A DNA stretch of 64,000 bases from NCBI RefSeq assembly GCF_016432865.1, contig NC_067399.1, positions 124,496,001-124,560,000 of the forward strand. The letters run 5' to 3'. Both the position numbers and the translations under genes were made by a program. Positions 1-64,000 of the stretch are shown one piece after another. Numbering within the stretch: position 1 is the stretch's first letter; every line of letters starts with the position of its first letter. The notes beneath the pieces are model-generated. The model was not told where the DNA came from. It made no database searches and saw only the letters and a program-made list of their open reading frames with translations. The stretch comes from Antechinus flavipes (Eukaryota).

Positions 1-49
1 ATAGAGTCCTGGAAAATCAGGCTTTGATAAAAATCTATTGGGATTTAAA

Positions 50-460
50 TAGAATGACTTGATCTTGCCTTAAAGGAAACTGCTCTAGCTCTCATAGATT
101 GGTCAATAATAGGTCCCAGACTAAGCCTCTTTGTTTGGTTCATAGTGACTATAAATATTTCTGTTCTGATTAGAAACCTGGTATCTTTCCCTTCATTTCT
201 TACCTAGCCTTAAATCACTAACTAGGTATTGCCTTAGACAAACTGACATCTGGAAAAGACTTTAGCTTTAAAAACCCAGGGTCTTCCCCTGCATCTGTAG
301 TCATCTTCAATTGTCCTGATCTGTATCCTGTCACTAAAGTCTGATGAGAAAAAACTGAGGCTGATGACTTTGCACAGGTTTGCCTCACTTAAATCCAATT
401 CACTTTAACGTCAAGACATCAACTTCCTGTTGCCATTTGTACATTCTGAAGGACAAACAA
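50..460 (+). mobile_element. Marsupial RTE-related SINE (RTESINE/Mar3-like), 3' part
   Basis: Recalled family motifs 'gaggctgatgactttgcacag..cctcacttaaatccaattcact' and tail 'gaaggacaaacaa' ending at 460; the same motifs recur at 19060-19600 (minus) and 58040-58155. Confidence 0.7.
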
Positions 461-829
461 TAGCCATCAGTGTTTCAAGAAGCTATAATTTCTATCAGGT
501 GAGTCCTTTCTCTACCTGCAACATATTTTATTCTCTCTACAACTCAGTAGACATTTTTCAAGAATTGCTAGAACAGAAGAAAATTTGTCACCCTGACAGC
601 AGCATGGTAATGAACATTTCCAAACTTAGCAGGTCTGATGTTAAGACAAGATACACGTAGTACATGAGAAAATATGTATTTAGAATCTTTTCCACTCAGT
701 AGAATTTTCCAAAATTTAAACTCCCACTGGGATAGTCTTGGAAAAAGCTTAGAGGTGTTTACCTCTGTGCCAATATGACACAAAAGAATAGGACTTAAAA
801 AAATATGCAATTCTAGGTGAAACAGTGGA

Positions 830-1030
830 TTATGAAATATGGAGTCCAGAAGAACTGAGTTAAAATCTTATCAGACACTTAGCAGCTACATGATCCTAGA
901 TTAACCAATTAGACTCAGTTTCCTAATAAACAAAATGAAATAATAGTAGCATCTATTTCACGGCTTTTGTGAGGACCAAATAATTTAACAAAAGTAAAGC
1001 TTTTGCAAACCTTGAATCATAAATAAATGC
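830..1030 (+). mobile_element. MIR/CORE-type SINE remnant
   Basis: 'ggagtccagaagaactgagttaaaatc..cagacacttagcagct..tgatcct..ctcagtttcct..aaaatga..ttgtgagga' CORE-SINE pattern. Many similar MIR fragments occur across the window and are not all listed. Confidence 0.65.
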
Positions 1031-2640
1031 TAACATTTATTATTTATTTTAAAATTTAAGCATTTCACTTCATAAAAGATTTCAATTGAGATTGCCCAAT
1101 TTCTCCTATTAGCAATTTGCATTGGAGGTGCTATATTCATCAAAGAAAAAACCAATGCCTGTTTCTGTACCTTGTATCTTTGGGGAAAAAATGGATTTTG
1201 CTTGTAAATTTATGTGTGTGGAACAGTTTAGAAATAGCAAAGGCTTCTGTGCATCTTTCTGAATGCATTTTAAGTGGCACAAAGTCCAGGAGATCTGGAG
1301 GAAAGAAAGAATTGGACAATATCTCAACCATTAGTATAGAACAATGAAGGTTTCTGGAGCATGTGTTTTGAAAAACAAGTTAGCTAAGCTAGCTCCTAAA
1401 TTGAAAATTAAAGTGTGATAGAAGAATAAATTCTTAGAGAAAATTGTAAAGAACTTTAGAGATCATTTGTTCTGGTCCCCTAACTTCATAGATGAGGAAA
1501 ATGAGATAAGAAATCAATCGATTGATTTATGAGATCTGGAACTAGAACTCTTGATTCCTAGCCAAGTATGCTATCTACCACACCTTACAAAGTATAATAC
1601 AATTCCTTATGCATTTCTCTTGGGAAAAAAAACATATGTGAACAAGAGGATTTTGTGTTCACTTCACCCAGAGGTAGCTTAGAAATGGAGATGGCAATTA
1701 TCAAGGAAATTGGGATTGATCCAGCACTATATGGCTGTGGCTCTCTGGTTGATAAACAAGTGTGCAGATGTAGCCCTGGCATTCCTGTGAAGTTCATCCC
1801 TTGTTTTCAGTTCCAAAGTGAAAGCTCTGCTAATCAGTCCCATTGAATATGCTAGAAGGGGAGGCATTTGAAAATTGTCTGTGATTGATTGCACATGACC
1901 CAACCTGGTAATTATTCTCCTCAGCGTTCTGGGCTTTAAGTAGCATCCTCAAAAATGTAGTAAATTGAATATGGAAATTTCAAAGGCTGCTTCAATAGTT
2001 TTCAGGATGGGAAATTTGAGACACCATGCTATTGACATGGAAAGAATGTCCCGGTGATGAGCCTGGTTCATTCAAATTAAATTACGTTACTGTGAGGCAA
2101 TATGAACATAAAGCCAAAGTTTTCCAAAGTTCTTTCTCCAAGAAGACTTTTACAGCTTGGTTCAGTTTCATGCCTTCTTACTATCAATGGTGTTGTTAGG
2201 GCTTTGTCATCTGGTGGTTTAACAACCTGTCAGATGCTGATCAAGACCTTTACCACCCAGCAGTATTTTATCCACTATTATGAGAAACTTGTCAAACATA
2301 TCAAAGGATCAAAGAAAAATAAATGTAATTCCCACAGATAAATTTTATCCAGGATTTTCTCTTGTTCCCATTCCCACAAAGTTCCCACTCTTGTCAATGA
2401 AAAGTTAAGAATGTTAATGGAAATTTGTGGGTCCAGAGATACTGTTATATATCAAATGACAGGATTTCTTCCAGAATCTTATGCAGAAAATTTCTGCTCA
2501 GAAGATGATGAAAGAAAAAATGGAACACATAAAGGGTACAGAATGGTAAAAGGTTCCATTGACATATGAATAAAGTTATTTATCATAGAATTGTAAGATC
2601 ATGAATTTCAAAATCAGAAAGAACCTCAGAGATCATCTAG

Positions 2641-2832
2641 CAGGGGTCCTCAAACTATGGCCTGCGGGCCAGATGCAGCAGCTGAGGATGTTTATCCCCC
2701 TCACCCAGGGCTATGAAGTTTCTTTATTTAAAGGCCCACAAAACAAAGTTTTTATTTTTACTATAGTCCAGCCTTCCAACAGTTTGAGAGACAGTGAACT
2801 GGCCCCCTATTTTAAAAGTTTGAGTATCCCTG
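2641..2832 (+). mobile_element. Non-autonomous hAT DNA transposon (OC1/OposCharlie-type MITE, 192 bp)
   Basis: TIRs CAGGGGTCCTCAAACT (2641-2656) and AGTTTGAGTATCCCTG (2817-2832, 14/16 match); 8-bp flanks tcatctag / aattctag share TCTAG (degraded hAT TSD). Confidence 0.85.
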
Positions 2833-2864
2833 AATTCTAGACCAATTCAAGTCCAAGAAGAACA

Positions 2865-3115
2865 GCTAATTGGTGCAGTGAATAAAGTACCTGCTGGGAC
2901 TGGTGTCAAGAAGACTCAATTTTCTGAGTTTTAATCTGGCTTCAGACACTAGCTATGTGATACTGGACAAGTCATTTAGCCCTGTTTATCTTATTTCCTC
3001 ATCTATAAAATGAGCTAGAGAAGGAAATAGAAAACCATTTCAGTATCTCTACCCAGTATCACCCAGACAATTACAAAGACTTAACAATGACTGAAAATGG
3101 CTAAACCACAAAGCC
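2865..3115 (+). mobile_element. MAR1 SINE
   Basis: CORE 5' part 'ggtgcagtgaataaagtacc..tcaagaagactc..ttcagacactagctatgtga' plus MAR1 tail 'gagctagagaaggaaatagaaaaccatttcagtatctct..gacttaacaatgactgaaaa'. Confidence 0.8.
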
Positions 3116-3607
3116 CAAGAAGAAGAATAAAAATCATATTACTATTAACAGTTCTTTCATAATGGCCCTATGCAATGGGTAGTATAAATATTATCACTCC
3201 CATTTTGCAGTTGAAAAAATGAATCAGATGATGTGTGCAAAGATTATTGATTAGGAATCAGAGTACCTTGTTTTGAACCCTTCTTCACTTTCTCTTTACT
3301 TGAATGATAAGGAAAGTCAATTATATTCTCTGAGCTTCAATTTCATCAGTTGTAAAAATAAGAGTTAAAAAATAAGTTTTTTGGACCTCAAAAGCCCAAA
3401 TCCAATTTGAAATCATATGACTACCACAGGATTACCTGACTAATAAATGTCTGAGAAAATATTTAAGGTCACATCTCTTGACTGGGGTCCCACATTCTAT
3501 TTTCTCTATTATGACTTAGATTGTTAGCTTCTTCAGGAAAGAGACTCTTTGTGCTCTTCTTTGTACTTCCAACAACTTAGCACAATGTCAGACATAAACC
3601 AAGGTCT

Positions 3608-3815
3608 TTGTTGTTCAATCATGTCCTAATCTTTGGGGTTTTCTAGGCAGAAATATTGAAGTGGCTTGCCCATTTCCTTCTCCAATTGGTTTTTGAGATG
3701 AGAAAGTAAAATAAACAAGATTAAGTGATTTACCCAGGATCACATAGCTATTAAATGTCTGAGTTCACATTTGAACTTATGAAGATGAAGTACCTAACAT
3801 ATATGTTAACTTCCT
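3608..3815 (-). mobile_element. MAR1 SINE
   Basis: 'ttgttgttcaatcatgtcc..tttggggttttctaggcag..gtggcttgcccatttccttctcca..ttaagtgatttacccaggatcacatagcta' is the reverse MAR1 pattern. Confidence 0.8.
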
Positions 3816-3829
3816 GACTTTCAGGAATT

Positions 3830-4210
3830 CTTTCTGTAGTATCCCAAGAAAATTATCTCAATTTTTATTTAAAGACTTCCAGAGACAGAATTCCCTACTC
3901 ATCTGAGACCATATCTTCTTTTGGACAGCTCCAAGGCTTTGGAAACTTTTCACATTTAGAGATTTACTTCTTTGTAATTTCTTCCTCATTGGTTTTAATT
4001 CTACTCTCTGGAGCCAATTTTAAAAAATTAATCACTTTTTCAGATAACAAACTTTACAATATTTGAAGACAGCTGATACATCTCACTTATGTTATCCTTT
4101 CTCTATACTAAATGATCATGCTAAGTTTGTTCAACTATTTTTTTCATGGCATTGTTTAGAGACTTCATTATCCTGGAACATGAAAACTTGCCAATGTCCT
4201 TTCTAAAACT
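3830..4210 (-). mobile_element. L3/CR1 LINE 3' fragment (ancient)
   Basis: 'tttaaagacttccagagacagaattccctac..cttttggacagctc..atatttgaagacagctgat' resembles the reverse CR1/L3 3' region; highly degraded. Confidence 0.55.
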
Positions 4211-4887
4211 TATATTTCCATGATTACTACTACTAATTATTATTATTATTTGTGTTTAGAGAGAGCTTTAAAATATATAATGCCATATAAATATATATAT
4301 GTATACATACATATGCATGCATATGAATATATAACAATTCTGTGATGTGGGTACTGTTATTATTCCCATTTTACAGATGAGCAAAGTAAGATTTAAAATA
4401 GGTTGGTTACTTGTCCAGAGCTACACAACTAAAAAGTGTCAAAGGCAGAATTTAGACTTTGGTTTTTCTTACTTTAAGGCCATTTCTCTCTGTACTGTTC
4501 TGTCAATATGTTGATATGTTGAATATAACATTCTAAAAATACTCTCAATGGAACAAGACAGGCATAACATATTTGTAAAACAAGCACAGCATATTAAAAG
4601 CAAAATTGCAGAGTGATGCTGGACAAAAGTATATAAAAATCTAACTTTTGGCTTCCTGCTAATTGATTGAACACAGCCAAAAGAGCACTGGAACTGTCAA
4701 AATGTATTATATGCATGAGGAACTGTCTATCTCCATTTCATTAATTTCCTACTAAACTCTTTCCTCATCAGAATTCTCTAATTCTAAGAAGAACTTGGGG
4801 GTCATAGTAGAACCCAACCAAAACTGACTACAGTTGCTTTTAATACTATCACAAATATTTCTAGATTTTTAGCATTATTGACATTAT

Positions 4888-5330
4888 TCTTTTTTATTAA
4901 AGCTTTTTATTTACAAAACATATGCATGGGTAGTCCTGGATGTTAGCATGGTTGTTACAATATTCCATAATATTCATATATCATAATTTATACAACCATT
5001 CTCCAATTGATAGGTATTCACTCAATTTCCAGTTTCTAGCCACTACAAAAAGGGCTTCCACAAACATTTTTTCACATGTGAGTCCCTTTCCCTCCTTTAA
5101 AATCTCTTTGGATATAAGCCCAGTAGAAACACTTCTGGGGTAAAGAGTATGCTCAGTTTGATAACTTTTTGAGCATAGTTCCAGATTGCTCTCCAGAATG
5201 GTTGGATCCATTCACAGTTTCACCAACACTGTGTCAGTGTCCCAGTTTTCCCACATCTCCTCCAACATTCATTATCTTTTCTTGTCATTTTATCCATCTG
5301 AGAGGTGTATAGTGGTATCTTAGAGATGTA
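4888..5330 (-). mobile_element. L1 3' fragment with internal deletion of most of the 3' UTR
   Basis: ORF 4981..5211 encodes L1 ORF2 C-terminal sequence (LYPRSVSTGLISKEILKEGKGLTCEKMFVEALFVVARNWKLSEYLSIGEWL); poly(A)-proximal 'ttttttattaaagctttttatttacaaaacatatgcatgggta' lies only ~40-80 bp away. Confidence 0.85.
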
Positions 5331-7202
5331 TTGACACTATTCTTATGGAATTGTACCACAAGTATTATACTTTGCTTTGATTGGTTGTAACTTCCTTGAA
5401 AAATCTGGCATCAGTGGAAAACTACCCATGGTAGCCTCTAGAGATCTCTTTTCTTTCTTAATCAACAAAATTATTTGAAATTTCATTATCAGAATTTCAT
5501 TCTTAAAAGCATTATATTCATTGTGAACTATATTACACTTTTAAATGCCAGGTAATAGGATGGCACCCATATTTTCTCTGAATTTTAAAAACCATTTTCC
5601 CTAAAACCAAGGGTACACATTTGAGAATGCCAAGAGTTTGTCAACTTATCTATCATGAAGTTTAAAATATTTTCTTTTGATATTTCTGTCATTTTTGCTT
5701 CACTGACAAGATTTATTGTGTTTACTAGAATCAGGTTCAGAAATTGCTCTTTTTTGTTTTCTTTATACCATGTGAAATTATTAGTGACCCGAGTCCATTT
5801 ATCAGATGCTTGACTTTTCTCAGAAAGAGACATTCAGAAGGCATAGACTATAGGTTAAGGAGAAGCTGCAGTGAAAAATACATTGGGCTTATAATCAGAA
5901 GATCTAAGCCCAATCACTGCTTTTTAATTTACTAGTTGTACGGCTTTGTATAAAATACTTCTCTTCTTCATATTGGTTTCCTCCTACATAAAATGAAACT
6001 AAGCAAGATCTTGCAGAACTGCTTTGAGGATTAAATGAGATAATCTATTTGAAGCTCTTTGTAAACTCTAAAATGCTGCTATTTTAATGGCAATGCTGTC
6101 TATGACAATGATTTCTGGAGGTAGTGTCCCTGCTCACAAATCAATTCTGTCATTAGGGGTACATTTTTCAGATACTCATCATGCATTTTCTCCATCTGAT
6201 AAAGAAATTTATAAAATGTACCAACAGATATTCCATCAATTTTTCTCTACTTTTTAAAAGTAACCTATTTTAGTGATAAATCTTTACTATTTTAATGTCC
6301 TTATCACAAAATATCATTTTAATTATATAAAATACCCTTACTATATTAACTCCTGTAGTTAATGACTGAGTCTATCAATTCCCTTTCATTCAAATATTCT
6401 GCTAGGTGTTTGTGTCTATAATTATTGCATTTGCCTAATAGTTTTAGTTCATCATAGTTTCTCCAATCCATGTGGATCAACATAGCTTGAGCAGGAGATT
6501 CACCTTATTTCTGTCCAATTATAATGTGTTTTTTCCCACAGAAAATTCTCATACACAGGAGTTTCTCCTGTCCCTTGTTGGTCAGCCTTCACTACCAACT
6601 CCTCAATCCAGCCTGATTATTTAATTCATTCAACAGCATAAGCCATCTGTCAAAGAATGTGATTCTATCCATGCCCTACTATCTACATAGATGAAACAAG
6701 TGAAAGAGAGAATCATGAGGCATTTTACAAAGCATAAACAAAGTGGTTATTTGAAAATGATTAAAATTCTCAGGACAAACAAAATTTCAAAAGAGCACTG
6801 AAAATATTTTGAAGAAGACTGTCTGAAGCAGATGTTTACATAATGTAACAAGAGAAATGCTCATGAAAAGTTACATATGATTCAAATTTTTGTCAAAGAA
6901 AGTATATGTTAGCTCATAATTTAAAGAAATCATAAAATGGATACTTCAAAAAAGTAAAGAATCCTTTGGCAAAGTGAGCAAATACACTCTAATCTACCCA
7001 TTTTATATTTAGATTTTCATGCATAAAACCTTCTTTTGGTGTAATTTACTGTCAAAAGTACCCAAAGTACTTTAAAATGATGACGTGATTTGTTGTTATC
7101 ATTCTTAAAATGGTAAATTAAAAACATAAATAACTGAACTATATAGATATACATGTCTATCTATCTGTAAATAGATATAGATATAGATATGGATATAGAC
7201 AT

Positions 7203-8922
7203 AAATCCTATACCCAAAACCTGGTGCTACAGGGTTCTCTCCTCATTGGTGGAAATGAATGATTTGCCCTGGGTGAAGAATAGGATGTGGTGAGACTGTG
7301 AGAGCTCAAGCTTTCTTTAGTCTTTTTCAGAACTCTTCAACCTTAACACTGCTTCAGTTTCTTCTGACTCACAGCTTTGAAAGGAAAAATGGAAGCAGTC
7401 ATCCCCTTTTAGGCTGCTGAAAGCAGAGTCCAGAAAAAAAGTGTGTGTGTGTGTGTGTGTGTGTGCTTTCTCTGATTTCTGTTTTGCTATCAATTTGGAT
7501 GAATATATTTTCTTTGTTATTTACTATGTGTGTTCATTATGGACCTGGTATTTGGAAGTATGGAAGTCAACTGTTGTATAAAAAAATCTAGGGTTCTCTT
7601 TACCTCTAATAATAACACCATGTTCAGAAATTAGATTAAATTTAATTATATTTTCCTAGATTAATAACATTTAGGAAAGAAGGCAGATATAATTCTAGCA
7701 CAGCACCTTCTCACTCTAAGGAGAGCAGCGGTAACCTCTGGCCCCAAGTTCCTGCTTTCTCTCCAGAAAGAAATTAAATTTAGCTTCCCTTAAAGTAGGA
7801 GAGAGAAGAAGCTAGAGATATCAGTTCTGCCCTCCTTTGAAACACACAATACTCTCATATTATATGTTTTCACAACATATTGACACATATTGAGCCTCAT
7901 TATATATGTAGCATCATGTTTAGATGGACATGTTTAGATGGGTCCATCCAAGAACGTTGAGGAATATATCATGACCTATATATGTGATTGTAAAATAGAA
8001 GCAGAACTGAGAATAAAACTGAATCCTCTTGACAAGCAGATTTTGGCGCATTGTAAGGAGGGAAATTCAACTACAGGTATTGAGAATAGAATGGAATTTC
8101 TTGAAAAATGATGAGAACCCTAATAAGGAAAAACTAAATAAGACCTTTTCAGGGACTTTAAAATGAGAATCCCTGTATTAGAGTGAACTAGATTAATACC
8201 ATTTCAACAAAAGATACCATTTCACCCATTTCAACAAAGATACCATTGGGGAATTATAGATAGGAAAGCATTGGAAAATTTGGTAATATTTTTCAAATGG
8301 ATGGGAGGTCAATAGCTAACAGAGAAAGACAAGCATTTCAGACATGGAGTACAGGCAGAGAAAAGATAACCACTAGACCTGAGAGACAGAATACCTTATT
8401 TATGTAATTGACAAGAGTCCAGTGTCACCAAATTGAACAGTAAGTATCAAAAGTGGATAATAGTAAAAAGAATTAAGTAACAAATTATGTAACACTTTAA
8501 GATTTGCAAAACACTTTATAAATTTTATCTCATTTTCCCTTCAAAAATAACCCTAGGAATATGTTATAATTATCCCCAATTCATAGGTAAAGCTAATGAG
8601 GCAATCAAAAGTTAAGGAATTTGCCTAAAGTCACACAGATAATGTCTAAGACCAGATCTGAATTCAATTCTTCCTGATCCCAGATTTAACCCTAAACCAT
8701 CTAGTTTCATATCATTCTGGTGTAGTAATAAGAGAATAAGTGACATCTATTTTTGTTGACTAAATTCAATTTTATTTTATTTTAAATTTTAAAGTCTCTC
8801 TCTCTCCACCCTCCTCATCAATTGAGAAGGCAAGAAAAACAAGTCATTAAATATAGATAATCATGCAAAATAAGTTCCTACATTAACCACAGTCAAAAAC
8901 AATGAAAGAAAGAGAACAAAAT
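7203..8922. repeat. Tandem duplication, copy 1 (~1.72 kb)
   Basis: Matches 8919-10636 base for base except 7244 C/8960 T, 8048 G/9764 T and (TC)6 vs (TC)5; the junction shares AAAT. Confidence 0.97.
7441..7465. repeat. (GT)12 microsatellite (second copy at 9157-9181)
   Basis: Directly visible; same length in both duplicated copies. Confidence 0.95.
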
Positions 8923-10636
8923 CCTATACCCAAAACCTGGTGCTACAGGGTTCTCTCCTTATTGGTGGAAATGAATGATTTGCCCTGGGTGAAGAATAGG
9001 ATGTGGTGAGACTGTGAGAGCTCAAGCTTTCTTTAGTCTTTTTCAGAACTCTTCAACCTTAACACTGCTTCAGTTTCTTCTGACTCACAGCTTTGAAAGG
9101 AAAAATGGAAGCAGTCATCCCCTTTTAGGCTGCTGAAAGCAGAGTCCAGAAAAAAAGTGTGTGTGTGTGTGTGTGTGTGTGCTTTCTCTGATTTCTGTTT
9201 TGCTATCAATTTGGATGAATATATTTTCTTTGTTATTTACTATGTGTGTTCATTATGGACCTGGTATTTGGAAGTATGGAAGTCAACTGTTGTATAAAAA
9301 AATCTAGGGTTCTCTTTACCTCTAATAATAACACCATGTTCAGAAATTAGATTAAATTTAATTATATTTTCCTAGATTAATAACATTTAGGAAAGAAGGC
9401 AGATATAATTCTAGCACAGCACCTTCTCACTCTAAGGAGAGCAGCGGTAACCTCTGGCCCCAAGTTCCTGCTTTCTCTCCAGAAAGAAATTAAATTTAGC
9501 TTCCCTTAAAGTAGGAGAGAGAAGAAGCTAGAGATATCAGTTCTGCCCTCCTTTGAAACACACAATACTCTCATATTATATGTTTTCACAACATATTGAC
9601 ACATATTGAGCCTCATTATATATGTAGCATCATGTTTAGATGGACATGTTTAGATGGGTCCATCCAAGAACGTTGAGGAATATATCATGACCTATATATG
9701 TGATTGTAAAATAGAAGCAGAACTGAGAATAAAACTGAATCCTCTTGACAAGCAGATTTTGGCTCATTGTAAGGAGGGAAATTCAACTACAGGTATTGAG
9801 AATAGAATGGAATTTCTTGAAAAATGATGAGAACCCTAATAAGGAAAAACTAAATAAGACCTTTTCAGGGACTTTAAAATGAGAATCCCTGTATTAGAGT
9901 GAACTAGATTAATACCATTTCAACAAAAGATACCATTTCACCCATTTCAACAAAGATACCATTGGGGAATTATAGATAGGAAAGCATTGGAAAATTTGGT
10001 AATATTTTTCAAATGGATGGGAGGTCAATAGCTAACAGAGAAAGACAAGCATTTCAGACATGGAGTACAGGCAGAGAAAAGATAACCACTAGACCTGAGA
10101 GACAGAATACCTTATTTATGTAATTGACAAGAGTCCAGTGTCACCAAATTGAACAGTAAGTATCAAAAGTGGATAATAGTAAAAAGAATTAAGTAACAAA
10201 TTATGTAACACTTTAAGATTTGCAAAACACTTTATAAATTTTATCTCATTTTCCCTTCAAAAATAACCCTAGGAATATGTTATAATTATCCCCAATTCAT
10301 AGGTAAAGCTAATGAGGCAATCAAAAGTTAAGGAATTTGCCTAAAGTCACACAGATAATGTCTAAGACCAGATCTGAATTCAATTCTTCCTGATCCCAGA
10401 TTTAACCCTAAACCATCTAGTTTCATATCATTCTGGTGTAGTAATAAGAGAATAAGTGACATCTATTTTTGTTGACTAAATTCAATTTTATTTTATTTTA
10501 AATTTTAAAGTCTCTCTCTCCACCCTCCTCATCAATTGAGAAGGCAAGAAAAACAAGTCATTAAATATAGATAATCATGCAAAATAAGTTCCTACATTAA
10601 CCACAGTCAAAAACAATGAAAGAAAGAGAACAAAAT
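8919..10636. repeat. Tandem duplication, copy 2
   Basis: Direct repeat of 7203-8922 at offset 1716 (1714 after the TC indel). Confidence 0.97.
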
Positions 10637-11290
10637 ATGATTCAATCTGTACTCTGAGGCCATTAGCTTTCTTATCTGGAGGTGGATAGCAGGTTTCATT
10701 GTTAGTCCATTGGAATTGGAGTGATCATGATATTGACCAGAGTTCTTAAGTATTTGAAAGTTGTTTATCTTTATAATATTGCTGTAATATACATTCTTCA
10801 CATTTTGTTCATTTCACTTTATATCAGTTCATGCAAATCTTCCCAGGTTTTTCTGAAACCATTCTTTTCACCCTTCATTATAATTGTGTTTCATCACATA
10901 CTTAACTTGTTTAATCATTTCTCAATTGATTCTTTTTTCCCAAATCATTGTCCCTGAGAGAGACAGAGACAAAGAGACAGAGACAGAGAGAGACAGAGAG
11001 ACAAAGTGAGAGAGACAAAGAGAGAGAAACAGAGAGAGACAAAGACAGAGACAGGGACACACACAGAGAGAGGGACAGAGAGACAAAGAGAGAGAGAGAG
11101 ACAGAGAGAGACAGAAAGAGAGACTACAAATATTTTTGTACATAAGTCCTTTTCCTCTGATTTCTTTGGGATAGAATTCAATAGTTTTTTTTTTTTAAAT
11201 TTTGGGGGGGTTAGTTATTTTAACCATTCTGATGGGAGTAAAGTGGTTCCTCGCAGTATTTTAATTCATATTTTTCTAATTAGCTTCAGA
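10478..11290 (-). mobile_element. Old L1 3' region (minus), interrupted by a GA-rich tract
   Basis: T-rich tail 'ttttattttattttaaattt', then 'ttcatttcactttatatcagttcatgcaaatcttcccagg..ctgaaacc..acttgtttaatcatttctcaattgat', resuming after the GA tract with 'ttttaaccattctgatgggagtaaagtggttcctc'. Its extreme 3' end is also present in duplication copy 1 (~8765-8922). Confidence 0.7.
10955..11125 (+). repeat. GA-rich low-complexity tract (GAGACA/GAGAGA units)
   Basis: Directly visible purine-rich repeat; source of the spurious RETE/LSLS ORFs. Confidence 0.95.
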
Positions 11291-14047
11291 TCATTCATTC
11301 TTGCATCAAAATTATTTTTAGTTCCATTTAAGCCCAGTCTCTCTGAGATTTTATCCAAAGAATTAACTCTATTTCATTTTTCCATTGTAAGGATGCATAG
11401 ACACCCAAACTGTTCCTCTTTTAGTCATTTTCTCTTGCTTTAAGAGATTTTTTCACTTCTTTGTAAAACTTTAATTCCATGTCATGTATATATATAATTT
11501 CTTTATTGACCATATAACCTGAGTTAATGTAGATCACATTTCTTCCATGATTTAATAGACAATATCATGAACTGAAATGGATGGAAAAATACATCTTTCA
11601 GTGACCTGATGTAAATTTCTTTGTACTTAGCTAGATAGATCTTCAAATAAAAGACACATAGTCTATACTGAGATCATTCTCAAAACCTTTCCAGCTTGGT
11701 AGGACTGGTCATAATTTGTCTGCTTCATAACTTTGAAAACCCATTATCACTTCTGACACCATGATGAAGTATTAAAAAAAGAGATTTATGGAGTACTCTA
11801 ATATCACTTCCAACTTCCATCCCTATAACCCTTTAAGGAATCACCTCTCTCTTGGTAACAATTCTCTAGTTCTATTAGCTACAATTATCTTCTCCTCTCT
11901 GGTTACTTTCCATCTATTTTGTATGTATCATGTATATGTCTATTTATTCACATATTGTCTCCACCATTAAAAAGGAAGTTCTTTGAGATCAGGAACTATT
12001 TTTAACTTTTTGTATCCTTAGTGCTTAACATAATGCCTGGCATATAGTAAGGACTTTTAAAAATACTTATTGATGGATTTTTTTTTTTGCTTTAGTGAGA
12101 CTTTTCCAGTATCAGTACTAGCATGATTATTTGCATCTCTAAAACCAAATTCATCTGGTTTCCACTCTCAATCCTAAGATTTAGGGGAGAAGCTTTGTAA
12201 TTTTTATAACAGTCTCAAAAACTATTATCTCACTCCCAAATTATACCTTGTATTTAGCCCCTTTATGTGCCTATAGATAAGTCTGGCCTTATCTATTTAG
12301 TCTAACTGATTGTACTTGTGGCTGGAAAGCTTGGAGCTCTTGCTTCAAAGAATATTATGTCTGCCAAACTAACCAAAGAAGCAATTAAGTGAAACAGCAG
12401 ATAGAGTGCTGAGTTTGGTATCAGAAAGATTTGACTTCGTAACCAACTTCAGACACTTTCTAGCTTTATTGTGTGACTTTGGGCAAGTCATTTATCCCTG
12501 GTCTGCTTCAGTTTTCCCACCTGTAAGTGGGGATAATAATAGGGCTATTGTGACATATAGTGTATGCTTAATAAGTTCTTGTTTCCTTCTGAACACAATC
12601 CTTTTCTCTCAGAATAACCTGTTTGATATTGATGATTAGCTTGACAATTAATTCAACCAAAATACCTTCCTTTCCCCAGTCTTTTACACTGTCCAAATAT
12701 TATCACAGCCCTCTACTTACTGACCAGTAGACATAATTCACTTAAGGCACTTTTCAGGCAGAGAAAGAATTATCTCAGAGAGAAGTGAATGATATAAAAA
12801 CACAAGAGAGTAGAAAAGTCCAATTTTCACTTTATTATGCTGCTCAGCACCATGCTTACTAGTTCCTAAATCGAATATTATGGTGAGCTATATTTTCAGC
12901 ATTAGCTTAGCTCCATAAAAGAATAAAGTATAAAATCAAAAATGGCAGGGAGAAAGCAAAATAGCTCTGCATTTTCTATTTGAAAGCTTTTGACCAATAG
13001 ATCTTTTTTATTTTATGTTATTTAAGTTCTTTACAATTCAAGGTGCTCTGATTTGTATATTGAGTTGACCAGAAATGCAGTCATCTAGGAAACAAGAAAC
13101 TCAGAAAGTCATTTCTCTTCTGATTCACAAACCTTTCTTTCAAAACATTTATTATTTTTTCTTTTAAAATTTAATTTTAATTTGTCAAAAAAATCTTTTT
13201 TTCTTTTCTTCCTGAACTCTCTCATTAAGAAAAAAATTGTATGAAAAGCCAAACACATTTTCTCATTAACTCTGTGTTAAAAAAAATTTTCATGTTGTAT
13301 AAGAAGGTGAATATCATACTTCATTATCCATCCTCTGGAAACAGTGGTTGGTAAATAGCGTTGATTGGAAAATAACATATTTACTAATTTATATTAATAT
13401 GATTTACTTACTGCTTTCCCACTTGCTCAATAAATTCCAGATGATGTCTTCTGTGGCCATTATAGGTAAATTTTTATTTGTAGGGCTAGGAGGGGCTCTT
13501 AGTTTGAGTTAAATAGAAAGAAATAAGAATTCAGTTATCATGTGAAAAGAGTTTAACAAATAATTCTTTTAGACCAAAACCCAAATTACAAAAGTTTTTT
13601 TGCTGTTGTTTTCTTAGACTGGAATTCTCAGATTGAGAGATAGTATGCTACAGAAGAAAGATCAATAAAGAATCTGGAGAAAAAAAAAAAAACTTAAGTT
13701 TGGTTCCCATCCCTGCCATTTACTACTTTACTACCTGTAAGACCCAAAAGAAATTAATTAACTTATCTACTTATCTTGGCTTAAATTTCCCATCTTTAAA
13801 CTGGGAGAATTGTTCTAGAGGACCATGGAAGTATTTTCCAGCTCTAAATATATAATCCCATGAATCTTGAATCTTGGCAAGCCTCTTCTGGTAGTATGTC
13901 AAGACATTGAATTTAAATAATTAATATTAGCTTATTTTAATTTAAAATAGGTAAAATTCATTTCACTCTTCATGGTGGGAGGAGTGAAACAACAAGGAAA
14001 AACAAAGAAGAAAAAACAAAGATAATTTTAGTTTTGAGGAGGACGGT

Positions 14048-14529
14048 TGTGAGACAAACATTTTACCAAGAATTCTGCAGACTTATTGATAAAGCCAGGA
14101 AAAGATTTTTATTCATGATCTTACAAAAACAGATGTCTAAAAGCATAGATAATTAGAAACACTAAAACATAATTTTATACCCTGTTTCCAAAATGCCAAG
14201 TCCCTCTAATTCCCCACTGACTGAGAACTACAGAGATTACAGGAATGCAGAGCACTTAATTCCCTTATGTGAGTGTGACCCCTTAATTACATATTCCTTT
14301 GGCATTCGCCTTATTTGGACATAGTTTGGTGCCTCCTTGATACCACATTGGCTGGGTGCTATAGAGGTTACAGCCTATCCAGAGCATCTAATTCCCCCAC
14401 ATGATTCTTCACATCTAATAAATCCCCTCTTGACATTTGCTTTATTTGGACATAGCTCCCCACAAATGATCATTTGCATGTTCTCTGTCACATATGCATT
14501 TACAAATTTGGCCCTTGGCTACCTTTACA
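14048..14529 (-). mobile_element. Probable solo LTR
   Basis: On the minus strand it starts TGTAAAGGTAG and ends ..GTCTCACA, with AATAAA ~65 nt from the 3' end and internal direct repeat 'ttatttggacatag' x2; no clean TSD found. Confidence 0.55.
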
Positions 14530-16019
14530 CTGACTAAAGAGCCATTCAAATAATGTTAAAGGAAAAAGGTAAAAACAACTGCAACTGCATTTTTTGTGGT
14601 AGCAAAGAACTATAAACAGAGTTTTATTTCAATTCAGGGGATACTATACATGTATATTGTGATACATTCAGAAAAGTATCAGAAGACTTATATGAACCAA
14701 TACAGAATAAAATAAGCAGAATCAGGAAAACAATGTACATAATGACTAGTATGGCTCTATTCTTGTTCTTTCCAAAAAAAAAAAAAAAACATCCTGGAGG
14801 CAACCAGGTAGTCTAGAGTTAGAACTCTGAGCCTGAAGTCAGAAAGAATTGAGTTCAAATATCATTTCATACACTTATTATTTGTGTAACCTTTAGCAAG
14901 TTAGTTAACTTCTGTCCATCTCAGTCTCATCAACTCTAAAGTGAAGTAAATAATGGTACCTCCCTTCCCAGGTTGTTGTAAGGATCAAATGATATAGTAG
15001 CTGTAAAATGCTTAACACAGTATCTGACACATAGAAGCTATCACTCCTCCATATGTGTTCAATGCATTAATATTAAAATATATGGATAAAGGATATCTCT
15101 CCTCTATATTTGTATCTCCATTACTTAATAGATTGTCTGATATATAATTAGTACTTAAGAAATGTTTTCACTCATTCATTCAATGTAAGTGCAGAAAACA
15201 AAAAACAAAATAAATGTCTGAATTCTCTAATTATAATGCCTAAGCCTAACTTGACAGAAAATGAAGATGGACTTTAACTACAGAACATTGAAGACACTAT
15301 AAGATTGTTGATGTATTTCTTAGTTTTGTTGAACAGCTCTAGATTTTTTTGATTTTGTTTTGTTTTTGGTTATATTTTGTTACTATCTCCTTAGTCACAT
15401 TCAACAGAGTCTTAGTTTTAATGTAAACCATTGAGATACGTTTACTGTGAAGAGACTTCAAGGTGACATTTGTTCTACCAAATCAAATGCTTTCTTAAAA
15501 ATCAATAAATAATAGACAAGGTGGGATTATGCATTCACTACACTTCTCTCTTAGATGCTTCAGGACAGCAAGTTCCCTTGCATATACTTCATCAATTCTT
15601 CAAGGAGCCAATATTTCCTTAGAGGGATTCATGAGGTCTGCCTCACTGCCTGCACTACTGATAATAAATTATCTTGAGTATCCATGGATAAAAATTTCCT
15701 TCTGAAGAAGTGAAAGATCTCAGGAGAATTAAAATTACAATTAACCTATCCAAGATATGTAAGAACAAAAGTCATTCTTTAATAAATAATTGATCTAAGA
15801 ATATCAACAAATAGTTCTCAAAAGAAAAATTGTAAATTGTTATTAACCATATGAAAGAATTCTCCAAATTACTAATAATAAAAGAAATGAAAATCAAAAC
15901 CATCTTGAGATTTCACCCGACAACCAGAAAATTGGCAGCGATAGGAACAGTAAAGGTGAAGGAGTTGTAGAAAGACAGGCACATTAAGAGAGGTATTTTT
16001 GTTGGATTTGTGAATTAGT

Positions 16020-16200
16020 TATTGTTCAGTCATTCAGTTATGTCCAACTTCATGACTCCATGGACTTAACAGGGTTAAAGTGACTTGCCCAAGAACGTAA
16101 AGGTAGTAAGTGTCTGAGGTCAGAGTTAAACCTAAAGTTGAACTTAGGTCTCCCTGATTCTATATCCAGCATTCTATAAATAAAAATGTTCTCCGATATA
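16020..16200 (-). mobile_element. MAR1-type SINE fragment
   Basis: 'ttgttcagtcattcagttatgtccaacttcatgactccatggac..agggttaaagtgacttgcccaag..gtaagtgtctgaggtcag'. Confidence 0.7.
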
Positions 16201-16789
16201 TAACCTTCCTATGGGTGATTTCAGTTGAGGAAAGATTAATATCATAGGATGATGATAGTAACAACAATATAATTAGTATTTATAATATTATTAGTAATTA
16301 GCAATATAACATTATAAATTTTGCAAAGCACTTTATAAAATATTATCTCATTTTATCTCAACAACAACCCTAAAAGGTAAGTACTATTCTTAATCCCCAT
16401 TTTAAAGAGGAGGATACAGATGCAAAAAGAATATGTTATCCAGAGTCACATAGCTAGTAAATGTATGAGCCTAGATTTGAATTCAGGTCTTCCTGACTCT
16501 GAACCCAGTGTTCTGTCCCTTGTATTACATAACATCAAACACCTAACTCCAAAACTAAAATATTTGCCTAGTACTGAGGACAATGGCATTCTGCTGGCCT
16601 TTTCTCTGGCCAGAAATCCTTAGATAAGTGTCCTGCCCTGCCTCAGGACTTTAGGGCCAGAGACTATTGTTGGTCACTAGTTTTCAAGGTCTCTCACATC
16701 TAGCATTAAAATGTAGAGACTTGTATACATACACTAAATGTATAAAAACAGATAAGGATATCTGTGAGATTGCCTGACACTATATATTG

Positions 16790-18032
16790 ATCATCCTCTT
16801 CTTTATTTTCTCTTCTCTGTGTTTTCAAACACATTTTATCCTGATTCTCTTCCTACTTATATGACCACTCATATTCCTTCTTAGTCTCCTTTGTTGGGTT
16901 ATCCAGGTCATGTATATTAACCAACCATGCCCCACCTCTCTCTTCCCTCTGCCTTAAGGCTTTATCTTGTGCTCTTTACTCTTCTCCCTCTGTATTATCT
17001 CTCTTGGTCATCTCATTAACCCTATGCAATTATCAACCCTGTACCAATGATTCAAAGGTCTACTTATCCAGCTCTAATCACTCTCCTAAGATCCAGATTC
17101 CCATCTCCAACTACCTACTGGATATCAATAACAGATGTCGTATAGAAATCTCAACATGTCCAACATTGAATTTATTACCTTCCCCAAAAACTTTTCCTTC
17201 TTTTTAACTTCCCTTTTACTCTTAAATGTGGGTACCACAATCCTCTGGATAATCTAGACTTGTCACTAAGGTATAATCCTTGACTTTTCATTCTAACTAC
17301 TCTGTGTTTGAATTGTGGCCAAGGTCTATGGATTTTACCTTCTCGGAATCTCTTGTATATATTCTTTTTCCCCCTCTGATATTGCCACCACTCTGGTGAT
17401 GGCAGACTCATCATTTTATCCCTGCCTTTTGTTTGGCTTCCTACCTCCTCTCCTTCTACTCCAGTCTATCCTTCAATAAACTATGCAATTAATCTTCAGA
17501 AAGTACAGATCTGACCAAGCTCTGCATCCCCATAAATGAATGATTGCCAATGGCTTCCTCATACCTGTAGGAGCATATATCAAATTCTCTGTTTGACATT
17601 CAAAGCTCTTCATAACCTGTTCCCCTTCACCTCCCACATACTCTGTTATCCAAAGACACTAACTTTCTTGCTGTTCCTCAAATAAAACACTCCATGCCTG
17701 ACTGGTCCTTTTCCCTGAATTACTCCTATGCCTGAAATGTCCTCCTTTCTCATCTCTGCATTCTGGCTTCCTTGGCTTTTTTCAACATACAGCTAAATCT
17801 CTTTCCACAAGAAACCTTTCCTGATTCTCCCCCAACCAAGCCAATGCCTTCCTTCCTTTGATTCTAATATAGCCTGAACATGTCATGTTTGATCACAATT
17901 GTTTACATGTTATTTTCTCCATTATATTGTGAAATCCATGAAAGCAGAATATGTTTTTTCCTTTCTTTTCACCCCCAGCACTTGATATAGGGCTTGATAC
18001 ATAATAAGTACTTAATAAATACCTGACTGACT
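16790..18032 (+). mobile_element. L2 LINE, ORF2 C-terminal region and 3' end
   Basis: Degenerate L2 RT motifs (17004 ORF 'NYQPCTNDSKVYLSSSNHSPKIQIPISNYLLDI' resembling YHLYADDSQIYISSP..ISNCLLDI) and L2 terminus 'gcacttgatatagggcttgatacataataagtacttaataaatacctgactgact'. Confidence 0.8.
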
Positions 18033-19059
18033 TCAGTCTTCTGGCTCAAAGAATATGAACATTTTAGCCACTTTAATAACTCTTTCTTTCAACCACAATT
18101 TGGCTTTTCTCCTCAATATCTTTCTCTATTTTTTTTTGTTTAATACCTTCCTTTATTACCAATCTCCTCAGGCACAAATATTTGTTCATATTCTGTAAAT
18201 ATAAATACTTTTAATAGTTACCCATGGTCTTTTAATTGTTTTTGTTAAAAATGAGGCAATTTAGTGTGGTTCTTATATTTGCTATTTTAGTTTTAGTTTA
18301 TTACCAAAATCAAAACTAAAAATATTAAAGAGAAAAATTATTTTTGATGTTATTATTGTGCTTTATAAAAAAAATTCCAACTACCAGCACTTCTTAGAAA
18401 CTTCTTTTAAAAAATTCTTTGCTTTGAAATTGTAAATACCAGAGATTACTCTTTTGTAGTAGTTTCTGTATTTTGTAGAGTTACGATAATAAAATTAATA
18501 GTATCAAACTTGGAACCAAAAAAGACACAATTTAATTATTATTCTTTCCTCTTGAGAGGATATAGTTTCCTAAGTAAGCAAAGATTACTAGATACTTTCT
18601 CACTCTAGATTCATAGTTTTGTACTGATCAATGCTTTATTGAGTTTAAAACCTTTCACTTTGCCACTGATTATTGCATTTACTCTGCACTTGGCTCTATT
18701 GTCTCTGTAACGTTTATGTGATCTTGAGCAAAACCAATTCACTTTTGTAGGTCTTGGTTCTCTTCTCTGGTAAATGAAGGGAAATTACTAGATGATCTCT
18801 AAGATTCCTTAAAGCTCTGACAGTCTGTGTTCTAAAGTTCCTTCTACCTTGGATATTTTATATTATGTGTGGTAAAGTGCTTTTAGGAATAACATGTTCT
18901 AATTCTGAGTGCCTTTGTGCAAAGATGCCAAGATTTTCTAACCATCAGAAAGCTATTTAATTTCTAGCCCAGTCAGGTCTGGCTCACTAGCTGCCTTCAC
19001 AGCTGGTCATGAATTATTTCTCATTTGGGAATATCAGTAAAGACCCAAAGACATTTTAA

Positions 19060-19600
19060 AAGGGCTGATCCAAGCATGCTTCAGCGACAGCAATAGCCAT
19101 TGCTCATTTTATATACTTGTGCCTGAATTGGATTTAAGTAAGGTGAAATGGTACAAAGTCATCAACTTCACTCATTTTTCCAGAGTCATCAAAGTCCAGT
19201 AACAAGTCAAAAATTGGGATGACTGGTGATGACTCTGGATTTAAGGGCATCTTTGATGTCTGACCAAGATCTAAGCATTTCACATTGCCTGCTTCAGCTG
19301 CCTTTGTGACTGTTGGAATAAACTGTTCTTACCCTTACATTCTGTCTGGGTAACTCTCCATATGCTTGTGGAAGATATTTCCCAACTCACAAGACAGGGC
19401 TGATCAATTACCCTTAACCTGGTTTAGCCCATCTGCTCAGAGGGTTTTACTGGGATGTGGCTGCTGTACATGCTATAGCTCCTTGGAGCCATAGGTGAGA
19501 ATTGGGATTAAAGGTAGACACCAAATGTAGATGAGCAACTTTGTAAAGGGCTCAATAAGCTCTTATATCAGAGGTATTAGTCCTCCCTGAACACCTCATA
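19060..19600 (-). mobile_element. RTE-derived SINE (RTESINE-like), near full length
   Basis: Reverse motifs 'gaattggatttaagtaaggt..caaagtcatcaacttcactc..ccagagtcatcaaagtccagt..ttaacctggtttagcccatctgc..gtcctccctgaacacc'. Confidence 0.75.
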
Positions 19601-20059
19601 AACTCACTTTTCACTAAATCAAGCATCATAAAAGCATCAGCTACACAGGGTTGTTGTGAGACTCAAATGAAATAATATTTATAAAATACTGAGCACAATT
19701 TCTGGCACACAGTAGCCACCTAATAAATTGCTTGTTCCTTCCTCCCACATGTCTCAGTTTCTTCATCTGAAGGAATTGGATTTGATTGCTTCTTCCAGCT
19801 CTAAATTTGTGAAACTATGATTATTATGTCCTTTTTGTAGATTAAAAAAACCAAGGCTTATAGTGTTTTTAAATAAAATAAGAACATCTTCATTTGAAGA
19901 TAAGAGATGAGTTATTTGCATCCTGATAGCATGACATAGGGGATAGCAATCCAACTTTGAAGTTAGGAAGACCAGACCAGTTCAAGTCCTCCCTCTGACA
20001 TATTTCTTGGGCCTTTTAAGCTCTCATGTATAAGCTTATTCTTTAAGAAAGATAGCCAG

Positions 20060-20945
20060 TAAGATGAGAGGAAAAAATAATGATGAATGTTGGAGGGGAT
20101 GCGGGAAAACTGGGACACTGATGCATTGTTGGTGGAGTTGTGAACGAATCCAACCATTCTGGAGAGCAAACTGGAATCAGGCCCAAAAAGTTATCAAACT
20201 GTGCATACCCTTTGATCCAACAGTGTTACTTCTGGGCTTATGCCCCAAAGAAATAGTAAAGAAGGGAAAGGGACCTGTATTTGCCAAAATGTTTGTGGCA
20301 GCCCTGTTTGTAGTGGCTAGAAACTAGAAATTGAATGGATGCCCATCAATTGGAGAATGGCTGGGTAAATTGTGGTATATGAATGTTATGGAATATTATT
20401 GTTCTGTAAGAAATGACCAGCAGGATGAATACAGAGAGGCTTGGAGAGACTTACATGAACTGATGCTAAGTGAAATGAGCAGAACCAGGAGATCATTATA
20501 CACTTCGACAACGATATTGTATGAGGATGTATTCTGATGGAAGTGGATTTCTTTGACAAAGAGACCTAACTCAGTTTAAATTGATAAATGATGGACAGAA
20601 GCAGCTACATCCAAAGAAAGAACACTGGGAAATGAATGTGAACTATTTGCATTTTTGGGTTTTTTCCTGGATTATTTTTACCTTCTGAATCCAATTCTCC
20701 CTGTGCAACAAGAGAACTGTTCAGTTCTGCAAACATATGTTGTATCTAGGATATACTGCAACATATCTAACATATATAGGACTGCTTGCCATCTAGGAGA
20801 GGGGGTGGAGGGAGGGAGGGGAAAAACCAGAACAGAAGCTAGTGCAAGGGATAATGTTGTAAAAAAAATTACCCTGGCATGGATTCTGTCAATATAAAGT
20901 TATTATAAAATAAAATAAAATATATTTAAAAAGAAAGAAAGAAAA
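20060..20945 (+). mobile_element. Young 5'-truncated L1 insertion with intact TSD
   Basis: L1 ORF2 C-terminus (CWRGCGKTGTLMHCWWSC..CPSIGEWLGKLWYMNVMEYYCSVRNDQQDEYREAW..) with a single in-frame TAG at 20325-20327; 3' UTR; A-rich tail; 12-bp TSD AAAGATAGCCAG at 20048-20059 and 20946-20957. Confidence 0.95.
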
Positions 20946-21569
20946 AAAGATAGCCAGACAGCACAATGGTTATGGCATTAGATCTGGATTCAAAACATCC
21001 TGAGTTTTAGCCTCACCTCAGATTCATATTAGCTTTGTGATCCTGGGCAAGTCAGTTAAATCTCTGCTTGCCTCAGTTTCCTCGCCTACAAAACAGAAAT
21101 GATAACAATACCTACCTCTCAGGGTTGTTGTGAGGATTAAATAATTGTAAAGTGTTTAGCACAGTGCCTGACATATAGTAAATGTCATTCAAATGTTAAC
21201 AGTGATCTGACGTCATCACTGCTAACATTTACATAACATTTACTATATGCCAGACACTGTGCTAAACATTTTATAATTACTATGACTATGATGACTACAA
21301 GTTACAGATAAAAGGAGTTACAAGACTTAAGAATTCTCCATACTTGTGAAATTATAAATCAATGCAAAAAAAAATGATAGCAAGAAACTTTGAAAGTCAT
21401 TATCTATATGATCCTGGGCATGTCAGTTTCCTTATCTGCAAAGTTTAAACTAATCAGTTAAGTGAACTCTAAGGCCCTTTTGGTGCTGAAATTCTTTGAT
21501 TCTATAATTCATTGTATAAGGAGTTTATTAAAGAAGTGATAAATTTGATAAACCTAGTAAGAAGTAATG

Positions 21570-21790
21570 GGCAACCAGGTGGCACCATGGATAGAGTGCC
21601 AGCCCTGCAGTCAGGAAGATCAGTGTTCAACTTAGCTTTACTAGTTGTATGATCCTGGGAAGTCATTTAAGCTCTCTTTGCATTAACCCACTGGAGGAGG
21701 AAATGGCAAACCACTCCAGTGTTTTTGTCAAGAAAACCTTATGGACGGTATGGTCCATGAGGTCACAAAAAGTTGGATATGTCTAAACAA
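21570..21790 (+). mobile_element. MAR1-type SINE
   Basis: 'gggcaaccaggtggcaccatggatagagtgccagccctgcagtcaggaagatc..ccactggaggaggaaatggcaaaccactccagtgtttttgtcaagaaaacc..gtccatgaggtcacaaaaagttggat'. Confidence 0.8.
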
Positions 21791-22938
21791 GAAAACAACA
21801 AAAAAATAGTATCATCCAGGGCAGTGAGGAATTTATTCCAAAGAAGCTCACTCATATAGCCAAACATTATCTTTGGACATTACTCTGAAAATTGTTCCTT
21901 TGTAAAGGAAGTTTTGAGCAAATTAATTTCCTCGGTAATATGATTCTAGAATTTCCCCAACTAGCCCCAAAAGGTAAGATTTCTCAATAGTAACAGTATT
22001 GGGGAGCAACAGTAATTCTATATTTGATTGGTTGATTCTGTACCTATGTCCTGTCATATTTTTGCTAATGTACTGAACATCAGTTGTCTATTTCTCTCTT
22101 CTTGCTTTCTCTGGACCTTCTGTGCTATGTGTATCACTTTACTAGTTTTGTTGCTTCTGACGGGCAATATTCACTGATATCAGCTTCTGACTTTTGGGAC
22201 CAACCTGCCAATCATATCAGCTCCAGTCTGTAAGAGTGTGGTAACTAGAAAGCCTTACTAATAGTCAGATCATGGTAAACTAGTAAGAAATCGTGACTAA
22301 GATGATTTAGGGTTAGAATTTTCTAAGATCCTCTTTTGCTTGATCTACAAATGAATTTGAGTCAAAACAAAATATAAGTAAAAAAGGTGAGATCACTTTT
22401 CTCAATTCAGATTACTCGTATTCTTGCCTTTAATATAGACACACACACACACACACACACACATATACCTGTGTGTGTATCAGCAACAAAATCATATTTT
22501 TATGCCTTATTTTAGTTTTAAAAATGTTGGAGATAATATCTAAGCAATATATGTTGGCTAAAGCTAATGTCTAAAACTAGGATCTCCCCTAAAAGAGGAC
22601 AAAGGTATGTAAACAAAATAGTCAATTGCACTGAACTCAGATGAAATAAAAAGTAACTTAAATATCTACTAGGATTTTTTTAATTGTTTGAATAAGATTG
22701 TTTTGAGAATTCCATTGTATATAACCTAGAAGTTACTGAGCTCTCACTTAATCTGTTGTTTCCTCCTTATTTTCATGGGATTTGTCTCCTCTAAATGGAC
22801 TCACTTTGCTGGTAGTCTGAGTGTATGTAAGAATGAATGAAAGAATGTTTAGAATGAGTGTATATTTTCATATATGTTTCTTATAACTAATAAAAATTCT
22901 TAGATAATAGAATGTTATTTAATATTTTACAATATTAT

Positions 22939-22964
22939 ATTTTATCAAAATATTTTGATAAAAT
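22939..22964. repeat. Perfect 26-bp AT-rich palindrome
   Basis: attttatcaaaatattttgataaaat equals its own reverse complement. Confidence 0.95.
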
Positions 22965-23289
22965 TTTATTTTATCTATTTTAGATCATTGTCTAACTCAA
23001 GAGTTTTGTTCATTTGACAAGAATCCTATTCCACCTGGAGTAATTTGAGGATATCAGTTGCAATTATACCACTTTGAGATAAGATCTATGAATAAAATAA
23101 GTTTAATAAACAGATATCTCAGTTTGTCATACTAGGGACTGATTCAGAGTTTATAAAGACTGTGCTAAAAGGGCATTGCCTATCTCCATTTCTGACACTA
23201 GAAAGGTATCATCTAATATATACTTACAGGGGAGATAAAAATAGCAAGAATAAAGAATGGCAGATAGATTGGACCAAGTTTTTAGAGGC

Positions 23290-23565
23290 AATCCATGCTG
23301 AGAATTACACAATTATGATGGCATTAAAAGATTATTATATTATGAGCAGGCTAATTTCAGCAAAGCCTGGAAGGATTTACATGAGCAGATGTTGACTGAA
23401 GTGAGCACAAGAGAACATTGTAAAGCAAGATTATGTGATGATCAACTATGACAGACTTAGCTCTTCTCAGTAATGTGTTGATCCAAGACAATATCAATAG
23501 CCTTGGGATGGAAAATGCCATCTGCATCCAGAGAGAGAACTATGGAGACTGAATGTGAATAGAAG

Positions 23566-23597
<32 letters not shown>

Positions 23598-23825
23598 CTT
23601 GTGGGTTTTCCCCCTTTTGTTCCAATTCTTATTGCACAACATATATGGAAATATTTTTAAAAGGATTGTATGTGTATAATCTATCTCACATTACTTACTG
23701 TTTTGGAGAAGGAAGAGGGAAAGGAGTAAGGGAGAAAATAATTTAGAACACCAAATCTTATAAAAATGAATGTTGAAAACTAAATTTACATGTATTTGGG
23801 AAAATAAAATACTATTGAGAAAAAA
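23290..23825 (+). mobile_element. Older L1 3' fragment
   Basis: 'tttcagcaaagcctggaaggatttacatgagcagatgttgactgaagtgagc..gggatggaaaatgccatctgcatccagagagagaactatggagactgaatgtgaat' with internal poly-T (23567-23588) and a G-rich 3' UTR end. Confidence 0.8.
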
Positions 23826-24219
23826 GAAATGGGATTATTAAAGCTGCACAGAGTTATGGGAGGGAAGAGATTATTATATTTATTAATATATTCAGAAAAC
23901 ATGCTAGATTTGGTCATGATAGAATAAAGGATTCTAGGCTAGTCTAGTGAGAGGTGGCTCTTGGTTCTTGGCTCCTAATTAACCAAACTCTTCAAGTAAT
24001 GTTGGGTCCAAGTTTCAAGGCAACTCCTTATATTAAAGGTCATGACAACTTCAGAATCAGGACACTTCAGATATTTTATAGGAAGAAAAAAGATCCTGCT
24101 TAGGTGGGGCCAATAACCTAAGAAAAGGGGTTTATGAAGCAAATGAGGTATGAGGAAGTAGAGGCTTCAAGCTTAAACCATACTTCTTGACAATGAAGCA
24201 GTAATACAGAAAATCTCAG

Positions 24220-24460
24220 ACTTGGATAAGACAGAGGTCTTTCTAGTTTATAATCTGAAGTTGATCCCAAATCGTCTCCTTGGCATGCTTGAAAAGTGGT
24301 CATCCAGCCTTGCTTGAAAAACTCTATTGAAGGATATCAGTGACCTCCAAAGGTAATCTATTCCTTCTATTCCAATCTATTTTGAATAGTTCTAATTATC
24401 ACATTGGATCAAAATATGCCTCTTTGTAACACTGTTCCCAGTTCTTCCCCTTGAGGCCAA
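24220..24460 (-). mobile_element. L3/CR1 3' fragment
   Basis: 'aagtggtcatccagccttgcttgaaaaactctattgaagga..gtgacctccaaaggtaatc..tttgaatagttctaatt' resembles the reverse CR1/L3 3' region. Confidence 0.55.
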
Positions 24461-24506
24461 AAAAAAAAAGTCAAATTGAAGAGGGAGCAAAAACTGATCC
24501 TTTTAT

Positions 24507-24982
24507 TGAAGCTGTGTTCCCTTTAAGATTCCCTTTATTGTGCCCCCTTTTTTGATCTGAGAGATAAGGATCTCCCAGGCTCCAAGGGTTCTAAAGAAGT
24601 CCTATCCTCCCAGGATGAGAGAAGTAACACTATTCAAGGACAAATCACCTCTCATTGATCTTTTTGAAATTCTAAATTCTCATTCTATTGAGAAATCCTG
24701 GTCTGATCAGCTCAGGCTACCCCAGCCCCCCACCAAGATGCCCATATAGCAGGCTTCCTTCAGCTCAGCTCCTTGCAGAAGGTCCAAGCAATTTGCTAGG
24801 ATCCTGCCCTCTGAGCACTCAGCATAAGATTCTATCTCCCTAATAGGTCTCTGCCACTATAGAAGTCAATCTCTTAGCAAACTGGTTTCTATCCAACAAT
24901 AAACTTTCATTTTGCAATTAATAATTTGGAAATAAGTGAATTCTTTTTTAAATCTGTGGCCCATTAAAAGAGCATTTTAACA
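24507..24982 (+). mobile_element. Probable solo LTR
   Basis: TG start (tgaagctgtgttccctttaag), U3-like body, AATAAA at ~24898, ends ..ttttaaCA; no TSD identified. Confidence 0.45.
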
Positions 24983-25154
24983 ACTCTCTTATTGCCACTA
25001 ACTTCATTATCACTGGGAATTGAGGGGATTCTAACCTTATCATTTTTGGTTCCCTGACTGGGAATCAAAGGAAGCCAAACCTCATCAATGAGGTTTCCTA
25101 CATGATTGCTCTACAAATACTTGATATGAAGACAATTACAATGCCTTTTCTATA

Positions 25155-25330
25155 TAACTGTGTGCTGGTAAATGTTTAACAGATATTATCCATCATTTTC
25201 TTAAGTCAAGGAAACTAACAAAACAATAAGTCAAATACTGATTTATAGTGCTTGCCAATTTCCTGGGTGTAAATGTTCCCATTAAAATTTAATAATTAAG
25301 TGACATTTGAACTGACTCCAGCATATCCTT
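25155..25330 (+). mobile_element. Degraded non-autonomous hAT-type DNA element
   Basis: 'tgtgctggtaaatgtttaaca..ttgccaatttcctgggtgtaaatg..ctccagcata' is the same family pattern as 39815-40064. Confidence 0.4.
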
Positions 25331-25667
25331 GCATCTGGGTCTCTGATTGCTTCCACTGTATATTCTCATTTCCTTCTAATGATTTTTTTTTAACATGATC
25401 TCAAGACTCTTCTATATCTTAGTTACCAGCTTTGAATTTTCTCTGGCTTATAGATGTCCTTCCTGAAACATGACCCCCTAGAACTGAACACAATATTACA
25501 TTGAAGTAATATAATGCTACATTAAAAGATGTAAGTTTTTGAGGAGGGGAAGATGTTTTATTTATCAGCAGAAGTTGGAAAAATTACATGAGCAGAAGGT
25601 CAGTAATGAAATGGAGTAAATTCTTCTTAGTTTGATTCAATTATTCTTAGTCTGACTTATTACTCAT

Positions 25668-25670
<3 letters not shown>

Positions 25671-25702
<32 letters not shown>
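25671..25702. repeat. (CA)16 microsatellite
   Basis: Directly visible; other CA tracts at 22439-22462, 28954-29002 and 55808-55840. Confidence 0.95.
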
Positions 25703-25704
<2 letters not shown>

Positions 25705-25739
25705 CATATATACTTATAATTCCCTTTCACACACCCTTT

Positions 25740-26190
25740 TGATCCAGCCAAAATTTACCTTCTTGCCATTCCTCATGCAATGCACTCTGTTTCTCATATC
25801 ACTATATGATATCTATTTTGAGAAAGTATCTAAGCCAGCTATCCTTCACTACTATCTCCAGATTTGCCACCATATCTTTGTTGCCCTCTCATTTTAGAAG
25901 ATCCCTCCACTTTTGTGGCCTGTTTATCCTATTGGTCAGTACTTCCTAGAAGTTACATTTTGAGGAAGTTTCAAAGTTACCCATTTTTGACTTTTACTCT
26001 TTGACTTCTTCCTCTTCAAACTTTGCCACCAATACTCCCCCCCTACTGTGTTCCTTTTATGTGTTCTCTCCCCATTAGAATGTAAATTCCTAGAGATAAA
26101 GGAATGACTTCGTTGTTGCTTATTTTTATAATCCTGTCACTTAGCACAGAATCTAGCACACAGGAAGTACTTAATAAATGTCTGTTAACT
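25740..26190 (+). mobile_element. L2 3' fragment
   Basis: 'tcttgccattcctcatgcaatgcactctg..ctcccattagaatgtaaattcctagag..cttagcacagaatctagcacacaggaagtacttaataaatgtctgttaactga' L2 3' end pattern. Confidence 0.6.
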
Positions 26191-28879
26191 GATTTTGCAA
26201 AGACTGTCCCTCATGTCTGGAATATACACTCTTTTTTCTCTTGGAATCTCTAATTTTTCTCAAAGCCCATTTAAATCCACATCACCTACATGAGGTATTT
26301 TGTAGTCTCTCCATCATCAAGGTAATTTGTATTTATTCCCAACCCCCCCAAAAAAATTGGTTTGTGTTTATTTGTTATATATTATAATAGCTCTTTACAA
26401 AGCTATATGTTATATATTTTTGGTATACATTTGTGTGGATAGATGTGGTTTCCCTGTTAGAATTAAATGTTAATTAATTAATGTTTTATTGTCTCTATTT
26501 AAATTATTTAAATATTTAAATTTATATTTTATTCTCTGTATTTTCATTGCCTAGTACAGTGCCTGTCACATAGGTATTCAAGAAATGTTTCTTAATTGGT
26601 TGATTGATTCATAATGGAACAGAGGTTCCAGAGACCTAATGAAAGAGTAGATAATGAAAGAAGATAAGGAAGGATAGAGAGACTTAGATTAACATGGAGA
26701 GGTAACTAAAGAAAAGGATTTTTACCCCTGCGGATGATTGGTTCTAAACCACAGAACCTAAAAGAGTTGAAGGTAAGAATTTGTTATTCAAGAGACTGAG
26801 AGAATAGTAACCAGAGGTATAAACTTAAGTAGTCCCCAAGATTTTAATTAAAATGTTGGTGTGAAGACATCTCTTCAGATAATATGTCCCAAGATAGGAC
26901 CTTACCTCATTTGCTCTTGGGACAGAAAAAGTTTATGGTGACAAAGAGCTTTTGGTAGCTCTCTAGGTTGCCTGAGATATAGCTAAGTGTTCTCTAGCCA
27001 TCTCATTTATCTTGGTTTTCATCTTATATTGCCACCCACTGCACATTAACCAAACCACTTTTGTTCTATTCTTCCCAGTCTCAAGATAAAACAAACCAAA
27101 AACCACACAACTAAGCTATTAAAAAAAATTAAGTTCATTTACAATCCAAAGGGTGAAACTTGAAAAGAAAGTAAAACCTTCCCTTAAAGCTATTCCCCGA
27201 TCCCCACAAAAACCTCTTTTCTCTTTCTCTCCCTCCTTCTCACACTTCTGCAATCCCCCTAAACTAACAGGCAAACTTGAGCTAAAAGCTTAACACTAAA
27301 GGCACATTGTTATTCCTTTCTCAGAAGAGCTTTTGATGTAGAGGTTTTCAGTGACACCTTTCTGGGAAACATTTCCTTGGTTGAATGAGGAAATACTTTG
27401 CTCACTTTTACAATAGGTGATAATCTTTTAGAAACCCTTGACTTTGCTTCTCATGATCATCTTGTGTCAATGCTGCTTTCTGTCCCAAATTTATCCAAGA
27501 GAGAAAAAAGTAAGGAAGTTATTTTCTTAAAATTTAAATATCTATTTGCAAGGTCTAAAATTGAAAATGCTGAAAAATAGCAAATGGATCAAAGAAAAGA
27601 TCAAAGGAAAATTAATTTCTAGACTTATGCTGGTAGAGAATTTGAAACCAAATGTTGATTAATCCATAGAGATGGATAAAATCCCCTTTTCTGTAGCACA
27701 AAAAAACCCAAACTAGAATTTACCCTGTTCTATTATATAGAATCTAGAATGACTTGGATGAGAACTTAGAACATAGTGCATAGACTGTCAAAGATAAAAT
27801 GTAGTCTAGAACAGAAAGATTTTAGGACATAAAATGTCAAAGATAAAAGGAATCTTTGGAGGATAAAAAGACAAAATTTTAGATTCTGAAATAACTTTGA
27901 AACAAGAAACATATCATCAATCAATTATCAAATATTCATTAAGTACCTAATGTGCCAGCCAACCACTGTATTAGACTCAAAGAATACACTTTAAAAAAAA
28001 TGAAACAGTCCCTCTCTCAAAAAATTTACACTCTAGGGGGTGGGAAGTTGCCACCCCCCCCCTTAAATGTGAGTTTTGAGAGCACAGATAGTCTTTTGCC
28101 CCTTATCAGATCTCTAATCCATAATGCATAGTAGGCACTTAATATATATATTTGTTAACTTGGGAAGACAATGTGTACATGTACATATGTATCCAGAATA
28201 AATAAATAAATAGATATAAAATAAATAAAAGATCATTAAATAGAAGGTAGTTAGGAAGACGGGTATTAGCAGAGGATAGGATCAGGAAATACTCCATAGA
28301 ATGGGTTGCTTGAGTTAAATTTTGAAGGCAAAAGAGGGATTCTTTGAGGCAGAGTCCCATATATTTCAGGAAGAGAGGATAGACTGCTCAAAATTTGCAG
28401 AGATGAGATATGAAAAATTGGGTTTAAAGAATAGCAAAAAGCACAGTTTGGTTGAATAATGGAGTATGAGAAAATTGAGTAATGACAAGTTGATGACAGA
28501 TTATGATGGGCTTTGAATGGGAAAAGTTTGATATTTCTTCAAAGTAAACTATACATTAATGAATCTATAGGATTAGGTTCCCATTTTCCCCTGCCTGTCC
28601 TTCCTGGTGAACAATCCCCAGAATATGGGTAGACAGAACAATTCTGGGAATGTATAGAACAAACTGATCTAGTCTATATCTACTCAGCCCATATGTTGAG
28701 AACACATATCTCAGGGTCAGAAAAAGACATACCTTTGTTTCAATTTGAATTTATGTGTTGTTTCCCAGTTTCCTACTGATCTAGCACCTGTTTTCCCAGC
28801 CAGTGTCAGATTGTTTTAATGATTGATGCTTCTTAATATAGTTGTGTTTTTTTTTTTTAAGAGCTTTTGTGCTTAGAAT

Positions 28880-28951
28880 GTAAAGACACATTTTCAGCCA
28901 AGGAAAATGAGCCAGAAAGGAGGATGAGGGAAATTAATATTGAATCAGGGG

Positions 28952-28999
<48 letters not shown>

Positions 29000-29151
29000 A
29001 CATATATATTGCTTATGATGCTTATGCTGAAGGCATCACTTTTACCTCTTGTATAGTGAAAGTGATTCCTGCTTCTCATGACAAATGAATAAAACTTTTT
29101 CTTTATACCTGAGAGATCTATGAAATGTATTGGCGGATTATGTACCACACA
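28880..29151 (+). mobile_element. 5' LTR (at least R-U5) of a tRNA-Pro-primed class I ERV
   Basis: AATAAA at ~29088 and CA end at 29151, immediately before a Pro PBS; the 5' boundary (tgtaaagac at ~28880) is uncertain and includes a CA microsatellite. Confidence 0.55.
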
Positions 29152-29154
29152 GTT

Positions 29155-29172
29155 TGGGGGCTCATCTGGGAT
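29155..29172 (+). promoter_or_regulatory. Retroviral primer-binding site, tRNA-Pro
   Basis: tgggggctcatctgggat vs canonical TGGGGGCTCGTCCGGGAT, 16/18; both mismatches are CpG-type transitions. Confidence 0.85.
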
Positions 29173-29331
29173 CATGGGATCATTGGGGATCACCAGCTAT
29201 TGGAACTTGGCAAAAGATACTCCACCCAATTTCAGCAATTTGCCATAGGTGAGATTCCTTGTTGCCCCCTCACCCCACTTTGAGCAAAAGTGACCCAAGC
29301 AGAGAGACTCAGTATAAAATAAAAGTAAATC

Positions 29332-29611
29332 TGTATTTTAAAATCAGCTAGAGTCAGGAATTCAGGTTAACATCTTAACATAAGCTGATGTAGCCCCACT
29401 CACTCTTTGTGCAAGTTTTAATGTGTCATATAGGAAATGACATAGAGACGATTTTGGTAGGTGGAGGGAGAGAGGCAGAGAGACTGGTGGCCAGGTTCGT
29501 GTCGCGGCTGCTCACACTTCCTGTCACCATCCCCCTTCACCTCCCCAAAGAATAAAGATCGGGAATTTTCCCTTAACCTGAATTCCTGACTCTAGCTGAT
29601 TTTAAAATACA
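29332..29611. repeat. Perfect 39-bp inverted repeat (arms 29332-29370 and 29573-29611)
   Basis: tgtattttaaaatcagctagagtcaggaattcaggttaa is the exact reverse complement of ttaacctgaattcctgactctagctgattttaaaataca; 202-nt spacer. Confidence 0.95.
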
Positions 29612-29620
29612 TGATCATCA
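29371..29620 (+). mobile_element. 5'-truncated 5' LTR of a betaretrovirus-like (class II) ERV
   Basis: AATAAA at ~29551, ends ..atcatCA at 29620, followed by a Lys-type PBS and gag; body resembles the solo LTR at 39029-39428. Confidence 0.75.
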
Positions 29621-29624
29621 TATT

Positions 29625-29643
29625 TGGTGCCCAAGCATGGGAA
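29625..29643 (+). promoter_or_regulatory. Retroviral primer-binding site, tRNA-Lys type (degenerate)
   Basis: tggtgcccaagcatgggaa resembles TGGCGCCCGAACAGGGAC / TGGCGCCCAACGTGGGGC; the isoacceptor cannot be resolved. Confidence 0.65.
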
Positions 29644-29763
29644 CCAAGGACCCTACTTTCACTGAAGAAGTCTCCGGTGACCAGGAAATTAGATGAGTAT
29701 TTTAATAGACAAACAGGGAACTTACTTTCTTAAGGACTAAACTAGTAACCTTTTCTGGCTGAA

Positions 29764-30691
29764 ATGGGACAGATGTTAGGAAAAGATTCTCCTCCATCTC
29801 CTCCCCCCATCCCCGCCCCAGAGTGGTACTATGAGAAAGCATGCTTAAGCTGATAGAAGGACAAGGGCTACTTATAACTTGGGAACAGATTGCTAAACTT
29901 CTGGGTACATTAAAACGCACTTCCCCTTGGTTCTTAGAGGAAGAGCAAATCTCTCCAGATAATTGGACTTTAATAGGACAACAGCTTTCTCAATATAACA
30001 ATGAAAAAGGTCCTCATTCAATTTCCATCGAGGCATGCTATATATACAATATAATACAGTTGGCCTTAAAGAATCCTACAAGTTATAGAAAAAAGAAAAG
30101 TTCTAGGAATAGCCAGATGAGGAAGCCTGAGGAAAAGGAGGAAGACAATGAACAAATTAATGACCATATCCCCACAGGGCATGGAAATTTAAGTGAGGCT
30201 CAAGGGTGTGGTGAATTTCTATCACATGAGGCAGCTTCAACCCCATCTAAGTGTCAGGTAATTGACTCTCCTCCATCAACTCCATCTTCCAGAATGGAGG
30301 GAGGAGGAGTGGGGGGGGGGGGGGGGAAGGGAAGAGTGACAGCACCAGCACCTCCCCCCAGCATCAAACTGCTCCTATGAGTAGATTGCAAAAGACACTA
30401 CTCAAAGCCACAGAAGATGTAACTGAGCTCCGACCTCACATTTTTCCTGTGATTTAACAGTTTAACTCTTCAGGTCAAGAAAGTAGAAAATAAGCTCCTT
30501 TTGATATAGAAATCCTCAAAGACCTGAAAAAGGCTTGTTCTCTTTATGGGGCTACATCAGCTTATGTTAAGATGTTATTACAGAATTTGGCTTTTGAAAT
30601 CTTAACCCCTAATGACTGGAAATCTATAGCAAGGGTATACTTAGAACCTGGACAAAACTTGTTATGGCTTTCTGAATATAGTGAGCTCTGT
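29764..30691 (+). pseudogene. gag: Betaretrovirus-like gag pseudogene (matrix + spacer + capsid N-terminal part)
   Basis: Starts MGQMLGKD (Gly2 myristoylation position) at 29764; frameshift near 29830; matrix-like LLITWEQIAKLLGTLKRTSPWFLEEEQISPDNWTLIGQQL in ORF 29841-30380; second frameshift near 30365; two TAA stops; then 30494-30691 encodes APFDIEILKDLKKACSLYGATSAYVKMLLQNLAFEILTPNDWKSIARVYLEPGQNLLWLSEYSELC, typical of betaretroviral p24/p27 CA NTD. Confidence 0.9.
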
Positions 30692-30911
30692 CCTTATCCT
30701 GGCTTTGTCTAAAATGGAAGCAGCCCTGATATGTTCTAAAGAGAAAGAGAAAAAACTGGAAGACATTGGAACAATAAAAATCCCCTGAAGAGTATTGGCA
30801 ATTAATTGATGGGAGAAGAATGCTAAATAAGATCTTGATTGTATTGTATTAGGAAAGCCATTGGGTTGCTCAAACAAGGTGTGATATCTTTTCAGAAAAT
30901 GTGGCTTTATA

Positions 30912-31604
30912 GGTAACGAGGGGAGCCTGAAACTGAAGGGGAACCCCAAAACTCTCTGAAAACTCCTTCAAGGAAAAATTGTCCTTGAACCCTGCCTCTG
31001 TGAGACCCGCCCCAAGGAACCAAGATAAAGTGGTTTATCTTGGTAGGACTAGTTGAAGTAATCTCATTTAGCTAGACATCTAGATTTCTATTGACCCTTA
31101 TTGTTGGCTCAAAATCACTCCCAGTAAGTAATCTCATCTAGGCCTGGGGGCAGCATTGAGGGAATCTCATTCCATTGAAACTTCTGTATTAGATTTCCTT
31201 AGAAAAATGTCAATTTGGGGCTCAGTCCTGGCAGAGGACCTAATATGCCATGTCATGTATAGCAGCAACCTCTGCTCGCTGGAATGATATTCTCTTTCAA
31301 TGTTACCCTCTCATTATCTGTCTCACCTATTTCCCTAACAGATTTTAGACCTCTCTGGGGGGATTTCTCTACTACAAACTTTACTTCTCTGTCAGACCTT
31401 GCCACTAAGGAATTCAGTCTTTCTATTCATGCATAGCAAAGTCTGACTTCCTAATGCCAATAATTAACTTCTTTTTATCAGTCTAGCTTTTCAGGTTCAT
31501 AAATTCCTTTACAAAGGATCTCTGCAACTCCAGAAGAGGGGTTCCCAAAACTCCCTACCCATGTGCCAGATCCTAAGGGGATTTAGGGGAGCCAAACCTC
31601 TTCA
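30912..31604 (+). mobile_element. 5' LTR of a third ERV (class I, Glu-primed)
   Basis: LTR-like body with TATA-like 'tgtatagc' (~31257), variant poly(A) signal 'aataattaacttcttttt' (~31459) and U5 ending 'aacctcttCA' at 31604 just before the PBS; 5' boundary approximate. Confidence 0.65.
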
Positions 31605-31606
31605 TG

Positions 31607-31625
31607 TGGTTCCCTGAACCCTGAA
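31607..31625 (+). promoter_or_regulatory. Retroviral primer-binding site, tRNA-Glu type
   Basis: tggttccctgaaccctgaa vs TGGTTCCCTGACCGGGAA (first 11 nt exact); degenerate copies follow at ~31647 and ~31684. Confidence 0.7.
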
Positions 31626-34260
31626 CCTGCCACAAATCTCATCATCTAACTCCCTGATCACCAGGAACCCTAATCTTATCATTTTAGTTCCCTGAATCTA
31701 ACTCATCATAGGGATATCTGCAATTACCACACCTTTAAAAGAAATAGGCATTTCTGTGGATCTAAAACTGGTCAATTTGAGTCTGCAGAAATAATTAAAA
31801 GTTACGGAACTGTTAAAAACATTTTTAGTAGACTTCTGGGGGTTTTGAGAATAAGTTTTAAGTTGCTTGGCACTATCAGCTAAATTGAGTGAGTCTATTG
31901 TGTTTTTAAGTAGTCCTAATTTACATGATTAAAAGCCTTCTGAGGGAAACTGACAAAGCAAGGGAAAAAACTTGGCATTTCTGGGATTTTCCATGCTTTT
32001 CAGGTTTGTAGAATTTATCTTGCTTAGGGAAGTATCCCTGGCTGGCCTGAATTCATTTGGGGTTTGTGCTAGTGCCCCAACATCTTTGACATGGGTTCCC
32101 CTACCCAGCATTTCTGGCACAAAGGATAAGATAGTCACTGGGCCACAGACATGTAGCTGGACACTTGGGTCCAAATTTATCCCACCCTCTTCCCCCAGGG
32201 ACCTAAAGTCTGCCAATTTCTTAAAGCCCTGTAGTCAAGATTTGAAAGGGCAGACCTTAGGAAGTAAAGATTGCTGATCCAGACAACACCTTTGGAGTTT
32301 GTAATTCCAGGTGAGCTAGGAGTAAGAAGAACCTTATCAGATGTTATTGATGACTGAGATTGTGGTCCAGAGGCTGAGAAGAGGTGGACTTTACACCAAG
32401 ACTAAAGAACCTGTGGAGAAACCTCAAGAATGTACTGTTGAAGACAATTTATAAGCTGTAAAAACTGACTTTGCATCAGGGCAATTACTATTTTGACAGC
32501 CCTGGGAAAAGAGTTTGTTTTATAGTCTCCAAACAAGAAATGAGTTTATTGATAATCTACAAGTTAATTATATAAAAATTATTTTTAATGCTTATCTCAT
32601 ACCAGAATGAATTTTTATTATAAAAAGGATCAAAGATGTTAAGTGAAATCTCTTATGTGTGTGAAGTTTATCAAATTTTGTTTTAATTGATTGTATTGGG
32701 TCATTTTAAAGTTGTACCTATTATTTAAAGGGACTCTGAGAATAATAGTTTTTGCCTTTGTCCCTTTGAACATGTTTCTGGTATAGACAATATGCAATTT
32801 AGAGTTTTTTTATGTATTGAACATTTTAAAAACAAAATGATTTGTGTAATAGTGAATTTAAAACCATCTACTTAGATATGAAAGGTAGGCTTGAACTTTC
32901 TAGAATGAATCTCTTACTGTTATCAATGTAAGGTCATAGTCAATATCTATTTAGGATATGTGATCCTTGAGAGCTAAATTAACCTGAAGCTGTGATTAAT
33001 GAGATTTGCTATTTGAGATAAAATCTCTTGGGACTGTAGCTGATATTATTGGAGTTTTAAATTCAGGTTTGACTATCTGATGGATCATCAAGTCAGTGAC
33101 CTACCATCTGAAAGGAATATGCCACAAGCTACCCAGGAGAATGTGATCCTGAATTGTTCCCCTTCTGGGCTAATAAAGCCAGAGATAATAAGGGCCACCT
33201 CCAACCTAAACTTTGCCTCTGGAAGTTAGTATCTAGGCAAAAGTTGTGAGGATAACCTTGACCTTCACTTAAGGTAAGATCCGTCTGACTCATTTTCTCA
33301 GTGGTATACTTTTGAATAATTACACACCTGATTATTCCTGAGTCTGGCTTAAAGTGGAATTGTTACTATATGATTAATTGAAAATTGGGACAATTATCTG
33401 AAGTAAAACTGAGTTAAGAATGCTTTATCCTGTATCATGTATATGCTCTCAGAACCAGTTTTGGTGCTATTTAAATCAGGCCCCTGCCTTTTTTTCTCTT
33501 AAAACAAGTTTTTATGATCAGTAGAAACCATGAACACAATTCAAAAAATATGTAGTCATTATATCCTAAAGTAGTTAAATGAGTATTTGGCCTCTATTTG
33601 TCATCTATTTGTTGCTAAATGCATATATCTGTTTATTTATTTTAACATTCCTGTTGTTGCTGACTTTTTTGGTAGATATCTTTATTTTTGGAAGGTTTCC
33701 TACTCCAATTATTGGGGACATAACTGATTGGGATGGTAGATGGCCTTACTACCTAAGCTCAAGAAATAAAACTCCAGTCAATAAAAAAGAGATGTCTGTG
33801 GAAGGCTATCATCATAGCATTTGGTAGGGTCCTCCTATTCCCAATCTGTATTATCCAAGGTAATTAGAATAAAGGGCAAGGAAGAGAGGAAATTGTCTGG
33901 GTGATTTCATAGCTAATATTCCCATGACAAGAGACTATGTTTCCAGGAGAAAATACTGACTATTGGCTTGGTAAAAGAAATTACCAAGAATATTAGGAAA
34001 CTAGTGCATGCTCTGGTACATACTTGAAACTCTCCCTTTGGCACCTCATGGTGGTCCTTTGATTCTCCTTGGTAGCCTTTAGTAGACTTATTTCACTAGT
34101 CATCTGTTTATCCTACTTAATTCAGTTAATGACCCAAGTACCTCAGGATAGTCTTAACAAGATGCTGGTTACTTCCAATCAAACCTGGATGCTAATCTTG
34201 AAAGGACAAGGATGGATTCCCCTCAACATGTCATGAGTTTATCCCCTCTCCTAGAACATG
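31626..34260 (+). mobile_element. Decayed internal region of the Glu-primed ERV (no recognisable gag/pol; no 3' LTR)
   Basis: Leader-like sequence with donor CAG|GTGAGC at 32310/32311, long non-coding stretch, env remnant near the end; gives way to a SINE at ~34262. Confidence 0.55.
33690..34120 (+). pseudogene. env: env remnant, ERV3/HERV-E-like TM region
   Basis: 33968-34027 translates LVKEITKNIRKLVHALVHT* (TGA where Trp is expected), resembling the recalled ERV3-type TM motif IKEITAKIQKLAHIPVQTW; upstream IIGDITDWDGRWP and ARKRGNCLGDF loosely echo IGNWKDNEWPP and AAEGGVCGKF. Confidence 0.55.
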
Positions 34261-37200
34261 GATTATGGAGTCAAAAAGACCTACATTGAAATCCTGCCTC
34301 AGACACTATCAATGTGAACTTCTTTTCCAATAAGAAAGTTTGGTTCATTCTTTTTAATGAGCCAGCAATTAATATTTTAGAAACCAATTCAATTATAATC
34401 TATTTGACAAATATATACTGAGTATCTACTATATGTTCAATCCTCCTGGGACATTTAAATAACATTATAAGACTAATCCTTGGACTATACTCAGAAACCA
34501 TTCTTATTTTCTGACAGCCACTACATATGGATTTTTAAAGCTATCATTATTATCTGGAGAAAGACAGTCATAGACAGACATAAGTCAAAGACAGACAGAA
34601 TGAAAAGGAATGTAGCATAATAGAAAAAGTACTAGATTTGTAGTTAAAGGAAGCAATCTGGATTTGAACCTTGGCTCTATTATTTACCTGTGTGAACTTG
34701 GATAAATTATCTAACCTTTCTAGGCCTTAGTAAGCTTCTCAATAAAATGAAAGCACAAGTTTAAAAGTTGTTAAGGATTATTCCAATTATAGATTCTGTG
34801 ATTCTATAATTGTCTCTATTCCATAATTCAATTTCATCAATATTTAAAGAGGCAAAGTTTAGGTTGGAGGTGGCCCTTGTTATCTCTGGCTTTATTAGCC
34901 CAGAATGGGGATAAAACCTACAGAAAACTATACAATACAATATTATGTGATAAGGGCACTAGAGAGAGATTCAAAGAAGATACTTATGAGACCTGAAGAA
35001 GAAAAGGTCATTACCAAACAACAAAATCAGTGAAAGAATTCTAGTTGGGATGAGGCAGGATTGAGTTGGACTCAAAGGCACAATTTAGAATTCAGAGAGG
35101 AAAGATTAAGAAGGAAAAATTCCCAAATCATAAAAAGAGGCTTTAGCAAAAACAAAGAAACTAGAAGACAACAAAGTGCTAAGTTGTGGAAGGAAGCACA
35201 GAATCCTGAGGGAAAGCAGAGGCTCTCACCATTTCCTGGATCCATGAAAGTTTTTAAGAGATCAGCACCTATGAGGTCAATTATGCCTTCACAGCAGATG
35301 TGTAATGATAGCTCACTCAGACTCACCAGGCAAAAGTTTAGTCAAAGATGGGTAAACACACATTTCCAGGACACTTAGAGAGTCATCTTATCATCCTGTC
35401 TGTGATGAATCACCCTTGAGTGCATCTGGGATGATTTCTAAAGCAGATGTGTGTCTGTGCATGCATATTTGTGTGTATGCATGCAATAGCTTAATTGTAA
35501 GGATTCACTGCTAAGAGGCAAACAAAAGCAGTCTGAGTACTCCAGGAGAAAAAAAAATGAAAGCTCCTGAAAATAGTTGTGACCCAGAGTAGAGCTGGTT
35601 CTGAGAGTACAGGGAATAGTAGATCAAAGGGTAATAAGGGTGTCTAACAGGAGGAGAAGGTAGTTAGAGAAAACTAATTTCAGAAGACCAACAGAGACAC
35701 AGGGATGGAGAGTTTGATGCAAACATAAAATTACCTTTGATGGATTTTTATTCAAAATGATACCAATAACCTCTCTGTCAACAATTCAAAGCTATAGAGA
35801 AAAAGACTGGTATTTCTATTCTGATTCTTCATGGATGATGAGGCTGGGAAATGGAAGGGAAGATGAAGAGTAGAGGAAATTTAGCCTAGACAAAACACAG
35901 CAGTATTTAAAACTTGAAAGAGAATTTTTTTTAAAGAATTGAACAAGACCTCAGAGATTGTTTAGTCAAAGTATCCCCCTTTGGAGATGGGGAAACTGAA
36001 GCCTAGCCTAATCTGTCCAAGTCACTTAAACTTGGTAGGAACACGAGACCAAAAGCTAGATATATAAGTAAGAGAGGAAAACCAGGGTTTTATCCCAAAG
36101 TACTCAGTATAGATGGTCTTATGGAATATTATTCTTTCCCATGATGGTCCTCTCACTCACCAATTCCTGGCCAAGTTACACAATTTTTCCTATTTTCTCA
36201 TCCCAACCTGCTCTATATCTCCCCTTTTTCCAACTTAACTGTGCTCAAAAAGGACAGACTTTCTTCCAAATGAAGTTTTACTAGATGCCAGAATTTATAG
36301 TTAAAGATCTCTCAACCTCTACCTGATCTAATCAAGATACCATTACAATAGGTAGGTAGGTAGATAGATAGATAGATGTAGAATATTACAATATACTAAG
36401 ACTGCATCCCATAGATTTCTTATAGCTCCGGGAAGAACTTAAGAGTAGTCTGACCTCATTATGCCAAATAGAAATTTCAAGACTCTCAGGTGACCAAAAT
36501 CCAAGTAGATTATCATGCTGGCCAAAACTAGACTCTGTTCCTGCAATCTGGATTAACAATTGCCTAACATACCCATAGTCCATGTCCTTTTGGCTTTAGC
36601 AATGATTCTGTAGCTCTCAAGGTTAACCTGATAGTATGTCACTATTATACTGATTGTCATCAGACTTTATTAGGAGAAATACAGGAAAGAAGCAGGAAGC
36701 TTCAGCCTTAAGGTCAGAAGTATAAACAAGAACTTCGTGCTCTCATTTGTTGACAGTGAAGGTAGAAAATCTGCTAGGATACTGATGGCCAAACTGATAT
36801 GTTAGTTGGCAGCTTTATTTTTATTATTTGATACACAATTGCTATGAAACTAAGATGCCTTTCTCTAGATAAACTCATCACTTCTAAACTCACTACCACA
36901 TTGCTAACTCTAATCTTAACTGAGTCCACCTCCCTCAACCTCCTGTCCCCTTCTTAATTTGAGGCCTGAAGGAAAGAGTAACACCTCTTCTCAATGCTTT
37001 CCTTCAAAGAGGGCAGAAATTGAACTTTAACTCCACTTTGCATGTGCTGTTCTATCTGGTATCAACTCCCTGGAACAAGATGGCCCCATAACAGAAACCC
37101 CTGGTGTCCAGCTTTCCCCCTTTCCCTTCTTCCTGCTTTCTTGCCTCCTTTTGTGTGATATTAATTCCTTATAATCTAAGTTCCTTGGGGACAAGGACTG

Positions 37201-37639
37201 TCTTTTTATTAATTGCCTTCCCACATATAGTACTTTTTTTTGGCACATAGTAGGCACATAATAAATACTTATTGGATTAAATAAGCTTGCTTGTCTTTAA
37301 GTTTACCCACATTTCCTACCATAGAAAGAAGCACAAATTTAGGCATAGACATTGCTAACCTTCAGCAACATTTTCAACTTATTTCTTTTTGTTCTATTGC
37401 TCCAAGATCCTTTTAATCAAAAGCAACATTCCCCCTCAGGTAACCTTTTCTTTTCCATCTCTATAATGCATTTATATATTATTGGGCATTGCAGTTCATT
37501 GAATCATAGTCTCATACCTCTAGAGTTGAAAGAGACCTGAGAAACTATCTAATTCAATGCCATTATTATATATATGATGAAATCAAAACTAAAAGAGCTT
37601 AAATGACTCACCAAAAGCATTATAGGGAGGGAATGACAT

Positions 37640-38290
37640 CTGTGACATGGGTCGTTGAGATCCTTAATACTCAAAGGATATCACACTAACAAACTACACA
37701 GGAAAAGCCAGATGGATGAAGATAGATTTGTCAAGTCTAAAGTTTACAATTCCATGGGCAATCCATTGATTTAATCCATTAATACAGATATTTTTGATAG
37801 GCACTCTAGACATAAGCTAGGGCCAAAACTGAACAAGAGCAAGAGAGTTGAATAAATTTCTTTTAAGAAATTGTGTATTGCTTTGAATAGTCCTAAGCCT
37901 CGCCCCAACACAACAATCCATCTTTTACTCACCAGTGTTTTCTTAACAATACTGAATGAGAATGCATCTTAGAACACAACAAACTAAAAGAATCAAAGTT
38001 GTGAAAAGTTCAAAGAATACTGGAAAGAAGCACACTGGGGAAAAAAATCAGTAGCATTATATTATAACAATGACCCATATGCTAGAGGTATAGTGAAGAG
38101 CAGGAACATCATCCAGGAAATATGTAATCAGAAAAGGAGGTAAGTCAATATCAAGAGCAAAGAATAGCCAATAGAAAACATGGCTGTTTACTAGCACTCA
38201 CAAAATGTACAAGGATTTGGATCCTAGAAGATTAATAGCATGTTGACCAGCCTTTCTGTAGGAGAGCTATAGGACAATATGGAATAGGAG
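37640..38290 (+). mobile_element. RTE LINE, ORF C-terminal fragment
   Basis: 'acataagctagggccaaaactgaacaagagcaagagag..ttaagaaattgtgtattgctttgaatagtcctaagc..gaacatcatccaggaaatatgtaatcagaaaaggagg' follows the RTE ELGPELNRR..FGKL..DII.E..K.WAGH pattern, degenerate. Confidence 0.65.
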
Positions 38291-39028
38291 AAGGTAGGCA
38301 CCGTTTCTTTCTTTTTTTTTTCTTTCCTTGATTTTGGTAGTTTTTCAACCCTAATGTCTAGGATAATACCTGCTATATTGTGATAAATATTTTTTGATTA
38401 ATTGATTAAATCATCATAATCACAAAAGAGAAGATATGGATAGGTTGTAATTTGAACTAGCGGAGAGCACTCACATTTATGAAATCATGAATCCATTAAG
38501 ATATACTTATCAATGTCTGTCTCTTATTTTCTTATTAAACTTTAAACTCCTTTAGATGAGAGAATTCAACATATAGTGAAATGCATTTGATGTGGAATTC
38601 AAGGATTGGAAGTTAAATCCCAGCTCTGTGATTTGCTATGTATGTGTCACTTTATTTCTATTTAACTCATTTATAAAATTAGAGTTGAACTTGATATTGA
38701 AGGTCATTTCCAGTTTAAAATCTACTCAACCTTTATATTTTCTCTAATTTGGGGAATGGGGTTCTATATACAATTGTTATTGTTGTTTGTTTTTCATTCT
38801 TGAAGAGGACCATGATATCAACAAGTGAGAGAGGACTGTAGTCAACTAATAAATGTCCACCAAATTGTTTGATTGGTTGAATTGTCTGCTCAATTAATTC
38901 ATTAATAATTAAGCATTCCAGGATTTCTTGAAAGGAAATAATTTTTATATAACATAGGGATGTGTCCCTCAAAATTATGTCACTGACAACAATATTGAAA
39001 GCTTGAGAGATTACCATTCAGAGAGGGA

Positions 39029-39428
39029 TGTAGAGGGCTGAAACTCTAAAAAGGTGTGCTTGAATCAGACAGCAGAGCACTTAAGGCTAATTATCTATTC
39101 ATTGTGAGATAATGGCTCTATAAGCTTATATTTAGATGATATGGTAATGTGATAGCTTTCCTCATGATTGGCACTTGCTGAATGTTTGGTAGTGAGGTAA
39201 TCATAGGCAAGGATTGGAGGGCTGAGGGAGAGTGGTCAGGGTCATTTGGTGACAGGACAAGGAGGAGAGAGGCTGGAGACTCTGGACTCCAGAATCCATA
39301 CTACATCTTTGGCAAGCCACGTGACAGCTTGCCTGCCTCCTCCACTTCTCTTCCTAAAGACCAAGGACTTTGATTGATCCTGATTCTGACTGATCCTGAG
39401 GCCCTCGGGAGCTAGCGTGGACATTACA
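39029..39428 (+). mobile_element. Solo LTR (400 bp, class II-like) with 6-bp TSD
   Basis: TGTAGAGGGC..GACATTACA termini; flanks GAGGGA / GAGGGG (5/6); similar in body to the LTR at 29371-29620; several CpGs retained. Confidence 0.85.
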
Positions 39429-39814
39429 GAGGGGTGAGTAGGTATGCACACTAACTTTTGATATGCTATATCAGTCTAAGTATGCTACCCCATTCATATT
39501 TGTGTGCATATGGAAAGAGGAGACAAAAGGGCAAAAGGATCTGAAAAGGTATTGTCCAAAAAATTTCATGGGATTGTTATTAAGAATCAGATTTAGAAAT
39601 GAAAGATTTTATCTGTCTTCTCATTTTTCAGACAAGGAAACTAAAGCCCAAAGAGGCTAGATTTAAATAATTTGCTCACATGGGTAATTAGCAGTAAAGT
39701 TAGTATTCAAGCCCAGCTCTAAATCTAATACTCTTTCCATTATACTAAGTTGATATTGTAGAATGAACTAACTTTCACTATATGGACAAGTCACATTTAA
39801 AGGGGATATGGGCC

Positions 39815-40064
39815 CAGTGGTATGCTAGTAAATATTTAACAATTGGGTATTCAAAAAAAAGAATAAACATGACATACTTTAAAATTTGATCGCTGTTTAA
39901 TATTTTCCATCAATTTCTTAAGGCTAGACAAGGCTAGATTTGAGGTGATTGCCAATATTTGAGGTATACATTTATGCTATTTAATATTACAATATAAAAT
40001 ATAAAATTTAACCATCAGCTGTCTCTCAAAGTAGTCAGTTGCAGCTGGTTCCAGCATAATGCTG
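39815..40064 (+). mobile_element. Old non-autonomous hAT-type DNA element
   Basis: Imperfect TIRs cagtggtatgctag / ccagcataatgctg; same family pattern as 25155-25330; 'gatatgg' on both flanks. Confidence 0.5.
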
Positions 40065-41087
40065 GATATGGTATTATATAAATTCAAAATGTAGCTTTAT
40101 TTTATACCAACCATTAAGCTATCTGCCTTCCCTCTCCATGATTCTAGAATACTAACAAGTGTTCTTAGATGATTTTTGATGGTGAGTATCCAAATGTTTG
40201 GATAGCTTTAATTTTCATCTCATGATGAATTGAATTTAAAGAGAAGGAAATCACTGATCCATTGTAGTTTATTTTAACTAGCTTAGATAATGTATCTGGG
40301 ATACAATAAGGATGCAATAAATCCCGACTCACAATCCATGTAACTTCCTATGCATGGTTTAAGTGAAGGATCTGTATACTTAACAACAGAAGATGCAGAT
40401 TTGGATCCCATCCTGACTTATGATCCACACAACTGGTCCCTTCTCTCTGAGTCTCAGTTTCCCACTCTGCAAAACAAAAATAACTCTTGCATTATTAAAC
40501 CTTCAATTGTTGTGAATATCCAATAAGATAACATACACAGGACTTTGGGATTTTCAAAGTGTGATGTGCTCTTATTCTTCTGACTTCAGAGGAAACCCAG
40601 TAGGATGCCCAGAAGTCCATGACTTCAGCATTCTTTCTAACAAATGCCTGTCAGGCAGTCAGCTTTGAATAGGAAATAAACTCCGCCATGGGCTGGAGGG
40701 AGACTTTCATCTGTGCATGACCACAACTGCTGTGAAGGTTAAAGAACAGTACTCTGTCTGCCAGAGGGGTTTTGCTATATGGCAATCTTCTTGAAGGAAA
40801 TAAAAGAGGAGATGGAGTAGCTTGAACTGCAACTAAGAATGTGCTCATTTTTAACAGCAGAGGATTAAAAAACAATTTCACACCCAGTAAATATGGTGTA
40901 ACTAATAGGATTTCTCTTTGGGGACCTCAACCAGGACTCCCACTCCAAGGTCTACAATCAGCCTCATTTCATTCTGGAGTGTAGAAACTGCTAAACTTCT
41001 GTTGGATTTCCGAATTACTTTCTTTTGGGTATCTTTGAGAGTATAGTATCCTAGAGGTGAGAGGTATATGCTCTTATAAAAGAAACT

Positions 41088-41555
41088 TACATGAACTGAT
41101 GCTAAGTGAAATGAGCAGAACTAGGAGATCATTATACACTTCGACAACGATATTGTATGAGGACATATTTTGATGGAAGTGGGTTTCTTTGACAAAGAGA
41201 CCTGAGTTTCAATTGATAAATGACGGACAGAAGCAGCTACACCCAAAGAAAGAACACTGGGAAACGAATGTGAACTATCTGCATTTTTGTTTTTCTTCCC
41301 GGGTTATTTATACCTTCTGAATCCAATTCTCCCTGTGCAACAAGAGAACTGTTCAGTTCTGCAAACATATATTGTATCTAGGATATACTGCAACATATCC
41401 AACATATATAGGACTGCTTGCCATCTAGGGGAGGGGGTGGAGGGAGGGAGGGGAAAAATCAGAACAGAATGAGTGCAAGGGATAATGTTGTAAAAAAATT
41501 ACCCTGGCATGGATTCTGTCAATATAAAGTAATTATTAAATAAAAATTAAAAAAA
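41088..41555 (+). mobile_element. Young 5'-truncated L1 insertion with intact TSD
   Basis: ORF2 end plus 3' UTR nearly identical to 20450-20930; poly(A); 10-bp TSD AAAAGAAACT at 41078-41087 and 41556-41565. Confidence 0.95.
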
Positions 41556-41814
41556 AAAAGAAACTCTCTAATAATGGGAAAGACAACTTTTTTTTAAATG
41601 ACTTTGTTAAGTCAAAGGCAAATCAATTGCTTTATAGATAAGTATGACATTTCCCCTAAAAGACCAAGCTAACAAGGCAGAAGAACTGCTAAATTCAGGC
41701 AAAGTTTTTCATTAAATACTATTTATCAGAACCAGTGAGATCCAAGAACAAGAGAATTGGATTTTGAAGTCACAAAAATTTCATCAACTACTTAGTAGCT
41801 GTATGACTCTGGCC

Positions 41815-42200
41815 AAGAGAGAAGGTGGGAAAGAGGGAAATAGGAAGGGATGGAAATGGAGGAAGAGGGGGAGGGAGGGAGAGGGAAACATAGAAAGACA
41901 GAAACAGAGATAGAGAGACAGTAAGAGACAGAGAGAAAGAGAGAGATGAAGAGGAGAAGGGAGGGAGGAAAGAAGAATGAGGAAGAAGAGAAAGAGAAGA
42001 AGGTAGAAGAGAGAAGGAGACAGAGAGACAAAAAAAGGAGGGAGAAATAGAGAAACAGAGAGACAGAGTGACAGAATGAGACAGAGTAAGAGTGAGAAGA
42101 AAGAGAGAGAAACAGAGACAGAGAAAGAGAGACAGATAGAAACAGAGAGTGAGAAGCAAGAGACAGAAACAGAGACAGAGACAGAGGAAGAGAGAGATTG
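41815..42200 (+). repeat. GA-rich low-complexity tract
   Basis: ~385 bp of near-pure purine GAGA/GAGACA/GGAG units. Confidence 0.95.
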
Positions 42201-43029
42201 TACTAAGAATCCCTCCAGCTTAAACAACCAGTGAGAAAGATGAGTGGCTCATCTTGCCCCCATAGCCCCACCAAAATTCAATGAAGCTAAATGTGATGAT
42301 ACATATCTGAAATACAAAAAAGTACAATATAAATGCAAGATATTGCACCCTAGCTGGCATATTTGTCACAACTTTATATAGTGAAAAGAATAGTCTTCAT
42401 TCTGGATTCCACTTTCTTTTCCAATGCTATTTTCAACTTTTTGTACCTCTGTAGCCTTGTTTATATCACTCCTGAGCCATGTAATCCCCACTACCAAAAT
42501 CTGAGCAGTCTTGAAGACCCAATTTAAATGTCACCACTTCAATGAAGGCTTCAATGAAGCCTTCTCTTAAACCCCCATCTAGACGTGGTCCCTCCTTTTC
42601 CTAGCACCTCCTCTGATCCTCTCCTCTGATACTTTTCATGGGCATCCATAATCGCAATAACTTTCTTATTGACAATATTCTTTCACAATAATACCACTTT
42701 GAGAAGACTCATCTTCCTGAGTTCAAATCTAATCTTCAACACTTACTGTGTGATCCTGGAAAAGTCACACACCCCTGCTTCTATCTTCAGAATCTATGAT
42801 TTTACTAAATGAAAAACAGCATCTATAGAATGCTATAGAGCAATGCTAGAATGAGGAAAGGTGAAAAGGAATGGGATATCTTTTCTTTTTGCATTCCATT
42901 GCTCCATCTCTGAACAATTGCAAGCAACTCCAGGCAGCAGCTTCTCACACCCAACCAAATAAACCTTCTTCCCCAAAAAGCCTTTTTTGTGACTGTTGAA
43001 TCTTTTCAGTAATGTCTGATTCTTTGACA

Positions 43030-43215
43030 TACCATTTGGGGGGTTTTCTTGTCAAAGATTCTAGAGTGATTTGCCATTTCCTTCTCCATCTCATTTTGCA
43101 GAAGAGGAAACAGGCACACAGGATTCAGTGACTCATCCAGAATCACATAGCTAGTAGGTGTCTAAAGGACAGATTTGACTTCAGGAATTTGAGTCTTCCT
43201 GATTCCAAGCCTGCC
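43030..43215 (-). mobile_element. MAR1 SINE
   Basis: 'tttggggggttttcttgtcaaagattctagagtgatttgccatttccttctccatctcattttgcagaagagg..aatcacatagctagtaggtgtct'. Confidence 0.8.
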
Positions 43216-44709
43216 TCCATACAAGGCACAAAGTGACATGAAAGCTGGGAAACATGCTCAGGACACTAGTGATAGAAAGCATATTCATTGGTTATGAAGT
43301 CACAAGTCAAGGATTCAGGGCTCAGCTCCACTATTTATTCTTGAATGTCCTCAAGCACATATTCTATATCTTAATTGCCTTATCTGTAAAATCAAATAGT
43401 TGCCCATTAAAATCCCTTCCATCTTAAATCCTTATCAAGCTCTAACCATGATTCTATCTTGGTTTCACTCTTTCTTCCCTCACTTCAAGTCTTCAGCCAA
43501 ATTCTAAGACTGTTGGGCATTTTAAAGCCAGTTTGAGTTGATTCTGGCACATTCATAGCAGTTCTGTGAATCCAAATTTCACCATACCATGTCTTTTCAA
43601 CAAACAGTGAGAAGCCACCAACTCTAGTATGAAGGCAGATTAGAAAACAAAGAACTTTGTGAATATAATCTGTCTCACCTGTGAATGCCAGTTTCCTTTC
43701 TCACTCAGGCTTTTTCTTTACAAATCAGTTTCTAGGGTCCTTGAATATTAACTTTCTGGTTTTGCTCTCCCCAAAGGCTACTACTTGTGACTTGTAAAAT
43801 CTCCCAAATGGGAAGGGAAATGACACTTACTTTTCAGTGAGCCTCAGACCTCCCTCTGAGAGAGCTTCATTATGTTCTGTTAGATACAGCTATTACTGCT
43901 GCCTTTCTTCTGACCTGGGATATTTCTTTATAGGCTCTTTCACAGGGATTCAATTGCTCCTCATTTCTATGATCGATGTTATAATACTCACATGAATTCC
44001 AAGCAATCAGGGAAGTTTGACGCACATGCAAAATTACCTGTGATAGATCTTCATTCAGAAGTCTATCAATTACCATCCTGCCTCCAATGAGAGATCTAAG
44101 GAAGAAGCCATCATTTCCTCCCCAATGATCCAAAGCTAATTAGCTTCTCAGAGCCTGTTCTATGGTTTTATAAGGATTCTGGCCAAATACTGAGATCTGT
44201 TCCTACTTATGACGAAAATATTATCACTGCACAGGTCCTAATCTTGACTAAAGCAATGGCCTGCCTCCATATTTAAACCATAACTCGCACTATAGGGCAG
44301 TGTAATAGGAAAAACTCTGCTTCTGGTTTGGAGAATTGGTCCTGCATTGCATTAGCTATGTGATCCTGGGCAAGCCACTTGCCTTCTCCCTTCCTCAGCT
44401 ATAAAATATTGGGGAGAGGAGAATAACATGGTCTCTTAAATTCCCTTTCCGATTTAATCTATCATTCTGATGCCTATTATCCTCCACAATGGTAAACATC
44501 TCTCTTGAGCCTTCATCTCTCTGTTTTATGTCTTAAACTTGATACTAATAACCAGAGATTATATTAGATAACATTTCTATTGTGCTGTATCCTTCACAAA
44601 ACCTTAATTCATAACAACCCAGAGGAAGATATACAAAGTTTAATGGAAAAACTGATGGTCAGGGAGATTTTATCTCTTTTGAAATTTCTTAAATTTTGCA
44701 TTTATATTC

Positions 44710-45605
44710 TTTTGTAATAATAGCTTTTTTATTTTTCAAAATATATGCAAAATAGTTTTCAATATTAACTCCTGCAAAACCTTCTGCTCCAAATTTTTTC
44801 TCCCTCTCTTCCCTACCTCCTCCCTCCCCTACATGGCAAGTAATCCAATATAGGTTTAAAATGTGCAATTCTTCTAAACATATTTCCACATTTGTCATGT
44901 TGCACAAGAAAAATCATCTCAAAAAGGAAAAAAATGAGAAAGAAAAAAGACAAGCAACCAAACAACAACAACAAAAGCAGTGAAAAAAACTATGTTGTGA
45001 TCTATACTCAGTCCCCATAGTCCTCTCTCTGAATGTAGATGGTTCTCTGCATCACAAGACCATTGGAATTGGCCTGAAACACTTCATTGTAGTAAAGAGT
45101 TCATCAGAACTGATAATTATATAATTTTCTAGTTGCTATGTACAATGTGCTCTTGGTTCTGCTCACTTCAGACAGAATTAGTTCATGTAAGCCTCTCCAG
45201 CCTCTCTGAAATCATACTGTTGGTCATTTCTTATAGAAAAATAATATTCTGTTATAGTCATATACCATAACATATTCAGCCATTCTCCAACTGATGGGCA
45301 TCCACTCAGTTTCCAATTCCTTGCCACTGCAAAAAGAGCTGCCAAACATTTTTGCACACATGAATTCTTTCCCCTTTTTTATGATCTTTTTAGGATACAG
45401 ACCCAGTAGGGACGCTGCTGAATTAAAGGGTATGCACACAATTTTATAGCCCTTTGAGCATAACTCCAAATTGCTCTCCAGGATGGTTGGATCAGTTCAT
45501 AATCCCACCAGCAGGATATTAACATCCCAGTTTTCCCACATCTCCTCCAACATTTATCATTGTCCTTTTCTGTTATCTTCGCCAATCTGAGAGATATGAA
45601 TTGGT
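44710..45605 (-). mobile_element. L1 3' fragment
   Basis: ORFs 45379-45585 (NDKCWRRCGKTGMLISCWW) and 45224-45469 are frameshifted L1 ORF2 C-terminus; 3' UTR and T-rich tail at ~44710. Confidence 0.9.
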
Positions 45606-45959
45606 AGAGAGATTTTTTCTCAGTGAGAATATCTTTTTATCATTAATGGCTTTATAAAAATATACACCTTTGTAATAGCAAAACTCAGGAAGATTAAGTA
45701 AATTACCCAAGGTCACAAAGTAAGTTAATATCAGAAGATGTTAGAGGGAATTATAAAATAAAGCAATCAGAAAAAGTTTTGAACAGAAGATGGTAGCTGA
45801 ATTAAGCCTTGAAAGCAGAGAATTCTAGGTTTGGAGAATCATAAGTGAAGAAGTTAAGGAAGAGAGAGATGTCCCTATTTGGAAATAACATTGTGTTGCT
45901 ACATTAAGCCTCAAAATTCTATTAGGGATTCCTCTAGGAGATTCACTCAAAAGATATCT

Positions 45960-47225
45960 ACACAAGAAAAACCAAATGGATGAAAATGCTTAGTATCCAG
46001 TCTACAACATAGTTAATTCAGCAACCTACAGAATTATATGAACAGCATATATCTTAGGCAGGAACTGAAAATGAGAGATGAATTAGTTCTAGGATTAAAT
46101 AAAAAGATAATGGACTGAACAGCATTTGAGAAATTATGTAGTACTTTCAACAATCTCAAATTATCCCCACCCACAATTATTGATTTTTTTATGATTAAGT
46201 ATTTTTTAATTATAGCTTTTTATTTACAAGATATATGCATGGTTATTTTTTAGTATTGACAATTGCAAGACTTTTTGTTACAATTTTTCCCCTCCTTCCT
46301 CCCATCTCCTCCCCCAGATGGCAGGTTGACCAATACATGTTAAATATGGCAAAGTATATGTTAAATACTATATATATGTATATATGTATACATGCCCATG
46401 CAATTATTTTGCAATACAAAAAAAAATTGGACTTTGAAATAGTGTATAATTAACCTGTGAAGGAAATCAAAAATGTAGGCAGACAAAAATAAAAGGATTG
46501 GGAATTCCATGTAGTGGTTCATAGTCATTTCCCAGAGTTTTTTCCCTGGGTGTAGCTGTTTCAATTCATTACTGCTCTATTGAAACAGATTTGGTTCATT
46601 TCATTGTTGAAGAGAGCCATGTCCATCAGAATTGATCATCATATAGTATATAATGATCTCCTGGTCCTGCTCATTTCATTCAGCATCAGTTCATCAGGCC
46701 TTTCTGAAATCATCCTGTTGGTCATTTCTTACAGAACAATAATATTCCACAACATTCATATACCACATATTTATATATTTATTCAGCCATTCTCCAATTG
46801 ATGGGCATCCACTCAGTTTCCAATTTCTGGCCATTACAAAAAGGGCCGCCACAAACATTCTTGCACATACAGGTCCCTTTCCCTTCTTTAAGATCTCTTT
46901 GGGATAGAAGCCCAGTAGTAACACTGCTGGATCAAAAACTATGTACAGTTTGATAATTTTTTGGTGCAATTACTAATTGTTTTAACATTATTTTCCTGAT
47001 GATTTTTTAGAAGTGAATTTAGAAATGAAAATTGCAGCTTCCAAAAATATCAAAAGCATGGGTAATCCAAAGAGCAATCGATAGAAAATCGACTTCCTAC
47101 CAACAATGACTTGTATCCTCAGAAGGTCCTTCATGTTATTGGCAAATATTTGTGCAAATAAAGTAGCATAAAAGATGTCATGGAAGTATGTGTAGACTGG
47201 TCATGTGCCAAGAGTGTGGAATAAC
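45960..47225 (+). mobile_element. RTE LINE fragment split by an L1 insertion (RTE parts ~45960-46185 and ~46967-47225)
   Basis: 'ttaggcaggaactgaaaatgagagatgaattagttctagg..gcatttgagaaattatgtagtactttcaac' and 'aaaagatgtcatggaagtatgtgtagactggtcatgtgccaagag' RTE C-terminal pattern. Confidence 0.55.
46186..46966 (-). mobile_element. L1 3' fragment inserted in an RTE
   Basis: ORF 46694-46969 is L1 ORF2 C-terminus (FDPAVLLLGFYPKEILKKGKGPVCARMFVAALF); degenerate TSD caattattgatt (46174-46185) / caattactaatt (46967-46978). Confidence 0.9.
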
Positions 47226-47739
47226 AGATAAAGAGTCCAAGCATTGTGTTAGTCAGTCAATATTTATTGTGTACCATGTCCCAGGCACTGGGCTAACCCC
47301 AGTCAAAATGAAGAAAGAAAACATTACATAGACAAGGATGATCAAGGAAAATCCTCAGAGTAGGAAGAAAATTTCTTTCTAGGCCATAGGGGTCACAGTA
47401 GTCAGTGTTATATATAATACTTAAAGATTTCCTTCTCCAACTCATTTTACTGGGATAAGGAAATTGAGGCAAATCAGGTTCAGTGACTTAACCAGAGTCA
47501 CACAATCTAATAAATGTCTGAGGCCAGATTTGAATTCAGGAAGGTGAGTAGTCCTGATTCCCAAACCAGTCCACTTTACCACTTAGCTGACCCTACATTA
47601 GGGATATGGAGATGATGGGGGAAATTCTATTCTAGAAATGGAGGACAAATATCCTATGGAAAGAAATGGAGAGGGTAAAGAGATGGGTATTATATGATGC
47701 AGAATAGGAAAAGGGTAAAGAAATATCGTCTTCCCTTAA

Positions 47740-48050
47740 GCATCAGGAAGAGGAAGGTGAACTATTTAAAGAGATGAAGATAAAATTTGGGAGTAGAATC
47801 AGAAGAGAGTAATGACATGGAAATTTGGGAAAAGAGATTGTTCATAAACAGGATGGTCAATAGCATCAAATAAAGAATAAAAATGATACTGAATATGGCA
47901 TTTCAGAGAGCAGTTTGAGTAGTGGTGGGACAGAAGCAGCAGAGGAAAGAATAGGATAGTGAGGTAGTGGAAACAATGAATGTAATTTTTTCTTTTTATG
48001 ATTTTCATAATGAAGGGCAAGACAGCTGTAGAATGATAATTTGGGTAGAT
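47740..48050 (-). mobile_element. L2 fragment
   Basis: 'gagagtaatgacatggaaatttgggaaaagagattgttcataaacaggatggtcaatagcatcaaa' resembles the reverse L2 RT region (ORF 47799: FYSLFDAIDHPVYEQSLFPNFHVITL). Confidence 0.55.
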
Positions 48051-48114
48051 CACAGAGAAAGAAGAAGATTTTTGAGATTAGGAAAGATCTGGACATAATA
48101 GACAATGAAGGGAA

Positions 48115-48275
48115 GAAGCTAGGAAGAGAGAGAAAGAAAGACAAAGATAGAGACAGAAAAAGAGACAGACAGAAAGACAAAGACAGAGATATTCAGAGAC
48201 AGAGACAGAGAGACAGAGGCAGAGACAGACAGAAAGGGAGATGGAGAGAGACAACAAGTCCCAGACAGGAGAAGA
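48115..48275 (+). repeat. GA-rich low-complexity tract
   Basis: GACAGA/GAGACA units directly visible. Confidence 0.9.
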
Positions 48276-48439
48276 GTGAATAGAATGAAGGGAACTCTTG
48301 AAGAGTTTAACTTTGGCATAAAAGTGGATTCTTTCACTATCCTACCTACTTCAGATTAGGAAGGATATTCCGTAAATGGAAGCTATTATTGTTACATGAA
48401 CAAGTTTTTTAGTTTCTTTTTCATCCTGATTGCTTTTCT

Positions 48440-48720
48440 ATAATCATCTACACATTTATCAGTGTATCTTAACTAGTGGGAACAAAAAGGAATATAATCC
48501 ACCAGACGTGGTCTGGCCAAGGCATACAGCAACAAGAATATCTTCCCTCCTCTTTTACTGTAGTCCAAGATCACATTATCATAAGCAATGGCTCATCAGA
48601 AATGATTTAATGATGCTCCTGCCGTTCCTTCCAGGCAACAAATTGCAAAAAATGAGTTCTTGTAAATCTATTAAGAAGGAAAATGTGCCTGATAATAGAT
48701 GCAGATCATTCAGGGTGACT
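48440..48720 (-). mobile_element. L3/CR1 ORF2 fragment
   Basis: Minus strand reads ..ctgtatgccttggccagaccacgtctgg.. (LYALARPRL), resembling the CR1 LYSALVRPHLEYCVQFW motif. Confidence 0.6.
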
Positions 48721-51104
48721 AACTAAACTTGGATGTATCATTAGAGTGCATATCCCTGTGACTACTGTGGGTAAATACTAAGAGGCATAATCATAATGCT
48801 TAAATTAGAGACCAGCAATTAGCACTGAAATGTGGGTGGAAAAGAATCACTCCTGAGCCATGTATGAAAAATCTAAAAATATTTTTGAAAATTACCTCTT
48901 CTCATCCTACCATATTCTGGCTTCAAAATCCAGCCTGAACTCTACATCTTCTTTGAAAACTTCTATGACTATTCCATTCCTCATTAATGTCTCTTTCCTC
49001 TAAACTCTGCTAAAACAAAAAATAATCTATGACACTTGTCTCAAACATAAATTTCCTATATCATATAAATTTATGCCATTTATTGGTTTGTCCTACTACT
49101 TATTAGGGCTTGGGAATAGGATTAAATAATGCCTTAACAGAGTTCAGAGCCACATAATAAGGCAGGGGAGAAGAATAGGAAGAATGCTATAAGAAAGCAG
49201 CACAAAACAGCTATCAGAATGAATTTGAGATACTTAGAAGCTACCTGGATAGAATGATGAGCCTGGAATTAGGAAGATTTAAATTCCAATCCAGACTCAG
49301 ATATTCACTCCCTAGCTGTGACTCACTTAGCTGAATTTAGCTGAGCTCTTAACCTCCAACTTCTTTTTCCTCAATTACAAATCAAGCATAATAATAGCAC
49401 TCATCTCCCAAGGATGTTGTAAAAATCTAATGAAATAATATCTGTTAGCACACAGAAGGTACTTAATAAGTGCTTCTTTCCTATAATACACAATCTTCTT
49501 ACATGATTCTGTACATGGGACAAGAGTTTGATTCAGGTGTAGATGATTATATAAAAAAAAAATTCTTCATTCTTATATTCTCAGACAGATTGTTGAGAGT
49601 CCTATACCAGTGTAAAATTAGCTTAACTGTAAAGAGACCAAATAACTCAATAAAGATGAACTAATATTAAACCTGACTATATAAAAGAATTAGGAAGGCA
49701 GATAGATGGCACAGTGGATAGAGCACTGGTCCTGAAGTCAGGATGACCTGCAAAAAAAAAGAATTGGGGGTTTTTCATTTATACTACATATTCAAGGTCC
49801 TCTTCATGCCCTCCAATATGGAGACTAAAGAGAAATTTGTTTTTTAAATATGCTATCCAAGATAGAATTTAACTAGGCATTTTTAGTACAGTTCCTCAAT
49901 ACCCATAGGAGCATGTCTGAACAGAAATGCCCAAATTTCTCTGAGCTTTGTTTTCCAGTAGCCCTCATTAATGGACATTTCTGGCATAGCCTCAGAGACT
50001 CTTCATCTTAAGATTGGCCAGCTGACCTTATCATTCAAGTTCTAGTTCAAGAGAAAATTGAAAAAGGGATGCAAAAAAGGAAAGAGATAAAAGTAGGGAA
50101 AAGATGTGTATTTTCTTGTTGTTGCCCATAAGAAGATTGAGAACTGATGAAATAAGTCATTGGAAGATCAGTGAGATTTCTTTTATTCCTGCTTATATCA
50201 GACCCAAGGTCTCAAAAGGACCACACAGTTCTTGAGATCACAGAATTATAGGTAAAATACTGTGGTATACAACTCTGAGGGAGAGAACAAGTGATGGGAG
50301 AGGGAGTCAAAATGGAGATACCCTATTCTTGTGCAAGAAGCACTGCTAGCCCAACCAATAAGATGCAGAGCTTTTAATGCTCATCTGTGGTCAGTCCTAC
50401 CATACCTATCATGTCCTCATAGAATGAAAATGGCTCTAATGTGGTCATTTTACCAGAGACCCAGGAGTCTTAACTTTATATTCTAATAGATTCTAATAGA
50501 TTCAGTTAAATGGAGATTCATAGCATTATTGGGGAGTAGTTTTAAACTCCAAATGAGTAGATGTTCAGGGTTACAATTTAGAAACTTAATATATTATTAC
50601 TACTATGTATTGTAAGAGTAGGGCATTCGTCAGCGTGCTCTCACACTTTAATCAAATTGCCTATCACCAGCTGGGACTATAGATTCCAACTTTAACATTC
50701 ATTGATTCTCTCTGACATACCTACTCTTTTTCACTAATTGGCACCAAAGCCAATTTCTCTACCTATACCTTGGACTGCATCTTCTTCAGGAGGCTTCTAC
50801 AACCATCCAACCTTTTGTAATCTTCTTTCTCTCCCTTACTTTCATTCACTTACATTCATTCACCACTTCTTGAAAATACAAACACATTTCTCCTATTCTT
50901 AAAAAAATATACCCTTAAGTTACCCTCCAATATATCTCTCCTCTATTAGCCAAGCTACTTAAAAAAAAAAAAAAAACTATCTACACTCATAGCCTCCACT
51001 TCCTCTCTTCCTACTAATTTCTCCACCATTTGAAATCTGATATTTGAACTCATTCAGCTGAAAATGCTCTCTTCAAAATAAGCAATTACCTCATTTAAAA
51101 CAAT

Positions 51105-52850
51105 TGTTTTTTTTACTTTTTATTACATTTTAAGTTACTCTTTCCTTCCCTCCCTTCCTCCCTCCCCTTTTCACACTAGAGAAAATCACAATTTGACACA
51201 GATATTATATATAAATAATACATATATATACACATACATATATTTATATGTATAAAATTATATTGTGCATATTTATATTTATCAGTTCTTTTCCTAGAAG
51301 TGAATAGTATCTTCTGTCATAGGTCCTTTGTAGTTGATTTAAATATTTATGATACTCAGAATAGCTTAGTTATTCCCAGCTATTCTTCAAACAATATTAC
51401 TGTTACTGTACATAATAATCTTTTGGTTCTGCCCATTTCACTCCTATTTCATGAAAGTTTTTTGCTAAAACCAACCTATTCATTTTTTACAGCATAATAT
51501 TATTCCATCACAATCCTATACTATAACTTGTTCAACCATCCTTCAATTGATGGGCATCCCCTCAATTTCTAGTTCTTTGCCATCACAAAGTGAAGTGCTA
51601 TAAATATTTTGGAAAGATATATTCTTTTTTCCCCTGATGACCCTGAGAAATAGATCTAATAGTGGCATTACTGGATCAAAGGGCATACATAGTTCTATAA
51701 TTTCAGATTGTTCTCCAAAATGGTTAGATCAGTTCACAATTCTACAGTGTATTAGTATCCTAATTTTTTCTCATCCTTTCCAGCATTCATCATTTTGCCT
51801 TTCTGTCATTTTAACCAATCTAATAGGTATGAAATTATATCTCAAATGTTTTAATTGGTATTTTTTCTAATCAATAATGATTTAGAGCTTTCCATATGAT
51901 TTTGCTTGTTCGTATCCTTTGACCATTTATCAACTGGAGAAACTTATGTTCTTAAAAATCTGACAAAGTTCTCTACATATTTAGGATATGAAACCTTTAT
52001 CTAAGAAATGGTCTATAAAACAAGTTTTCCCCCAAATTTCTGCTTTCCTTCCAATCTTAGTTATATTGGTTTTATTTATGCAAAACCTCTTTTTAATTTA
52101 ATGTAATCAAATTTTTCCATTTTGCATTCTACAATATTATTGTTTATTCATAAATTCCTCTCTCCATAAGTATGACAGATCATAATATGTTCTATTAATT
52201 TATTATATCTCCCTTTATATATATGTAATTTATCCATTTTAACTTGAACTTGGTAAATGGTATAAGATTTTAATCTATATCTAATTTTTGCCAGACAGTT
52301 TTCCAATTTTCACAATTTTTACCAAATTGCGAATTCTTATTTCCAAAAGATTAAATGCCTACATTTGTCAAACACAAAGGTTAGTATAATCATTTAGTAT
52401 TGCGTATTATATGTCTACTTTGAGATTCACCTTTCTATTTCCTAGCCAATACCAAATGTTTTGATGATTACTACCTTATAATATAATTTAAGATCTGGTA
52501 TTGCTAAACCTCCTTCCTTTACACATTATTCATCAATTCCTTTTATATTCTTGATCTTTTTTCCAAATGGAATTTAATTATTATTTTTTCTAGCTCAATA
52601 AAATATTTTTGGTAATTTAATTGGGATAATATCGACTAAGTAGATTTGTTGGTAGAAATGTAGTGGATTTTTTATATTGACTATGCCCAATTAATTAACA
52701 CTTCTCCAATTATTTAAATTTGGTTTTATTTACATAAAAAGTATTTCATAATTATGTTCATGTAGTTCTAAGTTTTGTCTTGACATGTGTATTCCCAGAT
52801 ATTTTATGTTGTCTATTTTAAATGGACTATATCTTATTATATCTTTTTGT
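51105..52850 (-). mobile_element. Older L1, ~1.7 kb of ORF2 3' region plus 3' UTR
   Basis: 'cttcaattgatgggcatcccctcaatttctagttctttgccatcacaaag..ctggatcaaagggcatacatag..ttctccaaaatggttagatcagttcaca..ttttgatgattactaccttataatataatttaagatctggta' reverse L1 ORF2 motifs. Confidence 0.85.
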
Positions 52851-53846
52851 AGGGAGGAGGGTTAATTGGGGGTGATATATATGTGATGATGATTTACAAT
52901 GACCTTTTAATTATCAAATCTGATGGCCTTTTCTCAATTCTCATTTCTCTAAACCTCCCTCCAGCATTTAGCAGAGTTGACCAACAGCTACTACCACAGT
53001 TCACACTACCATTACGTCTTATCTGGATTATTGAAATATCCCCTAATTGGTGTCCTTCTTCAAATCTTTCTCCACTCTAATCCATCTGTACATAGGCTAC
53101 CAAAGTGATTTTCCTAAAACTGATATCTGACCATGTCATTCTCTGCTCAGTAAACTCCACTGCCTCCTTACTACCTCTAAGATGAAGGTGCCCAAACTAA
53201 AAGATTTGTTTGATACTCAGCATTTCCTTTTGAAAATTACACCCTGTATATCCACTGCAATTCTTATAATGCAGTAAATGATAAATAAATATCTTCTAGA
53301 CTGAATTGAATTAAAAGGGGATAAAAGATGTATGTAGTCTATGTGTGTTCTCTACAGACCTATACAAACATACCTAAATGTGAAGTGATTGGATAATTGT
53401 AATCCTCTGAATCCTGAATATAAGTTACACTCAAATGGGGTACTAAGCAAGAATAAAGAATAGTCCAGATGCTGCTCCGTGGCTCTATTTACATGTAGAG
53501 CTCATTCCCCCTGTCACTTGAGGAATGAGAAATGGATATCCCTTGAAAGGAGTAATCTGCTAAAACCACAGGAATGGAATAGAAAATGGTTGTTAAATAA
53601 CTCAGAACTCTTTCTTAAGAGCAAGAAGGCATTCACCTGCTAGCCTATGAGATAACTTTTTAAAATCTTTTTTTTTATAGTAGTAAAGGATAGCCTTCCA
53701 TCTCAAGAAATATTGCTTAATATGCTATCATGAGATTTCTACTAGATACATTTGTAGAAATTGACCAATCCTGTGAGCAACAACTGTCCATAAAAATATT
53801 TGTCTCTAAAAGAATCTTTCATTTCATTTTTAAAAGTCATAGCATT

Positions 53847-54711
53847 GAATGTTGGAGGGGATATGAGAAAACAGGGACACTGATACATTGTTGGTAGAAT
53901 TGTGAATATATCCAGCCATTCTGGAGAGCGATTTGGAACTATGCTCAAAAAGTTATCAAACTGTGCATACCCTTTGATCCAGCAGTCTCACTATTGGGCC
54001 TGTATCCTAAAGAGATCTTAAAGAAGGGAAAGGGACTTGTATGTGCAAGAATGTTTGTGGCAATCCTTTTTGTGGTGGCCAGAAACTGGAAACTGAGTGG
54101 ATGTCCATCAATTGGAAAATGGCTGAATAAATTGTGGTATATGAATGTTATGGAATATTATTGTTCTGTAAGAAATGACCAGCAGGGTGATTTCAGAAAG
54201 GCCTGGAGAGACTTACATGAACTGATGCTGAGTGAGATGAGCAGGACCAGAAGATCATTATACATTTCAACAACAATACTGATGGACATGGCTCTCTTCA
54301 ACAATGAGATGAACCAAATTGACTCCAATAGAGCAGTAATGAATAGAACCAGCTACATCCAGCAAAAGAACTCTGGGAAATGAGTATGAACCACTATATA
54401 GCATTTCCAATCCCTCTGTTTTTGTCCACCTGAATTTATGATTTCTTTCATAGGTTAATTGTACTTTATTTCAAAGTCTGATTCTTCTTGTGCAGCAAAA
54501 TAACTATATGGACATATATACGTATATTGTATTTAACATATACTTTAACATATTTAACATGTATTGCTTATACATTAACATGCTATCTGCCATCTTGAGA
54601 AGGGGTGGGGGGGAAGGAGGGGAAAAATTGGAACAAAAGGTTTTGCAATTGTCAATGCTGAACAATTACCCATGCATATATCTTATAAATAAAAAGCTAT
54701 TTAAAAATCAA
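53847..54711 (+). mobile_element. 5'-truncated L1 with decayed 16-bp TSD
   Basis: ORF 53994-54383 is L1 ORF2 C-terminus; TSD taaaagtcatagcatt (53831-53846) / taaaagccataacatt (54712-54727), 14/16. Confidence 0.93.
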
Positions 54712-56939
54712 TAAAAGCCATAACATTTAGTGGAAACCTTAACGATAACTGCTTGTTAGCTAAGTTGAGAAGAAAAGGATTGTGGGCCAATGAGAAAGAA
54801 TGTGGATTTTTTCATTGTCTTTCTGTTATAAACTATAGTTAAGTTCTCTACAAAGCTTCATTAGGTCCCTGTAAAAACTGAAAAAGAGACTTGACAAGGT
54901 TCTAGAACAATACAAACCAAAATGAACAGATTATTTCCATACAATGCCAGGCACCAAATTAGCTTGAACTAATTCCAGGACGATTCCTTTTCAAAGGACC
55001 AGCTCATCTCCAGATCTCTGTATGTCAGGTCAGTTACCTAAAAAAAAATAAATTAAACTTCATTCATAGGACAGGAAACTGAGGAACAGAGATTGAATTG
55101 TACCTAATACAAGATGCATTTGATTGAAAAAAAGCAACTTTGGAATGAGGCCAAATGGCTCCTACTTCTGAGTAGGTACCCTTGAGCTGTCTGAGGAAGA
55201 CTGCTTCAGTCTTAAGAAGCACTTGCCTACTCTTGGCTAAGAAAGAGATTTGGGCTGAGGATCAAAGAAACCAGCACTTTAATCCAAGGACAGAAAAGTG
55301 TTTGACTCAGAAGTCATGGTCCCTATTTTGTGGCTTCTCTTTTCTTCTTATGCAAGATGAAAAGTTTCTTCTTTTACCTCCAATTAGGCTTATTTTATCA
55401 TGCCCACTTCACTGCCAACAAGTTGTACTTCTTGTTCCCTGTCTGGGAACAAGATTAATGCCCAAGATGGTCAAGACCAAGACTCAGCAGCTTTTGTGAG
55501 GTTTTGCTTGTCATACATGTCTCACTCCTCAGGCAGATATCTCTCAACTTTCATCCTCAGAGTCAAAAAGAAAAAGCCGAAATGTCCCTGACTTTAGATG
55601 ACAGGCTGGTCCATCATCTGAAGTGGGTACATGGGACTTGATGACACATGCTTTCTGTGAATGTCACACTTATGAGACACAAAGGGGTAGAACAACAGAA
55701 GGCTTGTATTTGGCTCTGGAAATGTTTTTTGTTTGGGGTTAAATAAGTGATTTCTTTAATGTTCTTTGAGGAAATCATGTCTATGTAATTTCTTTTCATT
55801 ATTTTAACACACACACACACATACACACACACACATACATACAGTTGGGAGAAGGGGGAAGTAAATATAAAATAAATGCAATACAAAAGACTGAACCTTG
55901 GAGAGACATTCCATGTGGGGATAAAAGGAAAAAAATATGAGTTAAAAAAGGAAAGGAAGTAGGGTTAGAACTATGTTGTGCCTCAGAAACCAAGGGAGAA
56001 AAGCCTTCTAAAGAGGAGCTGGTCAATAGCAATGTAGTAGATAGAATAAGGGATTGGCAGTCAAGAATATCCAAATTTAATCCTACATCTGTTGCTTACT
56101 AGCTTCATCAATGCAAATTGGTGAGCAATTTTTTGCCCAGAATCATTTCCAGTTTGTTCCCAGTATGTGTCCAATTTAGAAATTGAACCCAAGGTCTTCT
56201 TGGCTTTAAGGCTGATAATCAATTATCAAACTGTGTACTAGTCTGTTTTTAATATTATTACTATGATTATTATTGAGTAACTATTAATCAGGTCATTGAT
56301 GACCTTGGAAAAAGTGGTTTCAGTAAAGAATGGAAGAGACTGAAGAAAGATTGAAGGGACTGAGAAGAGAAAGAATAATGAAGATTCAAACAGATACAAA
56401 GTATTTTAGTTACTGCTTTGGGGTTAGGATCAGAAATTTCCTCTCTTACTTCCCCATTTGTCTCTGACACAGACAGACCTAGAAGCTATTTTTCCTAATG
56501 AACACGATGAATTGGGATCTCTAGAAGCCCAAAAAATCCTGGGGAAAGTTTTTAGTAGAAGCTTTTAAAAGGACCGGCAAGCTTTCTTTTAGCAGTTCTC
56601 TTTTGTCCTAAATGATTCTTCTAAAAGTCAAAACTCATGGTCTTCATAGAAAAATAGCTCCTGAAGGGTTTTCCTTTATGATAGATATTTTTTATCTAAG
56701 TCCTTCTCTAAGGAATCCTAGGGAAAAGCAAACTTTATATTGCTTTTTGAAAAACTGAAAATTTTCCATTTCCTTAGAAGAATGTATCATTATATTTATA
56801 GTCAGAAGAGAAATTAAATGTCATCTATCCCAACTCTCATTTTGAGGTAAAGAAACTAGGGTTTGGAAAGCTTAAGTCTAAGGTCATATTAATATTAAAT
56901 GGTGAGAGAGAATTATGGAAACTAAATATGGATCGCAAG

Positions 56940-57195
56940 ATAGTATTTTGATCTTTGTTGTTGTTGTTGTTTGTTTTTCTTTACCATTTTCCCCATTTGA
57001 TCTGAATTTTCTTACACAGTATGATAAATATGGAAATTTATTTAGAAGAATTGCACATTTAGCCTATATTGGATTATTTGTTGTCTAAGTGAGGGGGGAG
57101 GTTAAGAAGGAAAGGAGAAAAAATTGGAACACAAGGTTTTACAAGGGTGGATATTGAAAACTATCTTTTCATATATTTCAAAAAAAATAAAAAGT
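56940..57195 (+). mobile_element. Old L1 3' UTR fragment
   Basis: 'ccccatttgatctgaattttcttacacagtatgataaatatggaaat..agaagaattgcacatttagcctatattggatt..ggaaaggagaaaaaattggaacacaaggttttac' plus A-rich end. Confidence 0.75.
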
Positions 57196-58039
57196 AAATA
57201 GTAAAATTACATTATCAGACTCCAAACACAGCCTGTTTTTTCCCAGCACTACTTCTTAAGTCATCTAGGTCAAAGTTCCCAAATTATAGACAGAAAGGGA
57301 AGGAAATGAAAACAATAGCCAAAATTGTATTAGATTTTTTTTAGTATCCCATAATTCCCACATAAAGGCATTCACTTTTTCAAATAAAAAAAGGCAAAAT
57401 CAAAATCAACAAAATTAAAACGAATAGATAAAACTTCTTCCAACTTTTGGAGTGGCAGAAAAGGATTTTCCTGAAAGGGGAAAAAACCCTTCTCCTTTCC
57501 CCCAGGATCATTTAAGCAAAACATCCAGATTTGATTGATGTCTCTCATCTGGAAGTCCAAGCTTCATTCCTTCTATAAGTATAGATGACATAGGTGTACA
57601 GAAGACAGAGGCACCCAAATGGCAGGCATGGAGTGTTATAGCTTATGGCCAGAAATGCCCACCATTGTGATTTTTCTTTTGTCTTTGGAAGGCAACCTGG
57701 TTTTGTAGAAAGAATGCTGAATTGTAAATCAGAGAACCAATGCTCAAACCTTAGCTTTGCTATTTACTGCCTGAGTGACATTAGGAATCTCACTTAAGTT
57801 CTCTGGTTCTCAGTTTCTTCAACTATAACATAAAGGTTCAGAGTAAATGTGAATAGCTTCTGTTTTTTGGGGCGGAGCCAGAAACTCTAAGGGCCTTACC
57901 TTCTCGGATTAATTTTTTATGAGGTGGAAGAAACCATTCCTTACTTTCTCCTCCAGGGCCCAGGGGCTGGAGATATTAGATGTAGTAACAGATTGTGGAT
58001 TTTATAAGTTAAAGACTTTAACAGGTTTCATTTTAATTG

Positions 58040-58155
58040 AGGCAAAACTTAGTAAAGCTGACTTTGCACAGCCCTTCCTCACTTACATCCAATTCACTTA
58101 CAAATCATGACCTACCTGATGCTATGATCTTTTTCAAGAATGAAGGCCAAATAAC
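58040..58155 (+). mobile_element. RTE-related SINE 3' tail
   Basis: 'gctgactttgcacagcccttcctcacttacatccaattcacttacaaatcatgacc..tcaagaatgaaggccaaataaca'. Confidence 0.65.
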
Positions 58156-58890
58156 AGCCTATCAGCTAATGCTAATTAAATTCTTTACTTTCTAACCTTG
58201 CCTTTGAATTTTTTCACCTTCAGTCAAATAGAGGTGGCAGGAATTTAAGGCCTTTGGTTTGAAAAGTTCCCTCAACATAATTTGTTACACAAATTACCTG
58301 TGTAATGTGAAAAGTTATAGGGAGGTTTCATAATTTTAATATTTCAGAGAGATATTCCATTCTTCCCAGCTTAATGAAATAGGGTGTCAAGATAACATAA
58401 TTAGAACAAATTTGTGATGGTAGAAATGTGAAATGATGTAGATAAGCACCTTACTGAATAGTGAGGAAACAGTGCTATTTAGTAAAATTAGTGAATACTA
58501 AATAGACTCTCAAGGAACTATTGGCTGGGTGACTTGGGTGTGATAAAAATATATAAATATAATTCAGCTGTAATGCATGTTTTGAAAACAAGTTTATTTC
58601 CAATATGATCAATATATTAGGCAACACTTTGAACATAACTCTAATTTCAAGTTTGCTCATTCTATATTTTATACAGTAACTTGACACTATAGTAAAAAGT
58701 CCAGCCTTGAACTAAACATGGGATCTAGGACCCAGTGTCTAGGGCAGAAGGTGTCAGTGGAGTAAAAGGTTGGAGTATGTTGGTTCAGACCAGTCTTCCA
58801 ACCACAACTTTTACTAACATTAAATATGAATCATTACTTTGGAAAAGATCCAAAGTTTGCTTGTTGAAGTGGGTGATGAAAGGCTTAATT

Positions 58891-59095
58891 CAGTGGTCCT
58901 CAAAGTGTAGTGCAAAGAATTATTGGGGTCTCTGAAACCCTTTCAGAAGGTTTACAAATTCAAAATTATTTTTTTTATTTCTAATACAGTAAATAGCTAT
59001 AAATATAACCCGTGTGAACAAAAACTCTTTGAATAGATCCTCAATAGTTTTTTAATAACATGAAGATACTGAGAACAAAGGTTTGAGAACCACTG
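58891..59095. mobile_element. hAT-Charlie/MER5-type MITE (205 bp) with TSD
   Basis: TIRs CAGTGGTCCTCAAA / TTTGAGAACCACTG; 8-bp TSD gcttaatt / gtttaatt (7/8). Confidence 0.85.
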
Positions 59096-59234
59096 GTTTA
59101 ATTTATCAGTTGTAAAGTACTATATTTTCTATGTTTTTTTGTTATTTCTCAAAGAGGAAATAGCAAACAAGCCAACTTTAAATTCTAGTTTTGTCTAGTT
59201 TTATACATGTTAAATAGTTAAGAAATACATTTTT

Positions 59235-61204
59235 GTTGTTCAATCATGTCCAACTCTTCATCAACCTATGAAACATATTACTTTTATGCCGTCCTATTAT
59301 CTATTATCTTCCAAAGTCTGCCCAGGATCAAGTTCATTGTTTCCATGAGATATTCATCTCATCATCTGCCATTCCCTTTTTCTTTAGCCTTCAATATTTC
59401 CCAATATCAGAATCTTGTCCAGTGAGTCCCATCTTCCCTTTATGTGGTCAAATTATTTAAAATTCAGATTCAATATTTGACCTTCCCGTAAATCACCTGA
59501 ATTAATTTTTTTTTAATTTTGGCTAATTTGAAGTCCTTGATATCCAAGGGACCACAAAAGAATCACAATTCAAAAACATTAGTTCTGTGCCTCTCTGCTT
59601 TCTTTATAGTCTAATTCTCACAGTCAAATTGATATACAAAAAGTTAGACTTTGTCAGCAAGATCATGTCTCTCCTTTTTAGCATTCTGTCCATATTTGCC
59701 ATAGCTTTCATTCTAAGAAGCAAGCATCTTTTTATTTCATGGCTGCAGTTACCATTTACAATGATCTTTGAACCCAAGGATATAAAATTTAACATTGTTT
59801 CTATTTCTTCTCTCTCTTTTTCAGAAAGTGATGGGATCAGTTGATATGATCTTAGCATTGGGGTTTTTTAATGTTAAGCTTCAAGTAAGCTTTTTTCTCC
59901 TCTTTCATACTTATAAAGTGGCTTCTTAGTTCCTCATCACTTTCTGCCATCAGAATGAGTAATTGTTGAAATTTCACCCAGAAACCTTGATTCAAGTTTT
60001 TTGATTGGTCCAGCCTAGCATTTCACATGATATGTTCTGCATATAAGTTGTATTAAACTCTGAAAATAAATAATCAAAGAGTCAAAAGGTAATTATATCA
60101 TCAACTCTGAAAATACCAAAAAGCTCACAGAGGTTATACACCAATTGTTAACTCTGAAAAATAAAATAAAACCAAAGAGCTCACAGAGATTGTAGGCAAA
60201 CAGCCTTCTTTACTCCATTGAAGGAGGGAAACTACACTTGTATGCTAGGATCTCCTCTAGAAGGAGACCTAAAGCAGCAAGGATGAGCTTTGATATATAT
60301 ATAAAGGCAATGAGCTGAAACTACGGCAAAATGAGGGAGTGATAGCAACAGTTTGGCAAGTCTGATTGATATTAGGGTTCTATGACAAGAATATAGTTCC
60401 TACAGATGCTTGTTCAAGCTCAGGAACACCTGGAGCTGGTGTGAAATAATTCTGTGACTTTGCTCTAGCAGAGTTCATGCAAAAGGATGAGCAAAAAAGA
60501 TAGTTGTTATGTCAAATTCAAGGTACAACTTGTTTGCTGGGCCTTAGATCTGGAAAATAGGCTGTCTCCTACTAGTAAAAAGGGAGGAATTAAAAGAGAG
60601 AAGTGCTCTTAATATGGAAATCCCAACAATTAAATAAGTAAGGGGACAATATACAGTCCTTTCATACTCCTTTTCCAATCTCAAATTAGTTGTCCATGCT
60701 GGGGTCTAACTGTTGCTTTTGGGCCCACATTAGGTTCCTCAGGAGACAAAATAATCTAGTCCTACCATTTCTTTGAAGTTCTGCCACATTTTGTTGTGAT
60801 CCACATTGTCAAAGGTTTTCCTCTAATCAAGGAAGCAGTATATTTTTTCTTTGATTCCCTTGCTTTCTCCATAACCGTGAATGTTGACAGTTTTCTTTCT
60901 AGTTTCTCTCTTTGAAAACCAACCTGCTCTTCCAGTAATTCTTGGTTCACAAATTGCTGAAGCTTAAGCAAAATCATGGTGACATGTGAAATGAATACAA
61001 TCATTTGATAATTAAACATTTCTTGGTATTGTACTTCTTTAGGACTGGGACAAAAATTGATCTTTCCTAATCAGGTGACTACTGTTGAGTTTTCCAGATT
61101 TGCTGGCATATTGAATATAAAACTTTAACATCTTTTAGCGTTTAAATTAAATCAATTGAATTTCCTCACCTCCACTAGCCTTAGTGTTAACAATGTTTCC
61201 TAAG
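59235..61204 (-). mobile_element. BovB-type RTE LINE (RT and C-terminal region), interrupted by a solo LTR
   Basis: ORF 59604-59858 (EIETMLNFISLGSKIIVNGNCSHEIKRCLLL..MANMDRMLKRRDM) and ORF 60762-61019 (YQMIVFISHVTMILLKLQQFVNQELLEEQVGFQ) match recalled BovB ORF motifs DFIFLGSKITADGDCSHEIKRRLLLGRK and YRTIALISHASKVMLKIL..QQYVNRELP.VQAGF. Confidence 0.9.
60049..60628 (-). mobile_element. Solo LTR (580 bp) nested in the BovB-type RTE
   Basis: Minus strand TGTTGGGATTTCC..GAGTTTAATACA; removing it rejoins the RTE motif gcatataagt|taaataag..ggacaatatacag; TSD not clean. Confidence 0.75.
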
Positions 61205-61358
61205 AAATATGTTATGTATTTCAATAAATAGTGGAAATATACATGGCCTTGTATAAAATTGCATTACCATTTCTATTACTTACTATCTTTTTAAAATGTG
61301 TTCCTGTTGAAGTTTCAAAGTTTTGTTCTTTTATCCCCATTTTTCTGATAATCTCTCT

Positions 61359-62129
61359 GCAATTTGGAACTATGCTCAAAAAGTTCTCAAACTGTGCATA
61401 CTCTTCGATCTAGCAGTGTTACAACTAGGCTTATACCCTAAAGAGATACTAAAGAAGGGAAATGGACCTATATGTACCAAAATGTTTGTGGCAGCCCTGT
61501 TTGTAGTGGCTAGAAATTGGAAAATGAATGGATGCCCATCAATTGGAGAATGGTTGGGTAAATTGTGGTATATGAATGTTATGGAATATTATTGTTCTGT
61601 AAGAAATGACCAACAGGATGAATACAGAGAGGCTTGGAGAGACTTATATGAACTGATGCTGAGTGAAATGAGCAGAACCAGAAGATCATTATACACTTCA
61701 ACAACTATACTGTATGAGGATGTATTCTGATGGAAGTGGATATCTTCAACAAAGAGAAGATCCAATACAGTTCCAACTGATCAATGATGGACAGGATCAG
61801 CTACACCCAGAGAAGGAACACTGGGAAATGAATGTGGACTACTTGCATTTTTGTTTTTCTTCCCAGGTTATTTTTACCTTCTGAATCCAATTTTTTCTTG
61901 TGCAACAAGAGAACTGTACGGATCTGCACACATATATTATATCTAAGATATACTTCAACATGTTTAACATGTATGAGACTGCCTGCCATGTAGGGGAGGG
62001 GGTGGAAAGAGGAAAGGGAAAGTTGGAACAGAAGTGAGTGCAAGGGACAATGTTGCAAAAATTACCCATGCACATGTTCTGTCAATAAAAAGCTATAAAA
62101 AATAAAATAAAATATAGATTGGAAAAAAA
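61359..62129 (+). mobile_element. 5'-truncated L1
   Basis: ORF 61323-61730 is an open L1 ORF2 C-terminus (IWNYAQKVLKLCILFD..CPSIGEWLGKLWYMN..TTILYEDVF) followed by 3' UTR and A-rich tail; no TSD found. Confidence 0.92.
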
Positions 62130-62644
62130 GAATGAAGATCCTCAAGGGCAAGAACTACTTTTGTCTTTATATTTTGGTCCCTAACATTTAGTAGGCTGCT
62201 TGGCACATAGTAAATGCTTAAACGCTTTTTATTCATCCATCTATCCATCCATTTATTTATCCTAGGATTCCTTCTAGCCAAATTTCTATTATCATGACTT
62301 GCCCAAATATGCATAGCTAGAAAGTGGAAGAACAACTTATTCTAAATCTCGAGTTCATTCCACTGTAACACAGTTTTTTACTTGTTTGTGTGTTTGTTTT
62401 AGCCCTAAATCTTGAGATCAGGGATTAGATTTTATATCAAACTGTATCCTACTGCCCCATACCTTTCCTAACATAGTACTAGGCACATAAGAGGCACAGA
62501 GAAAATATTGATTAGTAAATGAATAAATAAATGAATTTTTCTAAGGCTGTTTTAAAGTCATTTGTATTTATAGTTTACACTACTTTTTCATATGATTAGT
62601 CTCATTACCTCTTTCATTTTTACAAAATTAGCCTCTTTTATGTT

Positions 62645-62695
62645 TCCAAATGTTAAGATATTATCTTTAATTAAGATAATATCTTAATATTTGGA
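62645..62695. other. Near-perfect inverted repeat / hairpin (23-bp stem, 5-nt loop)
   Basis: tccaaatgttaagatattatctt-taatt-aagataatatcttaatatttgga; 22/23 Watson-Crick pairs plus one G:T wobble. Confidence 0.9.
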
Positions 62696-64000
62696 GTAAG
62701 GACAGGTCACTGTGCCCAAAGTTATATGAAATAATAATATATGTAGAGTTCTGTGGAAACCTTAAGGCACTTAATATAAAGGTCAATTGCTATTATAATT
62801 ATCTGTGATTTCATCAACCTTTTATTTTTTTATGTCTTTATTATTTTCAACTGAAAAGTACAGGCCCATTCCAAGTCAATTATCATTTTCATAGTTCTGT
62901 TCAGTGGAAAATGAGGGATTAAACAATGCATAATTATAACCAAAATTAACTCACATGGAAGAGCATGAGCATTGTTGCTATCAGAAAGTAAGGCTGAGAG
63001 ATGAGGATAGAAAGACATGAAGAAGGAAATGTAAATTGAAGCTTCAAAACCAAAGGGATTAAGGCAAACCAAAACAAGGTACAAACTGAGTCAATTGGAT
63101 TTTCATTGAAAGACCTTACATAAATCAAAGCTCAGCCATTTGGTAACTGTGTCACTTTGGGCAAATCCTAGATTTTCTTTGTATATTTATTTTCTCATCT
63201 ATAAGGTAAGAAACCTGGACTGAGTAATTTCTGAAGTGTCTTCTAATTTTAATCCAATGATCCTATGTTTACTAGCTGTGTTACTTTAATTAAGTCACTT
63301 GTCTTCTGAACTGTAAAATGGGGTCAATGATATTAACTTTGCCATCTTATTAGAAGATTGTATATATCTCAAATTGTAGAAGAACCCATAAATCAATTGG
63401 ATCTTCAGATCAGGGTAGGGTTTCAATAGAAGGTCAATCCAAAACTCAGAGACTCTTAGGGATTTCTGATATTTATGTTCTGCTGCTCATTCATTCTTAC
63501 CTTTTCATCTTAACTTAAGTACAGTAGACTTGCTTTAAAAAGTGATTTTCATTATTATACCTTTTTCATTGGTCCTGTACTGCTGAATAATCCTTGGTAA
63601 AATTTAAACACTAAGTCACCATTCATTTCCATTTAGACCACATAGACAAATATCTTCAAAATGGTCATTAGCATAATTGTCTCCAAAGGTTCTCAACCTC
63701 CCTTTTCCTATTCACTCCCAAGAGTCTATAAACTCTAGAAAGAGTATTTTTTTCTAGTACTTTAGAAAGCTCCCCCCCACAAAAAAAAATAGAACTTAAC
63801 AAAGTGAGATTGGTTACTTTGGGTTTTCAATGCTATATTTACAAAGGGATTATTCCCTTTAAACTAGGAGAAGCTGGCTATATCCAGGCAAGAAACAGAT
63901 GACAGAGATCAAGGTTTTCATGATAATCAAAGTCTAGGTGCCTGAGACTTCATGCACATGTTAAGGGATTACTGGTCCTCATCAAATGGATGCAAAATCA

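What the first reader, a model, noticed from the sequence alone, without database searches (positions are those of the whole stretch)
28880..34260. Stack of three different ERV 5' ends in the same orientation, each with a different tRNA primer (Pro, Lys, Glu)
Seen within ~2.5 kb: LTR end plus Pro PBS (29155); then LTR plus Lys-type PBS (29625) plus betaretroviral gag; then LTR plus Glu-type PBS (31607) plus an internal region with an env remnant. None has a visible 3' LTR and no TSD separates them. Established: Pro and Glu priming are typical of class I ERVs and Lys of class II; recombinants between unrelated ERVs occur in marsupials (recKoRV/PhER in koala). Inference: either serial nested insertion followed by deletions, or a chimeric class I/class II element that moved as a unit. 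This is the best candidate for an undescribed system in the window.
Basis: partly seen in the sequence, partly recalled or inferred. Interest (0 to 1): 0.7.

Follow-up and report, generated by a model that had tools for sequence, protein, structure and literature searches.

The report
Nested retroviral fossils bearing tRNA scars
Three dead retroviral elements sit nested at this one site instead of forming a mobile hybrid, and the stray primer site inside one of them is likely a scar of the viral copying enzyme overrunning its tRNA primer, an error that left dozens of fossils elsewhere in this genome.

Summary
Not three 5' ends and not a mobile chimera. One old Pro-primed, apparently non-coding ERV (A; LTR really starts at 28514) hosts everything; the 'Glu internal region' is A's own. 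Inside A lie (C) a solo LTR with a 4-bp target duplication (30914-31708), whose U5 tail contains the 'Glu PBS', and (B) a 1.3-kb Lys-primed betaretrovirus-like piece that replaces ~2 kb of A, with inverted templated fillers and microhomologies. Both B junctions are single-copy; contigs of related runs lack them, so the cut is recent. That part is ordinary. The relic PBS led further: C-family LTRs carry ladders of 1-5 PBS relics, and 80 LTR-type ends in this genome are followed by antisense tRNA-Lys copied past the 18-nt stop. 39 of the 80 carry a mismatch exactly opposite A58 (background 16 of 595), the reverse-transcriptase signature of m1A; all 39 are independent events. Ten paper searches and three look-ups in this scan's notes found no description of this; other mammals were not testable.

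The parts
28514..29152 (+). 5' LTR of outer element A (with an expanded CA microsatellite at about 28945-29012)
   Evidence: 73-86% to both LTRs of paralogs L055-L061
29155..29172 (+). tRNA-Pro primer-binding site of A
   Evidence: 16/18 to the genome's tRNA-Pro genes
29153..29333 (+). A leader, cut off here; about 2 kb of A is missing after it
   Evidence: paralog L055 has about 2050 nt between the equivalents of 29333 and 30693; contigs of X4, X6, X8 match to 29333-29345 and then run on unlike
29332..29370 (-). Filler 1: inverted copy of 29573-29611 (U5 of B)
   Evidence: 39/39 identical; shares two states rare among 11 other B copies
29368..29398 (-). Filler 2: inverted copy of 30547-30577 (B gag); overlaps filler 1 by 3 nt and B by 6 nt
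   Evidence: 31/31 identical
29393..29622 (+). Partial LTR of B, lacking its first ~100 nt
   Evidence: 11 of 11 other copies continue upstream, 10 of them with visibly shared sequence; position in full copy L062
29625..29643 (+). Lys-type primer-binding site of B
29764..30691 (+). Broken betaretrovirus-like gag (MA and part of CA), cut at 30691
   Evidence: Pfam Gag_p10, Gag_p24; best PDB hits capsid p27 and HERV-K Gag; 11 of 11 other copies continue into gag
30687..30913 (+). A internal sequence resumes (3-5 nt microhomology with B); ends in the left TSD 30910-30913
   Evidence: 71-78% to five A paralogs; contigs of X1, X6, X8 begin matching at 30687
30914..31708 (+). Solo LTR C
   Evidence: 4-bp TSD; empty site in four A paralogs; 83-87% to the 13 copies fetched; G at 30915 (TG start) in X6, X8, X9
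31607..31708 (+). U5 tail of C: three modules, each a decayed tRNA-Glu PBS plus spacer plus a repeated LTR end (relics at 31607, 31647, 31685)
   Evidence: 13/18, 10/18, 11/18 to the genome's tRNA-Glu genes; module ladder in other copies
31709..34228 (+). A internal region (right TSD 31709-31712; ~0.7-kb deletion at 32253; truncated at 34228, so polypurine tract and 3' LTR are lost)
   Evidence: colinear with L055, L056, L057, L059, L060; no Pfam domain in three frames
33163..33220 (-). Filler 3: inverted copy of flank 34848-34905 inserted in A; older event
   Evidence: 57/58 identical; absent from six A paralogs; spanned without gap by an X8 contig
34848..34905 (+). Template of filler 3 (host flank)

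Best explanation
An old Pro-primed ERV (A) holds a solo LTR (C) with an ordinary target duplication and a Lys-primed betaretrovirus-like piece (B) that was likely cut down in place by a recent template-switching repair event, and the 'Glu PBS' is a relic inside C's LTR that likely arose when reverse transcriptase ran past the stop on its tRNA primer and jumped back to the LTR end. Shown: the nesting, the TSD, the fillers, the single-copy junctions, PBS relics inside TSD-bounded LTRs, and tRNA read-through products with a mismatch peak at A58 elsewhere in the genome. Inferred: that B first sat here as a longer provirus; that one MMBIR/polymerase-theta-type event made both deletions and both fillers; that priming at the downstream of two PBSs fixes the upstream one into U5; that the A58 mismatches come from m1A.
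For: Nesting: A paralogs carry LTR, leader, 30689-30913 and 31708-34228 in one colinear element; C site empty in four of them. Junctions: B/A 18-mer exact once; 12 of 12 one-mismatch hits unrelated to these ERVs; filler/B 25-mer once at up to 3 mismatches; best other copy of A's LTR-leader 80%, of B 88%. Age order: C/A junction spanned in X1, X6, X8; 3' truncation in X1, X6, X8, X9; B junctions absent in X1, X6, X8 (at 30687) and X4, X6, X8 (at 29333-45), while X1 still holds 81- and 88-nt B pieces identical to the window at single-copy depth. Fillers are 70/70 identical to local B though B is 12% from its nearest copy. Relics: 23 hits for LTR end + intact Glu PBS, control 0; by eye 19 of 23 are followed within ~60 nt by a second LTR end, none of 23 shares downstream sequence at the first threshold, two share a diverged interior. 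L143 shows PBS + 7 further tRNA letters + LTR end; L259 shows B LTR + 56 nt tRNA + LTR end + second PBS + normal interior. Read-through: 40 of 63 tRNA-Lys pattern hits carry genomic CCA, 37 of 40 after an LTR or shared LTR-like end, 25-76 nt long; 80 hits with A58 free, control 0: T 41, A 33, C 5, G 1 (counted from its rows).
Against: The unrearranged allele was not read: a full B provirus in cis is inferred, and B's start lies ~25 nt after a TATA-like motif, which would also fit an RNA-derived insert. The only run with the B/A junction (X2, 30662-30956, 0 differences) has 25-30 letters on the B side, under the tool's 31-letter bar; no run was seen to bridge the filler junction. DNA searches scored only 40 candidates each (of 11,382 for B, 198 for A's LTR). 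The 2-mismatch junction pattern gave 236 hits against 59 for its control, and the 223 two-mismatch hits were not inspected. TSD-bounded ends were called in only 13 of 60 C copies and a 4-nt match can be chance. Relic number is mixed inside the long-tail clade, so there is no simple one-way ratchet, and the tree has no outgroup. Many module spacers resemble leader or U3-start sequence rather than tRNA, so plain tandem duplication may make some modules. Read-through counts are ascertained by pattern; no rate per provirus is known.
Confidence: 0.8

Rival explanations
1. The B piece was captured from elsewhere (another locus or its RNA/cDNA) into a break in A in one repair event, rather than trimmed from a provirus already nested here.
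For: B begins ~25 nt after a TATA-like motif, a plausible transcript start; fillers and both deletions would need only one event; related runs show A running on at both junctions.
Against: No near-identical donor among the 40 best-scoring candidates (best 88%) or within 20 kb of the window; X1 holds identical B pieces at single-copy depth without the B/A junction; no poly(A).
Confidence: 0.14
2. A class I/class II recombinant (recKoRV-like) formed during reverse transcription and moved as a unit.
For: A and B are in the same orientation with microhomology at the B/A junction; such recombinants exist in koala and use microhomologies (PMC6112702, passages).
Against: Junctions single-copy; related runs carry the same A insertion without them, so the join formed after integration; inverted fillers copied from within B; A had already lost its 3' LTR in organisms that lack the join.
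Confidence: 0.03
3. The B junctions are an assembly artefact.
For: No run bridges either junction by the tool's 31-letter rule.
Against: An X2 contig runs from B into A with 0 differences; short inverted fillers with microhomologies are typical of repair, and filler 3 is present in X8.
Confidence: 0.03

Closest known systems
Nested ERV insertions and solo LTRs
   Same: C is a TSD-bounded solo LTR inside another ERV; solo LTRs are the commonest ERV form in a dasyurid genome (64,546 of 77,446; PMC11334065, passages). Other A copies also carry inserts at other places (L057).
   Different: C's LTR ends in stacked PBS relics, which ordinary solo LTRs lack.
recKoRV (KoRV x PhER recombinants)
   Same: Two unrelated ERVs joined at a microhomology.
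   Different: recKoRV1 recurs at 12-14 loci per animal with TSDs and two KoRV LTRs (PMC6112702, passages); here each junction is single-copy and post-dates integration.
Complex germline templated insertions (MMB-TI / MMBIR; polymerase-theta end joining gives similar scars, recalled)
   Same: Short inserts copied from nearby templates, serial switches, microhomology at junctions; 26-33 complex germline cases per human (PMC8421209, abstract and section 10 part 1).
   Different: Templates lie 0.2, 1.15 and 1.6 kb away and accompany kilobase deletions inside ERVs.
Read-through of the plus-strand strong stop at tRNA m1A58, and the RT signature of m1A
   Same: Copying beyond 18 nt of the primer (PMC8599865, abstract and introduction); misincorporation opposite m1A, with low template-C signal when G follows, as here: G in cDNA 1 of 39 (PMC4787781, abstract and section 27).
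   Different: That introduction says read-through products cannot complete synthesis and integrate; here at least 80 did, in the germ line, and some enlarged the LTR. Older vector studies of tRNA inserts at aberrant strand transfers are recalled, not checked.

Membership tests
Solo LTR (C) | TG...CA ends | tested here: met
   TA...CA in the window; TG in other copies and G at 30915 in X6, X8, X9
Solo LTR (C) | Target-site duplication and empty site in uninserted homologs | tested here: met
   4-bp TSD; four A paralogs contiguous
Solo LTR (C) | No own interior or second LTR | tested here: met
   sequence after 31708 is A
Class II / betaretrovirus-like ERV (B) | Beta-type MA and CA | tested here: met
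   Gag_p10, Gag_p24; capsid p27 and HERV-K Gag best of 8 PDB hits
Class II / betaretrovirus-like ERV (B) | Lys PBS and 6-bp TSD | tested here: met
   Lys-type PBS; 6-bp duplication around full copy L062; not visible in the window piece
Class II / betaretrovirus-like ERV (B) | RT phylogeny within class II | not tested
   RT, protease and integrase domains found in L062; no tree with references made
Class I ERV (A) | Pro PBS and 4-bp TSD | tested here: met
   16/18; 4-bp duplication around L055
Class I ERV (A) | Gamma-type RT | tested here: inconclusive
   no Pfam domain in three frames of the window interior, L055 or L056: non-coding or too decayed
Class I ERV (A) | Gamma-type env TM remnant | tested here: inconclusive
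   no relevant Pfam hit; 33959-34072 resembles a class I TM tail only by recall
Mobile inter-class recombinant (recKoRV type) | Same breakpoints at several loci | tested here: not met
Mobile inter-class recombinant (recKoRV type) | Recombinant bounded by two LTRs and one TSD | tested here: not met
   3' LTR absent, and lost already in runs that lack the join
Complex templated insertion (MMBIR/TMEJ type) | Inserts copied from nearby templates with junction microhomology | tested here: met
   39/39 and 31/31; overlaps of 3 and 6 nt; 3-5 nt at B/A
Complex templated insertion (MMBIR/TMEJ type) | Dependence on the named polymerase or pathway | not testable with these tools
   single fossil event
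m1A58 read-through product | Antisense tRNA longer than 18 nt, with CCA, directly after an LTR end | tested here: met
   37 of 40 CCA-bearing hits; 33 of 39 non-T hits after B or shared LTR-like ends, 6 with unshared upstream. In the window itself the relics are too decayed to show it
m1A58 read-through product | Mismatch concentrated opposite A58 in independent events | tested here: met
   39 of 80 against 16 of 595 elsewhere; 0 of 39 share a continuation

The most novel reading that the evidence does not exclude
This germ line preserves a genome-wide fossil record of retroviral reverse transcriptase overrunning the m1A58 stop on primer tRNAs: read-through products integrated scores of times, carry the misincorporation signature of the modified base, include whole antisense tRNA copies beside LTRs, and, when the enzyme jumped back to U5, made LTRs grow by swallowing their own primer-binding sites, as in the solo LTR here. 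It is undescribed as a genomic phenomenon and lets tRNA modification and RT fidelity be read from ancient germ-line events.
Probability: 0.5. Interest if true: 0.62.

Novelty: new variant of a known kind. Interest (0 to 1): 0.42.

Why it matters
The stack itself matters little: nested, decayed ERVs with a repair scar. It is a caution that a PBS-like motif can lie inside an LTR and mislead annotation of element boundaries and primer use. The lead it opened matters more: whether m1A58 is the in vivo plus-strand stop has been argued for decades (PMC8599865 introduction), and read-through products are held to be dead ends. Here 80 integrated products give a count of bases put opposite A58 in the germ line, comparable across tRNAs, ERV families and species from public genomes alone. 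Whole tRNA copies fused to LTR ends also resemble the intermediates once proposed for the origin of tRNA-derived SINEs (recalled; one search found no such paper in the library).

Tried and rejected
Constant ends of the B hits first suggested a discrete 1.3-kb mobile unit; rejected, as all 11 copies run on at both ends. Pfam on A's interior and the supposed env: nothing; the env question stays open. L106, a Glu-primed provirus related to C, also gave no Pfam domain. First tree discarded: the anchor was misplaced in about 11 rows; rebuilt with 58 of 61 rows (L084, L097, L104 dropped for lack of an anchor). A strict ratchet in relic number was not supported. One search's pattern found only tRNA-Pro genes, so Lys needed. 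No template found for the 34229-34260 junction or the 32253 deletion beyond 11-nt chance matches. Holes in contig cover (for example X2 over 29030-29293) were not used. No tRNA gene in the window. Paper searches for PBS relics in LTRs or tRNA read-through fossils: searches gave nothing on point; older subscription papers are not searched and no supplements were read. Scan notes: searches gave one unrelated note.
Full report
Setting. The window is G000:C2:124496001-124560000 in a 3.19-Gb genome with seven very large contigs; I infer a marsupial, probably dasyurid, host from this and from the repeats, without a test. All statements on copies come from G000 searches that score only the best 40 candidates, so copy counts are lower bounds.

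The outer element. The first LTR starts at 28514 and ends at 29152; it is followed by a PBS matching the genome's tRNA-Pro genes at 16 of 18 positions. Paralogs L055, L056, L057/58, L059 and L060/61 carry this LTR together with 30689-30913 and 31708-34228 in one colinear element of about 6.8 kb with two LTRs (83% alike in L055) and a 4-bp TSD. No Pfam domain was found in three frames of the window interior, L055 or L056; A looks non-coding, and the env remnant is unconfirmed. The window copy has lost about 2 kb after 29333, about 0.7 kb at 32253 and everything after 34228.

The third unit is a solo LTR. It spans 30914-31708, is flanked by a 4-bp duplication, and four A paralogs are contiguous at the site. 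The junction is spanned by contigs of X1, X6 and X8, three organism labels, so the insertion is old. The motif at 31607 lies 100 nt inside the LTR and is printed in all 13 copies shown.

The second unit. 29393-30691 is a piece of an abundant family with beta-type gag; a full copy (L062) has gag, pro, pol, two LTRs 89% alike and a 6-bp TSD. All 11 other copies fetched run on at both ends. Between A and B lie two inverted copies of B's own sequence, 39/39 and 31/31 identical, overlapping by 3 nt and ending in 6 nt shared with B's start. They carry two states rare among 11 other copies, and 70/70 identity is unlikely if they were as old as B's 12% divergence. The B/A junction motif occurs exactly once; all 12 one-mismatch hits are unrelated, 223 two-mismatch hits were not inspected; the filler/B motif occurs once at up to three mismatches. 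In public runs, contigs of X1, X6 and X8 match from 30687 with other letters before, and contigs of X4, X6 and X8 run on unlike after 29333-29345; X2, with the same organism label as X1, has a contig from 30662 to 30956 without differences, though its B side is below the 31-letter bar; X1 and X2 both hold B pieces of 81-88 nt identical to the window. The simplest reading is a B provirus nested in A, trimmed on both sides by a recent, probably still polymorphic template-switching repair event of the kind catalogued in human germ lines (PMC8421209, abstract and section 10 part 1). This refutes a recKoRV-like mobile recombinant, which recurs at many loci with TSDs (PMC6112702, passages).

Why a PBS lies inside an LTR. 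C's tail is three modules of decayed Glu PBS, spacer and repeated LTR end. A pattern for LTR end plus intact 18-nt Glu PBS gave 23 hits, control 0; by eye 19 are followed within about 60 nt by a second LTR end and then unshared flank, while L084 and L094 lead into a shared interior, showing that the family is truly Glu-primed. TSD-bounded ends were callable in 13 of 60 copies and form a ladder at +81-82 (4), +141-147 (2), +163-171 (5) and +184-188 (2) from a fixed anchor. On a tree of the sequence upstream of the tail, 45 of 46 long-tail copies form a supported clade, but relic number is mixed within it. L143 has PBS plus seven more tRNA-complementary letters joined to a repeated LTR end.

Genome-wide read-through. 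Checking the Lys primer exposed the general process. Of 63 exact hits to a tRNA-Lys 3' pattern, 23 are genes without CCA and 40 carry CCA; 12 follow a full B LTR, 25 other shared LTR-like ends, 3 unshared sequence; the antisense tRNA runs 25-76 nt. With position 58 left free and an LTR-type CA required, there are 80 hits, control 0, with T 41, A 33, C 5, G 1 opposite A58 (counted from its rows). All 39 non-T loci were fetched: none shares its continuation with another, and other non-CpG tRNA positions differ at 16 of 595. The 41 T hits were examined only in part (those also). This is what misincorporation opposite m1A predicts, including rare dG when G follows (PMC4787781, abstract and section 27). 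L259 shows the step that builds a module: B LTR, 56 nt of tRNA, LTR end, second PBS, normal interior. Priming at the second PBS would make the first part of U5; that step is inferred. PMC8599865 (abstract, introduction) states that read-through products fail to integrate; these did. PMC11334065 (passages) has no mention of primer-binding sites; PMC7472051 (passages) discusses PBS mutations, not read-through.

Verdict. The flagged stack is an ordinary nest with a recent repair scar (interest about 0.2 alone). The relic PBS is real, unusual anatomy, and the read-through fossils with an A58 mismatch peak are well supported in this genome; their novelty is uncertain because other mammals and older literature could not be searched. 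Overall 0.42.

Noticed in passing
G000 genome-wide; L191-L292: LTR ends of several Lys-primed families followed by antisense tRNA-Lys past the 18-nt stop: 80 pattern hits, 39 with a non-templated base opposite A58; 11 of the 79 loci measured hold a full 76-nt copy; 7 of 12 B cases jump into B's interior at 7 different places.
   Followed up: yes
L139, L144: A different LTR family with LTR end + 53-64 nt antisense tRNA-Glu; L144 continues into an inverted LTR end.
   Followed up: partly
L097:525-659 (-) and PBS about 860 nt upstream (G000:C4:8400492): A CpG-rich C-related LTR end with an intact Glu PBS lies upstream of, and in line with, an exon with a weak ATG16 hit (E 0.011, below cut-off); ATG16L1 identity is recalled. 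Possible LTR-derived promoter.
   Followed up: partly
window 7204-10636: About 1.7-kb tandem duplication, 99.6-100% identical: very recent duplication or assembly duplicate.
   Followed up: no
window 33163-33220 / 34848-34905: A second, older inverted templated insertion within 4 kb of the B fillers; the scan found only these three exact-type inverted fillers in 64 kb.
   Followed up: partly
L057:3341-6845: Another A copy carries a different LTR-bounded, gag-containing insert in opposite orientation.
   Followed up: no
L199, L208, L209, L278: Lys-family LTR ends with an extra end module, a second PBS, or an inverted LTR end after the tRNA copy.
   Followed up: partly
window 20084-20915, 41081-41545, 53846-54712, 61277-62108 and inverted copies: Dispersed LINE-like 3' fragments; family label recalled, not tested.
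   Followed up: no
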